From an uncultured virus (IMG/VR IMGVR_UViG_3300032050_000088) (Duplodnaviria; Heunggongvirae; Uroviricota; Caudoviricetes), in IMG/VR virus record IMGVR_UViG_3300032050_000088: 64,000 nucleotides of DNA; one strand, given 5' to 3'. How positions within the stretch are numbered: position 1 is the first letter of the stretch; the number at the start of each line of letters is the position of its first letter. Positions 1-64,000 of this stretch are shown here, piece by piece. Under the pieces are notes generated by a model that saw only the letters and a list, made by a program, of their open reading frames with translations, had not been told where the DNA came from and searched no databases. A program made the position numbers and the translations under genes.

Positions 1-129
1 ACTCCACCCACATTGTCTAAGGCTGGTGAATTTGTTAAACAATACGCAATGACCGAAACCAAAAAATTATCAGGACAAGAATTGGTAACTTTAAAGGACC
101 TCGGCAAAACAAACCAAACAAAAATTTAA
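1..129 (+). CDS. 3' end of a hypothetical protein (truncated by window edge)
   Basis: Open frame 1 from base 1 (TPPTLSKAGEF...QTKI) to TAA at 127-129. Confidence 0.6.
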   Translation, partial: TPPTLSKAGEFVKQYAMTETKKLSGQELVTLKDLGKTNQTKI

Positions 130-176
130 AATTTTTCCCTTCGGGGTTGTCAATCCCCCTACCCCCTTTTTTTATT
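128..176 (+). repeat. C-rich intergenic repeat, copy 1
   Basis: AAAATTTTTCCCTTCGGGGTTGTCAATCCCCCTACCCCCTTTTTTTATT, overlapping the upstream stop codon. Confidence 0.9.
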
Positions 177-183
177 CTGAGTA

Positions 184-190
184 TATTTAT
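184..190 (+). promoter_or_regulatory. TATTTAT motif, putative phage late promoter (representative of dozens of copies)
   Basis: Recurs a few nt upstream of the ATG of leader-bearing genes on both strands. Confidence 0.65.
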
Positions 191-196
191 TCTTAT

Positions 197-508
197 ATGA
201 AATATATCATCACCGAATCTCAGAATTTACAGCTTAGGAAAATTAAGTTCTTAAAGGACCATATTAAAGAACTATTATCTAAATACGAATGGTTTAATGG
301 TGATGTTAAGATAAATGTGTCAACTTGGGTTAACTCAGGTAAGGTATATCCTTTATATGAAATTTTGTTAGATACTGGTGGTCGTAGTTATCACTCTTAT
401 GATGAAGGTGAGGAGATTGAAGATAGTATTGACACCATGTTTACATTATTATTTCCTAAAGATGAAAATGACCGTCCCACTTCTGTATGGGATGTTGCTT
501 TTGTGTAA
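197..508 (+). CDS. hypothetical protein with MKYIITESQ leader
   Basis: ORF; upstream region and first 9 residues shared with 575..1111. Confidence 0.8.
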   Translation: MKYIITESQNLQLRKIKFLKDHIKELLSKYEWFNGDVKINVSTWVNSGKVYPLYEILLDTGGRSYHSYDEGEEIEDSIDTMFTLLFPKDENDRPTSVWDVAFV

Positions 509-554
509 AATTTTTTTCGTCGTTGTTCCAATCCCCCCTACCCCCTTTTTTATT
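507..554 (+). repeat. C-rich intergenic repeat, copy 2
   Basis: AAAATTTTTTT...CCAATCCCCCCTACCCCCTTTTTTATT, followed by the same CTGAGTATATTTATTCTTATATG as copy 1. Confidence 0.9.
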
Positions 555-574
555 CTGAGTATATTTATTCTTAT

Positions 575-1111
575 ATGAAATATATTATTACCGAGTCCCA
601 ATATGCCGGACTGTTGAAACTAATTAAAAAACACGAAGACGATATATACTTCTTGAAAAGTAATATAGTGTCTACAATTGAATCTGATATAACCGATGTT
701 TTACACTCCAAGTTTCAAGGTAGATTTGGACACTATGGTTATATGCAATATCCCGCATTTTTTATTTATCCTGAAAAATTGGCGTCCGAACTTGCGAAAT
801 ATAATGTAAGGGAACCATTTTTGGTTATTGATTATAATGTAAAAAAATCCACAGGTAAAGTTGAAATTAACATCTTTTGGAATTCAAACGTGTATTTTGA
901 TTATAAAAGAGAAGATGGTAGATGGGAAAGACATAGACAACCCAAAAATAGTATTAAGTGGGACTATATAAATAACCCTGATGGACAAGAGGAATTCTTA
1001 TCTAAATTGGAAAAGACCATTAACGGAAGAATTAGTGAAAAGGCTCAAAACAAAATTATTAATGATTTTGAAAAACTTTATTCAGGGCCATCACCTAAGT
1101 TTTTTTCCTAA
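575..1111 (+). CDS. hypothetical protein with MKYIITESQ leader
   Basis: ORF behind repeat and TATTTAT. Confidence 0.8.
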   Translation: MKYIITESQYAGLLKLIKKHEDDIYFLKSNIVSTIESDITDVLHSKFQGRFGHYGYMQYPAFFIYPEKLASELAKYNVREPFLVIDYNVKKSTGKVEINIFWNSNVYFDYKREDGRWERHRQPKNSIKWDYINNPDGQEEFLSKLEKTINGRISEKAQNKIINDFEKLYSGPSPKFFS

Positions 1112-1155
1112 ATTTTTCCCTTCGGGTTGTCAATCCCCCTACCCCCTTTTTTATT
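1110..1155 (+). repeat. C-rich intergenic repeat, copy 3
   Basis: AAATTTTTCCCTTCGGGTTGTCAATCCCCCTACCCCCTTTTTTATT. Confidence 0.9.
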
Positions 1156-1209
1156 TGGTCTATTTGCTTTATCTTTGCCCAAAGATTAATTAACAATATA
1201 TTTATTACT

Positions 1210-1335
1210 ATGAAACCTGAAGAAATCAACATTCCAAAAAACTACGTAGACAAAACTGACGAGACAAGGAACAAATTGATTCGAGATATGTTTCCTATTA
1301 GTGAAAAAAAGAATGAATCTAAAACAAAGAATTAA
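1210..1335 (+). CDS. small hypothetical protein (41 aa, MKPEEINIPK...), not in ORF track
   Basis: ATG 4 nt after TATTTAT; overlaps the next gene start. Confidence 0.45.
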   Translation: MKPEEINIPKNYVDKTDETRNKLIRDMFPISEKKNESKTKN

Positions 1336-2419
1336 GTTAATCTTAAATGAAGCTTTAGGAATTCCCGATGATATTGATATGATTGTCAATATCTATACGG
1401 ACCTTATAATTGATACCATTAAAAACGATATTGATAATGTTGACTCCAAAGAAGTTCAAATCAACGTTGAAGGGTATGAAGATGGGGAAGCATTCAAATA
1501 TGATTTCAAAATAAGTCCAAAAGAGTCTTGGGAGTATCTTAAAAACTCACCACTTTTCAATATGGAAGATTGGAAGAAGTTTCCAACCTTCATTAATAAA
1601 ATTAGTTTTTCTTTAATTACATTCCCTGATGGAATGTTTGAAGACCGGGGAGTTACATCCCCACAGATTGAAGCAACACATATTTTCCAACCATCAACAT
1701 TTCAAGTTAAACAAGTTAAGAAATGGGGTGAAGTTTATGCTATAAGTTCATATGACTTTTCAATTAATATGAAACAGTCCGACCTTGATAATATTGAGAA
1801 TATTAGAACAAAACTGAAATCAGTTATCGCTCACGAAATCTTCCACTCATATCAGTTGTATAAAAAATATAAGGGTACATCTAAAGTGGGATTTGGAAAG
1901 GAGGCCGTTATGAATTCTTTCCAACAGATTTTACAGAGTCAGTGGAACCCAGAGTGGAATAACTTTATGAGGGGGATATATTATGCTTTAAGGTTTGAAC
2001 AACAAGCAAGAACCCCCCAATTATACTATGAACTCAAAGACAAAGGTATAAGTTCATATGAGGATTTTATGAGAGAACTATCAAAGACAGAATATTTTAA
2101 TGAGATTAATTTTTTGAGAAACTTCTCGGCTCAAAAAATGATTGATTCCATTACAAAAATTGAAAGTTTTGAGGACCTAATTTTACAAGGGGCGAAAGGT
2201 CAAGAATTTAGAGAGAACATAGAAAATTGGAATGAATATCTTCAGATTATTGCTCGTAAGTTAAGGAATAATGGCGTTGATGTTGATAATTTCAGGGGAA
2301 TAAGTAATAGAGTTAGACAAGACCCAAGAACCTTCTTTGAATATTGGGAAAAGTTTTTTGACAAAAGAGCCGAAGAAATGTTTAGAAGAGCAACAAGGAT
2401 TTACGATAAGATTAAATAA
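1313..2419 (+). CDS. HEXXH zincin-like protein with MNLKQRIKLILNE leader
   Basis: AHEIFHSYQ motif with downstream Glu (FEQQA); paralog of 46533..47573; start moved to the ATG at 1313. Confidence 0.7.
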   Translation: MNLKQRIKLILNEALGIPDDIDMIVNIYTDLIIDTIKNDIDNVDSKEVQINVEGYEDGEAFKYDFKISPKESWEYLKNSPLFNMEDWKKFPTFINKISFSLITFPDGMFEDRGVTSPQIEATHIFQPSTFQVKQVKKWGEVYAISSYDFSINMKQSDLDNIENIRTKLKSVIAHEIFHSYQLYKKYKGTSKVGFGKEAVMNSFQQILQSQWNPEWNNFMRGIYYALRFEQQARTPQLYYELKDKGISSYEDFMRELSKTEYFNEINFLRNFSAQKMIDSITKIESFEDLILQGAKGQEFRENIENWNEYLQIIARKLRNNGVDVDNFRGISNRVRQDPRTFFEYWEKFFDKRAEEMFRRATRIYDKIK

Positions 2420-2429
2420 TTTATAACAT

Positions 2430-2471
2430 ATTTCCCTTCGGGTTGTCAATCCCCCAACCCCCTTTTTTATT
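2430..2471 (+). repeat. C-rich intergenic repeat, copy 4
   Basis: ATTTCCCTTCGGGTTGTCAATCCCCCAACCCCCTTTTTTATT. Confidence 0.9.
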
Positions 2472-2489
2472 CCTAGTATATTTATTGAT

Positions 2490-2834
2490 ATGAATAATAT
2501 TGAACAATATAGAAAAAGGTTCTTTATGTTAATGGAGTCATCAATGGGTGATGTTAAACCATTAATCTTGGAAACCAGTTTAGATTTGAATACTGCAACC
2601 ATATATTGGATGAGTTGTGGAGGTGATGAAGTTGAATTAACTCCCGATTCTAAGAAACTGTTATTACCTGGTAAGGTAATAAATAATACACAATATTATT
2701 ATTTTGATTCTGAACCTAATGACGCCATTGGTGAATATAAAATTATGGAATGTCTTGGACCTGAGATTGGCAAACAAGATGATTTGTATATTGATGGGGA
2801 TTCGGGTAAATTATTCTTAACTAAGAATTATTAA
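2490..2834 (+). CDS. hypothetical protein with LMES(S/T)MGDV(K/R)P-type leader
   Basis: N-terminal 28 aa shared with 12167 and 13966. Confidence 0.8.
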   Translation: MNNIEQYRKRFFMLMESSMGDVKPLILETSLDLNTATIYWMSCGGDEVELTPDSKKLLLPGKVINNTQYYYFDSEPNDAIGEYKIMECLGPEIGKQDDLYIDGDSGKLFLTKNY

Positions 2835-2839
2835 GAGGT

Positions 2840-3115
2840 ATGGACTACATTGTAAATTACTCACAACTTGCGGCATGCATTCGTAGAAGGTTTTCTATTG
2901 AAGACATAAATCAGATTATACGTTCAGTTAAGGAACAGATTGAAGATGGTGAGAGTGTGGACACGGCGGTGTATGATACAATCAGACATTATATCGCATT
3001 AAAACGACCTACCCGTATTAATGACGAGGGAACCGAACAACAATATTGGGATTCTTATATCAAATATGAAATCCCCCTTGTTGAATTTGTTAAACATGTT
3101 TTGGAATTAAAATAA
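2840..3115 (+). CDS. hypothetical protein
   Basis: ORF, tight operon spacing. Confidence 0.7.
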   Translation: MDYIVNYSQLAACIRRRFSIEDINQIIRSVKEQIEDGESVDTAVYDTIRHYIALKRPTRINDEGTEQQYWDSYIKYEIPLVEFVKHVLELK

Positions 3116-3120
3116 TTCCT

Positions 3121-3165
3121 AAAATTTTTCCCTTCGGGTTATCAATCCCCCTACCCCCTTTTTTT
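3121..3165 (+). repeat. C-rich intergenic repeat, copy 5
   Basis: AAAATTTTTCCCTTCGGGTTATCAATCCCCCTACCCCCTTTTTTT. Confidence 0.9.
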
Positions 3166-3230
3166 AAAAGGGTTCCCCATTGTTGAAAAAAAATTTCTGG
3201 AAAAAATTTTGGGGAATTGGGACTTTGTGG

Positions 3231-3238
3231 TATCTTTG
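3231..3238 (+). promoter_or_regulatory. Bacteroidota sigma-A -7 box (TATCTTTG)
   Basis: Matches TAnnTTTG, 16 nt upstream of the ATG at 3255. Confidence 0.65.
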
Positions 3239-3254
3239 TCAAAAATTAATCACA

Positions 3255-4178
3255 ATGAGTAAAGTTACAATGGAAATCGGACAACGTTTAATTATTGAGA
3301 AGTATGTGCAAGATGCTTATGACAGATTGAAAAATGTTCCAAACCCCAAAATGACAGATAGTCTTCATAAATTCATATGTGATTGTGTGGGACATCTTCC
3401 GGCAACCTATGGTCCTAAGATTCAGAATAAAATTATTCGTGAACTTAAAGCCATTGTTGTATCAAGTGATAAGGAACGAGGTGACTTTAGAAAGAATGTC
3501 ACATTCTTTGAGGTTAAATGTTCATTCCTTTCAAAGGGGGTTAGCTATTCAATTACCAATATTCGAAATTGGCATAACTTTGACTATTATGTTCTTTGTT
3601 TTATTGATGTTACCAATAACTTTACTCCAAACTTCTATGTTATCAAAAAGGATGATATCAATAACTTCAAACTAAGGGGGATGAACGGTACTGCCGAATC
3701 TAATACCGTTAATCAGAATGTTGGTATGCGTACCGCCATTCAAGTTGATTCCCCTGATATGGAACTTTTGAAAAGTTTGAATCTTTTGAAGGACAATAGT
3801 TTTGAATCTTTATATGAGTTTGTTGATTCATTCAAGATGAAAAAGACAAAACCTAATGGATTTAAATTTAAATTCAATGGACAGAATTTTGATAGTGATA
3901 ATGTTACCGAGAACTACATTAATTTCTTGAAATATTTTTTGTATATTAATCAGGGTTCCAATTCTTTGGGTATTCAAAACATTCAACGTTCTTTGGGTAA
4001 GTTCTTTTCTTTCAATGTTAAAAATCTTTCAAGTTGTACAAGAAAGAAAAAACAATATGTTAAGATTATGGATACGTTCTATGTTTCAACATACACATCA
4101 ACCCAAAAGAAAATTGGTCATATTCAGAAAATATGTGACTCTTATCCATATGAACTTAACTTTGAATTCTATGGTTAA
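3255..4178 (+). CDS. putative PD-(D/E)xK nuclease with a C-terminal SeqA-like domain
   Basis: ERGD...FFEVKCS catalytic-like motif; C-terminal FYVSTYTSTQKKIGHIQKI; start moved to 3255. Confidence 0.5.
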   Translation: MSKVTMEIGQRLIIEKYVQDAYDRLKNVPNPKMTDSLHKFICDCVGHLPATYGPKIQNKIIRELKAIVVSSDKERGDFRKNVTFFEVKCSFLSKGVSYSITNIRNWHNFDYYVLCFIDVTNNFTPNFYVIKKDDINNFKLRGMNGTAESNTVNQNVGMRTAIQVDSPDMELLKSLNLLKDNSFESLYEFVDSFKMKKTKPNGFKFKFNGQNFDSDNVTENYINFLKYFLYINQGSNSLGIQNIQRSLGKFFSFNVKNLSSCTRKKKQYVKIMDTFYVSTYTSTQKKIGHIQKICDSYPYELNFEFYG

Positions 4179-4184
4179 TTTGCT

Positions 4185-4221
4185 ATCCCCCATTTCTTAT
4201 TGTAGAGTGGGGGATTTTTTT
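4185..4221 (+). terminator. intrinsic terminator
   Basis: ATCCCCCA...TGGGGGAT stem plus T-run. Confidence 0.8.
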
Positions 4222-4225
4222 CTAT

Positions 4226-4271
4226 AAATTTTTTTCGACGGTTTCCGATTCCCCCTACCCCCTTTTTTATT
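4226..4271 (+). repeat. C-rich intergenic repeat, copy 6
   Basis: AAATTTTTTT...CCGATTCCCCCTACCCCCTTTTTTATT. Confidence 0.85.
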
Positions 4272-4289
4272 TATAGTATATTTATTTAT

Positions 4290-5351
4290 ATGTCTAAAAG
4301 ATTTGTAATTAGTGAAAACGAAATCCGAGAAATCAGGTCAATGTACGGATTATTAAATGAACAAGAAAGAGTTATAAATGCGTCTACATCTCCTGAAAAA
4401 ATGTCCAACTTTCCTGGAAATCAAAAATTTGGTTTGAGAGGGGATAAAACTAAAGAAAATTTTTATTTCAAGTCAACATTAAAAAATTTAATATTTGCCA
4501 GTACTGGTGATGCAACAAATTATCTCTCAAGTTTCACTCCTACAAATGATGCTAAACAATATGTTGACTACATAAAAATTGGGGATAATGAATTAACAAA
4601 TCAAGGAAGTATTAGTTTTGATTTGAGAACTTTACCTTCCTCAACTGAAGTTATTGCGACTCACAATGGTTTATTGTTATTGAGAAGAATGATGAATGAA
4701 TTGGGAGGACAAAAAAATGGAAAAGTAACTTTGAGTATGAGTTCGGAGGTTAGAGAGTCGGGGCAAAAAAACTATACAATATCAGGTTTATCTTCCTCAA
4801 TAATTGCCGGATTCAATGGGTTATCATCTGTTTTGGGAGTTTTGATTGTTCCCCAACAAGAAAGAGAGAAAATAAGTGATGGATACGCTGTCCAATATTT
4901 TAAAGATAAAAGTGACGATGAACTTAAAAGTATGGCCCTAAAATTTATGAAAAACATAACATCTTACTATTTTTTGGCAAAACAAGATGTTCCCCAAATA
5001 GATACAATAATTACTGATAAACAATTTACAACTGCTGCTGACACAAGTGCATTTGAAACTTATTATGGTAATGGACTAACCAGAGATAATTTATCTGTTT
5101 TAAATTCATCTTGGAAAAAATTACAAGACGAGTTAAAAAGTATTATGATATCCAACATGAAATTGTATTACCCTGAGGATTTCCAAGGGTTAGCCGAGAA
5201 AGCGGCTGAGATGGTTAAATCAGCATATTCTACAGATAAGTTTAATGAAAATTACAGTAGATTATTCAAACAAAGTGAACTTGGTAGATTATCTCCAATC
5301 CAACAAGGTACAAAAACCCAATCTTCCACTTCTTATCAATTAGGAAAGTAA
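4290..5351 (+). CDS. hypothetical protein with MSKRFVISENE...LLNEQ leader
   Basis: Long ORF behind TATTTAT. Confidence 0.8.
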   Translation: MSKRFVISENEIREIRSMYGLLNEQERVINASTSPEKMSNFPGNQKFGLRGDKTKENFYFKSTLKNLIFASTGDATNYLSSFTPTNDAKQYVDYIKIGDNELTNQGSISFDLRTLPSSTEVIATHNGLLLLRRMMNELGGQKNGKVTLSMSSEVRESGQKNYTISGLSSSIIAGFNGLSSVLGVLIVPQQEREKISDGYAVQYFKDKSDDELKSMALKFMKNITSYYFLAKQDVPQIDTIITDKQFTTAADTSAFETYYGNGLTRDNLSVLNSSWKKLQDELKSIMISNMKLYYPEDFQGLAEKAAEMVKSAYSTDKFNENYSRLFKQSELGRLSPIQQGTKTQSSTSYQLGK

Positions 5352-5353
5352 TT

Positions 5354-5638
5354 TTATTTATAAACTTTTACCGTCTTAACGTTAAACCAAGTCGAAGTTT
5401 CAGGTGCGACATAACTTTTTCCATCAATAATAATGAATTCGTTTTCATAGATTACGGTGGTGTCGCCCTGAGAAAAAACAAGTTCTTTATAAACCGTGAG
5501 AGCTGGCTCCTCAACATATGAAGTATCAGTATAAACTGTAATTACCCTGTCACTATCGGAATCCTTGACTGACAATTGGGTTGTCTTACAAGAAAACAAG
5601 TATAGAGAAATAAAAGAGAATACGATTATTTTTTTCAT
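5354..5638 (-). CDS. small lipoprotein
   Basis: MKK + hydrophobic stretch + LFSC lipobox; upstream TATTTTTG box. Confidence 0.75.
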   Translation of the reverse strand: MKKIIVFSFISLYLFSCKTTQLSVKDSDSDRVITVYTDTSYVEEPALTVYKELVFSQGDTTVIYENEFIIIDGKSYVAPETSTWFNVKTVKVYK

Positions 5639-5685
5639 GTGGTTTATTATTTAACTACAAAAATACAACAAAACTAACCTAAAAC

Positions 5686-5731
5686 AAAATTTTTTATTCT
5701 GTGTTACCAATCTCCTACCCCCTTTTTTATT
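5686..5731 (+). repeat. C-rich intergenic repeat, copy 7 (degenerate)
   Basis: AAAATTTTTT...CCAATCTCCTACCCCCTTTTTTATT. Confidence 0.8.
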
Positions 5732-5741
5732 TAAATCTATA

Positions 5742-5770
5742 TTGACATAGTAATTCATTTTGTTTATCAT
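5742..5770 (+). promoter_or_regulatory. canonical sigma70-like promoter TTGACA-17-TATCAT
   Basis: Exact 17-nt spacing, upstream of the fasciclin gene. Confidence 0.6.
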
Positions 5771-5792
5771 TATGAAAAATTAATTAAACAAT

Positions 5793-6935
5793 ATGAAAAA
5801 AACATTATTTTCTTTTATCCTAACCGTATTGAGTATTTGTTCATTCGCTCAAAACACGGTTGTTGACATTATCGTTAACAGTGCTGAACATGACACATTG
5901 GAAGCTGCCGTTATTGCTGCAGAACTTGCCGATGATTTATCGGGACCTGGTCCATTTACAGTTTTTGCCCCAACTGATGAGGCTTTTGCGGCTCTTCCTT
6001 CAGGTACAATCGAAACTCTACTAGCTGACCCAACTGGAACACTTGCTCAGATTCTTTTGTATCACGTTGTTGGTGGTCAAGCTCTTTCAACAGATTTGAG
6101 TGATGGTCAAATTATTGCAACACTACAAGGACAAACTGTAGAGGTTACTATTAATGCCGAGGGAGTATTCATCAACGATGCTCAAGTTATAGTTGCTGAC
6201 ATCACGGCTACCAACGGAGTAGTTCACGTAATTGACGCTATCCTTCTACCACCGGCTCCACAACCAACAACTACTGTTGTAGATGTAATTGTTAATAGTG
6301 ATGTTCACAATACACTTGAAGCGGCTGTTGTTGCAGCAGGTTTGGTTGAAACACTTAGTGGTACTGGACCGTTCACCGTATTTGCTCCTACTGATAACGC
6401 GTTTGCCGCACTTCCTGCCGGTACAGTTGAGGCTCTTTTGGCGAACATCGGAGAACTACAAAACATATTACTTTACCACGTTGCGTCAGGTTCAGTTTTG
6501 TCAACTGATTTGACAAATGGTCAAGAAATTCCAACTTTAACGTTCTTCCCTCCACTTGTTGTAACAATTGATAACAATGGTGTTATGATTAATAACGCAA
6601 TGGTTACAGTTGCTGACATTGTTGCCGATAATGGTGTTATTCACGTAATTGACGCAGTTCTTTTGCCACAACAACCAAGTTTTGTTTCAAATGGTGAGAC
6701 AATCGGTAGTGTGGATGTTTATCCAAATCCGGCAAATGACATTCTTAACGTTTCAACAAATAATCAAGGTGTAATTGAGATTTATTCATCTGAGGGTAAA
6801 TTGATTAGTACAACAAGTTATTCAGGTCCAAACACTGTGGTTAATGTTGAAGAATTGAGCAGAGGAAATTACATTGCGGTTGTTAGAGACAATAACGGAA
6901 CCGTTCAGTTGTCCAAATTCACAAAAAACATTTAA
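5793..6935 (+). CDS. secreted protein with two fasciclin (FAS1) domains and a T9SS type A C-terminal domain
   Basis: Signal peptide; two GPFTVFAPT...NGV(V/I)HVID repeats; VYPNPA...IYSSEGK...LSRGNY tail. Confidence 0.9.
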   Translation: MKKTLFSFILTVLSICSFAQNTVVDIIVNSAEHDTLEAAVIAAELADDLSGPGPFTVFAPTDEAFAALPSGTIETLLADPTGTLAQILLYHVVGGQALSTDLSDGQIIATLQGQTVEVTINAEGVFINDAQVIVADITATNGVVHVIDAILLPPAPQPTTTVVDVIVNSDVHNTLEAAVVAAGLVETLSGTGPFTVFAPTDNAFAALPAGTVEALLANIGELQNILLYHVASGSVLSTDLTNGQEIPTLTFFPPLVVTIDNNGVMINNAMVTVADIVADNGVIHVIDAVLLPQQPSFVSNGETIGSVDVYPNPANDILNVSTNNQGVIEIYSSEGKLISTTSYSGPNTVVNVEELSRGNYIAVVRDNNGTVQLSKFTKNI

Positions 6936-6956
6936 TAATTAAATTATAATTATTTT

Positions 6957-6984
6957 AAACCCCTCCCACAAAGAGGGGTTTTTT
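6957..6984 (+). terminator. intrinsic terminator
   Basis: AAACCCCTC/GAGGGGTTT stem plus T-run. Confidence 0.8.
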
Positions 6985-7014
6985 ATTTGAAATTTATTTC
7001 CTATATTTATTATT

Positions 7015-7449
7015 ATGGAAGAAGAAGAAAATATTATTGGTTTAACCGCATGGGATAATTTAACCACAACTACTACTGGTGATTACTTAGTTGCGGGAGG
7101 TAACCTTTTATATAATTCATATACCTCATGGAGTGCCCCATATGATATGGATTTTAAACTACCTGATATTTTTTTGAAGGTTATTAAACTAATGATTCCT
7201 GAAATTAAAAATGTCATTGTACGTAATTCTTCTTTGACTTTAAATTCATTGAATCAAATTGAAAACCTAACAATTAACTTGTTTATTATTTTGGATGAAA
7301 CATCTTCTGGTGATAAGGACTATGAAGAAAAAATTCGTGATTTGTTTAGAATGACATTTTCAGACATTGACTATGTTACACTAAATGTTAAACAATTTGA
7401 TTCTAATAATAAAAAATTCTCTGAGATTCTTAGATTGTTTGGTAAATAA
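7015..7449 (+). CDS. hypothetical protein
   Basis: ORF behind TATTTAT. Confidence 0.7.
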   Translation: MEEEENIIGLTAWDNLTTTTTGDYLVAGGNLLYNSYTSWSAPYDMDFKLPDIFLKVIKLMIPEIKNVIVRNSSLTLNSLNQIENLTINLFIILDETSSGDKDYEEKIRDLFRMTFSDIDYVTLNVKQFDSNNKKFSEILRLFGK

Positions 7450-7619
7450 TGTTTTGGTTTCTATTTGGTTTTTTTATTTTAATTGCAGCTCTTATTGGTT
7501 TTGTGTCTGAGTTCTTTGAACAGATGAAGACAAGTGAGTATGAAATTGTTCGAATCATTTATTGGATTTTTGTTGTTGTTGTGTGGGTGTCCATTTTTAT
7601 TTGGTTGATTAATCTATAA
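7449..7619 (+). CDS. small two-TM membrane protein (56 aa), not in ORF track
   Basis: MFWFLFGFFILIAALIGFVS...IIYWIFVVVVWVSIFIWLINL; start overlaps the upstream stop. Confidence 0.6.
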   Translation: MFWFLFGFFILIAALIGFVSEFFEQMKTSEYEIVRIIYWIFVVVVWVSIFIWLINL

Positions 7620-7662
7620 AAATTTTTTATGTTCCGATTACCCCCTACGCCTTTTTTTTATT
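7618..7662 (+). repeat. C-rich intergenic repeat, copy 8 (degenerate)
   Basis: AAAATTTTTT...CCGATTACCCCCTACGCCTTTTTTTTATT. Confidence 0.8.
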
Positions 7663-7693
7663 AACTTTGTATTTATTAATATATTTTTATCCT

Positions 7694-8311
7694 ATGAGTA
7701 AAGAAATGAGAGAAATGATAAATAAGTTTGGTAATGTACTGAACGAATCATCTTTAAATCGTATATATTCCCACATTCAAAAATATGACTGTGCAATTAT
7801 CACCGCCTTTAGAAGTTCTATGGTAAATTGTATGGATGAAGAAGATGAGAGAAAACTTAATATTAGAAACAACAAATCTCGTAATAAGAATTTGAAGTCC
7901 GCTCTTATCTCTTTGGGGTATGGTGTCACAAATGTTAAGGGTACTTACGTTGAAAACTTTTTATCAGATAATCAGATTGAAGTTAAGGAAGATAGTTACT
8001 TTGTTGTTAATCTTTCTGATGACCCGCGGTTTATTGATAAGATAAAAAAACTTGGTGAGATGTTTTGTCAGGATAGTGTTATGATTTTGGAGAAGGGTGG
8101 TGATAACAATTATTTGTTCGGAACAAATAAATCTGATTTCCCTGGTTATGGGGAAAGTATTCCTGTTGGAAATTTTAAACCTGGAATTGAATCCGAGTTT
8201 ATGACAAAGGTTGGTGGCCGACCATTTGCCCTTGAATCATTTGGTGATTTGCAAATTAACTCTAAGCGTCTTGTTAAAGAATTTGCAAAACCTATTATTG
8301 ATTTGTTGTAA
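7694..8311 (+). CDS. phage protein with leader ending VLNES
   Basis: ORF; AIITAFR...NK.RNK.L...KEDS.FV...CQDSV pattern; start moved to 7694. Confidence 0.7.
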   Translation: MSKEMREMINKFGNVLNESSLNRIYSHIQKYDCAIITAFRSSMVNCMDEEDERKLNIRNNKSRNKNLKSALISLGYGVTNVKGTYVENFLSDNQIEVKEDSYFVVNLSDDPRFIDKIKKLGEMFCQDSVMILEKGGDNNYLFGTNKSDFPGYGESIPVGNFKPGIESEFMTKVGGRPFALESFGDLQINSKRLVKEFAKPIIDLL

Positions 8312-8350
8312 AAATTTTTCTTACCAATCCCTCTATCCCCTTTTTTTATT
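8310..8350 (+). repeat. C-rich intergenic repeat, copy 9 (degenerate)
   Basis: AAAAATTTTTC...CCAATCCCTCTATCCCCTTTTTTTATT, then CTGAGTATATTTAT. Confidence 0.8.
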
Positions 8351-8369
8351 CTGAGTATATTTATTTTAT

Positions 8370-10241
8370 ATGAAAAGGTTTACGATAACTGAGGAAGAAA
8401 GACATGATATCCTCAAAATGTATAATTTATTGAGTGAAGATGTTAGAAGACCCCTCCAAAAGTTAATGGAATGCAAATTCACAACCGATGGTAAATATGT
8501 TATTTATGAGGGTAAAGCATTTTCAACAAGTACTGGCGAACAGGTTCCAATAAACGAAGAGTGGACAATAAGTGATATTTTACATGCGGGTGCAGATTTA
8601 TTATCTGTCGGTATGGATTTTGTTATTCCGGGTTCTGGTGCGGTTGTCGATGTATTAAACGCAATTAGTTATATAATCGAAGCTCAATTTAAAAGTAACG
8701 AGGAAAAAGATTCTTTATATCTTATGGCGGCAATAACTTTTGCTTTTGTATTATTGCCAGGCCCTCTGCAAGCGGTTTCGGCTCCTCTTAAAAATGCGGT
8801 TAAAACTGGGGCGGGAATGGCATCTCCTGTAGTAAAAAATGGGTTGAAGATTATTGGAAATTCAATTGATACTTTATTGTTAGGTATTCCCTCTAAAGTA
8901 GATAATGCTCTTAAATCCCCATTGGCTAAAAATATTTTGGGTAGTTGGGGGGATAAAATTTCAGGATTTATTAGTAATTTTACAAGTAGAATTAAACAAT
9001 TATTGGGTACATTAACAGGTAAATCATCTAAGGAGGGTGCTGAATTAACAGGTAAGATAACTGGTAAATCATCTAAGGAGGGTGCTGAATTATCCGGTAA
9101 AAAGGTTACTAAGGAAGTAAGCGGAGAAATATTTGAAAAGAATTTCAGAGTTGAAAAATGTTATACTCATAGTTTTTGTGATACTGGAAACATAATTAAA
9201 AGATTATTTAACATTGCCCCGACTAATGTTGCATTTAATCCGTCGGCAGTAAAAGTCCTACAAAAATCAAATGTTGCGGGTAGAGAAGTAATCGAAACAC
9301 AATTAGAAAACGGGCAAAAAGTTTTATTTTATAAATCATCTGGTAGTAATGTGGATACAACAGGTAAAAAGATGGGTGAATGGTTTGTTATACCTGGTTT
9401 TGCTGAAAATGGTTGGTTTATAAAAACCAAAGAAACAATTGCTCTTACTAAAGGAGGAAACAAATATTTGACCGAAATGGCTCAATTTTTAGAAAAAAAT
9501 GGAGTTGAGGGATTATCAAAATCCGCAAAAACAGGTACCAAGGCTTTACCTGCTGTAATTAATAAAGTAACCACGTTATCTAAAATGGACAACGTGGTAC
9601 TGAGTAGTAACGCCCCTGTTATTATGAATAAATTAGGTTTAACTAAAGGGAGTAAGTTTGGAACAAAGAACGGTACTGCACAAATAGATGATATTATAGA
9701 CGTAGATTACGTTCTTGTCAGTACTACAATGGGAAAGGAGAAAATGAAAGTTTGGAGTTTTTTAAAAAAATATATTGTTGACCCCTCAGCCAAACTTAGA
9801 AAAACCGGTATCCCTCTAATTACAAAAAGTTTAGTTAGTATTTTTAACGAGGACGGAACTATTAATCAAAACGCGCTTAATAAATTACCACCCATAACTC
9901 CTGAGCAGGCTATGAACGATTTGGAACGTCTGAGTCAAATTGTTGCGGAATACGAAGGGGGTTCAGGTAAATATAGTGTTAATAAAAACGTTCTTAATTT
10001 CCAAAAGGCATTGAGAATGATAGGTTTTAATTTAGGTAATTATGGGTCAAATAAAGATGGGGTTGACGGTAAGTTCGGTCCCAAAACACAAAATGCGTTG
10101 AAGGATTTTCAGACACAAAATAATCTTCAGTCGTCATTGGGTAAGATGGATAGGTTAACGGCTAAAAAATTGGCGGAAGTATTAAGTAATAAAAAAATTG
10201 ATGGTTCGGAAGAAACTCAAAATTACTTAAATTCATTGTAA
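8370..10241 (+). CDS. leader + pre-toxin-TG-like region + unknown domain + C-terminal peptidoglycan-binding domain
   Basis: LHAGADLLS...IPGSGAVVDVLNAISY; FQKAL...GVDGKFGPKTQNALKDFQ; 30-nt direct repeat at 9018 and 9063. Confidence 0.7.
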   Translation: MKRFTITEEERHDILKMYNLLSEDVRRPLQKLMECKFTTDGKYVIYEGKAFSTSTGEQVPINEEWTISDILHAGADLLSVGMDFVIPGSGAVVDVLNAISYIIEAQFKSNEEKDSLYLMAAITFAFVLLPGPLQAVSAPLKNAVKTGAGMASPVVKNGLKIIGNSIDTLLLGIPSKVDNALKSPLAKNILGSWGDKISGFISNFTSRIKQLLGTLTGKSSKEGAELTGKITGKSSKEGAELSGKKVTKEVSGEIFEKNFRVEKCYTHSFCDTGNIIKRLFNIAPTNVAFNPSAVKVLQKSNVAGREVIETQLENGQKVLFYKSSGSNVDTTGKKMGEWFVIPGFAENGWFIKTKETIALTKGGNKYLTEMAQFLEKNGVEGLSKSAKTGTKALPAVINKVTTLSKMDNVVLSSNAPVIMNKLGLTKGSKFGTKNGTAQIDDIIDVDYVLVSTTMGKEKMKVWSFLKKYIVDPSAKLRKTGIPLITKSLVSIFNEDGTINQNALNKLPPITPEQAMNDLERLSQIVAEYEGGSGKYSVNKNVLNFQKALRMIGFNLGNYGSNKDGVDGKFGPKTQNALKDFQTQNNLQSSLGKMDRLTAKKLAEVLSNKKIDGSEETQNYLNSL

Positions 10242-10286
10242 TTCTAAAATACTAATCCTTTTTTATTCTTAGTATATTTATATTAT

Positions 10287-11282
10287 ATGAAAATTTTATT
10301 AACTGAAAATCAATTTGAATCTTTGATGAAAAAACATTCAGGATTGATTAACGAATCATCCGATTGTGAAAAAGATTTGTTTGATAAAATCAACAACTGG
10401 AGACTCAAAGCGATTTTCAAGGACCCAATCAATAAGATTGTTAAACCTCATGCAAAAAAATGGACCGAACATAATGATAGAAAAAAATATGAGGATGTTC
10501 TAACAATGATTGGAAAAAATCCATCCGAGATTGATTCCATTTTGGATATGTCATTTGTTTATGATGAGGGTGGAAACTGGGATAGGATTAATAAGTTGAA
10601 TACAAACTATTCTGACACGGCAAGATTCATCATTGATATTTTTAAAGACCAAGGAAAAAACTTATGTGACATATATAAAAATTTGTCTGATGGTAATAAC
10701 TCTGATTTGACGGCAATTGCTCGTGACATGTCACTTAATCCCACAACATATTGGGATAACTATCTGTCGTTAAATCGTGAAAAGTATACCCAAAACAACA
10801 AGAGAAACTCCATGATGGGAGATACAACCGAAAAAATTGTTGTTGATTACCTAATGGGTAAAGGTTGGAAATTAATTTATCAATCCAAAGAAGGAAGTCC
10901 AATTGATACTAAACTTTCAATTGATATCATTATGTTATCTCCTGATAACAAAATTGCAAAAATCCAAGTTAAAACCGTTGGAACAATCAAACAGGTTGAA
11001 TTTACACCTTGTGAAAAAAATGATGTTCCATTGACAAACAAAAAACAACCTGGTGGGTATAGCGTTTATACAAATGGTGGAATAGTGTTAAGAGATACCG
11101 ATATAAATCTTGTTGCATATGTTACAATGTCAGGTAATCTTTTAATTCTTAGAAAATATTCTCCAGTTACAGTGGTAGGTAATAAGTGCGTGGATACTCC
11201 CGCTCGTCAATTCCCATCAAGTCCAAAGAAAGGATTATTTTTTGTTGACCACGAATCGGTTGTATTCTCAAAAATCAAATAA
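10287..11282 (+). CDS. PD-(D/E)xK nuclease-like protein with MKILLTENQ leader
   Basis: GDTTEKIVVDYL...IDII...KIQVKT. Confidence 0.6.
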   Translation: MKILLTENQFESLMKKHSGLINESSDCEKDLFDKINNWRLKAIFKDPINKIVKPHAKKWTEHNDRKKYEDVLTMIGKNPSEIDSILDMSFVYDEGGNWDRINKLNTNYSDTARFIIDIFKDQGKNLCDIYKNLSDGNNSDLTAIARDMSLNPTTYWDNYLSLNREKYTQNNKRNSMMGDTTEKIVVDYLMGKGWKLIYQSKEGSPIDTKLSIDIIMLSPDNKIAKIQVKTVGTIKQVEFTPCEKNDVPLTNKKQPGGYSVYTNGGIVLRDTDINLVAYVTMSGNLLILRKYSPVTVVGNKCVDTPARQFPSSPKKGLFFVDHESVVFSKIK

Positions 11283-11330
11283 GTTTCTTTTTATTTGACA
11301 ATCTGAAATTTCATAATTAATTTTAAAATT

Positions 11331-11528
11331 ATGAAATACATTATATTAATTTTATTGGGATTATTAGTTGGTTTTTTCTCGACCAATTATTTTTTAACAA
11401 AGAGAGAACCTGTTAAAAGTATTGATACAATTATCTGTAAAACAGAAGAGGGTTATGGAGAAGACATTGAGACAGGAGAAAAATTCTTGGTAGTATGGAA
11501 TGAATGTGATACAATTTATAAAAAATAA
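11331..11528 (+). CDS. small membrane-anchored protein
   Basis: N-terminal TM; CDTI motif shared with 15588; upstream TTGACA-17-TAATTT at 11295. Confidence 0.7.
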   Translation: MKYIILILLGLLVGFFSTNYFLTKREPVKSIDTIICKTEEGYGEDIETGEKFLVVWNECDTIYKK

Positions 11529-11534
11529 TTAAAT

Positions 11535-11741
11535 ATGAATATAGAATTTGAAACCCCCCACCTTGTGTTATGTATCAGAAATTACTATGGAACAATGGAA
11601 GATGGTCGTGAATTTACCATCGTATCTCATAGTAATTACGGTAGTGTATGGATTGAAGACATTGAAACTGATGATGAATTAACCGAAGAAGAACTTGAAG
11701 AAATTAGAACAAGTTTCTATCAAAATGTGGATATTGGATAA
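11535..11741 (+). CDS. hypothetical acidic protein
   Basis: ORF in operon. Confidence 0.7.
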   Translation: MNIEFETPHLVLCIRNYYGTMEDGREFTIVSHSNYGSVWIEDIETDDELTEEELEEIRTSFYQNVDIG

Positions 11742-11750
11742 AAAAATAAT

Positions 11751-12089
11751 ATGAAAAAAGAAAAGGCAAAAATGTCAGCTCCAAAAAAGGAAAAAAAGAA
11801 AAAGGTTACTGAAGAAGTTGCGGTTGAAACTCCAAAAACAATTTCAGTTAAAATGGTTGAGTATTACAGCACTATGGTTGTACGCGAACCAATTCAAATT
11901 AATGTTGCTGATTATCCTGAACTAAACGGGATGTCAGAAGAAGAAATGAAAGACTACATTAAAGATAATTGGTCTGACATGAAATCAACAAATGAAGAGT
12001 GGTACGACTCCCTTTATGACGAATGTATGCAATCGGATGTAATGAGAGAAAAGATTACAGGTGAAGAACAAGAATGTTATTTTGATTGA
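11751..12089 (+). CDS. hypothetical protein
   Basis: ORF in operon, followed by a terminator. Confidence 0.75.
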   Translation: MKKEKAKMSAPKKEKKKKVTEEVAVETPKTISVKMVEYYSTMVVREPIQINVADYPELNGMSEEEMKDYIKDNWSDMKSTNEEWYDSLYDECMQSDVMREKITGEEQECYFD

Positions 12090-12105
12090 TGAATGATTAA
12101 ATTTA

Positions 12106-12133
12106 AAACCCCATTCTTATGATGGGGTTTTTT
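12106..12133 (+). terminator. intrinsic terminator
   Basis: AAAACCCCAT/ATGGGGTTTT. Confidence 0.8.
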
Positions 12134-12166
12134 GTTTTGGAATATATTTATGTATAAAATACTTTT

Positions 12167-12859
12167 ATGAATAATATTTCTTTATATAAAGAAAGATTTT
12201 ATGGTTTAATGGAATCAACAATGGGTGACGTAAGACCTATTATTAGTGAACAACAATGTACATTATCCGAATCTGATATTAATTATATTGTTAGTGGAGT
12301 AATTAAAGAATTTTCTCCAAATAGATTAAATCGTGATTTGGATTCTTTAACAAAAAGTTTTAGAGAAAATGTAACATCTGATTTGGTTTTTAAAGTTTTT
12401 AATGAAAAACTAGAAACAATTAAGACTTCATTGAAACCTACTTTTGAAAAGTATATTTCGGATATGGTTTATGCCACTTTTTTCGGTGGTGTATTTGATA
12501 TCAATGCATATCTATATGATATGTTAAATAAAATAATCTTACCTCTACTTGAGGGATATGACGCTTCTTGGGCAACTAAGGGTGCTGCTAATGCCGTAGT
12601 AAATGATAAGAATGTTAATAACATAATAACTAAAACACAAAATCATTTTTTAGCTATCATTTCTAATTTTTTCTCAAAGTTTAAAATGACCATAATACTC
12701 GTACCATTTAAATCAATTGAAATTGCTAAAAACTTAAAAAAATGTGATGTAAAGTCGAATCCCCAACCGTATGGTAATATCCCTGATGTAGAAAGTTTTA
12801 AATCAGGAAATAATTGGATTATATCCTCAATAAACGATAGAATTAAAAACGCCGTATAA
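12167..12859 (+). CDS. hypothetical protein with RFYGLMESTMGDVRPIISE leader
   Basis: Leader family shared with 2490 and 13966. Confidence 0.8.
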   Translation: MNNISLYKERFYGLMESTMGDVRPIISEQQCTLSESDINYIVSGVIKEFSPNRLNRDLDSLTKSFRENVTSDLVFKVFNEKLETIKTSLKPTFEKYISDMVYATFFGGVFDINAYLYDMLNKIILPLLEGYDASWATKGAANAVVNDKNVNNIITKTQNHFLAIISNFFSKFKMTIILVPFKSIEIAKNLKKCDVKSNPQPYGNIPDVESFKSGNNWIISSINDRIKNAV

Positions 12860-12867
12860 AAATCCAC

Positions 12868-13194
12868 ATGAAAAGACTAATAATATCCGAAGAGGAAAAA
12901 CATCGTATAAAAAGTTTGTACGAGCAAACAACAGGAACTACTCAACCTATTGACCTTAATTATATTTTATCTCAAAGCGAATCTGGTAAAACCACAAATG
13001 AATTTTGTAAATCAAAAACAGGATACGATATTTGTTTGGTTGTTACGGATATTGATAGAGCGGCTAGAGACAGAGACGAAAATAATAAAAGTAGGTTTCT
13101 TCAATCCCAAGGATATGTCATGATTGAAAAATCAGGTCTAACCCAAGATTCTGAAGGTAACTATAAAAAATCAAGTATTTGGAAGAAACAATAG
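12868..13194 (+). CDS. hypothetical protein with MKRLIISEEE leader
   Basis: ORF, leader motif. Confidence 0.8.
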   Translation: MKRLIISEEEKHRIKSLYEQTTGTTQPIDLNYILSQSESGKTTNEFCKSKTGYDICLVVTDIDRAARDRDENNKSRFLQSQGYVMIEKSGLTQDSEGNYKKSSIWKKQ

Positions 13195-13237
13195 TTTGTT
13201 TTTCATTACTTAAAGTATTTATATAAAAAAAATTATC

Positions 13238-13954
13238 ATGAGTAAAAGATTAATAATTTCTGAAGAAGAAAAAAACGAAATCAGAAATAAATATTCAAAT
13301 AATAATGTTCAAGAACAAATGACGGGTGGAAACACCACCGGTCAAGACGATAAACTTATCTCTAAATTGGTTGACACAACAAAAAAATTAAGAGGAGGTT
13401 TATTTAAAACAGGGTCTGACCAAGTTGATACTAGTAGTTCTGAGTTCCAACAAGCGGTTAGAGAATTAACACCTGTTGGTAACATAGGAAATCCTGTTGA
13501 GATTGTTGGTGGAGCATCAAGTGTTGGTTCTGACAGAGGATTTGACAACAAACGTTTGGCAACAAGGAGAGCGATGAACTTTAAAACCGCATTACAAAAC
13601 GCCGGTGTTAACACTAAAAATATGTTTGTAACTGATGTAATTGTTGGAAGTGCAACTGAAAGAAATAGTCCTGAAGCTTTACAACAACAGTATGTTAGTT
13701 ATACAGTTAGAGATACTGATTATAAGATTGATTATCAAACCGCGATAGATAATACCGCAACTGTAAGACAAGATATTAAACGACAACTTAATCTACCACA
13801 AACTAAACCTGAACCAAAACCTAAGAAAGATGAAAAAGGTAAGTATTTTGATTTGAGAATATTTTATACAGGAAATAACGCAATCCAATTGGCGGATGAA
13901 GTAAATAAAGCATTGGCCGGAAAAAACGGTGTAGTTAAAATCCAAGGAATCTAA
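13238..13954 (+). CDS. leader + OmpA-like peptidoglycan-binding domain
   Basis: VEIVGGASSVG...NKRLATRRA...L...GV resembles the OmpA C-domain signature. Confidence 0.65.
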   Translation: MSKRLIISEEEKNEIRNKYSNNNVQEQMTGGNTTGQDDKLISKLVDTTKKLRGGLFKTGSDQVDTSSSEFQQAVRELTPVGNIGNPVEIVGGASSVGSDRGFDNKRLATRRAMNFKTALQNAGVNTKNMFVTDVIVGSATERNSPEALQQQYVSYTVRDTDYKIDYQTAIDNTATVRQDIKRQLNLPQTKPEPKPKKDEKGKYFDLRIFYTGNNAIQLADEVNKALAGKNGVVKIQGI

Positions 13955-13965
13955 CAAACATAATT

Positions 13966-14346
13966 ATGAGTAATATTGATTCATATAAAAAACGATTTTA
14001 TGGTTTAATGGAATCAACAATGGGTGATGTAAGACCAATTTTAAATGAAGGAGTTAATGTTGGTGGAAGAGCGTCAACTATAAATCCTGACGGTACCGTA
14101 ACTATAACAGATAAAAGTGGAAAACCAACTAAAGTGAGAATGTCACTATCAGTTGGGGGAGATATAAATGTTGTTAATATACAACCGGCTAACGGAGGAT
14201 ATAATATCACTGGAAAAAGTGGAATGACTCAGTTTGTTGATAACAATAAAATATCCCAAGTAATTCAATTTGTTGACAACAATTCACCATCTGAGATTAA
14301 AAGTGGTTCTTGGTCAACCCCAAATATAAAATTAAGAAAAGTATAA
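13966..14346 (+). CDS. hypothetical protein with RFYGLMESTMGDVRPILNE leader
   Basis: Leader DNA nearly identical to that of 12167. Confidence 0.8.
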   Translation: MSNIDSYKKRFYGLMESTMGDVRPILNEGVNVGGRASTINPDGTVTITDKSGKPTKVRMSLSVGGDINVVNIQPANGGYNITGKSGMTQFVDNNKISQVIQFVDNNSPSEIKSGSWSTPNIKLRKV

Positions 14347-14347
14347 T

Positions 14348-14683
14348 ATGAAAAAAATTATTAGATTAACTGAATCTGATTTGGTAAGGATTGTTAAAAG
14401 AGTTATCACAGAACAAACAAATATGAAAAGCGTTTTTGATAGTTTACAAAAAATGTCTTCAGGTTCTAAAAATTTTCATCCGTCATTTAAGCATAAATAC
14501 GATAATGTATGGTCTGTCGAAGGGACTATGATTGAGTTACCTAAAGATTATGTAACTCCTGAGAATATCGGAGATATAACAATAAGTCCTCAGTTAGTAA
14601 CAATTTCAATTGGTAGAGGTAGAGATATGGCAAATGTTTATATACACCCTGACGGAAGAATTGAAAGAAAATCTTTAATTTGA
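14348..14683 (+). CDS. hypothetical protein with MKKIIRLTESDL leader
   Basis: Leader motif. Confidence 0.8.
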   Translation: MKKIIRLTESDLVRIVKRVITEQTNMKSVFDSLQKMSSGSKNFHPSFKHKYDNVWSVEGTMIELPKDYVTPENIGDITISPQLVTISIGRGRDMANVYIHPDGRIERKSLI

Positions 14684-14716
14684 TAAAACCATAGTATTTA
14701 TATAAAAAGTATTAAT

Positions 14717-15022
14717 ATGAAAAAAGTTATAAAATTAACTGAGAGTCAGTTAGAGGATATAATCAAAAGAGTAATTAACGAGGCCGAAGAAGAAAAATAT
14801 GAAAAGGGCCCATCTGGTATGAGAGCGGCTCGCTCAAAAGCCGATTACACCCCAACCCCAAAAGAATCAGATATCATGTCTGACTTGTTTGGTAAGTATA
14901 AAGATGATATTCCACCAATCGTTGTTAGATATTTAAGAAAGTTGGGTAAGGAAACTCTAACTAAGAGACTCATGAAGTTAGGTATGATTGATAAATCAAT
15001 AATCGGTAAAGACGAAGAATAA
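14717..15022 (+). CDS. hypothetical protein with MKKVIKLTESQL leader
   Basis: Leader motif, TATTTAT upstream. Confidence 0.8.
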   Translation: MKKVIKLTESQLEDIIKRVINEAEEEKYEKGPSGMRAARSKADYTPTPKESDIMSDLFGKYKDDIPPIVVRYLRKLGKETLTKRLMKLGMIDKSIIGKDEE

Positions 15023-15023
15023 T

Positions 15024-15587
15024 ATGAAAATTAATTTAAACATAGACGAAAACGAAAGAAGAAGAATACTGGAGATGCATAATTCGGCTAAATCAGTTGT
15101 ATCTGAACAAAACGTCACATCCTCTACCGCCACAACGTATCATGATGAGAGCAAACCGGCAAGAATGTTCATACATAAAGAATTTGGAATTGGTACTAAT
15201 TTTAACCCTAATTATAGTGCCTTGACCAAAGAACAGAGAGCTAAGCTACTCCAAGACTCTAAAGAAAAATTAAAATCTATGGACATGAATGAAATAGTTA
15301 ATAAAGCAAAAGCGGCTGGTGTTTCTGAAGAAAGTATAATGGCTTTACAACAAGAACTTGTTACAATTTCAGGAAAACCTGAACTTAAATTTATTTCAAA
15401 CAACATACCAAAAGATTTTGTGGATGGTAAATTAGGTACAAATACTATCGCGGCATATTTAGACCATATGATACACGTTCAAAGTCTTCCCGAGTATAAA
15501 GGACCTGCGCCTACAACTACAACGCAATTTGGTACTGGAGCCGCAAAGGGGGCAATACAGGGGACCTATCAGACAGGAAAACAATAA
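15024..15587 (+). CDS. leader + peptidoglycan-binding-like domain
   Basis: IMALQQEL...VDGKLGTNTIAAY. Confidence 0.6.
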   Translation: MKINLNIDENERRRILEMHNSAKSVVSEQNVTSSTATTYHDESKPARMFIHKEFGIGTNFNPNYSALTKEQRAKLLQDSKEKLKSMDMNEIVNKAKAAGVSEESIMALQQELVTISGKPELKFISNNIPKDFVDGKLGTNTIAAYLDHMIHVQSLPEYKGPAPTTTTQFGTGAAKGAIQGTYQTGKQ

Positions 15588-15806
15588 CTAGCCCATACGA
15601 TTTGGTACATACTCGTATTTTGGAATTGTGTCACACACAATTTCTTCAATCATGTTTTCAGTTCCGTCATCTTCAACTATACGGTAGTAAATTGTATCAC
15701 ATTTAACTTCAAAAGTTACAGATTTGATTACTGATTTTGTATTCGTGGTTGATGAACAACCGAATACCAAAAGAACTACCGCGAAGAAAAGAATGATGTA
15801 TTTCAT
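15588..15806 (-). CDS. small lipoprotein
   Basis: VFGC lipobox; TATATTTG box upstream; start moved to 15806. Confidence 0.7.
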   Translation of the reverse strand: MKYIILFFAVVLLVFGCSSTTNTKSVIKSVTFEVKCDTIYYRIVEDDGTENMIEEIVCDTIPKYEYVPNRMG

Positions 15807-15876
15807 TGTGATTTGATTTATTCTACAAATATACACAAAAATAACAAACCAAAAAATATTTATTAAAAAAAATACT

Positions 15877-16002
15877 ATGGGAAAGGCTAGAAAAGAAACA
15901 AAACCTAAGAGTAATAGAAAAAATTGGGTTAAGAATAATAAAAGAATTGAGGAGAATACAAGAATTTTAAATCTACTACTAAATGAAAATAATTCTAACT
16001 GA
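15877..16002 (+). CDS. small basic protein (41 aa, MGKARKETKPK...), not in ORF track
   Basis: ATG downstream of TATTTAT; overlaps the next gene. Confidence 0.5.
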   Translation: MGKARKETKPKSNRKNWVKNNKRIEENTRILNLLLNENNSN

Positions 16003-16330
16003 GTCTCAATTAACTAAATTGGTTAATGAACAATTAACACAACCTGAAACTGAATTAACTAATTATTTAGAAAAGTTTGAAAAAATAAATCTAACGGGTG
16101 ATACCGAAGATTTAGGTTTAAGTAATTTTACAACTCCTGAGGATTTTGTTAAAAAAATAAAAGAACTCCCTTTACAGGTAAGTTCTTTTAGAATTGATTC
16201 GGAAGGTTTTAATTTCCCGATATATAAAGTTTCTTTGAATGGTGAGATTGGAAATTATGAGGTAAGTTTAGGTCATGAACCATTATCACCTTATAAATTT
16301 GTAACCGCTTCAATAAAGAAAACGTTTTAG
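15983..16330 (+). CDS. hypothetical protein with MKIILTESQL leader
   Basis: Leader motif. Confidence 0.8.
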   Translation: MKIILTESQLTKLVNEQLTQPETELTNYLEKFEKINLTGDTEDLGLSNFTTPEDFVKKIKELPLQVSSFRIDSEGFNFPIYKVSLNGEIGNYEVSLGHEPLSPYKFVTASIKKTF

Positions 16331-16527
16331 TGTCTACGATTGGTACATTGATGGTCCAACATTCCGTGACCACGATTATTCCGCATGGTCTTTTTCATAA
16401 CTTGAGTTGATTTTTTATGATGGGCTTTATAATTATATCCACGATGACTTGTTGTACAAGAACCAAAAAATAACATTGATAGGATAATAACTAAGAATAC
16501 TGCAAAGGATTTAAATGGGTTATTCAT
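16327..16527 (-). CDS. small basic lipoprotein
   Basis: FGSC lipobox; TATATTTG upstream. Confidence 0.65.
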   Translation of the reverse strand: MNNPFKSFAVFLVIILSMLFFGSCTTSHRGYNYKAHHKKSTQVMKKTMRNNRGHGMLDHQCTNRRH

Positions 16528-16563
16528 ATGGGTATGGGTTTTAAATTGTGTTACAAATATATG

Positions 16564-17058
16564 TCAAACTTCTTCTCCCACCAAATTATTTTTTAACCAT
16601 TTTGGTTCATGACCATTTTTCCAAACCGCAAATCCCATCTTAGTTCCACGATAATAATTTCTGTATGACTCAACAACATCGGTTACTTTATATTCATCGG
16701 GCATTGCCTTTGGTGGTTCGGTAAATCCTATGTCCTGAATTTTTGGTTTGTTAATTAGACACCACTCAATAACATCCTGTGATTTATGACGTTTTTCGTA
16801 CCTATTAGTGTATTCTTTACAAAGGGCTAGTCCTAACTCACAAAGATAAAGATAGTTCGTTAATGAGGTTCTGGTCCATATTGCACAGGGGTGATTCTTA
16901 TGTGATAACTTGTAAGGTACTTGGGGGGTAACTTGGGGGGTCATATGATGAACACCACACAATAACTGAGCGGTCTCAAGTATCATTTTGACCACATGTT
17001 TGTCACAATGGTCCTTAGCGCATTTATTAACATCCAAATCTAAAAAGAAAATATTCAT
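16564..17058 (-). CDS. pyrimidine-dimer DNA glycosylase / endonuclease V family protein
   Basis: MNIFFLD...HCDKHVVKMILETAQLL...HKNHPCAIW. Confidence 0.75.
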   Translation of the reverse strand: MNIFFLDLDVNKCAKDHCDKHVVKMILETAQLLCGVHHMTPQVTPQVPYKLSHKNHPCAIWTRTSLTNYLYLCELGLALCKEYTNRYEKRHKSQDVIEWCLINKPKIQDIGFTEPPKAMPDEYKVTDVVESYRNYYRGTKMGFAVWKNGHEPKWLKNNLVGEEV

Positions 17059-17091
17059 ATGAGCACGATATTTATATAAAAAAACAAAGAT

Positions 17092-17289
17092 ATGAAAAAA
17101 ACATTATTTATCGGACTTTTAACATCTATTTTATTTTATGGATGTACTTTTTCAATTGGCGGTGGATGTAAATGTTCAGGAGACTGTGGAACCCCACAAA
17201 AGATTGAAATAATTAATCAAACTCCTACTACGACAGAATCTCATTGTGAATCAACTGAAGAACCTATTGATACTTTAGAACAATATTAA
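17092..17289 (+). CDS. small Cys-rich lipoprotein
   Basis: FYGC lipobox. Confidence 0.65.
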   Translation: MKKTLFIGLLTSILFYGCTFSIGGGCKCSGDCGTPQKIEIINQTPTTTESHCESTEEPIDTLEQY

Positions 17290-17291
17290 TA

Positions 17292-17624
17292 ATGAACTTC
17301 ACTATATCCGAAAAGAAAAAACAAGTAATACTTGAGTTATTACAGACTTTTCTCAACCAAAGATTAGAGTTGTATAAAGAACTCGATGATGCGGGAGAAT
17401 TACAGTATAGTGTTAGTGCTATTGTTAGTAATATAGATAAAATTGAAATAACGGATATAAAAAGAGTTGAAGGTATATGGTCCGTCGATTTACTTTTTTA
17501 TATGAATAGAATCTTTTCAGTTGTTGATGAAGATTTAATTTATGATTTATCTTCAAGTTTAACTGATTATATTGGTGAAAACGACATAAACATATCCCAA
17601 CAAGAAAGTGAATATGACCTCTGA
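17292..17624 (+). CDS. hypothetical protein (MNFTISE leader-like)
   Basis: ORF in operon. Confidence 0.7.
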   Translation: MNFTISEKKKQVILELLQTFLNQRLELYKELDDAGELQYSVSAIVSNIDKIEITDIKRVEGIWSVDLLFYMNRIFSVVDEDLIYDLSSSLTDYIGENDINISQQESEYDL

Positions 17625-18096
17625 ATTAGAAAAAGTATCAGATAGAATAATGTTTCAAATTATTAAACAAGTTGCTCGTAATTGTGAGTCAGAGGGAATA
17701 TCGTTTGGTCGTATCAATACAGAAGTTTCTGAGGTTATTAATTCATCATTAAAAATTTTTGGTGTTGTAGATAAAATAGAATATATTGATGAGGATTATG
17801 TTTGGACGGTGGTAAATTTGAATAAAGATAAGTTAAGTGAGGATAAGTTAACTGGCAATCTAATTAAGCCCGAACTTAAAACATATGAATTTAATATTGA
17901 AGTTAATGAGACAGTTTACCAAACTCAAACTTGGAGAGATACCGTTGAGTCATACGGAGACCCTTATAGTTTAGTTAGAATTATGGAAGAGAACGCGGAT
18001 TGGGACTACTACAACGGTAGAGAGATTTTTACCGACATACACGATAGTGAAACTAACGAGATTAGAATTAACCGTAAATCATTTAACGAGATTTAA
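17608..18096 (+). CDS. hypothetical protein
   Basis: ORF in operon. Confidence 0.7.
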   Translation: MNMTSELEKVSDRIMFQIIKQVARNCESEGISFGRINTEVSEVINSSLKIFGVVDKIEYIDEDYVWTVVNLNKDKLSEDKLTGNLIKPELKTYEFNIEVNETVYQTQTWRDTVESYGDPYSLVRIMEENADWDYYNGREIFTDIHDSETNEIRINRKSFNEI

Positions 18097-18860
18097 GAAA
18101 CGTCACTTAATGAATTAATATCAATTCTATTATCTGACATTTTTTGAAACATAAGTTCCTCTGTGAGTGAGAGCTCATAGAAATACACACCACCGGTTTC
18201 GATATCCTCACTTGGGTCATCTATGACTTCTGGTTTTCTTAATAAAGAAATTGATTTTTTAGATAACATTATTTCATTATTAACTTCATCCCATTCATCC
18301 AAAAGAAGAAATTTGTCCAATAGTGTTTTATCATAAGAGACAAAAAACCATTGACTAACCTCTGATTTATCATAATCATCAACAGAACCCGAGCCGTCAC
18401 AATAATCACAAGCAATGGTACCATCATCGTCACAATCATCACAACCTGTTCTTCCTTCACCATCGCACGCCCAACATGATTCGCCTTCTTCATTTTCTCC
18501 ATCACCACCACACGACTCACAGTCTATTTTTCCGTTGCCATCACACGAATCACACAAATTGTAACCATCACCATTACAATAGTCACAATCAACATCGGCA
18601 TAATTCGAATCAACTTCAATTAACGTAAATCCAAATAAATTAGATTTGATAAAATCATATTGTTTATCTAAAACCTCAGGAGTATTTACCATTGGTAGTA
18701 AGAACGATGCCATTATAATATCTTCTGGACTCATTCCGCTTGCAAATTCTTTGTATGGGAATTCAGTTACAAAATAAGTGTATACGTCAGTAGGTTTAAT
18801 ATTACTAAAGTTTGGTTTGTATATTTTCTTAATTAAGTTTAATAATTTTGGTTTTTCCAT
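18093..18860 (-). CDS. protein with DnaJ-type CxxCxGxG zinc-finger repeats (no J domain)
   Basis: Six CxxC repeats; start moved to 18860, behind TATTTAT. Confidence 0.75.
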   Translation of the reverse strand: MEKPKLLNLIKKIYKPNFSNIKPTDVYTYFVTEFPYKEFASGMSPEDIIMASFLLPMVNTPEVLDKQYDFIKSNLFGFTLIEVDSNYADVDCDYCNGDGYNLCDSCDGNGKIDCESCGGDGENEEGESCWACDGEGRTGCDDCDDDGTIACDYCDGSGSVDDYDKSEVSQWFFVSYDKTLLDKFLLLDEWDEVNNEIMLSKKSISLLRKPEVIDDPSEDIETGGVYFYELSLTEELMFQKMSDNRIDINSLSDVS

Positions 18861-18922
18861 ATTAATAAATACTTTAATGGTACAGTTAATGATATTTATA
18901 TAATACTCTAAAACTAAATAAA

Positions 18923-19255
18923 ATGAAAACAATAATTACTTTAATTTTTTTAATTACGTCAGTAATGACATTTGGTCAAAAATTTGACTCAAGTTATAAC
19001 TTAGTTATCGATTACAATGACGGTGAAAGGGCGGAAAAAGAATTTTCAGGTAGGTGGGTCGTAAAAGATTCTTTGCTATGCCAAATGTATGGTAAGGATA
19101 CATTGGAATATAAAATTTCCAAAATACAGGGTAGAAATGTTTTCCATATAAACGGATTTGAGGAAACGGTAAAATTTACATTTAATGCTAATGGAGATGT
19201 GGTTAGAATTAATTTGGATAGACCAAAACAATATTTGATTTATCGTTATAGATAG
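18923..19255 (+). CDS. secreted hypothetical protein
   Basis: Sec signal peptide (..TFG-Q). Confidence 0.7.
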   Translation: MKTIITLIFLITSVMTFGQKFDSSYNLVIDYNDGERAEKEFSGRWVVKDSLLCQMYGKDTLEYKISKIQGRNVFHINGFEETVKFTFNANGDVVRINLDRPKQYLIYRYR

Positions 19256-19266
19256 TATTTATTAGT

Positions 19267-19530
19267 ATGGAAAAGAAAGAATATTTAAAATTACTTAAAG
19301 ATATTACTCAGTGTTCCTCACTTAGTGAATTAAAAGATGTCGTATCAAAAGTTAATAATTTTGTAAAAGAAAACAATTTAAAACCAAGTAGTGATGAATT
19401 TCAAAAAATGGAGAAATTCGTTAAAATAGTTTTATTAAAATTAAAAACTAAAGAAAGACAACAATCCGAAAGTAGAACTAATAGAACTATTATAATAACT
19501 GAAGAACAATATAAAAGACTTTTTACTTAG
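19267..19530 (+). CDS. hypothetical protein with the leader motif at its C-terminus
   Basis: Ends RTIIITEEQYKRLFT. Confidence 0.7.
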   Translation: MEKKEYLKLLKDITQCSSLSELKDVVSKVNNFVKENNLKPSSDEFQKMEKFVKIVLLKLKTKERQQSESRTNRTIIITEEQYKRLFT

Positions 19531-19714
19531 TTGTTTTAGGTTTTCTACCTCTTTTCTTCTTTTCGTAAACAGGTGTCGGAGTTGGTGTCTTTTGAACCAA
19601 TTCGGTTAATTCAAATTCTTTCTCTTTTAATTCATAATTTTTCTTGAAATTTTTCCACTGAAAAAAGAATCCAATTACAATCACTGAAATAAAGGATAGA
19701 ATAAAATATATCAT
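19523..19714 (-). CDS. small membrane protein with basic tail
   Basis: N-terminal TM, KKRGRKPK tail; TATTTAT upstream. Confidence 0.6.
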   Translation of the reverse strand: MIYFILSFISVIVIGFFFQWKNFKKNYELKEKEFELTELVQKTPTPTPVYEKKKRGRKPKTTK

Positions 19715-19772
19715 AGTTTTTTATTATAAATATAACAAAAAACCCCTTTTCAGGGGTTAATTGTTAAAAATT

Positions 19773-20027
19773 TTAGACTAAATTATAGACCTGTCGATAT
19801 TCCTTACCTAAGAGTTCTTTTGCTTTATTAATAGCATCATTCTTAAACTTCAAACCCTTTTGTACCAATTTTTTTGAATGATAAATATTAAATTCACTAC
19901 CCGATACTTCAGGTTTATCATGCTTAGATGAACCATCTTTTTTAGGACGATAAGAATCCTTCGCATAAATGTCATAGAATCCTACTTTGGTTACGTAACG
20001 ACCTCTTGAATTTCCTTTTGTTGCCAT
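19773..20027 (-). CDS. hypothetical protein
   Basis: ORF with TATATTTG box upstream. Confidence 0.7.
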   Translation of the reverse strand: MATKGNSRGRYVTKVGFYDIYAKDSYRPKKDGSSKHDKPEVSGSEFNIYHSKKLVQKGLKFKNDAINKAKELLGKEYRQVYNLV

Positions 20028-20156
20028 ATTTTAATAATTTTATTTTTGTTTTTACAAATATAGACAACATAATCTATTAAAAAAAGATGGATACATAAAT
20101 TTTTTATAGTTTTAAATTTTGACATCACAAGTTTTTTCAATTAGATTTATCGGACT

Positions 20157-20675
20157 ATGAAAATAATAAATAAATTCAAAAACATACACTTTCTTTGGAT
20201 AGTTGGTATGATATGTTTTCTAACATTTTATGTACCTGTTAGATACTTTACAACATACACCGCCTATATTCCTGAATGGACTCTACCAATCTTTATATTC
20301 TGTACTATGATACCACTTTGGGTTCACGAATTAATGTGGAGAGGCTCAAGGATTGGTACAGATAGTTATAACGCATTTCACGACATACATTTTTATGATA
20401 AAAAATGGAAAACACTGACTTGTAATCCTTTTTATTTTATTATCACATATTACTTTTGGTTAAAAAGAAAACCACTTTTTTGGATAATGACTTTGTGTCT
20501 TATTATATCCTTAATTTTTGGATATTGGGTTGGGTACACAGAATATGATTTTCACCCCTTCACTCCATTCTATATTGTAAATTCAATTTGGTGGATTGGA
20601 ATCATAAAGGACTTTGTTGTTTTTAGAAATGATGCAAGAGAGGGTTTAATAAATTATGATATATACAATGATTAA
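20157..20675 (+). CDS. multi-pass membrane protein
   Basis: About 4 hydrophobic segments; TTGACA-17-TAGATT at 20119. Confidence 0.7.
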   Translation: MKIINKFKNIHFLWIVGMICFLTFYVPVRYFTTYTAYIPEWTLPIFIFCTMIPLWVHELMWRGSRIGTDSYNAFHDIHFYDKKWKTLTCNPFYFIITYYFWLKRKPLFWIMTLCLIISLIFGYWVGYTEYDFHPFTPFYIVNSIWWIGIIKDFVVFRNDAREGLINYDIYND

Positions 20676-20676
20676 T

Positions 20677-22485
20677 ATGAAAAAGATTTTATTACCATTT
20701 TTACTTTCTTTAATATTTCAGTTAAGTTCCCACTCTCAATGCTCGGGTGATATAACTTATACGTTAGATACTCCGCCAAGTGCGGACCTAACATACCCAC
20801 CAAATACAGTTGTTGAGTTATGTGTTACAATGACGAATTGGGATGGTAACGACCAAGGGTCAAATTGGTTTGAAGGGTTCGGCTTAACTCTTGGAACTGG
20901 TTGGGTTGATGTTGTACCACTGACTCCACCTAATGATGCTGATGATGTAACAGGGACTTGGATTTGGGTTAATACTGTAACATCCGATGCCACTGGTTTA
21001 GTTGCGGGTCCTGGTTATTTCTTTGAAGGCCCGACAGGTCCATTAGATGGTAATCCAGGTAACGATTGGGGTGATTATTGTATGAATGGAGATTGTGTAT
21101 GGGAATTTTGTGTATCTATGACCGCATCAGGAATTAGTGCCGACCCATTGGATATTGAAGTCACACCTTATTCTGATGGAAGTATGGGAAGTTGGGGACA
21201 AGAAATGTGTTTTGACCCTCCTGTTTCTATTTTTGACGGAGAGGTTGGTTGTACGGTTTATGGATGTACTAATCCAATTGCTTGTAACTATAATCCTAAT
21301 GCTGGCTGTGATGATGGTAGTTGTAACTTACCTGGTTGTACCGACCCGATAGCTTGTAATTATGATTTAAATGCAGATTGTGATGATGGTAGTTGTACAT
21401 ACCCTGGTTGTACTGACCCACTCGCTTGTAATTTTGTACCGACTGCGGGATGTGATGATGGAAGTTGTGGGTATTTTAGTATGACCGATATAACACACAA
21501 CTTCATTCCTTGCCCCGACACAACTTGTACAGGTTCAGAGGTTACATACTCCGTTAATGGAAATGAAACTTCAATTTACGATTGGCATATCACAGGTGGA
21601 GGACTTGTAACTACGGACCAAACATCTAGTTGTGAAATAATTTGGGGAGATGTTCCGGGTACTTACACTATCACTGTACAAGAAATCACCGCTCAAGGTT
21701 GTATTGGTGATATTAAAACTTGTGATGTTGAGGTTATTATTCCCGATATAACATTTGACACAACTGAATATACAATCTGTTTAAATGGTAGTTTGGAATT
21801 AAATGCCTATCCTGCCGGTGGAGATTGGAGTTCGGAATATATGAATCTGAATACCTTTATTGGAACAAGGACTGGAACTTATAACCCTCAGTATACCACA
21901 AATATTCACGGATGTGATATTACAGAATCAGTTAAAGTAAAAGTTAAATCAAAATACGACGCTCCACCAATCACCTTTGCCTCGGAATACATCGACCTAT
22001 GTTTAGAATCAGGTGAGGCTTACTATCTAACACCTGACTCACTAAACTACACATACAGTTGGTTTATTGAAAATGCAAAACAACCCGAATCAAGTAATCA
22101 ATTATTCACTCAATGGCCCGATACATCTCGTGTCTACCTAATCAAAGTAATTGGTTATGACGAGATTGGTTGTGAGAGCGAACCGAGTTTAATGTCAATC
22201 AAAGTCGAGTCTTGTCAAAGATTCTTTGCACCAAATTCATTCACACCAAATGGGGATGGGACAAATGATATATTTGAACTGCGTGGTATGTCAGTTTACC
22301 AACCAACACTTAAAATATTTGATAGATGGGGTAATGTGGTATATCAATCAAATAATTTGTGGTGGACAGGAGATTGTGGAACTGGTTACTATTGTAATAC
22401 GGATGTTTATAATTGGTTAATTGAATACCGTGATAAGGACGGATTTAATAAAGAAGAAAGAGGTTTTGTAACACTTGTTAGGTAA
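20677..22485 (+). CDS. secreted adhesin-like protein with Cys-rich repeats, Ig/PKD-like domains and a T9SS type B (gliding-motility-associated) C-terminal domain
   Basis: Signal peptide; three GCT(N/D)P.ACN...CDDGSC repeats; APNSFTPNGDGTND...IFDRWG...GFVTLVR; start moved to 20677. Confidence 0.9.
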   Translation: MKKILLPFLLSLIFQLSSHSQCSGDITYTLDTPPSADLTYPPNTVVELCVTMTNWDGNDQGSNWFEGFGLTLGTGWVDVVPLTPPNDADDVTGTWIWVNTVTSDATGLVAGPGYFFEGPTGPLDGNPGNDWGDYCMNGDCVWEFCVSMTASGISADPLDIEVTPYSDGSMGSWGQEMCFDPPVSIFDGEVGCTVYGCTNPIACNYNPNAGCDDGSCNLPGCTDPIACNYDLNADCDDGSCTYPGCTDPLACNFVPTAGCDDGSCGYFSMTDITHNFIPCPDTTCTGSEVTYSVNGNETSIYDWHITGGGLVTTDQTSSCEIIWGDVPGTYTITVQEITAQGCIGDIKTCDVEVIIPDITFDTTEYTICLNGSLELNAYPAGGDWSSEYMNLNTFIGTRTGTYNPQYTTNIHGCDITESVKVKVKSKYDAPPITFASEYIDLCLESGEAYYLTPDSLNYTYSWFIENAKQPESSNQLFTQWPDTSRVYLIKVIGYDEIGCESEPSLMSIKVESCQRFFAPNSFTPNGDGTNDIFELRGMSVYQPTLKIFDRWGNVVYQSNNLWWTGDCGTGYYCNTDVYNWLIEYRDKDGFNKEERGFVTLVR

Positions 22486-22742
22486 TGTACGGTAAAAAAG
22501 TTATGTTAAGATTATTTTGGACGATTATTGTTATAATTTCATTGTCAATTATGACAATGATGCTTGGTTGTTCCGGAAGACAAAAACAAAAAGAAGTGGG
22601 CGTTTATAATGTGGATACTTTATCACACATCAATTACTCCATTTACATTATTGATAGTTGTGAGTATATAATTTTTTATGGAGGTAGTTCGACTTGGGGA
22701 AGTCATAAAGGAAATTGTAATAATCCAAAACATGTTCATTAA
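22485..22742 (+). CDS. small lipoprotein
   Basis: MLGC lipobox; IDSCEY...HKGNC.NPKH. Confidence 0.7.
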   Translation: MYGKKVMLRLFWTIIVIISLSIMTMMLGCSGRQKQKEVGVYNVDTLSHINYSIYIIDSCEYIIFYGGSSTWGSHKGNCNNPKHVH

Positions 22743-23493
22743 AAATACAACGCCATATGTTGGCAGGTTAAAATTTAAATTTGAAAAATACCCACACTAC
22801 ACAGGTGGTGGTAGTGGAGTTTTAAATAAAGTTCACCTTGATTTGGGATTCACCAAGTTGGTTAGCCGTATGATTCCTTATAAAAATAATGGGTCATGGG
22901 TTGTAAACAGTGAATGTACCAAACTTATAACCAAATATACCGGAGGTAAAATTGGGGTTCATAAATTTGGTAATAATGGCGAAAACATTCTTGAGAATTC
23001 ATTTATGTCAAATGATGGAACCTACATTGGGGATATTGAAAGCGCTTGGTGGTATTACAATAACAAATTTTATGTTTGTAAGGAATACCCTGGAGGAGTT
23101 GCCATTAAGTTAAAAACTTATAGTCCTATAATTAGACTTATGAATACTATTGAGGATGGGTATGAAAATTTTATAACCGAACAAATTGAAAATGATAATA
23201 TTGAAGGTTATTATGGGTATACTCATCGTGGTGGTGCTTTGTTTAAAATAGGAGATAGAATTTTTGATAACTACTATCTACCAACTGGAAGTGATTACAC
23301 TGAAGAAGAATGGAATGAGTTTAATTCAAAATTCCAAAAATCTATAAAAAATGCCGATGAGGTAGATATGAAATATATCTATAATGAAGGAATTGCATCA
23401 GTCATTCCATTTAATAAAAGAGGAAAAAAAGTTATTGAAAATTGGAAAGAGGCTCGAGAAGCAGCAATCGCTTTATCAAAATATTTGGGGTAA
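22732..23493 (+). CDS. hypothetical phage protein
   Basis: ORF; start moved to 22732. Confidence 0.75.
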   Translation: MFIKNTTPYVGRLKFKFEKYPHYTGGGSGVLNKVHLDLGFTKLVSRMIPYKNNGSWVVNSECTKLITKYTGGKIGVHKFGNNGENILENSFMSNDGTYIGDIESAWWYYNNKFYVCKEYPGGVAIKLKTYSPIIRLMNTIEDGYENFITEQIENDNIEGYYGYTHRGGALFKIGDRIFDNYYLPTGSDYTEEEWNEFNSKFQKSIKNADEVDMKYIYNEGIASVIPFNKRGKKVIENWKEAREAAIALSKYLG

Positions 23494-23519
23494 TTTAAAG
23501 TATTTCGTATATTTGTATT

Positions 23520-24581
23520 GTGAATGAAATATTAAACAAATATTACGACGAGCATTTGATGTATAAACAAATACATCCGAATCTTCCACTCACCATATGG
23601 AACTACTCAGAAAAAGTTCAGTATGACAATTTGTGGGATGACATCACCATGCAAACTCGTGGACTTGTTACTGATAACAAAGGAAATATTGTTGCCCGAC
23701 CATTTAAGAAATTCTTTAACGATTCAGAAAATAAACATACTCCCACTCCTGAATTTGATGTCTATGAAAAAATGGATGGGTCTCTTGGAATTCTGTTTTA
23801 CTATGAAGGTGAATGGGTTCTTGCAACTCGCGGGTCATTTACTTCTGACCAAGCGGTAAAAGGATTTGAGATGTTACAAAAGTATGACTATCAAAAACTC
23901 CACAAAGATTATACTTATTTGTTTGAGATAATCTATGATGACAACCGCATAGTTGTTAAGTATGATTATGAAGATTTGATATTACTTGGAATGATAAATA
24001 CCAAAACTGGATATGAAGTTGATTTGTATGGCGAGGGTAATGATGTTAGATTGAAGAACCTAATCACCAATCTTGGATTCAAAGTTGTAAAGAAGTATGA
24101 TGGTATAAATGATTATTCTGTTTTGAAGGAAATGATAAAGGACGATGAGGAAGGTTTTGTTGTTCGTTTCTCTAATGGAGATAGAATGAAAGTTAAGGGT
24201 GAGGAATATTTAAGATTACATAAGATAATGACAAACGTATCTACAACTGCGGTGTGGGAGATGTTAAGTGAAGGTAGGGATGTTTTGGAGATAATCAAAG
24301 ATGTCCCTGATGAGTTCTACAACAAAGTTAAAAGTTATGTTAGAGATTTAAAATATACTTATTTATCTTTGAGTGAATATGCTGGAAAAACTCACGATGG
24401 GTTCCGATATGGAAAGTTTGGTGATAAAGACCCCGAGCCAACCAAAAAAGAATTTGCCGAGTTTTTATCAATGAATAACTACAATCCGATTATAAAGGCA
24501 TTATGCTTTGCAATGTGGGACAAAAAGGATTATGATAAAATAATATGGAAACATATAAAACCTGAATTTAGAAAATTATGA
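23520..24581 (+). CDS. T4 Rnl1-like RNA ligase
   Basis: EKMDGSLG (motif I), LFEII, EGFVV, KVK; ARPFKKFFN. Confidence 0.9.
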   Translation: MNEILNKYYDEHLMYKQIHPNLPLTIWNYSEKVQYDNLWDDITMQTRGLVTDNKGNIVARPFKKFFNDSENKHTPTPEFDVYEKMDGSLGILFYYEGEWVLATRGSFTSDQAVKGFEMLQKYDYQKLHKDYTYLFEIIYDDNRIVVKYDYEDLILLGMINTKTGYEVDLYGEGNDVRLKNLITNLGFKVVKKYDGINDYSVLKEMIKDDEEGFVVRFSNGDRMKVKGEEYLRLHKIMTNVSTTAVWEMLSEGRDVLEIIKDVPDEFYNKVKSYVRDLKYTYLSLSEYAGKTHDGFRYGKFGDKDPEPTKKEFAEFLSMNNYNPIIKALCFAMWDKKDYDKIIWKHIKPEFRKL

Positions 24582-25285
24582 AAGTATTGGTATTAGGAAA
24601 AGGGAAGTTGGGTGGTGAAATTGTTAAACAAACGGGATGGGATTATCTATGTAGAGCCGAACATGAAATTACAATAGATAATTTTGATGAATGGAAAAAT
24701 AGAATGGATGAATATGATGTGGTTGTAAATTGTATTGCAAACACTGACACATATTCTGACAATAAAGAAAAACATTGGAAAGCAAATTACGAACTTGTAA
24801 CATTCCTTGCCGAGTATTGTGATGACAACAGGAAAAAACTGGTACACATTTCAACCGACTATTTGTATCAAAAATCAGTTGAAGATGCAAAGGAGGAGGA
24901 CGAACCATTGTTTGACCATAGTTGGTATTTGATGACAAAATTACTTGCTGATGAATATTTGAAAGAACACGCAAAAAATTATTTGATTTGTAGATTGTCC
25001 CACAAACCTCATCCATTTCCATATGAAAGTGCTTGGGTTGATATTGTAACAAATGCCGATTACACACCAGTAATCGCGGGTCTTGTAATTGAGTTAATTA
25101 AGAATGGTGCTGAAGGTCTTTATAATGTTGGAACCGAGAGAAAAACAATCTATGAACTCGCTCAAAGGACAAACAAAAGTGTACTAAAAAGTATTGCTCC
25201 CCCACATATTCCAAAAAATGTTACGATGAATATTAGTAAGATGGAGAACTTTTTAAAACAGGTTACAGAACAAATACCTTCTTAG
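24578..25285 (+). CDS. rmlD: dTDP-4-dehydrorhamnose reductase-like SDR
   Basis: GKGKLG, VNCIANTD, HISTDY, YxxxK. Confidence 0.8.
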   Translation: MKVLVLGKGKLGGEIVKQTGWDYLCRAEHEITIDNFDEWKNRMDEYDVVVNCIANTDTYSDNKEKHWKANYELVTFLAEYCDDNRKKLVHISTDYLYQKSVEDAKEEDEPLFDHSWYLMTKLLADEYLKEHAKNYLICRLSHKPHPFPYESAWVDIVTNADYTPVIAGLVIELIKNGAEGLYNVGTERKTIYELAQRTNKSVLKSIAPPHIPKNVTMNISKMENFLKQVTEQIPS

Positions 25286-25746
25286 TATTTTTTACAAATA
25301 TTTTGAGTTCCGTATATTTGGGCACCTGTTTCTCTACAACTTATTCTATCACTCAAATATTTAAAATTGTCATTATCCTCACCTGTATGTTTTTGGATTA
25401 TATTTAAAGCGGTTTTTTGGAAATCAGGGTATTGGTCGGCGTGCTGAGATAATAACCAGTAGTTATCCCAATCTTTTTTATTAAATGAATCAAAATCAAA
25501 ATTTGTGTAAATAAATTTGTTCATTCTATCCTTATCAAGAAAAATGTCATCAGGATTTCTATGTTTTAGTTTAATCCATTCCTTGGCACCTTTTTCATAA
25601 TCACCCCTTAATTCATTATTTACAAAATCCATATATTCCTTTCTCTCAACTTGGTCTTGTTGTACAAGTTGTGATAATAAATCTGAATTACTAACATCCA
25701 TATTCATTATTTCCTTAATCCTTTGTATATTTTCTTGCAGGTTCAT
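25282..25746 (-). CDS. leader (MNLQENIQRIKEIM) + DUF6624-like domain
   Basis: DQ..R, QHAD, L.DR...QIYGTQ; start moved to 25746. Confidence 0.65.
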   Translation of the reverse strand: MNLQENIQRIKEIMNMDVSNSDLLSQLVQQDQVERKEYMDFVNNELRGDYEKGAKEWIKLKHRNPDDIFLDKDRMNKFIYTNFDFDSFNKKDWDNYWLLSQHADQYPDFQKTALNIIQKHTGEDNDNFKYLSDRISCRETGAQIYGTQNICKKY

Positions 25747-25747
25747 A

Positions 25748-26350
25748 TTAATATCCACCTTCGTTATCCAATTTATCTTCAATTTCTTGATATACTCCCG
25801 GTAATAAATCTCTCATTACGGTTGAGTAAACTACCGGTAGATAATATTCGTAATACCATTCAAATAGTTCATCCACGGTATCAAAAGATGTTTTATGTTT
25901 AAGTTGTATATAGTAATCACCACTAGGTTCCTTTTCTGCAATTATATCACCATCTTCATTAAGTAAAGTAAACCAATCAATATCAACAGGAGTCCACGGG
26001 TTTCCGTCCCAAAAAGGAGTTGCAACCACTGAAATTTGTTCGTACATACCTGGTAAAAAATGTTTTGAATCTCTACTCATTTCCCAATATACAATCCCAT
26101 CTATACCACTTGAAATTTTAAAATTTTTATATTCCCTAGGTAATTTTTTATTTTTAAGATTAACAATTAATAATTCGTGAGCGACTTCTGAATCTATTGG
26201 GTGACCTGAGATGTCTACTAATTTAGCTAAACTTACACCTATCATTTTTGCAGTATCCTTTAACCCAAACTGACTGATATAATTATCAATCGATTTTTTT
26301 AACCGACTTTCTTCTCTTAATACTTTTCTTATAGTTTCTTGTAGGTTCAT
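25748..26350 (-). CDS. hypothetical protein with MNLQETIRKVLREE leader
   Basis: Leader motif. Confidence 0.8.
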   Translation of the reverse strand: MNLQETIRKVLREESRLKKSIDNYISQFGLKDTAKMIGVSLAKLVDISGHPIDSEVAHELLIVNLKNKKLPREYKNFKISSGIDGIVYWEMSRDSKHFLPGMYEQISVVATPFWDGNPWTPVDIDWFTLLNEDGDIIAEKEPSGDYYIQLKHKTSFDTVDELFEWYYEYYLPVVYSTVMRDLLPGVYQEIEDKLDNEGGY

Positions 26351-26793
26351 TTCTTTTTCTTTTTAACACAATTTGGATATCTTTTACCAAACATAGTTTT
26401 CATTCCTTTTTGAGTATAACCTGGCCAACACTTTTCAGTTAGTTCTGATTCAGTTGTTTCCATCTTTTGAGTGCAATTATCGTTGTAATAATTTGTTAAT
26501 TCTTCTCCGTAGTTTTCTCTTATGTATTTAACCACAAAGTTAGAAATGTCTATCCATTCATCGGACCTGTCATCTATTTCATAAAAAGTATTATAATACA
26601 GATTTTCTAAAATCGCTTCAGTTACAACATCACCCAATTCTCTACCATTTTCATATCTACAAATTGAATTTGGTCTATAAACGGCGCTCATTAATCTTTT
26701 AAATTCCCTATCAATCTCGTGAGTTCTTCTTAATACTTTGCTAGGCGCCCTTTCTTCTTTTAATATTCTTTTAATGGTTTCTCTTAAACTCAT
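26347..26793 (-). CDS. hypothetical protein with MSLRETIKRILKEE leader and C-terminal KCWPGY...PNCVK motif
   Basis: Start moved to 26793, behind TATTTAT. Confidence 0.75.
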   Translation of the reverse strand: MSLRETIKRILKEERAPSKVLRRTHEIDREFKRLMSAVYRPNSICRYENGRELGDVVTEAILENLYYNTFYEIDDRSDEWIDISNFVVKYIRENYGEELTNYYNDNCTQKMETTESELTEKCWPGYTQKGMKTMFGKRYPNCVKKKKK

Positions 26794-26849
26794 GTTAATA
26801 AATACCTCCAAAAAATGATATTTTTGTTGTGTAATTGAAATAACCTGAC

Positions 26850-26857
26850 TATATTTG
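26850..26857 (+). promoter_or_regulatory. Bacteroidota -7 box 4 nt before the ATG
   Basis: TATATTTG-CACC-ATG. Confidence 0.7.
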
Positions 26858-26861
26858 CACC

Positions 26862-27527
26862 ATGATAAAGATTGAGAAAAATAATGACGGAACATTTCCT
26901 GAGGTATGGATTTTCTCAGACCCCCACTATAATCACAAGAACATTTGCCGTGGAACAACGAGTTGGAGGACATTAGATGGTGAAATTCCATTGGAACAAA
27001 CAAGGGATTTTACAACTCTTGAAAAAATGAATGAGGCAATCCTAAACGGGATTAATGAAAATGTAGGTCAAGATGATATTTTGATTTGTCTTGGTGACTG
27101 GTCATTTGGTGGATTTGAATCAATCGAAGAATTTAGAAATAGAATTATTTGTAGGAATATTCACCTTGTTTTAGGTAATCACGACCACCACATTGAAAGA
27201 AACAGGGATGACATCCAAAGACTTTTTACAAGTGTTAGTCATTACGAAACACTGGTGATTGATAAGAAGACATTCCGTTTGTTTCACTACCCAATCCAAA
27301 GTTGGAATGGAATGAATGAAGGGGATATTCACCTTCACGGACACGTTCACCTTCCATCAAACAGAAAGTTCGGACAAGGAAAAAAAATGGATGTTGGAAT
27401 TGATGGACATCCCGAGTTTAGGCCTTATAATGTTATGAGGGAAATTGTACCCATAATGGATAAACGAGATGTGAAGTCGGACATGTTAAATGACCACCAC
27501 GTTGAGAGGCTTTTAAATTCAAGGTGA
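26862..27527 (+). CDS. calcineurin-like metallophosphoesterase
   Basis: SDPH, LGD, GNHD, HYP, HGHVH. Confidence 0.9.
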   Translation: MIKIEKNNDGTFPEVWIFSDPHYNHKNICRGTTSWRTLDGEIPLEQTRDFTTLEKMNEAILNGINENVGQDDILICLGDWSFGGFESIEEFRNRIICRNIHLVLGNHDHHIERNRDDIQRLFTSVSHYETLVIDKKTFRLFHYPIQSWNGMNEGDIHLHGHVHLPSNRKFGQGKKMDVGIDGHPEFRPYNVMREIVPIMDKRDVKSDMLNDHHVERLLNSR

Positions 27528-27528
27528 T

Positions 27529-27741
27529 ATGAGTGAAGAACTTTATTGTGTGAAACTAAAACATAATCTATATAACATAGTTTATGGTGAAAAAATAACT
27601 GTACCACGAGGGGAAATTATATTGGACAAAATTCCTGAAAACAAATTGGAATTCATTGGGTATCCCCTCGTGGTCAGAGACCATGGCAACGGAGTTAAAA
27701 CATTGGCGGAAAAAAACGATTGTATATTAGAAAAGATATGA
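27529..27741 (+). CDS. hypothetical protein
   Basis: ORF in operon. Confidence 0.6.
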   Translation: MSEELYCVKLKHNLYNIVYGEKITVPRGEIILDKIPENKLEFIGYPLVVRDHGNGVKTLAEKNDCILEKI

Positions 27742-28151
27742 GGACATTGTATATTTTAAGAGGATTACCTGGTAGTGGTAAATCAACACTCGCAAAGACA
27801 TTGGTACATAGTGGTTCTATTTGTGAAGCCGACCAATTCTTTGTAAATAAAGAAACTGGTGAATATGAGTTTAATCCTGATGAAATTAAAATTGCTCATC
27901 AGTGGTGTAAGGATGAGGTTGAGAATAAAATGAAACGCAATCAAGAAAATCCACAATACCATCCGACAATTGTTGTATCAAATACATTTACCCAAGAGTG
28001 GGAAATGGATTGGTATTTCAAACTAGCAGAGAAATATGACTACAAAGTTTTTTCTATGATTGTTGAAAATAGACACGGAGGAAAAAACATTCACGGAGTT
28101 CCTGATGAAAAAGTCGGGATTATGAAAAATAGATTTGAGATTTCCCTTTGA
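27738..28151 (+). CDS. P-loop kinase (polynucleotide kinase / AAA_33-like)
   Basis: RGLPGSGKST, EAD, VSNTF, HGVP. Confidence 0.85.
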   Translation: MRTLYILRGLPGSGKSTLAKTLVHSGSICEADQFFVNKETGEYEFNPDEIKIAHQWCKDEVENKMKRNQENPQYHPTIVVSNTFTQEWEMDWYFKLAEKYDYKVFSMIVENRHGGKNIHGVPDEKVGIMKNRFEISL

Positions 28152-28152
28152 T

Positions 28153-28428
28153 ATGAAAATACATTTATCGGAATCAGAAATACCGTCAAAGGTAACATTT
28201 ATGGGTAAGAAACTATCCTTTTATTCTGGTGGAGTTTACCATAGAACAAAAATATCAAACCCACAAGTTATAACTGTTGTTGATGCTAATGGAGATATTA
28301 TAATGTCAAGTTCACCTGAACTGACACCTGATAATGTTATTGGCGATAATGATATTACATCAATAGTTGAGTTTCATAATAGGAACGGAAATTTACCTGA
28401 ATTTTATTTTTTTAACGAGGATATTTGA
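28153..28428 (+). CDS. hypothetical protein
   Basis: ORF in operon. Confidence 0.6.
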   Translation: MKIHLSESEIPSKVTFMGKKLSFYSGGVYHRTKISNPQVITVVDANGDIIMSSSPELTPDNVIGDNDITSIVEFHNRNGNLPEFYFFNEDI

Positions 28429-28459
28429 TTTATATTTGACCAATCAAAACAAAAATTAT

Positions 28460-28705
28460 ATGACAAGGCTAGAACGAAAAAGTGGGTACAAAGAATCCGA
28501 TACTGTTCCAACAAATAGTATTTTTGGATTAATGGATGGTGTAATGTTAAAAGTTTTTCGGATTAATGATGAAGAACTTAATAAGATTTGTGAATTGGCA
28601 ACTGACGATGAGTTGGAGTTATTCACAAAGGAGGATAGAACAATTCGCGAATCAAGACAACTATTAACATTTCTAAAAGAAAAAATTTACACAAATGAAG
28701 ACTGA
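28460..28705 (+). CDS. hypothetical protein
   Basis: ORF behind TATATTTG; start moved to 28460. Confidence 0.65.
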   Translation: MTRLERKSGYKESDTVPTNSIFGLMDGVMLKVFRINDEELNKICELATDDELELFTKEDRTIRESRQLLTFLKEKIYTNED

Positions 28706-28886
28706 ACTCTTTTGTCATAAAACATATCACGACGAATATTTCCAATTTCATATTATTCCAAGTTTGACTGTAACAAAGAGTGAATATTTTGATATTGAAA
28801 CCGGAGATTACACAAGTCTTTATATATTTGCCGTAGGGTTCCTTGTATGGGACTTCGGTTTTCAAATCACTAAAAATCAAAAATAA
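28695..28886 (+). CDS. small hypothetical protein
   Basis: ORF in operon. Confidence 0.6.
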   Translation: MKTELFCHKTYHDEYFQFHIIPSLTVTKSEYFDIETGDYTSLYIFAVGFLVWDFGFQITKNQK

Positions 28887-28887
28887 T

Positions 28888-29058
28888 ATGTTCAACTTCA
28901 AAACTAAAATTCTTCAAACCATTGCCAGTATTTTGGGTGTAAAAGTCCATGTATATATGACGTTATCAAAAGAAAAAACAATTGATACGGATAGTGTTGA
29001 AGGCCCAAATGATTTCAAACAACCAACAAGTGTTCCTGAACGACAAATCGGAGATTAA
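28888..29058 (+). CDS. small hypothetical protein
   Basis: ORF in operon; start moved to 28888. Confidence 0.55.
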   Translation: MFNFKTKILQTIASILGVKVHVYMTLSKEKTIDTDSVEGPNDFKQPTSVPERQIGD

Positions 29059-29061
29059 AAA

Positions 29062-30018
29062 ATGTTTTCTGATAAACTAAAAAAACTAATCGTAGAATTT
29101 CTACTCAAAGACCTTATGCGGGTTGAAATCATTTACTACAAAGATAGTATTTGGTTTATCGATAGGGAGCAGAGGTATTGGTATTTTGAATACCATAAAG
29201 AAGATAAACATCTTTGGTGGAGGTGGTCTCATTTCCAATCTGCCCTTACAATGTTTTCACTAAATGGTGAAGAACATCAGTATCTATTTGGTGAATTGGT
29301 TAATATTATTTTGAATAAAAAACAAAAACTTGAAACCAAATATCCCGATAAAGTTTTTAAAACCGTTGGAAGTATCCTTAACTTTAAAGAGGAATCCAAA
29401 GAGGTATTAAATTCCAAGGTAAACACAACCGGGGTGAGGTATTTTAATGGCGAATGGCGGGTGGAAGAGGCATTAAATTGCGAGGTAGAAACATCTTCAC
29501 CTCACAACGATTGCGGTGGATGGGCGGTGGAAGAGGTATTAAACCACAATGTAGAAACAACCGCATTTCATCCATTCAACAACTATGGCGCGGTGGAAGA
29601 GGTATTAAACCACGATGTAGTAACAATAGGAGAGGCATACCACAATGACGATTATGTTACAGAGGAAATACTAAATAATACCATTAATACATATCGTTCA
29701 GGTGAGTTGGTGGATGAAGAAAAACTGATTAATAATGTTTTGAATTATGGGGTAGATACAATTGAAATAAAATCAATTAGAAAATTAAAAGGTGAAAGTC
29801 CCCTCCAAGATATTGTTGTTAGTCATATTCTTGATGAATCGGAAAAGGTTACAGATAAGTTGAAGATTAAAGAAGATGACCGTGTTAAGTCATATAGTTG
29901 TGATGTTTTTATGTGTGATTTTTTAGTTCAAAATGTTTTGGATATTGGGTCAAATTCAATTAATTTTGACGTAACATCACAACAGGGTAGAGTTGACGGA
30001 GTGTTGAAAAATTCCTAA
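29062..30018 (+). CDS. hypothetical protein with 22-aa VEEVLN tandem repeats
   Basis: Repeat units at 29401, 29467, 29533, 29599, 29665 (66-nt period). Confidence 0.8.
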   Translation: MFSDKLKKLIVEFLLKDLMRVEIIYYKDSIWFIDREQRYWYFEYHKEDKHLWWRWSHFQSALTMFSLNGEEHQYLFGELVNIILNKKQKLETKYPDKVFKTVGSILNFKEESKEVLNSKVNTTGVRYFNGEWRVEEALNCEVETSSPHNDCGGWAVEEVLNHNVETTAFHPFNNYGAVEEVLNHDVVTIGEAYHNDDYVTEEILNNTINTYRSGELVDEEKLINNVLNYGVDTIEIKSIRKLKGESPLQDIVVSHILDESEKVTDKLKIKEDDRVKSYSCDVFMCDFLVQNVLDIGSNSINFDVTSQQGRVDGVLKNS

Positions 30019-30049
30019 AGTGTAAAATAAAAAGTTACTTTTTTGTAAA

Positions 30050-30283
30050 ATGGAAAAGATTGATAAATTATACGAGCAACTTGAGAACTTTCAGTATGTT
30101 CAGGTAAAAATGAGAGATGAAGGGTTTGATTATTGTTTCAGACATTATTCATCATTTGAAGAAGTTGAAGATGAAAAGTTTCATTCTTTGCGGGAATCGT
30201 ATATAAAAATTGCCGAGGAACTTGAAGAATATGTTGAAAGTAAAATAAATCAGATTCAAGACGAAATACAAGAAGAAATATGA
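30050..30283 (+). CDS. hypothetical protein
   Basis: ORF in operon. Confidence 0.7.
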   Translation: MEKIDKLYEQLENFQYVQVKMRDEGFDYCFRHYSSFEEVEDEKFHSLRESYIKIAEELEEYVESKINQIQDEIQEEI

Positions 30284-30606
30284 AACAAGAAACTACGGGC
30301 AAACAGTTCGCTGAATCTGCGGATAAAGTAATTACAGTTACGAGAAAACAAACTGCGGTTGAATGGATGGTTGAGCAAGTTGAACTAATTTCCAACAATA
30401 AAACTTTATCAAAAAAAGATGCGGTTAAATTGTATGATGAAGTAATTCAACAATCCAAAGCAATGGTGAATGAACAGATAATGGAGGCTTATATGAAAGC
30501 TAAATTAGAACATATAGACACATTAGGTTTAAATGCTGTGAAAAATAAAATAATCAAGGATACTGAACAATACTTTCAAGAAACATACGGAGGTGACAAA
30601 TGTTAG
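30280..30606 (+). CDS. KQTAVEW-family small phage protein
   Basis: KQTAVEW...KAM..EQI...ETYGG. Confidence 0.8.
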   Translation: MKQETTGKQFAESADKVITVTRKQTAVEWMVEQVELISNNKTLSKKDAVKLYDEVIQQSKAMVNEQIMEAYMKAKLEHIDTLGLNAVKNKIIKDTEQYFQETYGGDKC

Positions 30607-30773
30607 CGATATCATTAAAAAAACATGAATTGGATGCACTGAATGAGTTGATAAATCAAATCGAAGCTGTGAACGCTGCGGGAATGAATCAGGTGTTTAA
30701 TAATAACGCCATAAGGATTTTGAAATTCAATATAATTGAACACTTAAACGAAATTGAAGGAGGTGACAAATGA
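30600..30773 (+). CDS. small protein (57 aa, MLAISLKK...GGDK), not in ORF track
   Basis: Fills the gap between two GGAGGTGACAAATG junctions. Confidence 0.7.
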   Translation: MLAISLKKHELDALNELINQIEAVNAAGMNQVFNNNAIRILKFNIIEHLNEIEGGDK

Positions 30774-30979
30774 GTAAACAAACCGCAGTAGAGTGGATAG
30801 TTAGTAAACTATCCATTACATTTCAAACAATGTATAGCGAAGAAATTGAACAAGCCAAAGCAATGGAGAAGGAGCAGATAATTAAAGCATTCTGTGAAGG
30901 GTATGACCACGATGGTGATAATTATGATGGAGCGGAAATAAGCTACTATAACAGAACATACAAAGGAGGTGACAAATGA
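30770..30979 (+). CDS. KQTAVEW-family small phage protein
   Basis: Paralog of 30280 and 30976. Confidence 0.8.
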   Translation: MSKQTAVEWIVSKLSITFQTMYSEEIEQAKAMEKEQIIKAFCEGYDHDGDNYDGAEISYYNRTYKGGDK

Positions 30980-31197
30980 GTAAACAAACAGCAGTAGAAT
31001 GGTTAGAACTCGAATTAAAAAAACTACCTTTTGTAGATGTAGTTGAAGTCTTTCAAAAAGCTAAAGCAATGGAGAAGGAGCAGATAATTGAAGCTCACTT
31101 AACACCACTATCCAATGAATATTGGTTTCAGAAAGATGAAATATTAAATCAAGAATCAGAAAAATACTACAACGAAACTTATGGAGGTGAAAAATGA
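30976..31197 (+). CDS. KQTAVEW-family small phage protein
   Basis: Paralog of 30770. Confidence 0.8.
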   Translation: MSKQTAVEWLELELKKLPFVDVVEVFQKAKAMEKEQIIEAHLTPLSNEYWFQKDEILNQESEKYYNETYGGEK

Positions 31198-31472
31198 ATA
31201 ATACGGAAATAACACCAGTACCCGAAGTGGTTGCTGACACAAGACGAGTTTGTGAGATACGATTTGATTGTATGGTAACAATGCATGATGTTGCGTATAG
31301 AAAATATAAGGAAATGTGGGGACAGGAGAAACAATCCAAAACACCCCAATGGTTTAAAGCCAATCATATTCTAACATTAGAAATGGTTAAACATGCCGAC
31401 CCATACGATTTGGGAATGAGAATTAAAGAAATGTTTCATCAACTAGAAAAAACAATAGAAAGTTATGAGTAA
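31194..31472 (+). CDS. hypothetical protein
   Basis: ORF in operon. Confidence 0.7.
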   Translation: MNNTEITPVPEVVADTRRVCEIRFDCMVTMHDVAYRKYKEMWGQEKQSKTPQWFKANHILTLEMVKHADPYDLGMRIKEMFHQLEKTIESYE

Positions 31473-32568
31473 TTGGATAGAAACACAATATCTTCATCTG
31501 TTAGAAGATATTTTAGAAAAGGGTGTTGAAAAGAAAGATAGAACAGGTACTGGTACCTTATCAATATTCGGTAGACAGATTCGTCATAACATGAAGGATG
31601 GGTTTCCATTGCTTACAACCAAGAAGATGGCCTTTAAAACTATGGTAACTGAATTACTGTGGTTTTTAAGAGGTGATACCAACATCAAATACCTTGTTGA
31701 TAACAATTGTCATATTTGGGATGGTGATGCTCATAAGAATTACTTACACAAAGTTATTCGTGATAAAGACATTGTAAGGTATTTAAAATCATATTCAATA
31801 GATACAAATGGTGTTCCTACTATTGAACCATACTCAAAAGAAGAATTTATTGAACGAATTAAAAACGATGATGAGTTTGCAGAACAGTGGGGTGAATTAG
31901 GACCTATTTATGGAGCACAATGGAGAAATTGGCTAAACATCCCAGGTGAACTCAATAAGGGAGGTACAGACCAAATTGCTAATCTAATCTCTGAACTCAA
32001 AACAAACCCAGACTCAAGACGATTAATGGTTAATGCTTATAATATAGGTGAATTAGACCAAATGGTTCTTCCACCCTGTCATTACGGATTTCAAGTTTAT
32101 ACAAGAGAGTTGTCAATATATGAAAGAGCAAAAATATATGCTAAAAAGAATAGTACTGAAATAAAAATTGATACTACTGATGACCATACCGCTTTGCATT
32201 TGTACTATACAACAAACAATGTACCTACCAGAGCAATCTCTCTAATGTGGAATCAAAGGTCGGTAGACACACTATTGGGGCTTCCATTCAATATAGCGTC
32301 ATATGGGTTGTTATTAGAAATCATTGCCAAAGAAGTTAATATGGTTCCTGATGAGTTGATTGGTAACTTAGGTGATGTACATTTATATCTAAATCATATT
32401 GAGCAGGCTAAGGAACAAATTAGTAGAACACCTTATAATTTGCCTAAATTAGGTGTGGATTATAGAGAGGATGAATATGATAAAAATTTAAAAGACTTTG
32501 TACCTGATGATTTTTATCTAATAGATTATCAATCACACCCAGCAATTAAAGCACCTTTAAGTAATTAA
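31465..32568 (+). CDS. thyA: thymidylate synthase
   Basis: DRTGTGT, FPLLTTKK, LGPIYG.QWR, LPPCH, QRS.D, GLPFNIASY. Confidence 0.97.
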   Translation: MSNWIETQYLHLLEDILEKGVEKKDRTGTGTLSIFGRQIRHNMKDGFPLLTTKKMAFKTMVTELLWFLRGDTNIKYLVDNNCHIWDGDAHKNYLHKVIRDKDIVRYLKSYSIDTNGVPTIEPYSKEEFIERIKNDDEFAEQWGELGPIYGAQWRNWLNIPGELNKGGTDQIANLISELKTNPDSRRLMVNAYNIGELDQMVLPPCHYGFQVYTRELSIYERAKIYAKKNSTEIKIDTTDDHTALHLYYTTNNVPTRAISLMWNQRSVDTLLGLPFNIASYGLLLEIIAKEVNMVPDELIGNLGDVHLYLNHIEQAKEQISRTPYNLPKLGVDYREDEYDKNLKDFVPDDFYLIDYQSHPAIKAPLSN

Positions 32569-32569
32569 A

Positions 32570-32818
32570 ATGAAAATAACTCTGTTAAACTACGAAGGCC
32601 CCGTTCTTTGGGCCAAAAGCTCGGATTCGGGTATTGCAATCTACGACCAATGGAATGAGCTGGTTGAAGTTCTAACAAGGGAAGAATTTTGTTCTTTTAT
32701 TGATGGTGAAATGAAATTGATGGACAGTAGAGAACGAGCATGGATTTACACCGAACAAAGCCAAGAAGCACGACAAAAGTTCTCCAAACTTTTTGAATTT
32801 TTAAACCTAAATAACTAA
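32570..32818 (+). CDS. hypothetical protein
   Basis: ORF in operon. Confidence 0.65.
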   Translation: MKITLLNYEGPVLWAKSSDSGIAIYDQWNELVEVLTREEFCSFIDGEMKLMDSRERAWIYTEQSQEARQKFSKLFEFLNLNN

Positions 32819-32819
32819 T

Positions 32820-33014
32820 ATGGATAATTTCCAACACATTTTAAAACAAATTTCAGAATCTTTATCAAAGGTTTCATACGACAATGGAAATTTGTCTGAT
32901 GTTGGAAATGAAGTTGGAATTGTCATCGGAAATTATATAACAACCGAACAGGATTTTAAAGATTTTGTTCAAGGATTAAGACACGGAATATCCCTCACAA
33001 ATGGAGAACACTGA
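32820..33014 (+). CDS. hypothetical protein
   Basis: ORF in operon. Confidence 0.65.
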   Translation: MDNFQHILKQISESLSKVSYDNGNLSDVGNEVGIVIGNYITTEQDFKDFVQGLRHGISLTNGEH

Positions 33015-33462
33015 AGATTTATGGTGTAACTATTCTGATTTACCAAGTGTAATGAGTTACGAACAACCAAAAAAGAAATATCCCGACAATATTGTATGGA
33101 GTGAAGAGCGTGGGTATTACGCTCACCTTCTTCCATATGCAACAAACATCGGAGCACCAGTCATATCACCTGACAATGTATCAACATGGAAGAATGAAAA
33201 GATTTTAAAAACCAATCATTACTTCAATAGAAAATACGAGGAGATAAAAGAACAATATCAAAAATTACTTGAGGAATTTGAGTGGAATAGTATTGTGTAT
33301 AATGCAACATATAATTTTCAACCAATTATCGGACAAGAATATTATTTGTATCGTAGAAAAAGTGGAGAATATTTCTTATCATTAATCAAACCAACCGAGT
33401 GGAAGGAAAACCACATTGGAACATTTGAATTGGATTCTGATAATAAATGGAAAAAAATATAA
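33001..33462 (+). CDS. DUF2452-like protein
   Basis: LPYATNIGAP...F.PIIG..YYLY...FLSLI.P.EW. Confidence 0.7.
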   Translation: MENTEDLWCNYSDLPSVMSYEQPKKKYPDNIVWSEERGYYAHLLPYATNIGAPVISPDNVSTWKNEKILKTNHYFNRKYEEIKEQYQKLLEEFEWNSIVYNATYNFQPIIGQEYYLYRRKSGEYFLSLIKPTEWKENHIGTFELDSDNKWKKI

Positions 33463-33465
33463 GTT

Positions 33466-33681
33466 ATGATACAAAAAACAACATTATCTTCAGAAATTGA
33501 TTTGACGTGTAGTACATTAACCGCAAACCCTGACCTTACGATTGAATCCGGTCCTAAGTATGTGGGATGTTATCAACTAGGTGGGAGTATGGGATTACAA
33601 ATTTATCTTGCAAAAAAACCAAAATGGCTCCATAGAAAAATGATGAAACTATGTTTGGGATTTGAGTGGATTAATAAGTAA
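33466..33681 (+). CDS. hypothetical protein
   Basis: ORF in operon. Confidence 0.65.
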   Translation: MIQKTTLSSEIDLTCSTLTANPDLTIESGPKYVGCYQLGGSMGLQIYLAKKPKWLHRKMMKLCLGFEWINK

Positions 33682-33706
33682 AACAATAGAAAGTTACGAA
33701 TAATAT

Positions 33707-34057
33707 ATGATGGAAGATTTAAAACATAAGTGGGAACAAATTGACGAGGACGATTATGTTGCCAAGTATCGTGATATGATGCTACGAGTTGAAAAGATGG
33801 ATGAGCAACAATGGTGGTGGGCGGTTTATAGAGGAAAAGAAGAACTATGTCCCGAGAAACCATTTGCAAGAAAAAAAGATTATGCGATGAAGATGGCTCA
33901 GGAATGTGCCGAAGAAAATATTGGACCTTATGTATCAGATGACTTTCAGATTGGACCGGATGGTGCTTACGAGCATACAGATGATATGGAAGATTGGGAC
34001 AATACTTTAATGGATGGACTTGAAGATGATGATACAAATAGCGAAGAATGGGAATAA
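33707..34057 (+). CDS. hypothetical protein
   Basis: ORF. Confidence 0.7.
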   Translation: MMEDLKHKWEQIDEDDYVAKYRDMMLRVEKMDEQQWWWAVYRGKEELCPEKPFARKKDYAMKMAQECAEENIGPYVSDDFQIGPDGAYEHTDDMEDWDNTLMDGLEDDDTNSEEWE

Positions 34058-34272
34058 TTAAATTACATAAAATGGGAAAAGATATAGGAACGGTTAGTTA
34101 CACCGATAAGCGAGATTCTATAAAACAGATTGAGTTAATCACTGATAGATTTAAAAAAGGTAAAATCAATAACGAAGATTATATCAAACTTATTCACGAA
34201 AACTTACAAAAACTAACAACTAAAAGAAATTATATTGGTTATTTGATGAATATAGGACAATTAGATAATTGA
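34048..34272 (+). CDS. hypothetical protein
   Basis: ORF in operon. Confidence 0.55.
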   Translation: MGIIKLHKMGKDIGTVSYTDKRDSIKQIELITDRFKKGKINNEDYIKLIHENLQKLTTKRNYIGYLMNIGQLDN

Positions 34273-34273
34273 T

Positions 34274-34726
34274 ATGGAATTAATAACGACATACATTTGT
34301 AAGAAAGGTGACGAGGGTGTTCACGGAAATATGTTCGGAGGTTTAATACTCGGGCTTATTGATGATGCGGCTGCTTCATACGCCTCTCAAATCTGTGACA
34401 CTCAAAAGATTGTTACATTGAAGATTGATGAGTTGTTATTTAAACGAGCGGTAAAAGTTGGAAACATATTAAAAGTTTATGGTGAGGTCGTTTCATTTGG
34501 TAATACCTCTGTTACACTTTATATCGAAGTTAGAAAACACAATGTTTATACAGGTGAGCAAGACATTGTAACTCAAACAAAAATTGTTTTTGTTAGAATT
34601 GATGAGGACGGAAAACCCAGACCGATTCATCATCATGTTAAAGAAAGATACTGGGAAAGATTAGAAAAATTTGGAAAGGGTCTCCTAACTCCCGAAGAAA
34701 AATTTAGAATTGGTTCAGAGATTTAA
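34274..34726 (+). CDS. hotdog-fold acyl-CoA thioesterase
   Basis: HGNMFGG.IL..ID.AA...VT...F...VKVG...GNTS. Confidence 0.9.
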   Translation: MELITTYICKKGDEGVHGNMFGGLILGLIDDAAASYASQICDTQKIVTLKIDELLFKRAVKVGNILKVYGEVVSFGNTSVTLYIEVRKHNVYTGEQDIVTQTKIVFVRIDEDGKPRPIHHHVKERYWERLEKFGKGLLTPEEKFRIGSEI

Positions 34727-35858
34727 GAATATTATTGTCTTAATAATACTCACATTATGTGGGTTAATTTCTATTGCCCAATGTCCAAACGCAAATTTTG
34801 AATTTGGTAATTTTACAAACTGGACAGGGAGAAGAGGATTTTGTTGCCCAATTGATTTACCTTTTGCTGGAATTTTTCCGGGAAGACAAACAATTGTAAG
34901 TGCGGGTATTGACCCCAATACATGCGGAGGTCTCAATACGGTTTATGACGGAAATTTTTCAGCCCGTCTTGGAAACAACCAAAACAATGCAAGAGCTGAA
35001 GGTTTATATTATACATTTACTGTTAGTCCGGCAACAACTTTGATACAGTACGCTTACGCGGTTGTATTACAAGACCCTGGCCATAGCGATGGGGCTCAAC
35101 CAAGATTTCAATCAAGAGTTAGACTTGCAAACGGAACAGTAATTCCTTGTACCGAGTACATGGTGACGGCCGGACCTAATTTGCCAGGTTTTAATTATTG
35201 TACAATGCCGGGCAACCCAACACCAATAGCTTGGAGTGATTGGAGGGTTATATCATTAGACTTATCAGGGTATGTTGGACAAAGTGTTACACTTGAATTT
35301 GAAACGGGTGATTGTGATTTAGGTGCTCACTATGGATATGCCTATATCGACGCAATATCTTGTGGTCCGATTGAAACAAAAGTTTATTATTGTCAGGCAA
35401 GTGATTCTACATTGATTGAAGGTCCGGAAGGTTTTGCGACATACCAATGGTCACCAACAGGAGATAACACAAGAGTTATTACTATTCCATCAAATACTTA
35501 CACCAATTTGACATTGAGTGTAACAACTATTACAGGATGTGAACTTGACCTTCAAATAATCCTTGACCCGATACCCTTATTATCAAGTATAATATGTGAA
35601 GATGTATGTTTTCCTGACATAGTTAATTTTACAAATTTAACACCACCTATTCAGGGGTATCAAACCGCCTATTTATGGGACTTCGATGATGGACAAACTT
35701 CAAATTTATATTCTCCATCACATACGTATAGTTCTCCCGGTGTCTATAATGTGACGATGACCGCTCATGTTGTGGGGACAAATTGCACAGACAACGCAAA
35801 TTGTGAAGTTGAGGTTTACGACATTCCAATAATACCTGGAATTATTAGCCACGATTAG
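34710..35858 (+). CDS. secreted PKD-domain protein ending ISHD
   Basis: Signal peptide; WDFDDG...PSHTY..PG.Y.VT. Confidence 0.85.
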   Translation: MVQRFKNIIVLIILTLCGLISIAQCPNANFEFGNFTNWTGRRGFCCPIDLPFAGIFPGRQTIVSAGIDPNTCGGLNTVYDGNFSARLGNNQNNARAEGLYYTFTVSPATTLIQYAYAVVLQDPGHSDGAQPRFQSRVRLANGTVIPCTEYMVTAGPNLPGFNYCTMPGNPTPIAWSDWRVISLDLSGYVGQSVTLEFETGDCDLGAHYGYAYIDAISCGPIETKVYYCQASDSTLIEGPEGFATYQWSPTGDNTRVITIPSNTYTNLTLSVTTITGCELDLQIILDPIPLLSSIICEDVCFPDIVNFTNLTPPIQGYQTAYLWDFDDGQTSNLYSPSHTYSSPGVYNVTMTAHVVGTNCTDNANCEVEVYDIPIIPGIISHD

Positions 35859-35905
35859 TCTTTTTCAAGATATTTATAGTAGAATAAACTCTAACTACTT
35901 TAAAC

Positions 35906-36463
35906 ATGAAAAAACTCTTATTACTTGTACTGGCAATACTACCAATCACACTTTTTGCTCAATTTACCACAATTAATCCCGATACAGTCTGTATAAATGA
36001 CCCTTTTGCAACTTATCAGGTTCCAAATACTCCAAACTATACTTATGTATGGTCAGTTTCGGCTCCCGGTATTTTAACATCAGGACAAGGAACTAATGAA
36101 ATAACTGTCGACTGGTCGGCCGCTCCTGCGGGCGGTCCTATAGTAGATGCGATTAGTGTTTATGCAACAACACCTGCTGGTTGTGACGGACCCCCAATCA
36201 CGATGAATGTATTTATTCTTGAAATCAACCCTGTGGTTACTCCACTTGTATTTTGTGAAGGTGACCCTTGCGAAGATTTGGTTGCAACACCGGCTGGTGG
36301 TGTATTCTCAGGACCAAACATTGTTAATGGTCAATATTGCCCACAAACGGAGGGAACAGAAACGGTGACTTACACCATAACTGAGGCGGGATGTACATTC
36401 ACTGCGACAGCTGATATGACCGTCTATCCAATTCCTGTTTTAGACAATATTTCACATGACTAA
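35906..36463 (+). CDS. secreted Ig/PKD-like protein ending ISHD
   Basis: Signal peptide; YVWSV...GQGTNEITVDW; own TATTTAT at 35871. Confidence 0.8.
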   Translation: MKKLLLLVLAILPITLFAQFTTINPDTVCINDPFATYQVPNTPNYTYVWSVSAPGILTSGQGTNEITVDWSAAPAGGPIVDAISVYATTPAGCDGPPITMNVFILEINPVVTPLVFCEGDPCEDLVATPAGGVFSGPNIVNGQYCPQTEGTETVTYTITEAGCTFTATADMTVYPIPVLDNISHD

Positions 36464-36465
36464 GA

Positions 36466-37038
36466 ATGAAAAACATAAAAACAATCTTGTTGTTGTTTTT
36501 TGTTATGATTATGCTTGGTCAGCAACAAGAAATAGACATTTGTGAAGAGGAGTCTAAAAAAGAATACACCTATTCAATACAGTCTGACACACCAAATACA
36601 ACATTTTATTGGTATGTTGATGGTGTTTACCATTTTGGACAAACTCTAACCGTAAACTGGGAAACTTATTCGCCCGGTATTCACACCGTAAAAGTTTATG
36701 GTAAAAGTGGAGATTGTAGGTCAGAACCCATGGAGTTTAAAGTACATATAGGTGAGTGCTCTTCAATCTACATACCAAACGCATTTACACCAAATGCCGA
36801 TGGATTTAATGATACTTGGTTCCCACAAGGAACAGGATGGGAAAGTATCGAAGTACTTGTGTTTGATAGATGGGGAGAGTTAGTTTTTCAATCAGTAGAC
36901 CCAAAAGGACAGTGGATTGGAAATTTTAGAGGTGGTGACTATTATGTTCAAAATGATGTGTATGAATATAAAGTCACTTGGAAGGGAATTGACAACGAAC
37001 CTGAAATAATTTTTGGTCATGTAACGGTTGTTAGGTAA
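36466..37038 (+). CDS. small secreted protein with T9SS type B C-terminal domain
   Basis: IYIPNAFTPNADGFND...VFDRWG...GHVTVVR. Confidence 0.9.
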   Translation: MKNIKTILLLFFVMIMLGQQQEIDICEEESKKEYTYSIQSDTPNTTFYWYVDGVYHFGQTLTVNWETYSPGIHTVKVYGKSGDCRSEPMEFKVHIGECSSIYIPNAFTPNADGFNDTWFPQGTGWESIEVLVFDRWGELVFQSVDPKGQWIGNFRGGDYYVQNDVYEYKVTWKGIDNEPEIIFGHVTVVR

Positions 37039-37044
37039 AAACAT

Positions 37045-37073
37045 TTGATTTTACTGATTTAATGTTCTATAAT
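37045..37073 (+). promoter_or_regulatory. sigma70-like promoter TTGATT-17-TATAAT
   Basis: Exact spacing, upstream of 37097. Confidence 0.55.
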
Positions 37074-37096
37074 TTGTATAAATAAAAAAACAATTT

Positions 37097-37327
37097 ATGC
37101 AAACACTAGTTTTTAACACAACAGAAAAAAAAGTTTGGGTGTATGACGGTACGGCTGAGGTCTCAAACTTAATTTACAAATTCGAAAATGTACCAACGGT
37201 AAAACCATTACAAGATTATTATGAAGTAATGCAAAGACTTGATAGCGAAAGTGCTCCATCAGGTTATTCATCAGTTCCTGTAGCAAGATTTCCAATTTCT
37301 AACACCAATATGATTATTGAGAAATGA
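37097..37327 (+). CDS. hypothetical protein
   Basis: ORF. Confidence 0.7.
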   Translation: MQTLVFNTTEKKVWVYDGTAEVSNLIYKFENVPTVKPLQDYYEVMQRLDSESAPSGYSSVPVARFPISNTNMIIEK

Positions 37328-37845
37328 GGTATAAAGTAGTTGTAGGTGGTCGTGGTGCAGAATGTTACGTTCATTTATTAGAAGATGAACAAAGACAGAG
37401 ATTATTTGAGTCGGATGTTGAAAACGATAATTGTGAGCCTGAAGTTATCAGTGAAATAGTAAATAAAAATGATATATTTGAAACTGATGATACTTTTTTG
37501 GGACCCTTTAATAACCCTGAACATTTTATAATTCAGGTTTATAACGAAAACGACGACCTAATTTGGGAATCTAAAAATGACCACGAATTTGAGGATTATA
37601 TTTTCGAATTTGTTTTTGAAGAGGACAAATCTTTGATAATTGAGGATTACACCAAGGGTCAATTTTTTCAATATGATATAGAATTGGATGAAGAATTTGA
37701 CCCAAAAAAATTAAAACCCATAGTTACCGAAATTGGAGAAAGGGTCGAGATTATTACGAATTTTACTTACAACGAAACAGATTTATCCCTTTTCAAGGAG
37801 TACGGAGATTATTGGAGCAAAGGGTTAACATATTATTTGAATTGA
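37324..37845 (+). CDS. hypothetical acidic protein
   Basis: ORF in operon. Confidence 0.75.
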   Translation: MRYKVVVGGRGAECYVHLLEDEQRQRLFESDVENDNCEPEVISEIVNKNDIFETDDTFLGPFNNPEHFIIQVYNENDDLIWESKNDHEFEDYIFEFVFEEDKSLIIEDYTKGQFFQYDIELDEEFDPKKLKPIVTEIGERVEIITNFTYNETDLSLFKEYGDYWSKGLTYYLN

Positions 37846-37900
37846 CTTTTATGTCTTTTTCTAGATATTTACCTTTATAATAAACTTATAAATTTTTAAA

Positions 37901-38686
37901 ATGAAAAAATTATTATTTCTTTTTCTACTTGGGATTTTAACAACAATGTCATCGTTTGCCCAAGCGGATACTGTTAAAACAAAAGGGTTGTTCTTTAGAC
38001 CCGCAAAAAAACAAAGTCCTTTTACAAGTGAGTTTGGATTATCAACATCAAATTTGTGGAGAGGTGTTGACGTGGGTAAACAACCCGTAATTAAAATGGT
38101 TGCTGATTACGAACCAGTTCAGTGGTTTACTTTGAATACTGAAGTTAATGCAGTATACAATCAATTTAGAGAGGGTTATGCTAACACAGTTAAAAATGCG
38201 GCTATGTTTAACATCCTAAACACATCTATCGGAGTTCAAGATATATATTTCAGTCAGAATACTCCTACTCAAATTGACACATCTTATTTCCACTATAATA
38301 AGAATACGACCAATCACTTCCTTGAGGCGGTGATAAAGTACAAGGGTGATGCTAAATCAAGAATTGACTTCTTAACATCTTATGTGTTTTATCAAAACGA
38401 GTCATATAAGAAAGGAGCGTTGTATTTTGAAGCAACATATCACTTAGATTACAATGCTGATTTATTCGTTGGTTATGTGACAGGAGAATCACAAGTTAAC
38501 TTCCAAAAAGAAAACGGATTTACTAATGTGGGTGTTGTTTTAAAGAGAACTTTATCATTCTCTAAGGGAACTGACGCAAATTCTCGTTTGACAATAATGG
38601 TAAATCCATTGTATAAAACAGTAATTGTGACAAATCCAAGTTTGGCTAATAGACCAATAACTGCTAATTTACAGATATTGTTTTAA
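37901..38686 (+). CDS. putative outer-membrane beta-barrel (TorF-like porin)
   Basis: Signal peptide; S.NLWRG...QP motif; alternating beta strands; C-terminal Phe. Confidence 0.65.
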   Translation: MKKLLFLFLLGILTTMSSFAQADTVKTKGLFFRPAKKQSPFTSEFGLSTSNLWRGVDVGKQPVIKMVADYEPVQWFTLNTEVNAVYNQFREGYANTVKNAAMFNILNTSIGVQDIYFSQNTPTQIDTSYFHYNKNTTNHFLEAVIKYKGDAKSRIDFLTSYVFYQNESYKKGALYFEATYHLDYNADLFVGYVTGESQVNFQKENGFTNVGVVLKRTLSFSKGTDANSRLTIMVNPLYKTVIVTNPSLANRPITANLQILF

Positions 38687-38704
38687 TAAAAAATAAATCA
38701 ATTT

Positions 38705-38732
38705 AAATGGGGACCTTGAGTCCCCATTTTTT
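38705..38732 (+). terminator. intrinsic terminator
   Basis: AAATGGGGAC/GTCCCCATTT plus T-run. Confidence 0.8.
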
Positions 38733-38849
38733 ATTTACCATGAAAAAATTATCAAACATATTTCATTTTTTATCTTTTCATATTCCTTTTACTGTAATTT
38801 ATTATATGAAAAAAATTACTAATAAGTTTTAAATATATTTATAATTGAT

Positions 38850-39239
38850 ATGAAAGTTATAGTTACTCATAGAAACTCAGGAATCCCACAGAAAGATTAT
38901 AAATTGTTAGATTTGTTTATGAGATTCTTACAAAAACAGTTCCCACTTAAACACGACCTGAAAGTTTTTTTTATTTCTGAAAGAACAGGAAAAATGACTA
39001 CAGGTAGTAGGAATGATGAGAATGAAATTAAAATTTTAACAAAAGGAAGAATTTATAGGGATATTCTAAGAACATTGGCACACGAGTGGGTTCACGAATA
39101 TCAAAGAGACGTGTTAAAATGGAAACACGGACCGGACATAGGAGGTAGAAATGAAGATATGGCAAATAGCGAGGCCGGGGCTCTCATGAAAATGTTTGAG
39201 AAAATATACCCCGACCTCGAAGATAAGATGTATGAGTGA
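38850..39239 (+). CDS. small HEXXH metallopeptidase-like protein
   Basis: LRTLAHEWVHEYQ...NEDMAN. Confidence 0.7.
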   Translation: MKVIVTHRNSGIPQKDYKLLDLFMRFLQKQFPLKHDLKVFFISERTGKMTTGSRNDENEIKILTKGRIYRDILRTLAHEWVHEYQRDVLKWKHGPDIGGRNEDMANSEAGALMKMFEKIYPDLEDKMYE

Positions 39240-39665
39240 TTAGTCTATGCTAACCAACTCCAAATCAAAGATGAGTTTCTTACCTGCCAAAGGATGATTT
39301 GCATCAACCATAGCTGATTTTTCATTCACTTCTTTAACAACTACCATTACTGGACCACGCTCAGTCATCCCCTGTAGTTGGTCACCAACTTTAACATTTT
39401 CAGGAAGATTCTCAAGAGGTACTTCACTTACCATACCCTCAATAACTTGACCGTATGCGTCTTCAGGAGCAATTTCAATAGTTCTTTTATCACCAATTGA
39501 CATTCCCATCAAACCTGATTCAAAACCTTTGATTAATTGTCCTTGTCCCAATACTGCGGCCAATGGTTCACGACCCTCAGTCAATGAAGAATCGAATACA
39601 GAACCGTCTTCCAAACGTCCTGTGTAGTTAACTTTTACGGAGTCACCGTTTTGTACTATTTTCAT
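39240..39665 (-). CDS. FKBP-type peptidyl-prolyl isomerase (SlyD/SlpA-like)
   Basis: YTGRLEDGSVFDSS, PEDAYG, DANHPLAGKKL.F; upstream TTGATG-17-TATAAT. Confidence 0.95.
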   Translation of the reverse strand: MKIVQNGDSVKVNYTGRLEDGSVFDSSLTEGREPLAAVLGQGQLIKGFESGLMGMSIGDKRTIEIAPEDAYGQVIEGMVSEVPLENLPENVKVGDQLQGMTERGPVMVVVKEVNEKSAMVDANHPLAGKKLIFDLELVSID

Positions 39666-39798
39666 TTTATATGTTTTTACTAATTATAGGTGAAAAATCA
39701 TAACTCATCAAATATTTTTTGTAAAAAAATTTTTTAATCATTTTTTTTACTATATTTGTATAGTTATTATTATTAAATCATTAAATTTTAAGGTAAAA

Positions 39799-39975
39799 AT
39801 GTCAAACGAGAAATTTTTAGAGGAAATACTATACTCCGCACACAAAAGTGGGGTTTTTAGTCAATTTATGGAAGAAATTGATTCAAAAATTAAGTCAGGT
39901 GATAGTATCACAACTCATGACGCTGCCCCAAAAGTATATTATGAATTTAAAAACAGGGGTTTGATTCAAGATTGA
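39799..39975 (+). CDS. small hypothetical protein (58 aa), not in ORF track
   Basis: MSNEKFLEEILYSAH...; TATATTTG at 39751. Confidence 0.55.
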   Translation: MSNEKFLEEILYSAHKSGVFSQFMEEIDSKIKSGDSITTHDAAPKVYYEFKNRGLIQD

Positions 39976-40247
39976 CTGACCAAATCGTAAGTTGCAACCA
40001 ATGCGAACTTATCATGCTCAAAATTTGACCATTTTAAACTTTCCTCGATTAAAAAATTGAGACCATCCAACCTACTTTCTTCAAAAAGAGAGATGTCAGT
40101 CATAAAAAGTTTACAATCAATCAAATAATGTTTATTAACCGTACAAAATTTAACATGATTTATAATAATATAGCTGTCTTTACCGTATAAAGCCTCTAAA
40201 TCTTTGGAAAAAACATAATTTAAGAGGACAGAAAGGCAAGTTTTCAT
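39966..40247 (-). CDS. hypothetical protein
   Basis: Start moved to 40247, behind TATTTAT. Confidence 0.6.
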   Translation of the reverse strand: MKTCLSVLLNYVFSKDLEALYGKDSYIIINHVKFCTVNKHYLIDCKLFMTDISLFEESRLDGLNFLIEESLKWSNFEHDKFALVATYDLVSQS

Positions 40248-40283
40248 ATATTTTATAAATATAAACCTAATTTTACTAAAAGT

Positions 40284-40496
40284 ATGGATATTTTGATAGA
40301 GTTTCAATGGGTATTGTCGGTTTTAGAGTCCTGTGAGACTAGAAAACAGGTGAATTCTTCATTAAGACTATTTGAACAGTTTATAAAAAAGTGGGATTAC
40401 GAAATTTCTGAAGAAATTAAGTTAAAATACATAAATAAATTTGAAGATTCAAAAAAAGACCAAATTTGTAAGATAGTTTCAGGTAAAAACGAATAA
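40284..40496 (+). CDS. hypothetical protein
   Basis: ORF. Confidence 0.6.
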   Translation: MDILIEFQWVLSVLESCETRKQVNSSLRLFEQFIKKWDYEISEEIKLKYINKFEDSKKDQICKIVSGKNE

Positions 40497-40551
40497 AATT
40501 ACTATTTTTGACCTTAAAATTGACATATTTTTGATTTTTAGGTATATTTAT

Positions 40552-40622
40552 CAAAACTATCACTCTCATCTGAGAGCCTATATATAGAAAAAGGGACTTA
40601 AATTTTGTTAAGTCCCTTTTTT
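40552..40622 (+). ncRNA. candidate small non-coding RNA
   Basis: Promoter motifs, CTCTC-ATCT-GAGAG hairpin and strong terminator, no ATG. Confidence 0.35.
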
Positions 40623-40651
40623 CATTAAAAAACTTGTCGTATATTTGTACT

Positions 40652-40891
40652 ATGAAAGCAAAACTTGAATTTAACTTAGACGATTTTGATGACCGAATAG
40701 CCCATGAAAGATGTGTTAAGGCAACTGACATGGCGTTTGTACTTTGGGAACTAACCCATAATTCTTATCGCAGTATAACCAATGGTTATGGTGAAGATGA
40801 TGGTTTTCATAAGGGAGTTGATGCCGTTTATGATAAACTTCGCGAACTTTTGGAAGAAAACGGTATACACCCTGATAAATTAATCGTATGA
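40652..40891 (+). CDS. hypothetical phage protein (MKAKLEFNL...)
   Basis: TATATTTG 4 nt before the ATG. Confidence 0.75.
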   Translation: MKAKLEFNLDDFDDRIAHERCVKATDMAFVLWELTHNSYRSITNGYGEDDGFHKGVDAVYDKLRELLEENGIHPDKLIV

Positions 40892-40963
40892 AAAAGTTTT
40901 GGAAGAAAGTTGTTGAATTTTTTAAAATAGTTTCAGAAGGAATAGATAAAACACAATATAAAA

Positions 40964-41482
40964 ATGGCTGGGGTAAACTTTAATAACATAACATATCCGT
41001 TCAGGAGATTTTTCAGGAAGATAAAGAATGTTTTTCGATGGCTTCCTACAATTTGGAAAGATGAAGACTATGATAACCACTTCATTGTTGAAATCTTAAT
41101 CAAAAAACTTGAGCATACTAGAGATTTCTTTTTGTCTGACAGGACACACATCACGGAGGCAAAAAAAGTCGCTGAAGAAATTCAAGAAGCGATTGATAGA
41201 CTTCATATGACCCGTGATAGTTGGGAATTCTATGAGGAACAGGCTCATGAAATAATAACAGAAAAGTGGGGTGAGAGTAAATTCAACTGGACACCAACTA
41301 ATGATGGAACCGGCTCCATGTATTTGGATATTGAGCATGAGAATGTAAAAACTCCTGAAGATAAGGAACAATACTCAAAAGAATTCAGAGCGGCACTGAA
41401 AAGTGCCAAAAAGGAATACATGAAAGATAAAAAAGAAGCATATAAATTTATCGCCAAACACATTGATGGTTGGTGGGACTAA
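40964..41482 (+). CDS. hypothetical phage protein
   Basis: ORF ending GWWD. Confidence 0.75.
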   Translation: MAGVNFNNITYPFRRFFRKIKNVFRWLPTIWKDEDYDNHFIVEILIKKLEHTRDFFLSDRTHITEAKKVAEEIQEAIDRLHMTRDSWEFYEEQAHEIITEKWGESKFNWTPTNDGTGSMYLDIEHENVKTPEDKEQYSKEFRAALKSAKKEYMKDKKEAYKFIAKHIDGWWD

Positions 41483-41494
41483 AAAATTAAAATT

Positions 41495-42016
41495 ATGGAA
41501 TGGTACATTGTAAGAGCACAAGCAAATCGTGAGAGAAAAGTCTCAGAAAGAATTTTAAAAGAAGCGGACAAAGGGGAACTCAATGGAGTAATCGGAAGAG
41601 TTGTGGTTCCAATGGAAAAGGTTTTCGCAACAAAAGATGGTAAAAAAACACAACGAGAAAAAGTTCTATTTCCTGGTTACGTTTTTGTTGAAACATCTGC
41701 AATTGGAGAATTAAAACAAGTTGTTAAAAAAATTGACGGAGCGACAGGTTTGTTGTCTGATAGAGCTGGAAATATTCAAATCGTATCAGACCAAGAAGTA
41801 AACCGAATGATTGGTCTACACGAGGAAAACAAAACAAAAAGTTTTTCAGACATATTCAGTGTTGGAGATGAAGTTACCGTAACTGAAGGTCCGTTCACAT
41901 CCTTTAAGGGGAACATTGAATTTATTGATAAAGAAAAAGGTAAACTTAAAGTAAATGTTCTTATATTTGGCAGACCAACATCTGTTGAATTAGAGGACAC
42001 CCAAGTAAGAAAATGA
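41495..42016 (+). CDS. nusG: transcription elongation factor NusG
   Basis: WYIV, FPGYVFVE, KOW domain GPF..F.G, IFGRPTSVEL. Confidence 0.93.
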   Translation: MEWYIVRAQANRERKVSERILKEADKGELNGVIGRVVVPMEKVFATKDGKKTQREKVLFPGYVFVETSAIGELKQVVKKIDGATGLLSDRAGNIQIVSDQEVNRMIGLHEENKTKSFSDIFSVGDEVTVTEGPFTSFKGNIEFIDKEKGKLKVNVLIFGRPTSVELEDTQVRK

Positions 42017-42702
42017 AAATAACACTCATCAGCGATACTCATAACAAACACAAACAGGTAACAAGTTCTTTACCTGGCGGTGATTTATTGATTCATGCTG
42101 GTGATATATCATCAAGGGGTTATAAGCATGAAATCCAAGAATTCTGTAAGTGGTTTAACAGTTTGGATAATTATACTGTAAAGGTATTCATCGCTGGAAA
42201 CCACGACTTTGGATTTCAAACAGAACCTAAAATGGCGAAAGAGATTGTTGGTTCCTACAAGTGGATTGATTATCTCCAAGATAATTTTTTGGGTTACGGA
42301 GTTGATACTGAAAATTATGTAAAAATTTATGGTAGTCCTTGGCAACCTGAATTTAATGGTTGGGCGTTTAACCTACCAAAAGATGGGTGGGAACTTAAAC
42401 AAGCTTGGGATGAAATACCGGATGATATTGATATACTTGTAACTCACGGGCCAGCATTTGGTTATTTGGATACAATTATGGGTCAGTATGATAATCTTGG
42501 ATGTGAATTACTGACAAAGAGAATTAAAACAATTAAACCCAAAATTCATGTCTGCGGACATATACATTCGGGGTATGGTTATGTTTTTGATGGTGATACT
42601 CACTTCATTAATGCTTCCGTTTTAGATGAACAGTATCAATACACCCAAAAACCACTAACAGTAGAATGGGACCCTGTAACGAATAAGTTGGAGTTTATTT
42701 AA
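42013..42702 (+). CDS. metallophosphoesterase
   Basis: SDTH, HAGD, AGNHD, THGP, GHIH. Confidence 0.9.
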   Translation: MKITLISDTHNKHKQVTSSLPGGDLLIHAGDISSRGYKHEIQEFCKWFNSLDNYTVKVFIAGNHDFGFQTEPKMAKEIVGSYKWIDYLQDNFLGYGVDTENYVKIYGSPWQPEFNGWAFNLPKDGWELKQAWDEIPDDIDILVTHGPAFGYLDTIMGQYDNLGCELLTKRIKTIKPKIHVCGHIHSGYGYVFDGDTHFINASVLDEQYQYTQKPLTVEWDPVTNKLEFI

Positions 42703-42706
42703 TTTG

Positions 42707-42734
42707 AAACCCGTCGAATTTGGCGGGTTTTTTT
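42707..42734 (+). terminator. intrinsic terminator
   Basis: AAACCCGTC/GGCGGGTTT plus T-run. Confidence 0.8.
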
Positions 42735-42797
42735 ATTGGGGTAAAATTATAGTAAATCGAAAAATTTTATCAAGAGTTTAATGATATTTATCAGAGT

Positions 42798-44390
42798 ATG
42801 GATAGAAAAATCAAAATACTCATTTCGTTGTCATTCGTCATAATGTTGGTGTTCTTCGTCGTTAAAACTGCGGTTTTAGTTGAACTTACCCCAAGCACAA
42901 GATTAACAAGAGGAACAGAATATGTTTGTTTTTTATTCTTTATCCCCGTTTTTTTCAGTTTGATTAGACACTACATTAAAACTAGTAGATTATATAATAA
43001 ATTTAAAGAATTTGAGAAGTTTGTTGACACATCTGTATTAGTTAGTAAAGCCGATAAGAATGGTAAGATAACATATGTTAACAAAAAATTCAGTGAAGTA
43101 TCTGGATGGAGCTTAGAAGAGGCCATTGGAAAAGACCACAAAATAGTTAATTCAGGGTACCACCCCAAAGAGATGTGGCAAGAAATGTATAAAACCACAA
43201 TCGTAGATAAACAAATTTGGAATAAAGTTGTAACCAATATTTCAAAAGACGGACATTTATATTGGGTTGATTCATATATTAAAGCCGAGTTCAGAGGAAA
43301 TGGAGAACTAAAAGGATTTACATCATTAAGGTATGATGTCTCAGATGTTAAGAAAAAAGAACTTGAGATTAGAAATAGAATGAATGCTATTAACCAATCC
43401 AATGCAGTTATTGAGTTTGATTTAACCGGTACTATAATGTATGCTAACAAAAATTTCTGTGATGTTATGGGATATGATATGGAAGAAATTACAGGAAAAC
43501 ACCACAGAATATTTTTAACTGAGGATTATTCAAATTCAGTTGAATACAAAGAATTTTGGGATAAGTTAAAGGGTGGTAATTTCATATCTGCTCAATTTAC
43601 AAGGATTAAAAAGAATGGGGATGAAATTTGGTTACAAGCCACATATAACCCAATCTTTGATAATGATAATAAAGTTATCAGAATTATGAAAATAGCGATT
43701 GATATTACTGATAAAGTTTTACAATCCCAAGAGATAGAGAAGAAAAACACTTATCTGGAACATGCTGCCAAGATATTAAGACACGATATGCACTCAGGTA
43801 TTAACACTTATATGCCAAGAGGTTTAAGTTCTTTGGAAAGAAGATTGAAAGTTGAAGATATTGAAAATTTGAAAATCGAGGCTCCGATTAAAATGATTAA
43901 GGAGGGTTTAAGACACTCACAAAAGGTTTATAAAGGAGTTTATGAATTTACAAATTTGGTTAAAAAAGATGTGGTGTTAAATAAAGCTGAATGTGATTTA
44001 AGAGAGATACTAAATGATTACTTATCATCAACGGCTTATCATAGTCAGGTTATAATTGAAGAGTTACCAACCATAGAAGTTAATGAAGCGTTGTTCTGTA
44101 CGGCGATAGACAACTTAATTAGAAATGGATTGAAGTATAATGACTCAGAATCAAAATTTGTAAAAATATATATGGAAGGTGATAACCTTATAGTCCAAGA
44201 TAATGGAAGAGGTATTGACCAAGAAGATTTTGACCATTTATCAAAACCATATACAAGAAAAGAAGGACAAAAAGAATCAGGAACCGGACTCGGATTAAAC
44301 ATATGTGTTGCAATATTGCAAGAGCACAAGTTTTTGGTAAGATGTGAGAAAAATGAGATAGGAACTAAACTGAAAATAAAAATAAAATAA
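42798..44390 (+). CDS. membrane-anchored PAS-PAS sensor histidine kinase
   Basis: Two TM; two PAS/PAC domains; H-box LRHDM; N-box NLIRNGLKY; DNGRGI; GTGLGL. Confidence 0.93.
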   Translation: MDRKIKILISLSFVIMLVFFVVKTAVLVELTPSTRLTRGTEYVCFLFFIPVFFSLIRHYIKTSRLYNKFKEFEKFVDTSVLVSKADKNGKITYVNKKFSEVSGWSLEEAIGKDHKIVNSGYHPKEMWQEMYKTTIVDKQIWNKVVTNISKDGHLYWVDSYIKAEFRGNGELKGFTSLRYDVSDVKKKELEIRNRMNAINQSNAVIEFDLTGTIMYANKNFCDVMGYDMEEITGKHHRIFLTEDYSNSVEYKEFWDKLKGGNFISAQFTRIKKNGDEIWLQATYNPIFDNDNKVIRIMKIAIDITDKVLQSQEIEKKNTYLEHAAKILRHDMHSGINTYMPRGLSSLERRLKVEDIENLKIEAPIKMIKEGLRHSQKVYKGVYEFTNLVKKDVVLNKAECDLREILNDYLSSTAYHSQVIIEELPTIEVNEALFCTAIDNLIRNGLKYNDSESKFVKIYMEGDNLIVQDNGRGIDQEDFDHLSKPYTRKEGQKESGTGLGLNICVAILQEHKFLVRCEKNEIGTKLKIKIK

Positions 44391-44398
44391 AAAAAACT

Positions 44399-44830
44399 AT
44401 GATTGATTCTATTTTACTTGTAGATGACGAGGATTTATTCCATTTAGTGTTTGAGGACAGTTGTTCTCTTTTAGATATAACATTATCTTTAAAAAGTTTA
44501 AATAGTTCAGATGAAGCCGCCAAATTATTTGAAAAATGGCAATCAAACAAGGCAGATAAACCTGAATGTGTATTTGTTGACTTGAATATTATCGGGTCTT
44601 CATTTGATGGTATTGAGCTTATTAGAAAGATTAACTTTGAATATGGTAATAATGTTGTAATCGGAATTATTTCATCTTCAAATGAACCTGAGGAGCAGGC
44701 AAAGGCAATTCAGTCAGGGGCTCAATTTTGGATTATAAAATCAGACGAGATTGAACCAAGATTAGAGGAGTTTAAGAAAGATTATGAAGGTTACAAAAAC
44801 AGAACCGCTCCGTTTAAAATTTACAAATGA
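44399..44830 (+). CDS. single-domain response regulator (receiver)
   Basis: LLVDDE, FVDLN, ISSS, IIK. Confidence 0.9.
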   Translation: MIDSILLVDDEDLFHLVFEDSCSLLDITLSLKSLNSSDEAAKLFEKWQSNKADKPECVFVDLNIIGSSFDGIELIRKINFEYGNNVVIGIISSSNEPEEQAKAIQSGAQFWIIKSDEIEPRLEEFKKDYEGYKNRTAPFKIYK

Positions 44831-45516
44831 TAAAATTAACCCCTGAAATACAGAAAGAATTAATTACCTTATCCGAAAACAAAAACTTATTTTTGGAAGG
44901 GAATATTGTTAAGGTAATTAATTCTGATGGGGATGATGATTTTAAAGAATACCTTAAAAAGTGTGGGGAAAAGGATGTTGCAAATAGAAAAAAGAGACTT
45001 GATATAACCAAACAAATCCAAACCCAAAATAAAGAATTATCTGATTTAAACTCCCAAAACCAAAAAATATTAGAAGAACTCCAAACTACATTAAAGGAAG
45101 TAGAAGAATCCAAATTAACATTTGAAGTTCAAAACAGAGAACTAAACGAGTGGAAACTGGATAATTTGAGGTTAACGGAAGAATTAAAGGTGGAGATGGT
45201 TAAATCCGAACAAGCAAGGGTTGAGGCTGAAAAGGCAAAACAACATGCCGAAAATGATTTGGATGTGTTACAAAAGAAAACTCAATTTGAGTTAATAAAT
45301 ACAATTGTAAGAGTTGCGTTGATTGTAATTATTGGAGTTGGGATAGTTACCACGGCATTATATTCTGTGGCATTATTCACAGGTCAAGATACACAAATAA
45401 TTGGGTCAACTTGGAGCAATATGTTTGGTATATTATTAACAAACGCATTTAGTATTGTCGGAACAATAATGGGTGTTAAGTACGCATCTGAAAAGCCAAA
45501 AAAAGGGGGTCAATGA
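44827..45516 (+). CDS. coiled-coil protein with two C-terminal TM helices
   Basis: Heptad-rich middle; two hydrophobic segments; ATGA overlap with the receiver gene. Confidence 0.75.
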   Translation: MIKLTPEIQKELITLSENKNLFLEGNIVKVINSDGDDDFKEYLKKCGEKDVANRKKRLDITKQIQTQNKELSDLNSQNQKILEELQTTLKEVEESKLTFEVQNRELNEWKLDNLRLTEELKVEMVKSEQARVEAEKAKQHAENDLDVLQKKTQFELINTIVRVALIVIIGVGIVTTALYSVALFTGQDTQIIGSTWSNMFGILLTNAFSIVGTIMGVKYASEKPKKGGQ

Positions 45517-45530
45517 CCCCCCATTTTCAT

Positions 45531-46388
45531 TTAAAATTTCTGTAAATCACCATAATTCATGTGTAATTCAGCATGTTCATCTTTCATCATTTGGTAAGCT
45601 CTTGCAAGACGAGTCAAACCGATACCACCACCAAATCTTTTAAAGAATTTGTGAGATAAAAACTCCTCAAGTTCCTTCTCAACTCGCTCTTTTCCAAATA
45701 ATTCAAACAATTTGTTAGAATATCCGCCATTTTCGATGGTATAAAACATTTCTCTCATTTCATCAACGTCACAACTTCTTTCAGCAGAGCCAATAGTTTC
45801 TTGACCATAAAGAATAACATCAATTTTGTTAAATTTGTCATTCTGACCTGACTTCATATTCCAAAATGGGTTAGTCCTGAGTGGGAAATTTTGTAGAGAT
45901 ACAACACAACCTTTTTCTTTCCACATTCTTGACTCATGTTCGTTTTCCAAAATCTTAACTCCACCGTATTCGCTACAAACATCATCGTAATTTACTTCGA
46001 CTGGGGTGTCAAAACCTAAAAACGTTAAAAGTTCCAATTCCAATCTTTTTAATTCTTCCATTCCACCTTTTGATTCAAACTCAAACATGGGAAAGATTAA
46101 TTCGTGACGACCAGGGATTGGGTCTTTTTCTTGACGATAAGAAGTTGAGATACAGAACACACCTGGCCACTCAGGATTCTTTAATAGTTCATACTCCAAC
46201 CACATCTGACCTGTTTGGGGTAACGGCCAAATCTCACCTTTATACTCAAATGTGGTGATTGAGTGTGGATTCTCACATGCCGCAAGAATTGATAGTCTTG
46301 ATTGAGTAGGAACCTCAATAAAACCTTTGTTTAGGAAAAAAGTCCTCATTTTTTGGACCAACTCGTGATAAATTTTTGTGTTTTTCAT
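45531..46388 (-). CDS. AsnRS catalytic-domain paralog (asparagine synthetase-like), no anticodon-binding domain
   Basis: Class II aaRS motifs: F.EVPT, SYRQE...RH...F.MFEFE, GSAER, GGGIGLTRL; only 285 aa. Confidence 0.75.
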   Translation of the reverse strand: MKNTKIYHELVQKMRTFFLNKGFIEVPTQSRLSILAACENPHSITTFEYKGEIWPLPQTGQMWLEYELLKNPEWPGVFCISTSYRQEKDPIPGRHELIFPMFEFESKGGMEELKRLELELLTFLGFDTPVEVNYDDVCSEYGGVKILENEHESRMWKEKGCVVSLQNFPLRTNPFWNMKSGQNDKFNKIDVILYGQETIGSAERSCDVDEMREMFYTIENGGYSNKLFELFGKERVEKELEEFLSHKFFKRFGGGIGLTRLARAYQMMKDEHAELHMNYGDLQKF

Positions 46389-46401
46389 ATAACTTTTGGG
46401 T

Positions 46402-46427
46402 AAAAAAAAACCTCCCGAAGGAGGTTT
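46402..46427 (-). terminator. terminator hairpin in the leader of the Asn synthetase-like gene
   Basis: Minus strand AAACCTCC-TTCG-GGAGG-T9, 13 nt before the ATG. Confidence 0.85.
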
Positions 46428-46431
46428 ACGT

Positions 46432-46461
46432 TTATTTATTATTTATTAAATTGTTTATCAT
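46432..46461 (-). CDS. putative Asn-rich leader peptide MINNLINNK
   Basis: ATG 6 nt after TATTTAT (46468-46474); 4 of 9 codons are Asn; stop 4 nt before the hairpin. Confidence 0.6.
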   Translation of the reverse strand: MINNLINNK

Positions 46462-46532
46462 TTTGATATAAATACGGCACAAAGTTGAAAAATAAATAGG
46501 TTTTTTAATTTTTTTTTGTAGTATTTATAGAT

Positions 46533-47573
46533 ATGAAAGTTTTATTGTCTGAAGAACAGTTAAAAACATTAATTAAGGAGGATTTGGGGGTGTCAAGGGC
46601 ATCTTTGGCTTATGCTAATTTAATTTATCAAACATTAGAATCAAAAGCGGTTGAATTCATGGAATTAAGAAATGAATCTCAAGAAAAAATTGTTATCAGT
46701 TTACAAGATATGTCAAGAATTTATCAATCCAGTATGGATGACTATATTGAGTTACCTGTTGAAAAAATCGAGATTAATTTTATTTGTAGTAAGATTCCGA
46801 AAGGTAATAAAAATATTAAATTCACATCAGGAGGTGGTTTTGAATCAATAGACAAAAAATCTTTTGGTGGTTCTTATTTAAAAGAACCGTCATTAGAATT
46901 ACCAAAATATGTTTTAGAGGAAGTTACACAAACTTTAGTTGCTAAATTTAGTTTGTATTTCAAATTGAGTTCAGATTTTAGTGACGAATTTAAAGATAAG
47001 GCACTATATGATTTGAGAGATACGATAATACATGAATGTAACCATCTTTTTGAAAGTTATAAAAGAGCCGAGTCAGGAGCAAAACAATTCAACGTTTCTT
47101 TAAGCTGGGTAGGGGGTAAAAATTATAATGTTAATAGAGAAATATTCAAAATCTGGCAAGAATTTCTTGATATGATTTATTATTCAGAGCCATATGAAAT
47201 AAATGCCAAATCACAAGAAGCGGTAAGTCAAACATCTATCATGTCATTCGATGAATTCAAAAAAACCAAATTTTGGCAAGATTCATCAGTTATGAAAAAT
47301 TTTAACTCAGAATTATATATTGATAAATTATTGAGTAAAATTCAAGAAGTAAATCCTGAAAAAACCATATCTATCTTAAATAATCTATATAAATGGTTCA
47401 TGACGGATTATTATAAATGGATGAAAGTTCATGGTGAGTCTCCTGCCAGATACATTGAAAAAACAACAGGGTTGTTTGACTTAGTTAAGAAGTTTAAAAG
47501 TAGAATTAACAAAGCTGGTGACAAATTACAGAGAAATTACATGAGACTGTATACTTTGGACCTCGAAAAATAA
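46533..47573 (+). CDS. HEXXH zincin-like protein with MKVLLSEEQL leader
   Basis: IHECNH...EPYEINA; paralog of 1313. Confidence 0.7.
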   Translation: MKVLLSEEQLKTLIKEDLGVSRASLAYANLIYQTLESKAVEFMELRNESQEKIVISLQDMSRIYQSSMDDYIELPVEKIEINFICSKIPKGNKNIKFTSGGGFESIDKKSFGGSYLKEPSLELPKYVLEEVTQTLVAKFSLYFKLSSDFSDEFKDKALYDLRDTIIHECNHLFESYKRAESGAKQFNVSLSWVGGKNYNVNREIFKIWQEFLDMIYYSEPYEINAKSQEAVSQTSIMSFDEFKKTKFWQDSSVMKNFNSELYIDKLLSKIQEVNPEKTISILNNLYKWFMTDYYKWMKVHGESPARYIEKTTGLFDLVKKFKSRINKAGDKLQRNYMRLYTLDLEK

Positions 47574-47658
47574 TCACATTGTCATATAATTTAATGATAA
47601 ACTGACATTTTGTCAGTTTTTTTGTTTTGGCACATTAATTAATAATGTAGATTCGGAG

Positions 47659-47687
47659 TTGACTCCATAAAAGTTTTTTAATATACT
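47659..47687 (+). promoter_or_regulatory. sigma70-like promoter TTGACT-17-TATACT for dnaK
   Basis: Exact spacing. Confidence 0.6.
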
Positions 47688-47717
47688 TTAAAAAAAATAA
47701 AAATAATTTTTTAAACT

Positions 47718-49595
47718 ATGGGTAAAATTATAGGTATTGATTTAGGAACAACAAATTCGTGTGTTGCCGTTATGGAAAATGGTGAACCTGTTGTGATTAC
47801 AAACAGTGAAGGAAAAAGAACCACCCCTTCGATTGTTGGTTTTTCAAATGGTGGTGAGAGAAAGGTTGGTGACCCGGCAAAACGTCAAGCGGTTACAAAT
47901 CCTGATAAAACAGTTTACTCTATTAAGCGTTTTATGGGTGCAAGCTTTGATGAAAGTAAAAAAGAAATCAAGCGTGTTCCTTATAAAGTGGTTAAGGGTG
48001 AAGGTAACACTCCTCGTGTTCAAATTGAGGATAAGAAGTATTCTGCTCAGGAAATCTCGGCGATGGTTCTTCAGAAAATGAAGCAAACTGCTGAAGATTA
48101 TTTGGGGGAAACTGTGACCGATGCGGTTATTACAGTACCCGCGTATTTCAATGATGCTCAACGTCAAGCAACAAAAGAAGCTGGTGAAATTGCGGGTCTA
48201 ACTGTTAAACGTATCATCAACGAACCAACCGCAGCTGCACTTGCCTATGGTCTTGACAAAAAAGGTCAGGATATGAAAGTTGTTGTGTTCGACTGTGGTG
48301 GTGGTACTCATGACGTATCAGTTCTTGAACTTGGTGACGGCGTATTTGAAGTTTTGTCAACTGACGGTGATACTCACCTCGGTGGTGATGACTTTGACCA
48401 AGCAATTATTGATTGGTTGGCAAAAGAGTTCCAAGATGAAAATGGAGTTGATTTGACAAAAGACCCGATGGCTCTTCAGCGTCTTCGTGAAGGTGCTGAA
48501 AAGGCAAAGATTGAATTGTCATCTTCACCATCAACAGAAGTCAATCTACCTTACATTATGCCGGTAGATGGTATGCCAAAACACTTGGTTCGTACATTGA
48601 CAAAGGCTAAGTTCGAGCAGTTGGTTGATAGTTTGGTACAACGTACAATTGCACCATGTAAATCAGCTTTGAAGAACGCAGGTTTGAAACCAAAAGACAT
48701 CGATGAAGTTATCTTGGTTGGAGGTTCGACTAGAATTCCGGCAATCCAAGAGGCTGTTAAAAAGTTCTTCGGTAAAGAACCATCAAAAGGAGTTAACCCT
48801 GATGAAGTTGTTGCGCTTGGTGCGGCAATTCAAGGAGGAGTACTCGCAGGTGATGTAAAAGACGTATTGTTGTTGGATGTAACACCACTTTCACTTGGTA
48901 TTGAAACAATGGGTGGAGTTTTCACAAAACTTATTGAGTCTAACACAACAATTCCGACTAAAAAGTCACAAATTTTCTCAACGGCAGTTGATAACCAACC
49001 ATCAGTAGAAATTCACGTTCTACAGGGAGAAAGAGCAATGGCTCAAGACAATAGAACAATTGGTCGTTTCTTCCTTGATGGACTTCCAACGGCAATGAGA
49101 GGAGTTCCACAAATCGAAGTAACTTTTGACATCGATGCAAACGGTATCATTAATGTTTCTGCCAAAGACAAAGCGACTGACAAAGAACAATCAATCCGTA
49201 TCGAAAGTTCAACTGGACTTTCTAAGGAGGAAATTGAACAAATGAAGCGTGACGCTGAGTTAAATGCTGAGTCAGACGCTAAAGCTCGTGAAAATGTTGA
49301 CATTATGAATCAAGGAGATTCAATGGCATTCCAAACTGAAAAGACTTTAAAAGATTTGGATGAGAAAATGACCGATGAGCAAAAAACTCAACTATCTGAG
49401 GCCTTATCCGAATTAAAAACCGCTTTGGAAGAAAAGGAAGTTGAGAAAGTTAGAGACGCGACGGCAAAAGTTGCAATAACCTCTCAAACAATCACTCAAT
49501 CAATTTATAGTCAGACCGCTTCTGAAGGTACTGGTGACGAACCTACTAATGAAGAAGTATCTGATGTAGATTTTGAGGAAGTTGAACCTAAGTAA
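47718..49595 (+). CDS. dnaK: Hsp70 chaperone DnaK
   Basis: [34 protein letters not shown], full length. Confidence 0.98.
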
Positions 49596-49610
49596 TCGTA
49601 GAAAAATGTT

Positions 49611-49637
49611 AAAATCCCCACCTAAGTGGGGATTTTT
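49611..49637 (+). terminator. intrinsic terminator
   Basis: AAAATCCCCAC/GTGGGGATTTT. Confidence 0.8.
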
Positions 49638-49652
49638 GTTTATATTTGTACT

Positions 49653-49793
49653 ATGAATAAAATAACAAGAAAATACGAAACCGAGGACACAATCTCAATT
49701 TGGACTTATGACTTGGATAAATTCAAGAATGGTCCGATATCGGTTGAGATAATCGATAAGAAGCCCGAACCTGTTAAGAAAAAACGAAAATAA
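49653..49793 (+). CDS. small hypothetical protein (46 aa), not in ORF track
   Basis: TATATTTG 4 nt before the ATG; followed by a hairpin. Confidence 0.6.
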   Translation: MNKITRKYETEDTISIWTYDLDKFKNGPISVEIIDKKPEPVKKKRK

Positions 49794-49821
49794 AAAACCC
49801 CACTTAAAGGTGGGGTTAATT

Positions 49822-50103
49822 TTATTCGGAATCCTCTTCTTTCTTTTTTCCTCGTCTTGCTGTGAATTTATCCACACTAGCCAAACCTAAACAACCAAAC
49901 GCCAATAAAGCAACTGCGTCGACCAAATATTCGGCGGGAGCAACATCCACAGTTGAAAAGCTATTGTGATACATAGTTAGACACAACGCAACCGCGCATC
50001 CCATACCAACAATTCTTTTTGATGATGGATTACCTTTCTCATCGTTAAAAATACCTTTCAACCATAGAATGGCTTCAACAAATAAAGCAACAATTTTTTT
50101 CAT
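49822..50103 (-). CDS. small membrane protein, holin-like
   Basis: SSKR motif, two TM, charged C-tail. Confidence 0.5.
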   Translation of the reverse strand: MKKIVALFVEAILWLKGIFNDEKGNPSSKRIVGMGCAVALCLTMYHNSFSTVDVAPAEYLVDAVALLAFGCLGLASVDKFTARRGKKKEEDSE

Positions 50104-50124
50104 TTTTTCAGTTTTAGTTTTAGT

Positions 50125-50253
50125 TTATTTTCTTCCTTGACCTTTGTAAGCTTTGGGTTTCTCTTCTTTTGGACCATACTTTCTTTTAGATTTTCCTTTT
50201 TTACGAGTACCAAAAGTTTCTTTAGACCCAACAGCACTACCTGATTTTGCCAT
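50125..50253 (-). CDS. small basic protein ending YKGQGRK (42 aa), not in ORF track
   Basis: MAKSGSAVGSKETFGTRKKGKSKRK...; TATTTAT upstream. Confidence 0.65.
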   Translation of the reverse strand: MAKSGSAVGSKETFGTRKKGKSKRKYGPKEEKPKAYKGQGRK

Positions 50254-50302
50254 AATTTTTATTTTTTAGATAATTTATTTATTATATAAATATTCGGGCA
50301 AC

Positions 50303-50334
50303 AAAAAAGGGGACAGTAGCGAACTTCCCCTTTT
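50303..50334 (-). terminator. intrinsic terminator
   Basis: Minus strand AAAAGGGGA...TCCCCTTTTTT. Confidence 0.7.
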
Positions 50335-50377
50335 CCTGTTATGTAACATAACGGTCCTAAGACTCCTCTTTCGAGGT

Positions 50378-50908
50378 TTATTTTCCTTTAACTAAGACTA
50401 AACATCTCTTTAAATATTCCTTTGCTCTCGGAGATGGAGTATATTCATCATCCTTAGTTTGAAGTGCTAGAACCCTTTCAATGTCCTTAACTAATTCGGT
50501 TCCATGTTCATTTTCCTTATAAAGTTCAATAACCTTATCCATTGCTTTATGACATTCACCAGATGTTTCGTCATAGTAGTTTTTGTTTCTGAACTTATTT
50601 AAATTATTCATCATTTCATATGATAAATGAGCTCCACCATCAGTGATATCTTTAAACAATCTCAAATTATTTAAAATACCTAAAGTATCAACCATTGAAT
50701 TAACACCTCTTTTTCTTTTTGTCACTCCTGGAGAATATAAATCATAATCACCGGCTTCACCAACAAGTTCAGTTAATGGAATAGAATTGGTGGTCATACA
50801 TTTTGGTTTAGATTCTTGAGTTTCTTTAGAATCCATTCCCATTTCTTCTATCAGGTGTTGTCTGATTATTTTTCTAAGTTCACCTTCGTTTATCGTAATT
50901 CTTTTCAT
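50378..50908 (-). CDS. hypothetical protein with MKRITINEGEL leader
   Basis: Leader motif, TATTTAT upstream. Confidence 0.8.
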   Translation of the reverse strand: MKRITINEGELRKIIRQHLIEEMGMDSKETQESKPKCMTTNSIPLTELVGEAGDYDLYSPGVTKRKRGVNSMVDTLGILNNLRLFKDITDGGAHLSYEMMNNLNKFRNKNYYDETSGECHKAMDKVIELYKENEHGTELVKDIERVLALQTKDDEYTPSPRAKEYLKRCLVLVKGK

Positions 50909-51017
50909 GACAATTTTATTTATAAATATTATTTGACTGTGAATTATTCTTCGATAACAATATTTATATTAAAAGTATTTTAGACTCGTTCTATAAAAAG
51001 TAAATTATAAACCATGA

Positions 51018-51242
51018 GTGATGGAGATAGTAAAATCAACTTGGAGGAAAATTTTTGTGGGGAACCTATCGGTAAAGTTTTTGATGTTGGGAATGTTCTT
51101 CAACCCTTTCGGTTTCGATTTGGTTCAATATCAACTTATTTTACTAACAGGAAATTTGTGGAACGCAAATTTAGTTTTGTATTTTATTTCGGCCTTTTTC
51201 TTTGGTCTATCTTTTTTATCTCAAAAATTTTCATCTAAATAA
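51018..51242 (+). CDS. small membrane protein
   Basis: Two hydrophobic segments, FFNPFGFD. Confidence 0.6.
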   Translation: MMEIVKSTWRKIFVGNLSVKFLMLGMFFNPFGFDLVQYQLILLTGNLWNANLVLYFISAFFFGLSFLSQKFSSK

Positions 51243-51243
51243 A

Positions 51244-51456
51244 TTAACTATTTTCTGATTCATCATTAGATTCGGAAACATTATTTGGTATGATTTGTTG
51301 TAACCAAATGTCAAAAATTAAATAATAAATCCACCATGTGATATTGTCTAATGGGTGTTGTTGGGGGTTTATTGAATTCATAATTAAACCACCAACTACT
51401 CTATAACATACGTATAATCTAATTACAACTAGAAATATCATCAAAAATTTTTTCAT
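51244..51456 (-). CDS. small membrane protein
   Basis: Hydrophobic; TATATTTG upstream. Confidence 0.6.
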   Translation of the reverse strand: MKKFLMIFLVVIRLYVCYRVVGGLIMNSINPQQHPLDNITWWIYYLIFDIWLQQIIPNNVSESNDESENS

Positions 51457-51508
51457 AGGAAATTTATTTGATACAAATATAGGGATATTTATTTAAAAAA
51501 CATACCAC

Positions 51509-51913
51509 ATGAATAAAATTATAAGATTGACAGAATCAGATTTGAAAAGAATTATTGAGATGGTTACCGCTCAGATGAATGAAGGTATCATATATGAAGA
51601 TGAATATGGAAGTGTGGTTGAGACAGACTTTGAATCTACCGATGTTTTAAATGAAGCCGAGTATAAGGGTAGAAAAGTGCAACTTGGTAAAATCATGCAA
51701 GGTGATATTAAAAAGTTTAAAGTTTATGTTAAGAACGACAAAGGAAAAGTTGTTAAGGTAAACTTTGGATTTGGTGGTAAGTCGGCAAAAGGAAAAAGAA
51801 TGACAATCAAGAAAAATAATCCTGAAAGAAGAAAATCTTTTAGAGCGAGACACAATTGCGACAATCCTGGGCCAAGATGGAAACCAAGATATTGGGCTTG
51901 TAGAACTTGGTAA
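51509..51913 (+). CDS. leader + basic C-terminal domain (DUF6321-like)
   Basis: MNKIIRLTESDL; KVNFG...RRKSFRARHNC...RYWAC..W. Confidence 0.7.
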   Translation: MNKIIRLTESDLKRIIEMVTAQMNEGIIYEDEYGSVVETDFESTDVLNEAEYKGRKVQLGKIMQGDIKKFKVYVKNDKGKVVKVNFGFGGKSAKGKRMTIKKNNPERRKSFRARHNCDNPGPRWKPRYWACRTW

Positions 51914-52921
51914 TTATTTATCGTATCTTTTACGGGCGTTTTCTGTTATGAAAACAAAATCAGAGTATTTGAATGACTCAAGATTTTTTGAATTGGTGTA
52001 AGACATTGCCGACCTCAAATAATCTTTAAAGTTTTCAGTCCAACCCATTAATGTGTATTCGACTTTATTCATCCGATGGACACCCTCGGATGTTTTAATT
52101 TTACCTCTACCCCATTTTTTCTGTACTTCTTTTGTACTCATACCTCTAAACTTTTTGTATAAATACTTTCTCATAAACGGATACTTTTCCCAAATTTTAA
52201 TTGCTCGTTCTTTGGATAATTTAAACTTACCAAACAACAGAGTGTCTGAACATGATTCCAAAGATTTATTCAACATACCTCCTAACATTACATAGTCAGC
52301 GCCCAAAGCGAGAGCTTTAATAATGTCATCGTAATTTCTGAAGCCTCCATCTGCGACAATTTTAGAATTATAACCCCATTGTTTTTTAATTTCAAAACAT
52401 TCCTTAATTAAGGATGCCATTGGATAATGGACACCAGTATTTGCCGATGTTAAACAACCACTACCACCACCGATACCAACACGAATATATTTTACACCAA
52501 TCTCGGCGAATTTTTCATATGTTTTTGGGTTGGCAATATTACCAATCATTAATTCACCATATGGGTATTGTTCCATAAACTTTTTGGATAAATTGTATAG
52601 TTTTTCCATATGACCGTTGGCAATATCAACCAGTATTTTTGGTAGTACCGAACACTTGGTATTTATTAATTTCTCAAATTCATCTAATGATATCGATTTG
52701 AAACCTGTATAAGTTGGTTCCATTCCCCTTGGATAACATAGAACCATGTTTTCTTGCCAAAAATCGATAGAACTTGTGTAATCAATAACTGTATCCATTG
52801 GTGATACCATAAGGGGTAAATGTTTAGAATCTGTCAAAATATTAATCTCACTACGAGACGAAATTGATGAGATGGTTTCAGGAACCAATGTGATATCTTT
52901 GAAATCGAACTTTTTATCCAT
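51914..52921 (-). CDS. IMP dehydrogenase / GMP reductase family protein
   Basis: SPMDTV, VDIANGH, VGIGGGSGCLT, ADGG, KALALGADYVMLG, FRGMS; upstream TTGACC-17-TATATT. Confidence 0.9.
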   Translation of the reverse strand: MDKKFDFKDITLVPETISSISSRSEINILTDSKHLPLMVSPMDTVIDYTSSIDFWQENMVLCYPRGMEPTYTGFKSISLDEFEKLINTKCSVLPKILVDIANGHMEKLYNLSKKFMEQYPYGELMIGNIANPKTYEKFAEIGVKYIRVGIGGGSGCLTSANTGVHYPMASLIKECFEIKKQWGYNSKIVADGGFRNYDDIIKALALGADYVMLGGMLNKSLESCSDTLLFGKFKLSKERAIKIWEKYPFMRKYLYKKFRGMSTKEVQKKWGRGKIKTSEGVHRMNKVEYTLMGWTENFKDYLRSAMSYTNSKNLESFKYSDFVFITENARKRYDK

Positions 52922-52984
52922 ATTATTTGTTTAACACTAAAATATAAGTGAAAAATTATTATCGGTCAAAGAGTATTTATTGAT

Positions 52985-53986
52985 ATGTTAAGTGAAAAAG
53001 CGATAGATAGGATTAATGGTCTATTAAAAGATAATACTTTCAATTATACCGGGGAACTTATACAAAATTTAAACGGTAATATTAATTTCAAGATTGAGTT
53101 ATTGGGTTATAGAAATATGATAAGAGTTGGTGAGCCATACCCACACATGAGGGTAAAAATAACTATTACCGATATCAAAGATAGAGTTAGTAGACTTGTC
53201 CTTTTACAACTTAGAAAAGTAGAAAAGGAAGATATATTACGTCATTTAGATAGAAATATGTGGACGTTCAAACGTGGAGTTCAAAATTACTTATCTTCGG
53301 TGCTCCAATTCTTCGACACAGAAAATTATGAAAATGTTGTTATTGATGAATTTGTTTTTGATTATGATATTGACGAGGATGAACTTTTAAGAGAACAAAA
53401 AGTACCCAATTTGGCGGTTAGAACTGTAATTAGAGATATTGTAACGGTTTTAAAATCAGGTAAAACAGATGAAATTATGTTACCTTATGACTTAAATGGT
53501 CAAGAAAGTTATGAGATAATGAATTTTCCTGAGTTTGATGTTTTTTTAGACATAAGACAGGTCGATTTTGAAGAAATTAAGTCAGGTGCTGACTTTTTTA
53601 TACAGTCAAGTTACGTTTCTGAAGGACAACAATTACAAATTTTAATTCAGTATGTACCTGAGAGGCTACAAAAATCATTACATTCTATAGTTGGAAATCT
53701 TAATGACGATATCGCACATGAATTACAGCATTTAAGACAGGATGTTGAGGGTAGACTTGATATTACTGATTATAGAGGTTCTAATGTTGGATATTTTTTA
53801 CAACCGAACGAAATTGAATCACAATATAGGGGACTCAAAAGAAAATCAAAAATTATGGGATTACCTATGATTGATGTTGTTGATGATTGGTTTGAAAATA
53901 ACTCAAAAAGATTTAGATTATCTGATAAAGATGTTGCAAAGATAAAATCTGCAATTATGAAATATCCTAAGAAGAAAATCTCTTAA
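52985..53986 (+). CDS. protein with C-terminal HEXXH zincin-like domain
   Basis: AHELQHLRQ...YFLQPNEIE. Confidence 0.65.
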   Translation: MLSEKAIDRINGLLKDNTFNYTGELIQNLNGNINFKIELLGYRNMIRVGEPYPHMRVKITITDIKDRVSRLVLLQLRKVEKEDILRHLDRNMWTFKRGVQNYLSSVLQFFDTENYENVVIDEFVFDYDIDEDELLREQKVPNLAVRTVIRDIVTVLKSGKTDEIMLPYDLNGQESYEIMNFPEFDVFLDIRQVDFEEIKSGADFFIQSSYVSEGQQLQILIQYVPERLQKSLHSIVGNLNDDIAHELQHLRQDVEGRLDITDYRGSNVGYFLQPNEIESQYRGLKRKSKIMGLPMIDVVDDWFENNSKRFRLSDKDVAKIKSAIMKYPKKKIS

Positions 53987-54596
53987 TTATTTTACTAATT
54001 GAATTTCTAAGTCCTATTGAAGATACAGTTAGTAGTCCAGAAGTTAACAATCTATCTGAAATTTCTTTTACAGTAGAACTGTCAATTTCACCACTTGTTG
54101 CATATTGAGCTAAATAAAATAAAATCGGAGCTAAAAAAGCGTAAGACATTAAGTTTGTCACTTTATATAAATGTAGATTTAGGCTTTCCATGAAACTTAT
54201 AAAGGCATCCTTAAATTCCTGACTTTTATATAATGCCATTTTGAATGGTTCCTCTAAACCTTTTTCTTTAATAACCTCAATAATTTTTTTAACTTTTGAT
54301 TTGTTGTCTTGGAAATATATTGCAATAACTCCAAGTAAAACTATACTTAATTCCGCGTCAGATAGTCCCGAATAGTTACCACGTATAAATCTTGATAAAG
54401 GTTCAATTAAACCACCAATAGTTGCTCCCCACGATATCAAAATATTAAAATGACCCCCAAATTCTTTTGAAGTTTCCTCAATAATATTTTTAACAGTTTC
54501 GTAATTAGTTTTTAAAACACCAATCAATTCATCGGCGATTGATTCAGTGATTAAAACTTTTTTTTGACTTTCGTTTATTACTACAGTTAATTTCAT
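53967..54596 (-). CDS. hydrophobic protein with MKLTVVINESQ leader
   Basis: Start moved to 54596, behind TATTTAT. Confidence 0.7.
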   Translation of the reverse strand: MKLTVVINESQKKVLITESIADELIGVLKTNYETVKNIIEETSKEFGGHFNILISWGATIGGLIEPLSRFIRGNYSGLSDAELSIVLLGVIAIYFQDNKSKVKKIIEVIKEKGLEEPFKMALYKSQEFKDAFISFMESLNLHLYKVTNLMSYAFLAPILFYLAQYATSGEIDSSTVKEISDRLLTSGLLTVSSIGLRNSISKIIKRFSS

Positions 54597-54640
54597 ACAA
54601 TAATAAATACTTGAAATATATTTATTGTTAAAGTCAAAAT

Positions 54641-55243
54641 ATGATAAATCCAAAATTAAAGGTGGGAGATAGGGTCCAAATATTACATATGGAGGATGAA
54701 ATGGATATAATCCCCATGGGGACGTGGGGAACTGTGGAGAGAGTTTCTAATGTAATGGATGAGGACATTTATGGTGTTAAATGGGATAATGGTAAAACTT
54801 TAAACATTTTGTCAACTACAGATGTTTGGGACACCGAAGAAAATAGAGGTAAATTCAAAAAGAAAAAAATAACCGAATCAGGTGAAATTGAAAGACACAA
54901 CGCTTTGTACGGTAATTTGGATGTGTTTGCCAATTTTAAAATGAGATACTTAAACGAGTATTTAAGAAAAGTTAGAGAGTGTGGTGCGGTAAATATGTTT
55001 ACCGCAGCTTCATTTCTTTACATGGGAAGAGACCGAATGGAACATATGTTTGCTTATCAGGATATTGACAGTGAAATATGTGAAGAGGTTTTGGATATGG
55101 CAAACATGGCACAACATGAAATGGTGTCAGGGGTTATTAAGGTTTTAGAAAGCGAAGGTAAAGAAGTTGAGTTGAATAAAATTAATAGATATCTCCAAAG
55201 ATATTCTCAAAAAGTTTTAGATAGTTACATGCATCTATTCTGA
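54641..55243 (+). CDS. DUF4314-like domain protein
   Basis: GDRV...M.D...P.GT.GTV...V.WDNG..L. Confidence 0.6.
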   Translation: MINPKLKVGDRVQILHMEDEMDIIPMGTWGTVERVSNVMDEDIYGVKWDNGKTLNILSTTDVWDTEENRGKFKKKKITESGEIERHNALYGNLDVFANFKMRYLNEYLRKVRECGAVNMFTAASFLYMGRDRMEHMFAYQDIDSEICEEVLDMANMAQHEMVSGVIKVLESEGKEVELNKINRYLQRYSQKVLDSYMHLF

Positions 55244-55522
55244 GTAATAAGATATTTTATCATTATCAGGAATAGGAGTTATATTTAAATCTAAAAAAAC
55301 AGGATTTTGTTCTCCGGCGTAAAGACCCAAAATATTATAGTCATAAAATTCTTCAGCTTCGCTCATAGTCATACCATCTCTGACCATTAAAATATTCAAA
55401 ATTTTTTCTTTTGAATATAAAATTCTTCTACCGTTAAAATCCTCAACAATACCAATAATCGCATTATCTAAATCTGAAAGTAAGACAGCACCTTCAGCGT
55501 ATTCATTAATATCTACTATCAT
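55235..55522 (-). CDS. hypothetical phage protein
   Basis: D.AIIG...EAEEF..YNI.G.YAGE..P.F. Confidence 0.7.
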   Translation of the reverse strand: MIVDINEYAEGAVLLSDLDNAIIGIVEDFNGRRILYSKEKILNILMVRDGMTMSEAEEFYDYNILGLYAGEQNPVFLDLNITPIPDNDKISYYSE

Positions 55523-56016
55523 TTTTTTATATATTCGTTAAAATCAATCGCCGTGTTATCCTTATCACTTATAATTAATTGGTGGTTACCAAGTAATGAC
55601 TCAACTCTTTTTCTAACTCCCGGTATACTAGTCCAATGAATTGATACTTCATGTTCTTTTGAATAAATCTCATCAACAAAATAACTAACTATGGTACCTG
55701 ATTCTAATGTTAAAAATCCGTGAGCGTAATTTTTTGGGACAAATAAACTTTCACCTTCGGATAATTCATAAACTTCAACTTCACCTACATTTTCTCCGGT
55801 CAAACTAACAATAATATCAACAATTTTACCTTTAATAACAGTAACATGTTTAGATTGTCTTCGTGGTCCTACCTGAAAATGTAACCCTCTCCATGTAAAT
55901 GGATTATCATTAATACTTAAATTAGATTGAATCCAATTGTCTTCTAACTTAGTTGGAACAAATGACCCTCTATTATCTTTATAAATTGGTTGAGTAGATT
56001 TTTTTGGAGTTTTCAT
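55519..56016 (-). CDS. rmlC: dTDP-4-dehydrorhamnose 3,5-epimerase
   Basis: DNRG.F, RGLHFQ, Q.K.V, P..YAHGFLTL, SDKD. Confidence 0.9.
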   Translation of the reverse strand: MKTPKKSTQPIYKDNRGSFVPTKLEDNWIQSNLSINDNPFTWRGLHFQVGPRRQSKHVTVIKGKIVDIIVSLTGENVGEVEVYELSEGESLFVPKNYAHGFLTLESGTIVSYFVDEIYSKEHEVSIHWTSIPGVRKRVESLLGNHQLIISDKDNTAIDFNEYIKK

Positions 56017-56076
56017 GTATAAAATATAAAAAATAATTTCACATCAATCAATATATTTATTTAGAAAAACAAAACT

Positions 56077-56601
56077 ATGAATTCATATTTCTTTAAAATG
56101 ACTCAAGCCGAGAAAAACAATATTCTTGACCAACATAAAACAATTTATGATGGGTTTGCAACTCAATACGGTCAACCAAATGAACAACCATTATATGTTC
56201 AAGATTTTGCTAATGATAAAGCCGGTATCACAGTTAGTAACAAAGGTGATGTAAAATCATATACAAACATGAAAATTAATGAGGATGTGTTTACAGGTTC
56301 TGCAGTTGAATCTGAGGAAACATTTGAAGATGAAGAATTCATGGTAAGTGTTGGTGAACAGTTGGATATGATTGGTGACGGCTCTGAGGATTTAGACCAC
56401 GGCACATTTGAGGATGATGAAACGGAGATGTTGGTAAGTCCTGAAGGTGAAATAGACATATTTGTTGATGATAATAAAGATGATTTTGATGAAATTGATT
56501 TGGAAAAAATGTTTGAGGAGATAGATGAGGATATTGTTGAACCTTTACAAGAGCAGATTAACAAAACTCTTGACATGTTTAAGAGATTTAAAAAATATTA
56601 A
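56077..56601 (+). CDS. acidic hypothetical protein (leader-like N-terminus)
   Basis: ORF behind TATTTAT. Confidence 0.75.
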   Translation: MNSYFFKMTQAEKNNILDQHKTIYDGFATQYGQPNEQPLYVQDFANDKAGITVSNKGDVKSYTNMKINEDVFTGSAVESEETFEDEEFMVSVGEQLDMIGDGSEDLDHGTFEDDETEMLVSPEGEIDIFVDDNKDDFDEIDLEKMFEEIDEDIVEPLQEQINKTLDMFKRFKKY

Positions 56602-56606
56602 ATGTT

Positions 56607-56945
56607 ATGCAGATTAAAGATTTAGTTTCATTTTATGTGAATGAATCATCCCACACTTTAGATGTGACATTTAGGATTGATTCTGATTTGGATGATGAGG
56701 TTAGAACAGACCAAATAGGGTTTGATGAAATTAAAGGATTCGGGTATAATTTTCTTGATGACAAAATAGATGTTTATAAAACTCTATTTGAAGACGAATC
56801 ATTTGATGACGAAGAAGACTTCAACGCAGATGACTTTGAGGATATTTTTTCTGAAGGTGAAATTGACGAACAAGAAGTAATATCTTTTTTAGAAGAATAT
56901 TATTTAATTTACAGTACAAGATTACCTGATACAGAAATTTATTAA
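56607..56945 (+). CDS. acidic hypothetical protein
   Basis: ORF in operon. Confidence 0.75.
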   Translation: MQIKDLVSFYVNESSHTLDVTFRIDSDLDDEVRTDQIGFDEIKGFGYNFLDDKIDVYKTLFEDESFDDEEDFNADDFEDIFSEGEIDEQEVISFLEEYYLIYSTRLPDTEIY

Positions 56946-57448
56946 GGTCCAATTCTTGTTAAATGTAACGTCATCGAGGATTGTTGCCAAATATTGGGAA
57001 ACACCCATTGACCTGTAGTTCTAAATGTTAGACTTTCTGCGGAATCATCTACAACTTTTAAAACTAATTTTCTTTCCATCAAATTAATGTCAATGTATCC
57101 CAAGTCATATTGATTGTAAGCCGGTACCAAACTATAGAAATATTGTTCGGACCATTCTAATTGACCTACGGGGTTTACATAAGGTAAAAAAGAAACCACA
57201 CTATAATCAAAATGCCATTTGGTATGACCCACATGTATGTAATTTAGAGGAAAACTATCGGTTTCATTTACAAAAACATCGCCAGGTAGATATGTAGTAT
57301 CTGACCCAGTGTTAGGGCCCTCAGTAATATTAACAACTATTTTATCGATGATGTATTCACCACTTAGACTAACTAATGAAGGCTCTTCGTATCTATAACA
57401 AGATACTAATACACTTGATAATATAAAAATCAAAAATATGTTTCTCAT
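56942..57448 (-). CDS. lipoprotein
   Basis: LVSC lipobox; TATATTTG upstream. Confidence 0.75.
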   Translation of the reverse strand: MRNIFLIFILSSVLVSCYRYEEPSLVSLSGEYIIDKIVVNITEGPNTGSDTTYLPGDVFVNETDSFPLNYIHVGHTKWHFDYSVVSFLPYVNPVGQLEWSEQYFYSLVPAYNQYDLGYIDINLMERKLVLKVVDDSAESLTFRTTGQWVFPNIWQQSSMTLHLTRIGP

Positions 57449-57504
57449 AATAGTAATATTTTACAAATATAGGAAATTTTTGAATAACAAAATATTTATT
57501 TTAT

Positions 57505-57753
57505 ATGAAAAACGATATTGATTCAATCATTTCTCTGATGAAATCGTTTACTCCGTCATCAGATAAAGAAGAAATGGGAGAACAGGACGCTGCAGCACCT
57601 GCCTCGGGAGGTGGAGGAGCTAAGCCGGCGTATCCTACGGTAACAAAATGGGAAAGTGGTGTTGCAAGAACAGGGCCTGCTAATCAAATAGGACTTACAA
57701 AGTGGAGTGAAATTGTTAAATTAACAAGAGGTAAGGCTAATACTTTATTATGA
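57505..57753 (+). CDS. small protein with duplicated KW...R(T)G.AN motif
   Basis: KWESGVARTGPANQI / KWSEIVKLTRGKANTL. Confidence 0.7.
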   Translation: MKNDIDSIISLMKSFTPSSDKEEMGEQDAAAPASGGGGAKPAYPTVTKWESGVARTGPANQIGLTKWSEIVKLTRGKANTLL

Positions 57754-57793
57754 ATTTATTATAAGTAAGATATATTTATTAAAAAACTAAATC

Positions 57794-58804
57794 ATGGATA
57801 ATAAGAGAAAAATCGGAGAAGAAGAATTAAAAAGAGCTCTTCTCATGATGAAATACGACAGTAAAAAAACATTAACCGAAAATGTACAAGAAGTTGGAAA
57901 ACCACAAATTTTAAATGAATGGGGGTTTTTATTACCGGCTTTAGGAAGATTAGGGGCTTCACTATTAGGAAAAAAAGCCGCCACTACGGCAGCTGGCACT
58001 GCGGTAAAACGAGGTTTAGGAGCTAGAGCCGCAGGTTTTGCAATAGATACCGCAGCATTTACATTACTCACATCTTGGATTAGTTCACTAATGGGAGGTG
58101 GAGACGCGGAACAAAAACTCAAAATGTTTTTTGAAGGTTGCCCAACTCACATGGGAAAAATACAAGGTACCAATAGTCAAGAAGAAATAAGAAAGGCTGC
58201 CGATACAATTTGGGAAAATTCTGAAGGTGAGGATTGGTACGAAGGATTCGGTTCTGGAAATGAAGAAAACATTAAAAAGGCCATTAAATCTATGAATACT
58301 ATTTCCGATATTTGCGCATTAAGTGGTGTGTTTTATGATGTATATGGAACTACTTTAGAGGATGCACTTACGGGTGAGGCTACGGGGTCTGACTTGGTTT
58401 CATACGTATGGGTTCCTATAAATGATAAAGTTAAAGAATCCGATTCTCAATTATCGGAATTACAACAACAAAATGCACAAGATGGTGCAACAGGTGAAAC
58501 CCAAGATGGAGGAACAGGTGAAGCTCAAAATGCGCCTGCAATAGGTAGTTATACACCATGTAGTGGTACTTACACAAGAGGATGTTATTCTGAGGCAATT
58601 AAAGAGGTTCAAACATGTTTAGGAGGTTTAGTTCCTGATGGTAAATTTGGGCCTAAAACACAGGCGGCGTTAGACGGAGTTGGTTTTGGTAGTGGATTTA
58701 AGGATTCTGATGTTTCCAAAATTTGTAACGTATCATCAATGCCTGAACCTGATATGGATTTACCGACACCTGATGAAGATGACATTGATTCATTGAATAT
58801 TTAA
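57794..58804 (+). CDS. leader + Gly/Ala-rich segment + annexin-like repeat + peptidoglycan-binding domain
   Basis: AADTIWE...GFGSGNEENI...FYDVYGTTLEDALTGE; EVQTCLG...DGKFGPKTQAAL. Confidence 0.6.
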   Translation: MDNKRKIGEEELKRALLMMKYDSKKTLTENVQEVGKPQILNEWGFLLPALGRLGASLLGKKAATTAAGTAVKRGLGARAAGFAIDTAAFTLLTSWISSLMGGGDAEQKLKMFFEGCPTHMGKIQGTNSQEEIRKAADTIWENSEGEDWYEGFGSGNEENIKKAIKSMNTISDICALSGVFYDVYGTTLEDALTGEATGSDLVSYVWVPINDKVKESDSQLSELQQQNAQDGATGETQDGGTGEAQNAPAIGSYTPCSGTYTRGCYSEAIKEVQTCLGGLVPDGKFGPKTQAALDGVGFGSGFKDSDVSKICNVSSMPEPDMDLPTPDEDDIDSLNI

Positions 58805-58817
58805 AAAATTTAACCGA

Positions 58818-60500
58818 ATGAAAAAAAGAAATATTATAACGGAACAATCCGCTGTCATGGATGACAGAACAAAACTAAAAACCGCTGCCGAAAATGGATG
58901 CTATCCTAAATGGTTAAAAAATGGAAGATTAGGTAACTATAAAGGTAAAAAAGTTTGGTATGGCACAAACGATAAAGGAAATACCGTTATCTTCTATGCG
59001 GATATGACCGCAGAAGTTAAGTTCAAAGATACAGATAAACCTTCTAAAACTGGAAAATGGAAATGTCAGGCATTAGAACAAACAGTTGGTGTGGAAACTC
59101 CAATGGAACAATTCACTCCTGACCAACAAAAATACATTGAAGATTTGGTTAAATATGAAGGTGTTGTTAGAGAAAAACCATCTGACTATGAAACAAATCA
59201 AGGAAAATATGAGGTCATAGATTTAAATTCCAAAAACCCAACTTTATTCCCTAAAGTCGGAGTTGCGATGGTTTATAAACAAAAGGGCGAAATTAATATT
59301 GATAAACCACAACAAGACCAAATAATTCAATCTTACAAAGATAGAGGGTATCAAATTGAAAGACCACCAGCAACTGAAAGTTTATTTTGGAACTCAATTG
59401 AATTAAGAACCGCTGAAGATGGTAAATACTCAGAATATTTTTCAAAACCATTTTTCATGTATCAGAGAGTCCAAGATACAAAACTTGCGGACGAAGACGT
59501 TAAGCAAGTTGAAATTGATAGTCAAAGTCAAGATGTTGAAAAATCTTTATGTAGACAATATATTCAATCTTTATACACTCACATGTCCCAAAACAAAGCC
59601 ATGGAAGACACTATGAAGAATAACATGAAGATTTATGTTAGAAGATGTGCCGCTCAAGATAAAATTCCGATGTTTGCTAAGAGTAAATATGAGGAATTAT
59701 ATGGTTTGAACCCTTATAGAAATTCTTATAGTTTGAGATGTCCGGCAGGATACAAATTAAATGAATTAAAAGTTTGTATGCCGGTTAAGGGAAAAAATGA
59801 AAGCATCGAACAAAAAGAAGTTATTGATAGTTACGAGATTGATTTGAAAAAATCAATTAAAGAAGGACTTAAAAACTATAAAGGTCCAAAAAAAAAAGTT
59901 AACGAGAACGAAACCAAAATAATTAAAAACAGAATTAAATTCATAACTGAGGACATAAATTTAGACTCAGTTGAGAACCAAAAAAAGGTGGGTTCAGAAT
60001 TATTCGAGGAAGTTATGTACCTTCGTTCACAAGGTTTTAATTCTCCATTATTAAATGAAAGTTTATTTGACTTTTTAGGTGGAGTTTTAGGACACTCAAC
60101 TGAAGGAGTAAGTCAGTTCTTTAAAGAGAAATTAGTAGATAAAGTTCTATCAATATTAGGGGTAAATCCTGATAGCTGGGTTGGAGGAGTGGTATCAACA
60201 ACTATTGGTAACTTAGCGTTAAGTGACATTCCTAAAGTATTTAGTGATTGTAGTTTTACAACAAAATTATTATCAAAATCAATCGCCGAAGAAGCCGTTA
60301 ACCAAGTTAGATTAGGTGTTGGAGTATCTGGAGGTTTCTATGATATTCTTTCAAATACTTTAGTTGATATGATTGAAAAAGGTGATTTCGCCCAATCAGT
60401 CGAAGAAAAATTAGCAGAATCAATTTGTCCTATGTTATCTGATGTTAGACAAAAATTTACTGATACAGAACAAGGTTTAAAGGACAAAGTTTTTTCTTAA
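58818..60500 (+). CDS. large hypothetical protein with MKKRNIITEQ leader
   Basis: Long ORF; internal (L/I)xE motifs. Confidence 0.8.
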   Translation: MKKRNIITEQSAVMDDRTKLKTAAENGCYPKWLKNGRLGNYKGKKVWYGTNDKGNTVIFYADMTAEVKFKDTDKPSKTGKWKCQALEQTVGVETPMEQFTPDQQKYIEDLVKYEGVVREKPSDYETNQGKYEVIDLNSKNPTLFPKVGVAMVYKQKGEINIDKPQQDQIIQSYKDRGYQIERPPATESLFWNSIELRTAEDGKYSEYFSKPFFMYQRVQDTKLADEDVKQVEIDSQSQDVEKSLCRQYIQSLYTHMSQNKAMEDTMKNNMKIYVRRCAAQDKIPMFAKSKYEELYGLNPYRNSYSLRCPAGYKLNELKVCMPVKGKNESIEQKEVIDSYEIDLKKSIKEGLKNYKGPKKKVNENETKIIKNRIKFITEDINLDSVENQKKVGSELFEEVMYLRSQGFNSPLLNESLFDFLGGVLGHSTEGVSQFFKEKLVDKVLSILGVNPDSWVGGVVSTTIGNLALSDIPKVFSDCSFTTKLLSKSIAEEAVNQVRLGVGVSGGFYDILSNTLVDMIEKGDFAQSVEEKLAESICPMLSDVRQKFTDTEQGLKDKVFS

Positions 60501-60565
60501 GAAACCTAGCAGAGTAGTTTCTGCAATGGGATAAACCACTAAAAGAAAGGGGGTATTCCAAATCT

Positions 60566-60597
60566 AACAAAAGGGTGTCGAGAGACACCTTTTTGTT
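60566..60597. terminator. bidirectional terminator
   Basis: AACAAAAGGGTGTC-GAGA-GACACCTTTTTGTT between convergent genes. Confidence 0.8.
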
Positions 60598-61089
60598 TTA
60601 TATGAAGGATTTTCTAAATTCTTCCCATACAAACTCAACTTGAGGATTTACAACGTCTGAAAATATTGTCGGTTCATATGGTTTTTTGAGTAATTTCATT
60701 CCGGCTTCATCCGGTGTTTTATTGTCCTTTGTTCTGTTACATGAAGAACAACAAGTAACAAGATTTAACCAAGTATTTTGTCCACCTCGTGATTTAGGAA
60801 TAACATGGTCAACAGTTAAATTTCTTTTACTACCACAATAAACACATTGATAATCATCCCGCCTAAAAAGTCTATGACGATTAATTTTTAATTTGTGATA
60901 TCTGAATTTAACATAATTGAAAAGGCGTATAATAAGAGGTCGAACAAATGACCTTAAACCTGCCATAATTGGCTGGTCGTGAGACTTTAATATCTCCGCC
61001 TTACCCTTATTAACCAAATTAAAACCTTTAAAAACGGTTGTTACGTTAATGGGGGTGTAGTCCGAATTTAGTACTAATACCTTTTCCAT
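60598..61089 (-). CDS. HNH endonuclease
   Basis: VLVLN..Y.P; RD...CVYCG...LTVDHVIPKSRGG..TW.NLV.CC..CN. Confidence 0.9.
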   Translation of the reverse strand: MEKVLVLNSDYTPINVTTVFKGFNLVNKGKAEILKSHDQPIMAGLRSFVRPLIIRLFNYVKFRYHKLKINRHRLFRRDDYQCVYCGSKRNLTVDHVIPKSRGGQNTWLNLVTCCSSCNRTKDNKTPDEAGMKLLKKPYEPTIFSDVVNPQVEFVWEEFRKSFI

Positions 61090-61182
61090 CTATTTATTCA
61101 ATATCTCAAATATACAAAATTTTAATCACATAAAAAATAACATGTGAAAAAATAATTTATTTGGTTATTTGGAAAATGTTCG

Positions 61183-61190
61183 TATATTTG
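61183..61190 (+). promoter_or_regulatory. Bacteroidota -7 box for the tRNA
   Basis: TATATTTG 17 nt upstream of the tRNA 5' end. Confidence 0.65.
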
Positions 61191-61207
61191 TGGTGTGAAT
61201 AACATAT

Positions 61208-61490
61208 GTCTCCGTAGCTCAGTAGGATAGAGCAACAGCCTCAAAGGGGGCGTCTGATTAGAAATAATCAGATGGAACTTCTCGAATTCGGTGAAACCTT
61301 CCGAGTAATGTCGATGGTAATACCGAGCCAAACCTCAGAAATGAGGAAGTGTGTAGAGACTAAGTGGGAAGCACCTAAACAAATTAAGTTGAAGGTGATG
61401 ATATAGTCCAGACCACAAACCGAAAGGGTAGTGAAAACTATAGTGGTATGTCTAAGCTGTGGGCCACAGGTTCGAATCCTGTCGGGGATA
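61208..61490 (+). tRNA. tRNA-Arg(UCU); exons 61208-61241 and 61451-61490; CCA not encoded
   Basis: GTCTCCG/CGGGGAT acceptor; GCTC/GAGC D-arm; ACAGC-CT|TCT-AA-GCTGT anticodon arm; ACAGG-TTCGAAT-CCTGT T-arm. Confidence 0.92.
61242..61450 (+). ncRNA. group I self-splicing intron (IC3-like, no ORF, 209 nt)
   Basis: Exon ends in U, intron ends in G; P1 GCCU/GGGC; P GAATTCGGTGAAACC, Q GGTAATACCGAGCCAA, R GTGTAGAGACTAA, S GATATAGTCCA. Confidence 0.9.
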
Positions 61491-62018
61491 CTGGTAACTC
61501 AATTGCTCACCGTGAATTTCGCGGTGGCAATTTGAGCACAGTAACATACATTTATCCAATTCATCAATTATTACTTGGTTAAATGAGTATATTTTAAGAT
61601 GTGATAGAGTAAAATCTTTTTCTTCAGGATTCAAATGGTGGAACTCTAAAGCTCCAATATATTTATCATATCCACATCTTTCACATTTACCCCCCTTATA
61701 ATCTACCATTTCTTTTTTCAATTTTCTTTGCCTCTCAATTGTTTGCATATTTGTACATTGCTTACAATACACTGATGAATTTTCTTTACCCCTTCTACTA
61801 TAAAATTCAGAAGTATCACAGTCTTTTTTACATCTAGGACAAAATCTAGTTTCACCATAAACCTTTTTCCCCATTTGTTTAAAAGGTTTATTTGGAAATT
61901 CAACATTATGTTTTTTTGCCCAATATCTCACTGTTGTTAGTCCTTTACCTGTTTCCTTACTTATTTGGTTTAGAGATAAACCACTATTAATTTTCCCAAT
62001 TAAAAATTCTTTAGTCAT
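61452..62018 (-). CDS. HTH + zinc-finger HNH endonuclease (putative homing endonuclease)
   Basis: SLNQISKETG..LTTVRYW; C..C...CKQC; GGKCERCGY...LEFHH...C.LLCSNCHREIH; start moved to 62018. Confidence 0.85.
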   Translation of the reverse strand: MTKEFLIGKINSGLSLNQISKETGKGLTTVRYWAKKHNVEFPNKPFKQMGKKVYGETRFCPRCKKDCDTSEFYSRRGKENSSVYCKQCTNMQTIERQRKLKKEMVDYKGGKCERCGYDKYIGALEFHHLNPEEKDFTLSHLKIYSFNQVIIDELDKCMLLCSNCHREIHGEQLSYQYPRQDSNLWPTA

Positions 62019-62087
62019 ATGGATAGTTTTTATATAAATATCCATTAAGTTATTTTTTTATTGGAAATTATTGACTATATTTGTGGT

Positions 62088-62465
62088 ATGAAAAAACTAA
62101 TCCTAACTTTAGTCCTATCACTTTGGACAATCATTTCATTTTCCCAAGTTTGGGCAAAGGCCGTCAGTCTAACAATTGGTGTCAGAGATGATGCTTACTC
62201 CAAATTTACGTGGGGTGAAACAAAAAGTTTACCCGGAGATATCCTAATTAAATTTGATGACCAAGAAGTAACAATATATACCGAGGACATTCAATTCTAT
62301 CAAACATTAAAACCTGAATATTTTACTGAGGATGGTAATGGGTCATATTGGTTTGCGGTTGATGAAGAAAGAAAAAGATGCAAGCTTTATATGTACAATA
62401 AGGGTGGGAATGTTATTATGATTGAATACGACGATGTTTGTATAATTTATGGGGTTTTATATTAA
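62088..62465 (+). CDS. secreted hypothetical protein
   Basis: Signal peptide (SFS-Q); TATATTTG 4 nt before the ATG. Confidence 0.75.
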   Translation: MKKLILTLVLSLWTIISFSQVWAKAVSLTIGVRDDAYSKFTWGETKSLPGDILIKFDDQEVTIYTEDIQFYQTLKPEYFTEDGNGSYWFAVDEERKRCKLYMYNKGGNVIMIEYDDVCIIYGVLY

Positions 62466-62469
62466 AAAG

Positions 62470-62661
62470 ATGGAAGACCCGATTAAATACAAGATTAAAA
62501 ATTCTCATTATTATAAGTTTGGAGGTATTGCCCCTGATGGATTCACCTTAATCCCAAACGAAACTCTTAAAAGGTTGTTAGATTTTGATAATTGGAAAGA
62601 ATGGAAATCCGACCATTCAGTTTTGGAAAAATGGATGATTGAGGACACTGTTGATAAGTAA
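62470..62661 (+). CDS. hypothetical protein
   Basis: ORF in operon; start moved to 62470. Confidence 0.55.
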   Translation: MEDPIKYKIKNSHYYKFGGIAPDGFTLIPNETLKRLLDFDNWKEWKSDHSVLEKWMIEDTVDK

Positions 62662-62699
62662 AATTTGTAAAATCAAAAAAGTCACCTTATATTTGTACC

Positions 62700-63368
62700 A
62701 TGAAACACACACTTATTATCCTTACAGTTATTACTTTATTTTCATGTAACAATGAGCCGACCAAAGTCGTACCTTGGTCTGAGAGCGGAATTCCTGAACT
62801 TGAAAGTCTTGGTCGAAAACTCGAAAAAATGCCAAATGTTGACGACACCCTATCTCAACATTACGTCAAAATCCTTAAAGAAAAGGAATCAAATGAAATT
62901 CAACCAAAAGTCGAATCTGCGGTCCGAATTAAGGGGTTAGGTAATTACAACCAAAAGGATGTCAACAAAGTTGCGGAATATGTGAACAAGTTTTTTGGTT
63001 ATAAATGTATAATTGAGGAAGGAGTTCCAACCACATCTAAAATGTATTATGGTGGTAGTGATTTGGATGTATCACAATGTATATTTGAACTTAATCGTCA
63101 CGGTGTTAAAACAATATACGTGACTAATGAAAATGTTGTTAACAAAGGACAACAAATTCGTGGGGGTACGTTCTTACGTTGTAATACTGTGATTGTTGAA
63201 CATACTGATTATGATGAATCAACTGTTTTACACGAAGTTGGACATACTTTGGGACTTGTTCACTGTGATAACCCAAAATGTTTGATGGCGATTAATAATG
63301 ACGCCGAGGTAACTATGGATTTTTGTAATAAATGTAAAAAAAGATTAGAAAATGAAAACATTCGATGA
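62700..63368 (+). CDS. lipoprotein zinc metalloprotease (archaemetzincin-like)
   Basis: LFSC lipobox; HEVGHTLGLVHC....CLM...FC..C. Confidence 0.85.
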   Translation: MKHTLIILTVITLFSCNNEPTKVVPWSESGIPELESLGRKLEKMPNVDDTLSQHYVKILKEKESNEIQPKVESAVRIKGLGNYNQKDVNKVAEYVNKFFGYKCIIEEGVPTTSKMYYGGSDLDVSQCIFELNRHGVKTIYVTNENVVNKGQQIRGGTFLRCNTVIVEHTDYDESTVLHEVGHTLGLVHCDNPKCLMAINNDAEVTMDFCNKCKKRLENENIR

Positions 63369-63636
63369 TTTGATATTTAAACCACACCCTGTAGGTATGG
63401 GTGGAAAATTGGCTCAAATGGAATTGGGCAACGGATACACAATTTCTGTGGTTGGTGGTAGAAAAGGTTTATACGGAGATGGTGAAACGACTTTTGAAGT
63501 TGCAATGTTTGACCGAACTGGTGAAATGCTTAGGTTGTCAGAAGATGACCAAGTTTTGGGTTGGATGACTATTGATGAGGTAAATGAAATAATTCAAAAA
63601 TACGATAATGAGCCAATTTTAAAAGTTAAATTATGA
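63352..63636 (+). CDS. hypothetical phage protein
   Basis: NGY.ISVV...LYG....FEVA...VLGW. Confidence 0.7.
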   Translation: MKTFDDLIFKPHPVGMGGKLAQMELGNGYTISVVGGRKGLYGDGETTFEVAMFDRTGEMLRLSEDDQVLGWMTIDEVNEIIQKYDNEPILKVKL

Positions 63637-63797
63637 GTAAAGAATCTAAAGATTTTGCATATTGGATACCAACAGTATACGAACCGTGCGGACAACACGA
63701 TTGGAAATATCGGTATCCAAAAACTTCAGAGGATATGACCAAGTGTTTTACTGTTGAGGAGGTCTATAACGATTATATACAAAAAAAGGGGAGTTAA
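63633..63797 (+). CDS. small hypothetical protein (54 aa), not in ORF track
   Basis: ATGA overlap with the upstream gene. Confidence 0.5.
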   Translation: MSKESKDFAYWIPTVYEPCGQHDWKYRYPKTSEDMTKCFTVEEVYNDYIQKKGS

Positions 63798-63828
63798 CAA
63801 CTCCCCTTAATTCCCAATATTTGAAATA

Positions 63829-63993
63829 TTATTTGTTGGATAAAACTGACCAAACAGTTCCAACAAAAGTTACAGTCATACCAATTATGTCCATAATTTG
63901 ACCTTCTGTTGCCAAGCCCTTAGCAACTAAAATTCCCCCTAAAAAAGTAAGTCCGTGTCTAACTAAACCCAAAATTTGTTCTTTTTGTACCAT
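63829..63993 (-). CDS. small two-TM putative holin (54 aa), not in ORF track
   Basis: MVQKEQILGLVRHGLTFLGGILVAKG...VGTVWSVLSNK. Confidence 0.6.
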   Translation of the reverse strand: MVQKEQILGLVRHGLTFLGGILVAKGLATEGQIMDIIGMTVTFVGTVWSVLSNK

Positions 63994-64000
63994 TGTTTAA

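Follow-up and report, generated by a model that had tools for sequence, protein, structure and literature searches.

How is a phage gene for an asparaginyl-tRNA synthetase (AsnRS)-like enzyme expressed when a terminator stands 13 nt before its start codon? The gene lies on the minus strand of the window, i.e., the whole 64,000-nt stretch of DNA analysed here, which comes from a 321-kb jumbo phage whose hosts are probably Bacteroidota. Genome-wide motif and gene counts were made in G001, a near-identical record. The first-pass annotation had proposed that a promoter-like motif, a short asparagine-rich upstream open reading frame (uORF) and an intrinsic terminator follow one another directly before this gene, and each part was recovered at its place, on the minus strand and correct to the base:

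46533-47573, plus strand: divergent neighbour gene of 346 aa (open reading frame)
46522..46528, plus strand: divergent TATTTAT, 4 nt 5' of the neighbour's ATG at 46533 (sequence read; counterpart in G001 at + 255287)
46468..46474, minus strand: promoter-like motif TATTTAT, 6 nt 5' of the uORF ATG (sequence read)
46432..46461, minus strand: uORF of nine codons, MINNLINNK* (ATG ATA AAC AAT TTA ATA AAT AAT AAA TAA), with four Asn codons, probably leaderless
46428..46431, minus strand: 4-nt gap ACGT from the uORF stop codon to the hairpin (sequence read)
46427-46408, minus strand: intrinsic-terminator-like hairpin AAACCTCC-TTCG-GGAGGTTT (sequence read, terminator scan, folding)
46410-46402, minus strand: nine-T run of the terminator, the whole element spanning 46402..46427 (sequence read)
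46389..46401, minus strand: 13-nt spacer ACCCAAAAGTTAT from the terminator to the gene ATG, too short for a promoter
45531..46388, minus strand: AsnRS-like gene with its ATG at 46388, encoding a predicted class IIb aminoacyl-tRNA-synthetase catalytic core of 285 aa, without an anticodon-binding domain (Pfam, PDB profile, Foldseek)
45504..45522, unstranded: bidirectional terminator, common with the convergent gene at 44827-45516 on the plus strand (sequence read, terminator scan)

Since the upstream neighbour is divergent, no co-directional gene reads into the terminator of the leader. TATTTAT is the main promoter-like motif of this phage: it lies within 80 nt upstream of 100 of the 321 crudely called genes of G001, a 10-fold enrichment, and its spacing to the ATG is bimodal, either N4-5 (28 genes) or N13-17 (about 40 genes). 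Given these two typical distances to start codons, a leaderless uORF is probable, and the spacing suggests that the transcript would start a few bases past TATTTAT, at or beside the uORF AUG. The genome contains 59 strict terminators and, where the next gene is close by, TATTTAT is usually found 3' of the terminator. The leader studied here has the reversed order, the motif preceding a terminator of the same type as those closing other genes of the genome, with only 13 nt left before the ATG. That no room remains for a second promoter, as had been pointed out, is borne out by these 13 nt and by the relatives compared, whose terminator-to-gene spacers of 10-47 nt are devoid of TATTTAT. Two other promoter candidates, TTGCCC...TAAAAA as a sigma-70-like promoter and TTTG as a Bacteroidetes -33 element, were discarded as unconvincing by eye and impossible in the 13-nt spacer of the source phage. 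Where the source phage has ACCCAAAAGTTAT, relatives carry a T-run plus GCCC; the string T6GCCC occurs in 1-2 copies per relative genome of about 300 kb, one of them being the leader of the AsnRS-like gene. In lake-water metatranscriptomes, two runs (shares 0.18 and 0.08) yielded four short pieces of 43-185 nt at a depth of 2-3.5, all within the gene body.

To what extent this arrangement is shared was determined from the best 80 + 80 of at least 598 viral loci, which gave 92 distinct upstream sequences of homologous genes. A hairpin followed by a T-run is present in 69 of these 92 windows, as compared with 0.0 of 92 shuffled windows and 0 of 276 gene-body windows, and the remaining 23 distinct upstream sequences have no terminator. 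At the source locus the terminator scan recovers the hairpin, which alone folds at -10.9 kcal/mol, and finds 10 terminator-like sites in 3.5 kb where shuffles give 1.6 +/- 1.3. The stems covary: there are 33 distinct 5' arms with 3-5 pair types per stem position and, by direct count, arms from the same locus pair at 99% of positions whereas arms from different loci do so at 49%. A promoter-proximal uORF ending at or inside the hairpin was found in 57 of the 92 sequences, distributed over 23 peptide families. From promoter to gene, the uORF and terminator included, the elements are conserved as a single unit, as the annotation had assumed, and the alignment of related phages it called for does show an Asn-rich uORF together with a hairpin. 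In six other distinct upstream sequences, a long gene rather than a uORF ends before the same hairpin. Within three complete genomes of about 300 kb, the promoter-uORF-terminator-gene architecture occurs about once per genome, at the AsnRS-like gene, with one weak extra candidate in G004.

All 23 families keep the uORF frame unbroken as far as the hairpin, whereas shuffled leaders predict 8.4, although these and the following statistics overstate independence because the families share ancestry. In-frame Asn codons number 77, compared with 41.8 +/- 5.9 in composition-matched open shuffles, a count reached by 0 of 2000; this speaks against the caveat that AAT codons could be common by mere chance in AT-rich DNA. 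In a second test, Asn accounted for 74 of 405 codons versus 45.1 expected (z 4.9) and was the only enriched residue, every other residue having z <=2.3 and Lys not being enriched. Asn-Asn pairs occur 21 times where 4.4 +/- 2.2 are expected, and the Asn share of codons is 21% in the uORFs but 6.1% in 208 short intergenic ORFs and 7.3% in G001 genes. Asn richness is not universal: three of the 23 family representatives (MRKKTQNK, MSKNLQHI and the L036 peptide) have a single Asn, the variant MRKKTQK has none, and an Asn-Asn pair is present in only 12 families. Peptide sequence is not kept from one family to the next, whereas the enzyme remains 71-82% identical; substitutions within uORF families, viewed by eye for their codon position, are few. 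Part of the uORF of the source phage (AACAAT...AATAAATAAA) resembles an A-rich motif located 3' of the terminator in relatives; consequently, some of its Asn codons could reflect a non-coding motif. Upstream of bacterial homologs from the candidate phyla radiation (CPR), frames run through hairpins, and those peptides inspected by eye do not look Asn-rich.

The absence of a visible antiterminator helix, already remarked upon in the source phage, holds across the 23 families: neither an antiterminator nor a pause hairpin was found when the whole leader and its pre-terminator part were folded. The folding energy of the pre-terminator part is 0 to -3 kcal/mol in most families, the 5' arm being left single-stranded, and the folding z-score of the source phage's leader is -1.07. 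A search of the window against Rfam returned a group I intron as its sole match, the leader matching no family at gathering or permissive thresholds; between 46300 and 46620 all 23 weak matches were sub-threshold, e.g., Phe_leader at 23.6 versus 55 bits, and of a generic terminator kind.

What the terminator would control is, by sequence and by structural model, an AsnRS catalytic core. The protein matches Pfam PF00152 (E 3.4e-12), a PDB profile search places AsnRS on top (2e-9), and AsnRS and AspRS lead the Foldseek results obtained with the AF2 model (pLDDT 88), all of which agrees with the AsnRS catalytic-domain paralog originally recognized. An alignment of 26 sequences shows invariant R85, E87, R94, H95 and R260 and a GGGIG stretch, which we take to belong to class II motifs 2 and 3. 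The N-terminal anticodon-binding (OB-fold) domain is absent from the 285-aa protein, whose alignment starts at about AsnRS residue 140; its Foldseek targets are 420-490 aa long (TMt about 0.48). A class II core alone, of about 290 aa, is also what constitutes E. coli AsnA and the archaeal AsnRS-like protein (PDB 3rex), reportedly an asparagine synthetase according to Blaise et al. 2011. The phage protein fits AsnRS better, with a Foldseek TMq of 0.75 for AsnRS 1x54 versus 0.63 for 3rex, ranked 44th, and it does not reach the NCBIfam asparagine synthetase A model NF005055 (17.4 bits against a cut-off of 389). In cyanophages P-SSM2, P-SSM5 and P-SSM7, a tRNA-Asn(GUU) gene, the sole tRNA of P-SSM2, is located within about 10 nt after the homolog. 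Considering these scores and this neighbour, the asparagine synthetase activity first put forward is only one option. The AsnRS affinity of the closest solved relatives and the cyanophage tRNA gene would each link the enzyme to Asn independently of the leader. No tRNA gene was found beside the enzyme gene in the window, and the five tRNAs of G001 include none for Asn. A crude regular-expression search of 77 cellular-homolog loci found no T-box core. The enzyme family extends over jumbo phages, cyanophages, CPR bacteria and DPANN archaea, and comprises at least 8000 sequence clusters named only 'aspartyl/asparaginyl-tRNA synthetase'. The 'asparagine synthetase homolog' of the CmoY paper (PMC12783734) was set aside, as it is a glutamine-amidotransferase-type protein with no relation to this fold.

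Taken as a whole, leader and terminator are a real and conserved arrangement, probably an attenuator that depends on the ribosome. As to how it works, we tentatively favour, as a plausible reading rather than a probable one, that expression of the AsnRS-like gene hinges on terminator read-through, governed by the Asn-rich leaderless uORF through ribosome occlusion. Transcription would begin at or next to the uORF AUG, a few bases past TATTTAT. With no ribosome on the unstructured A-rich leader, the hairpin would form and the transcript stop at the U-run, making OFF the predicted default. A ribosome reaching the uORF stop codon would instead cover the 5' arm and block the hairpin, letting the polymerase enter the gene by direct occlusion, without any antiterminator helix. 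In 20 of the 23 families the stop codon lies near enough to the stem for a ribosome positioned there to occlude 3 nt or more of the 5' arm; in L018 and L036 the uORF frame continues through the hairpin. A precedent exists (PMC5021804) for ribosomes that follow the polymerase closely and keep intrinsic terminator hairpins from forming. The Asn codons may tie the arrival of the ribosome to charged tRNA-Asn, in which case the most likely polarity, by geometry, has ample Asn-tRNA permitting read-through and scarce Asn-tRNA leading to termination. Against occlusion stand its tight kinetics, since initiation on, and translation of, a leaderless nine-codon uORF would have to fit into the time the polymerase takes for about 30 nt, and its odd logic, the supplier of Asn or Asn-tRNA being ON when Asn-tRNA is ample.

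The opposite polarity was that of the first-pass annotation, according to which a ribosome stalled on the last Asn codons blocks the 5' arm and read-through occurs only when Asn-tRNA is scarce. Such a sensor, inducing the enzyme at low Asn-tRNA as in the pheST and his leaders, has sound biological logic for an enzyme making Asn or Asn-tRNA, yet the geometry contradicts it. An Asn-stalled ribosome would enter the stem in only three of the 23 families (L029/L043, L033/L037 and L064), whose Asn codons lie 0-3 nt from the hairpin base so that a stall there covers the arm. In the other 20 the nearest Asn codons are 10-29 nt before the hairpin, with none within 9 nt, a stalled ribosome, whose edge lies at about +12 from the A-site codon, would leave the stem free, and no antiterminator is available to relay a distant stall. 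The source phage is itself borderline, together with L008, L010 and L145, the nearest Asn codon starting 10-13 nt before the hairpin; in the source phage it is 13 nt, and thus a ribosome with this codon in its A site would reach the hairpin base only. Scarcity-induced read-through is therefore not the behaviour that the anatomy suggests, the stop-codon ribosome entering the stem in so many more families, and we hold it to be quite unlikely. Less easily dismissed, though still rather doubtful, is a damper that is translation-coupled or constitutive and not Asn-specific, in which the terminator trims a strong promoter or insulates the divergent unit. The uORF would then simply follow from the ATG with which these promoters are equipped at the start, and any translation would yield a fixed level of read-through. 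TATTTAT-N4-6-ATG is indeed a general promoter/start design of the phage, the ordinary long genes preceding the same hairpin in six sequences have no Asn-rich end in the two inspected (L022 and L074), and the through-hairpin frames of the CPR homologs point the same way. The damper leaves unexplained the in-frame enrichment of Asn alone, as well as the restriction of the layout to one gene among about 300 per genome.

Both the uORF maintenance and the Asn enrichment would go unexplained if the gene were kept off, for timing, until terminators are ignored thanks to an elongation factor made by the phage or to a polymerase that is modified or phage-encoded. The window does encode a full NusG homolog at 41495-42016 (142.2 bits versus the TIGR00922 cut-off of 135.7, with weaker LoaP and UpxY antiterminator matches), and the T-run plus GCCC, specific to the leader as T6GCCC, could be a recognition or pause site. 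The homolog is nonetheless present in only two of the four leader-bearing genomes and missing from G004, rated 100% complete, and the GCCC lies 3' of the terminator, not before it, which makes such antitermination unlikely. Least credible of all, and in our view very improbable, is a separate small gene whose promoter, mini-ORF and terminator yield a micropeptide or an RNA of about 60 nt, the enzyme receiving only leak-through. Genes of this genome do normally end with their stop codon only a few nt from a terminator; however, the peptides vary between families while the enzyme does not to any such degree, the unit is always attached to the AsnRS-like gene, and no promoter motif follows the terminator in the spacers compared.

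Occlusion controlled by the uORF can be compared with systems already described. Leader-peptide attenuation is a textbook mechanism, exemplified by trp, his, leu, thr, pheA and pheST-pheM, and in pheST it acts on an aminoacyl-tRNA synthetase. Like these attenuators, the phage leader consists of a short ORF rich in enzyme-linked codons, then an intrinsic terminator, then the gene. It differs from those of amino-acid operons and pheST in having neither antiterminator nor pause hairpin, in its probably leaderless uORF, in its phage location and in the opposite polarity suggested by its geometry. In pyrBI/pyrE-type attenuators, the terminator hairpin is directly kept from forming by a ribosome that trails the polymerase closely, and UTP is sensed through polymerase pausing. 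These likewise dispense with an antiterminator, and the phage ORF comparably ends at the terminator (20 of 23 families) or runs through it (L018, L036 and the bacterial homologs), but what varies would be how Asn codons are decoded, and no sign of a pause hairpin was seen. Asn is absent among the Rfam leader families.

The leader-peptide transcription attenuators of amino-acid operons are described in general terms in PMC1183508. In mycobacteria, leaderless polycysteine short ORFs act on translation by unmasking a ribosome-binding site, as reported in bioRxiv 10.1101/834739. What they would share with the phage leader is a short sensory ORF, leaderless and with one amino acid enriched, on which the position of the ribosome controls the downstream gene; unlike them, the phages have a canonical terminator, 10-47 nt before the ATG, and no evident Shine-Dalgarno sequence. 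The Corynebacterium ilvB-II uORF motif, as reported in PMC10272879, has a conserved in-frame start and stop and a peptide rich in the cognate residues, from which attenuation was deduced. The phage leader was found by the same kind of evidence and differs in amino acid and host, ilvB-II being cellular and not viral. The literature searched contained no description of an asparagine leader peptide, of a phage-encoded amino-acid attenuator or of this phage enzyme family.

A wider view, possible although somewhat doubtful, is that an ancient antiterminator-less switch, in which a leaderless uORF abuts or encloses the terminator, accompanies the minimal AsnRS-like enzyme across jumbo phages as well as bacteria of the candidate phyla. 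It would have been tuned to Asn in the phages, where it would read the state of tRNA-Asn, either how far this tRNA is charged or whether it stays intact when host anticodon nucleases attack, and set the level of an enzyme for Asn-tRNA or asparagine supply. No asparagine leader-peptide attenuator, and no amino-acid-sensing attenuator of a phage, would then have been described before it. If the switch works, its uORF and terminator alone would represent a stripped-down design that could serve as a compact synthetic part, and the leader would offer a functional handle on a very large and uncharacterised enzyme family. The leader also suggests that leaderless-type expression is widespread among a group of Bacteroidota phages from fresh water. 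Should the switch operate as proposed, about 75 nt of RNA would be enough for phages to follow how well translation in the host is supplied with one amino acid.

The minus strand of positions 45300-46800 was read across the AsnRS-like enzyme gene and its upstream region, and every element described in the first-pass annotation is present as stated. The elements and their neighbours are as follows.

46474-46468, minus strand: TATTTAT promoter-like motif, 6 bases before the ATG of the upstream ORF (uORF), read from sequence
46461-46432, minus strand: uORF, ATG ATA AAC AAT TTA ATA AAT AAT AAA TAA, encoding MINNLINNK, read from sequence
Between uORF stop and hairpin, minus strand: ACGT gap, read from sequence
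46427-46408, minus strand: hairpin AAACCTCC-TTCG-GGAGGTTT, continuing into nine T (46410-46402)
46401-46389, minus strand: 13-base spacer from the end of the T-run to the gene ATG
46388 (ATG) to 45531, minus strand: 285-codon ORF, the AsnRS-like enzyme gene
45504-45522, both strands: bidirectional terminator past the 285-codon gene, from the consensus terminator scan
46533-47573, plus strand: upstream neighbour gene, divergent from the 285-codon gene

Since the upstream neighbour lies on the opposite strand, the leader terminator ends no co-directional gene, and the promoter of the 285-codon gene must fall inside the 144-nt divergent gap. The consensus scan picked up the leader hairpin as well as the terminator past the gene; over 3.5 kb it counted 10 terminator-like sites, compared with 1.6 ± 1.3 in shuffled sequence. 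Upon folding of the leader RNA, the hairpin was the sole structure (whole-leader z-score -1.07), and no Rfam family matched the window leader.

At least 598 relatives of the enzyme were found in IMG/VR; two queries were used and the top 80 of each were examined, amounting to 161 loci including the window, 157 of which had at least 160 nt upstream and yielded 92 distinct upstream sequences. The hairpin and short uORF proposed to be sought upstream of homologous genes were recovered in most of these: a hairpin with a T-run lies at most 110 nt from the ATG in 69 of the 92, and 57 of these 69 carry a promoter-proximal uORF, in which a TATTTAT or TATTTAA-like motif is followed 5-10 nt on by an ATG and a short ORF ending between 14 nt before the hairpin and inside it. 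The same hairpin finder returned 0.0/92 in shuffled upstream windows and 0/276 in windows within the gene. The 69 sequences hold 40 distinct hairpins and 33 distinct 5′ arms, with three to five standard pair types at each of six inner stem positions; arms pair at 99% of positions with their own partners but at 49% when taken from different loci. In the L018 and L036 families, the uORF (41-44 codons) reads through the hairpin. In six of the 69 (locus L028 included) a long co-directional gene stops 1-13 nt away from this hairpin, and six were scored as terminator only, among which L075, L079, L080 and L081 have, by eye, a uORF at longer promoter spacing. Right after the leader T-run, most relatives (L006-L064) carry GCCC, often as GCCCATACG or GCCCTT, where the window has ACCC (46398-46401).

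The 23 sequences without hairpin and T-run comprise 15 with nothing recognisable and eight with a different leader (hairpin, A10, TTTCT, ATG). In a phage clade with such a leader (loci L021, L027, L032, L034, L044, L054, L141 and L101, the last from LR756501), the final ~45 nt ahead of the gene are conserved and comprise a GATATATAC-like motif followed by a hairpin, a ten-A run, TTTCT or a close variant, and the ATG; lacking a T-run, this leader is not a terminator on either strand, and it is also without a uORF. A scan of three complete ~300-kb genomes for promoter, short ORF, terminator and gene in succession returned almost solely the leader of the enzyme gene, the exception being one weak additional candidate in G004, one of the phage genomes bearing the leader. 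This is a genuine leader, conserved across relatives and particular to the enzyme gene. Neither such a leader nor this family of phage enzymes was described in the literature searched, supplements aside.

The virus record G001 (321,403 bp, with direct terminal repeats) has 99% of the window's sampled words in common and encodes a protein identical to the window's enzyme; the window therefore belongs to a jumbo phage. Genes near the leader locus code for a PAS histidine kinase, a response regulator, Hsp70, thymidylate synthase, an FKBP isomerase, a NusG homolog and a protein with a type IX secretion CHU_C domain.

36466-37038, plus strand: protein with type IX secretion CHU_C signal domain
41495-42016, plus strand: full-length NusG homolog (Pfam NusG 6e-19; TIGR00922; weaker LoaP and UpxY antiterminator matches)
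42798-44830, plus strand: PAS-domain histidine kinase, with a response-regulator receiver protein adjacent
47718-49595, plus strand: full Hsp70/DnaK

The CHU_C signal domain is a Bacteroidota hallmark and in a phage protein provides a host hint. The nearest cellular-labelled enzyme copies come from contigs assigned by binning to Fluviicola, Cytophagaceae, Spirosoma and Crocinitomicaceae, which hints at, but does not demonstrate, a freshwater Bacteroidota host. The window also contains a group I intron (61232-61432, plus strand; Rfam RF00028, 75.6 bits) adjoining an HNH endonuclease gene (60598-61089, minus strand).

TATTTAT occurs within 80 nt upstream of 100 of the 321 G001 genes (crude gene calls) and is the top 7-mer of these upstream regions, ten-fold enriched. 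The spacing between motif and start codon has two modes, 4-5 nt (28 genes) and 13-17 nt (about 40 genes), and 20 of 22 TATTTAT-N4-ATG sites open ORFs of 41-464 codons; the divergent neighbour begins at one such site (TATTTAT-agat-ATG, 46522-46535, plus strand). No Shine-Dalgarno sequence was evident by eye in the G001 upstream sequences printed. The motif is best read as a -10-like promoter element which, standing so near start codons, would make many mRNAs leaderless or nearly so, and suggests that such mRNAs are widespread across this phage group. The uORF ATG, at N6 from TATTTAT, is placed where real genes start, and from this spacing we infer a transcription start that would leave the uORF leaderless. 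While G001 customarily runs from gene to terminator to TATTTAT to next gene, the leader reverses this order, its promoter being ahead of its terminator.

The 57 uORF sequences form 23 peptide families at 50% identity, and the peptides diverge widely among families (e.g., MINNLINNK, MKRYELYTPNNYIT, MVTKKVKRKLRNLNNNNIFKKS, MHRKKQNKNNIIM, MENNITNNNYLLNKK) while the enzymes of relatives remain 71-82% identical to the window's. In 23/23 families the uORF frame remains open until 13 nt or less from the hairpin, against 8.4 expected with the leader shuffled, a count inflated by the class definition and becoming 23/29 with the six terminator-only cases as failures. Asn takes 21% of codons in the uORF frame, whereas the two alternative frames have 7.6% and 5.0%. 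Neither the 77 in-frame Asn codons (41.8 ± 5.9 expected) nor the 21 Asn-Asn pairs (4.4 ± 2.2 expected) were reached by any of 2000 shuffles keeping composition and open frame, and Lys was not enriched in the same shuffles (56 observed, 63.5 expected); in clustered families Asn accounts for 74 of 405 codons versus 45.1 expected (z 4.9, the next residue being Gly at z 2.3), all these statistics being computed on related families that share descent. For comparison, Asn makes up 7.3% of codons across G001 genes, 7.2% within the first 15 codons of those genes and 6.1% among 208 short intergenic ORFs. A tandem Asn pair is found in only 12 of the 23 families, three family representatives have one Asn and one variant has none. 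The initial caveat that AAT codons are common by chance in AT-rich DNA was tested across families, where Asn exceeds composition-matched shuffles. As a caveat, the window's own uORF resembles an A-rich motif (AACAAT...AATAAATAAA) placed after the terminator in relatives. An asparagine signature of the leader is credible, though not universal.

Before the 3′ arm, the leader folds at 0 to -3 kcal/mol with the 5′ arm free in most families, which bears out the earlier remark that no antiterminator helix is visible. The leader is a two-part design, uORF plus terminator. The leading edge of the ribosome was taken as ~12 nt past the first base of the A-site codon, in line with toeprinting and footprinting studies. 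A ribosome holding the stop codon in its A site would reach over 3 nt or more of the 5′ arm in 20 of 23 families; for one holding an Asn codon this would be true of only 3 of 23, since the hairpin-nearest Asn codon lies 10-29 nt before the hairpin in the other short-uORF families. In the window the last Asn codon begins 13 nt before the hairpin, so that a ribosome stalled on it ends exactly at the hairpin base. This geometry disfavours the proposal of the first-pass annotation, in which an Asn-stalled ribosome blocks the 5′ arm and gives read-through when Asn-tRNA is scarce, and the coverage at the stop codon agrees with a ribosome that, having completed the uORF, occludes the hairpin directly. 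Such a ribosome would itself occlude the 5′ arm; scarce Asn-tRNA would delay it at the Asn codons and termination would rise, the reverse of the polarity first proposed. By its anatomy, the leader would be alike in direct occlusion to pyrBI and pyrE, which are coupling-type attenuators. That close transcription-translation coupling prevents intrinsic terminator hairpins is a general finding of PMC5021804. The kinetics are a weakness, as a leaderless 9-codon frame gives the ribosome little time and no pause element is evident.

A leader acting as a constitutive damper would leave the Asn enrichment and the uniqueness of the layout unexplained, and the unconserved uORF peptides argue against a separate small gene. 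Factor-dependent antitermination finds some support in the phage NusG homolog (TIGR00922, 142.2 bits versus a cut-off of 135.7) and in the T-run plus GCCC, which is specific to the leader (T6GCCC has 1-2 copies per ~300-kb genome, one being this leader); however, the homolog was found in only two of the four genomes with the leader (G001 and G002, not G003 and G004). Judged on sequence, the leader probably functions as a stripped-down attenuator that depends on the ribosome.

Residues 3-262 of the enzyme fall in Pfam tRNA-synt_2, the class II D/K/N family, and the anticodon-binding domain is absent. Against PDB sequences, a 26-sequence profile retrieved AsnRS first (2xgt, 2e-9; human AsnRS, 1e-5) and next an AspRS. 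The label of asparagine synthetase is not supported as it stood: the AlphaFold model (pLDDT 88) reached TMq 0.69-0.75 with the catalytic domains of AsnRS and AspRS versus 0.63 with archaeal asparagine synthetase A (3rex), and the curated AsnA model was missed by a wide margin, as were those of AsnRS, AspRS and EpmA. The enzyme segment LPQTGQMWLE aligned with LTQSSQLYLE of AsnRS; AspRS presumably has Lys-Gln at the Leu-Glu of both, a difference that would point to an Asn-type pocket. The family is very large: at least 8000 clusters were scored, all at E below 1e-5. Three Prochlorococcus phages carry an unusually long tRNA-Asn(GUU) gene of 86-88 nt, placed at most about 10 nt past a homolog annotated as tRNA ligase.

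L099, 2278-2364: tRNA-Asn(GUU) of P-SSM7
L100, 2298-2385: tRNA-Asn(GUU) of P-SSM2, the sole tRNA detected in 252 kb
L189, 1366-1451: tRNA-Asn(GUU) of P-SSM5

These ligases and tRNAs may be dedicated pairs. The tie between enzyme and asparagine has three supports, namely fold family, tRNA neighbour and leader codons; the predicted enzyme may make asparagine, charge a tRNA, or act otherwise.

A scan of species genomes revealed 305 relatives of the enzyme. Among the best 80 of these, many belong to Saccharibacteria and other Patescibacteria, DPANN archaea, Dependentiae and Weeksellaceae, with identities of 55-63%; chromosome-sized contigs hold some of them. These cellular enzymes begin M-[IKR]-[NH]-N-Y. 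A terminator-like hairpin lies upstream of 43 of 72 usable cellular loci, many with T7-8 then GCC(C), often plus a second hairpin, about 130 nt upstream (L195-L268, contigs of CPR/Patescibacteria, Coatesbacteria and other MAGs). Candidate upstream frames of 16-99 codons (mostly 20-58) occur in 27 of the 43, where they begin ahead of the first hairpin, cross it and stop close to the main ATG; nine end 4 nt inside it and a further 13 end 0-24 nt before it. Several of the frames follow a TATAAT box by 8 nt, and by eye the printed peptides do not look Asn-rich. If these candidate frames are real, the pairing of uORF and terminator would predate the phage lineage.
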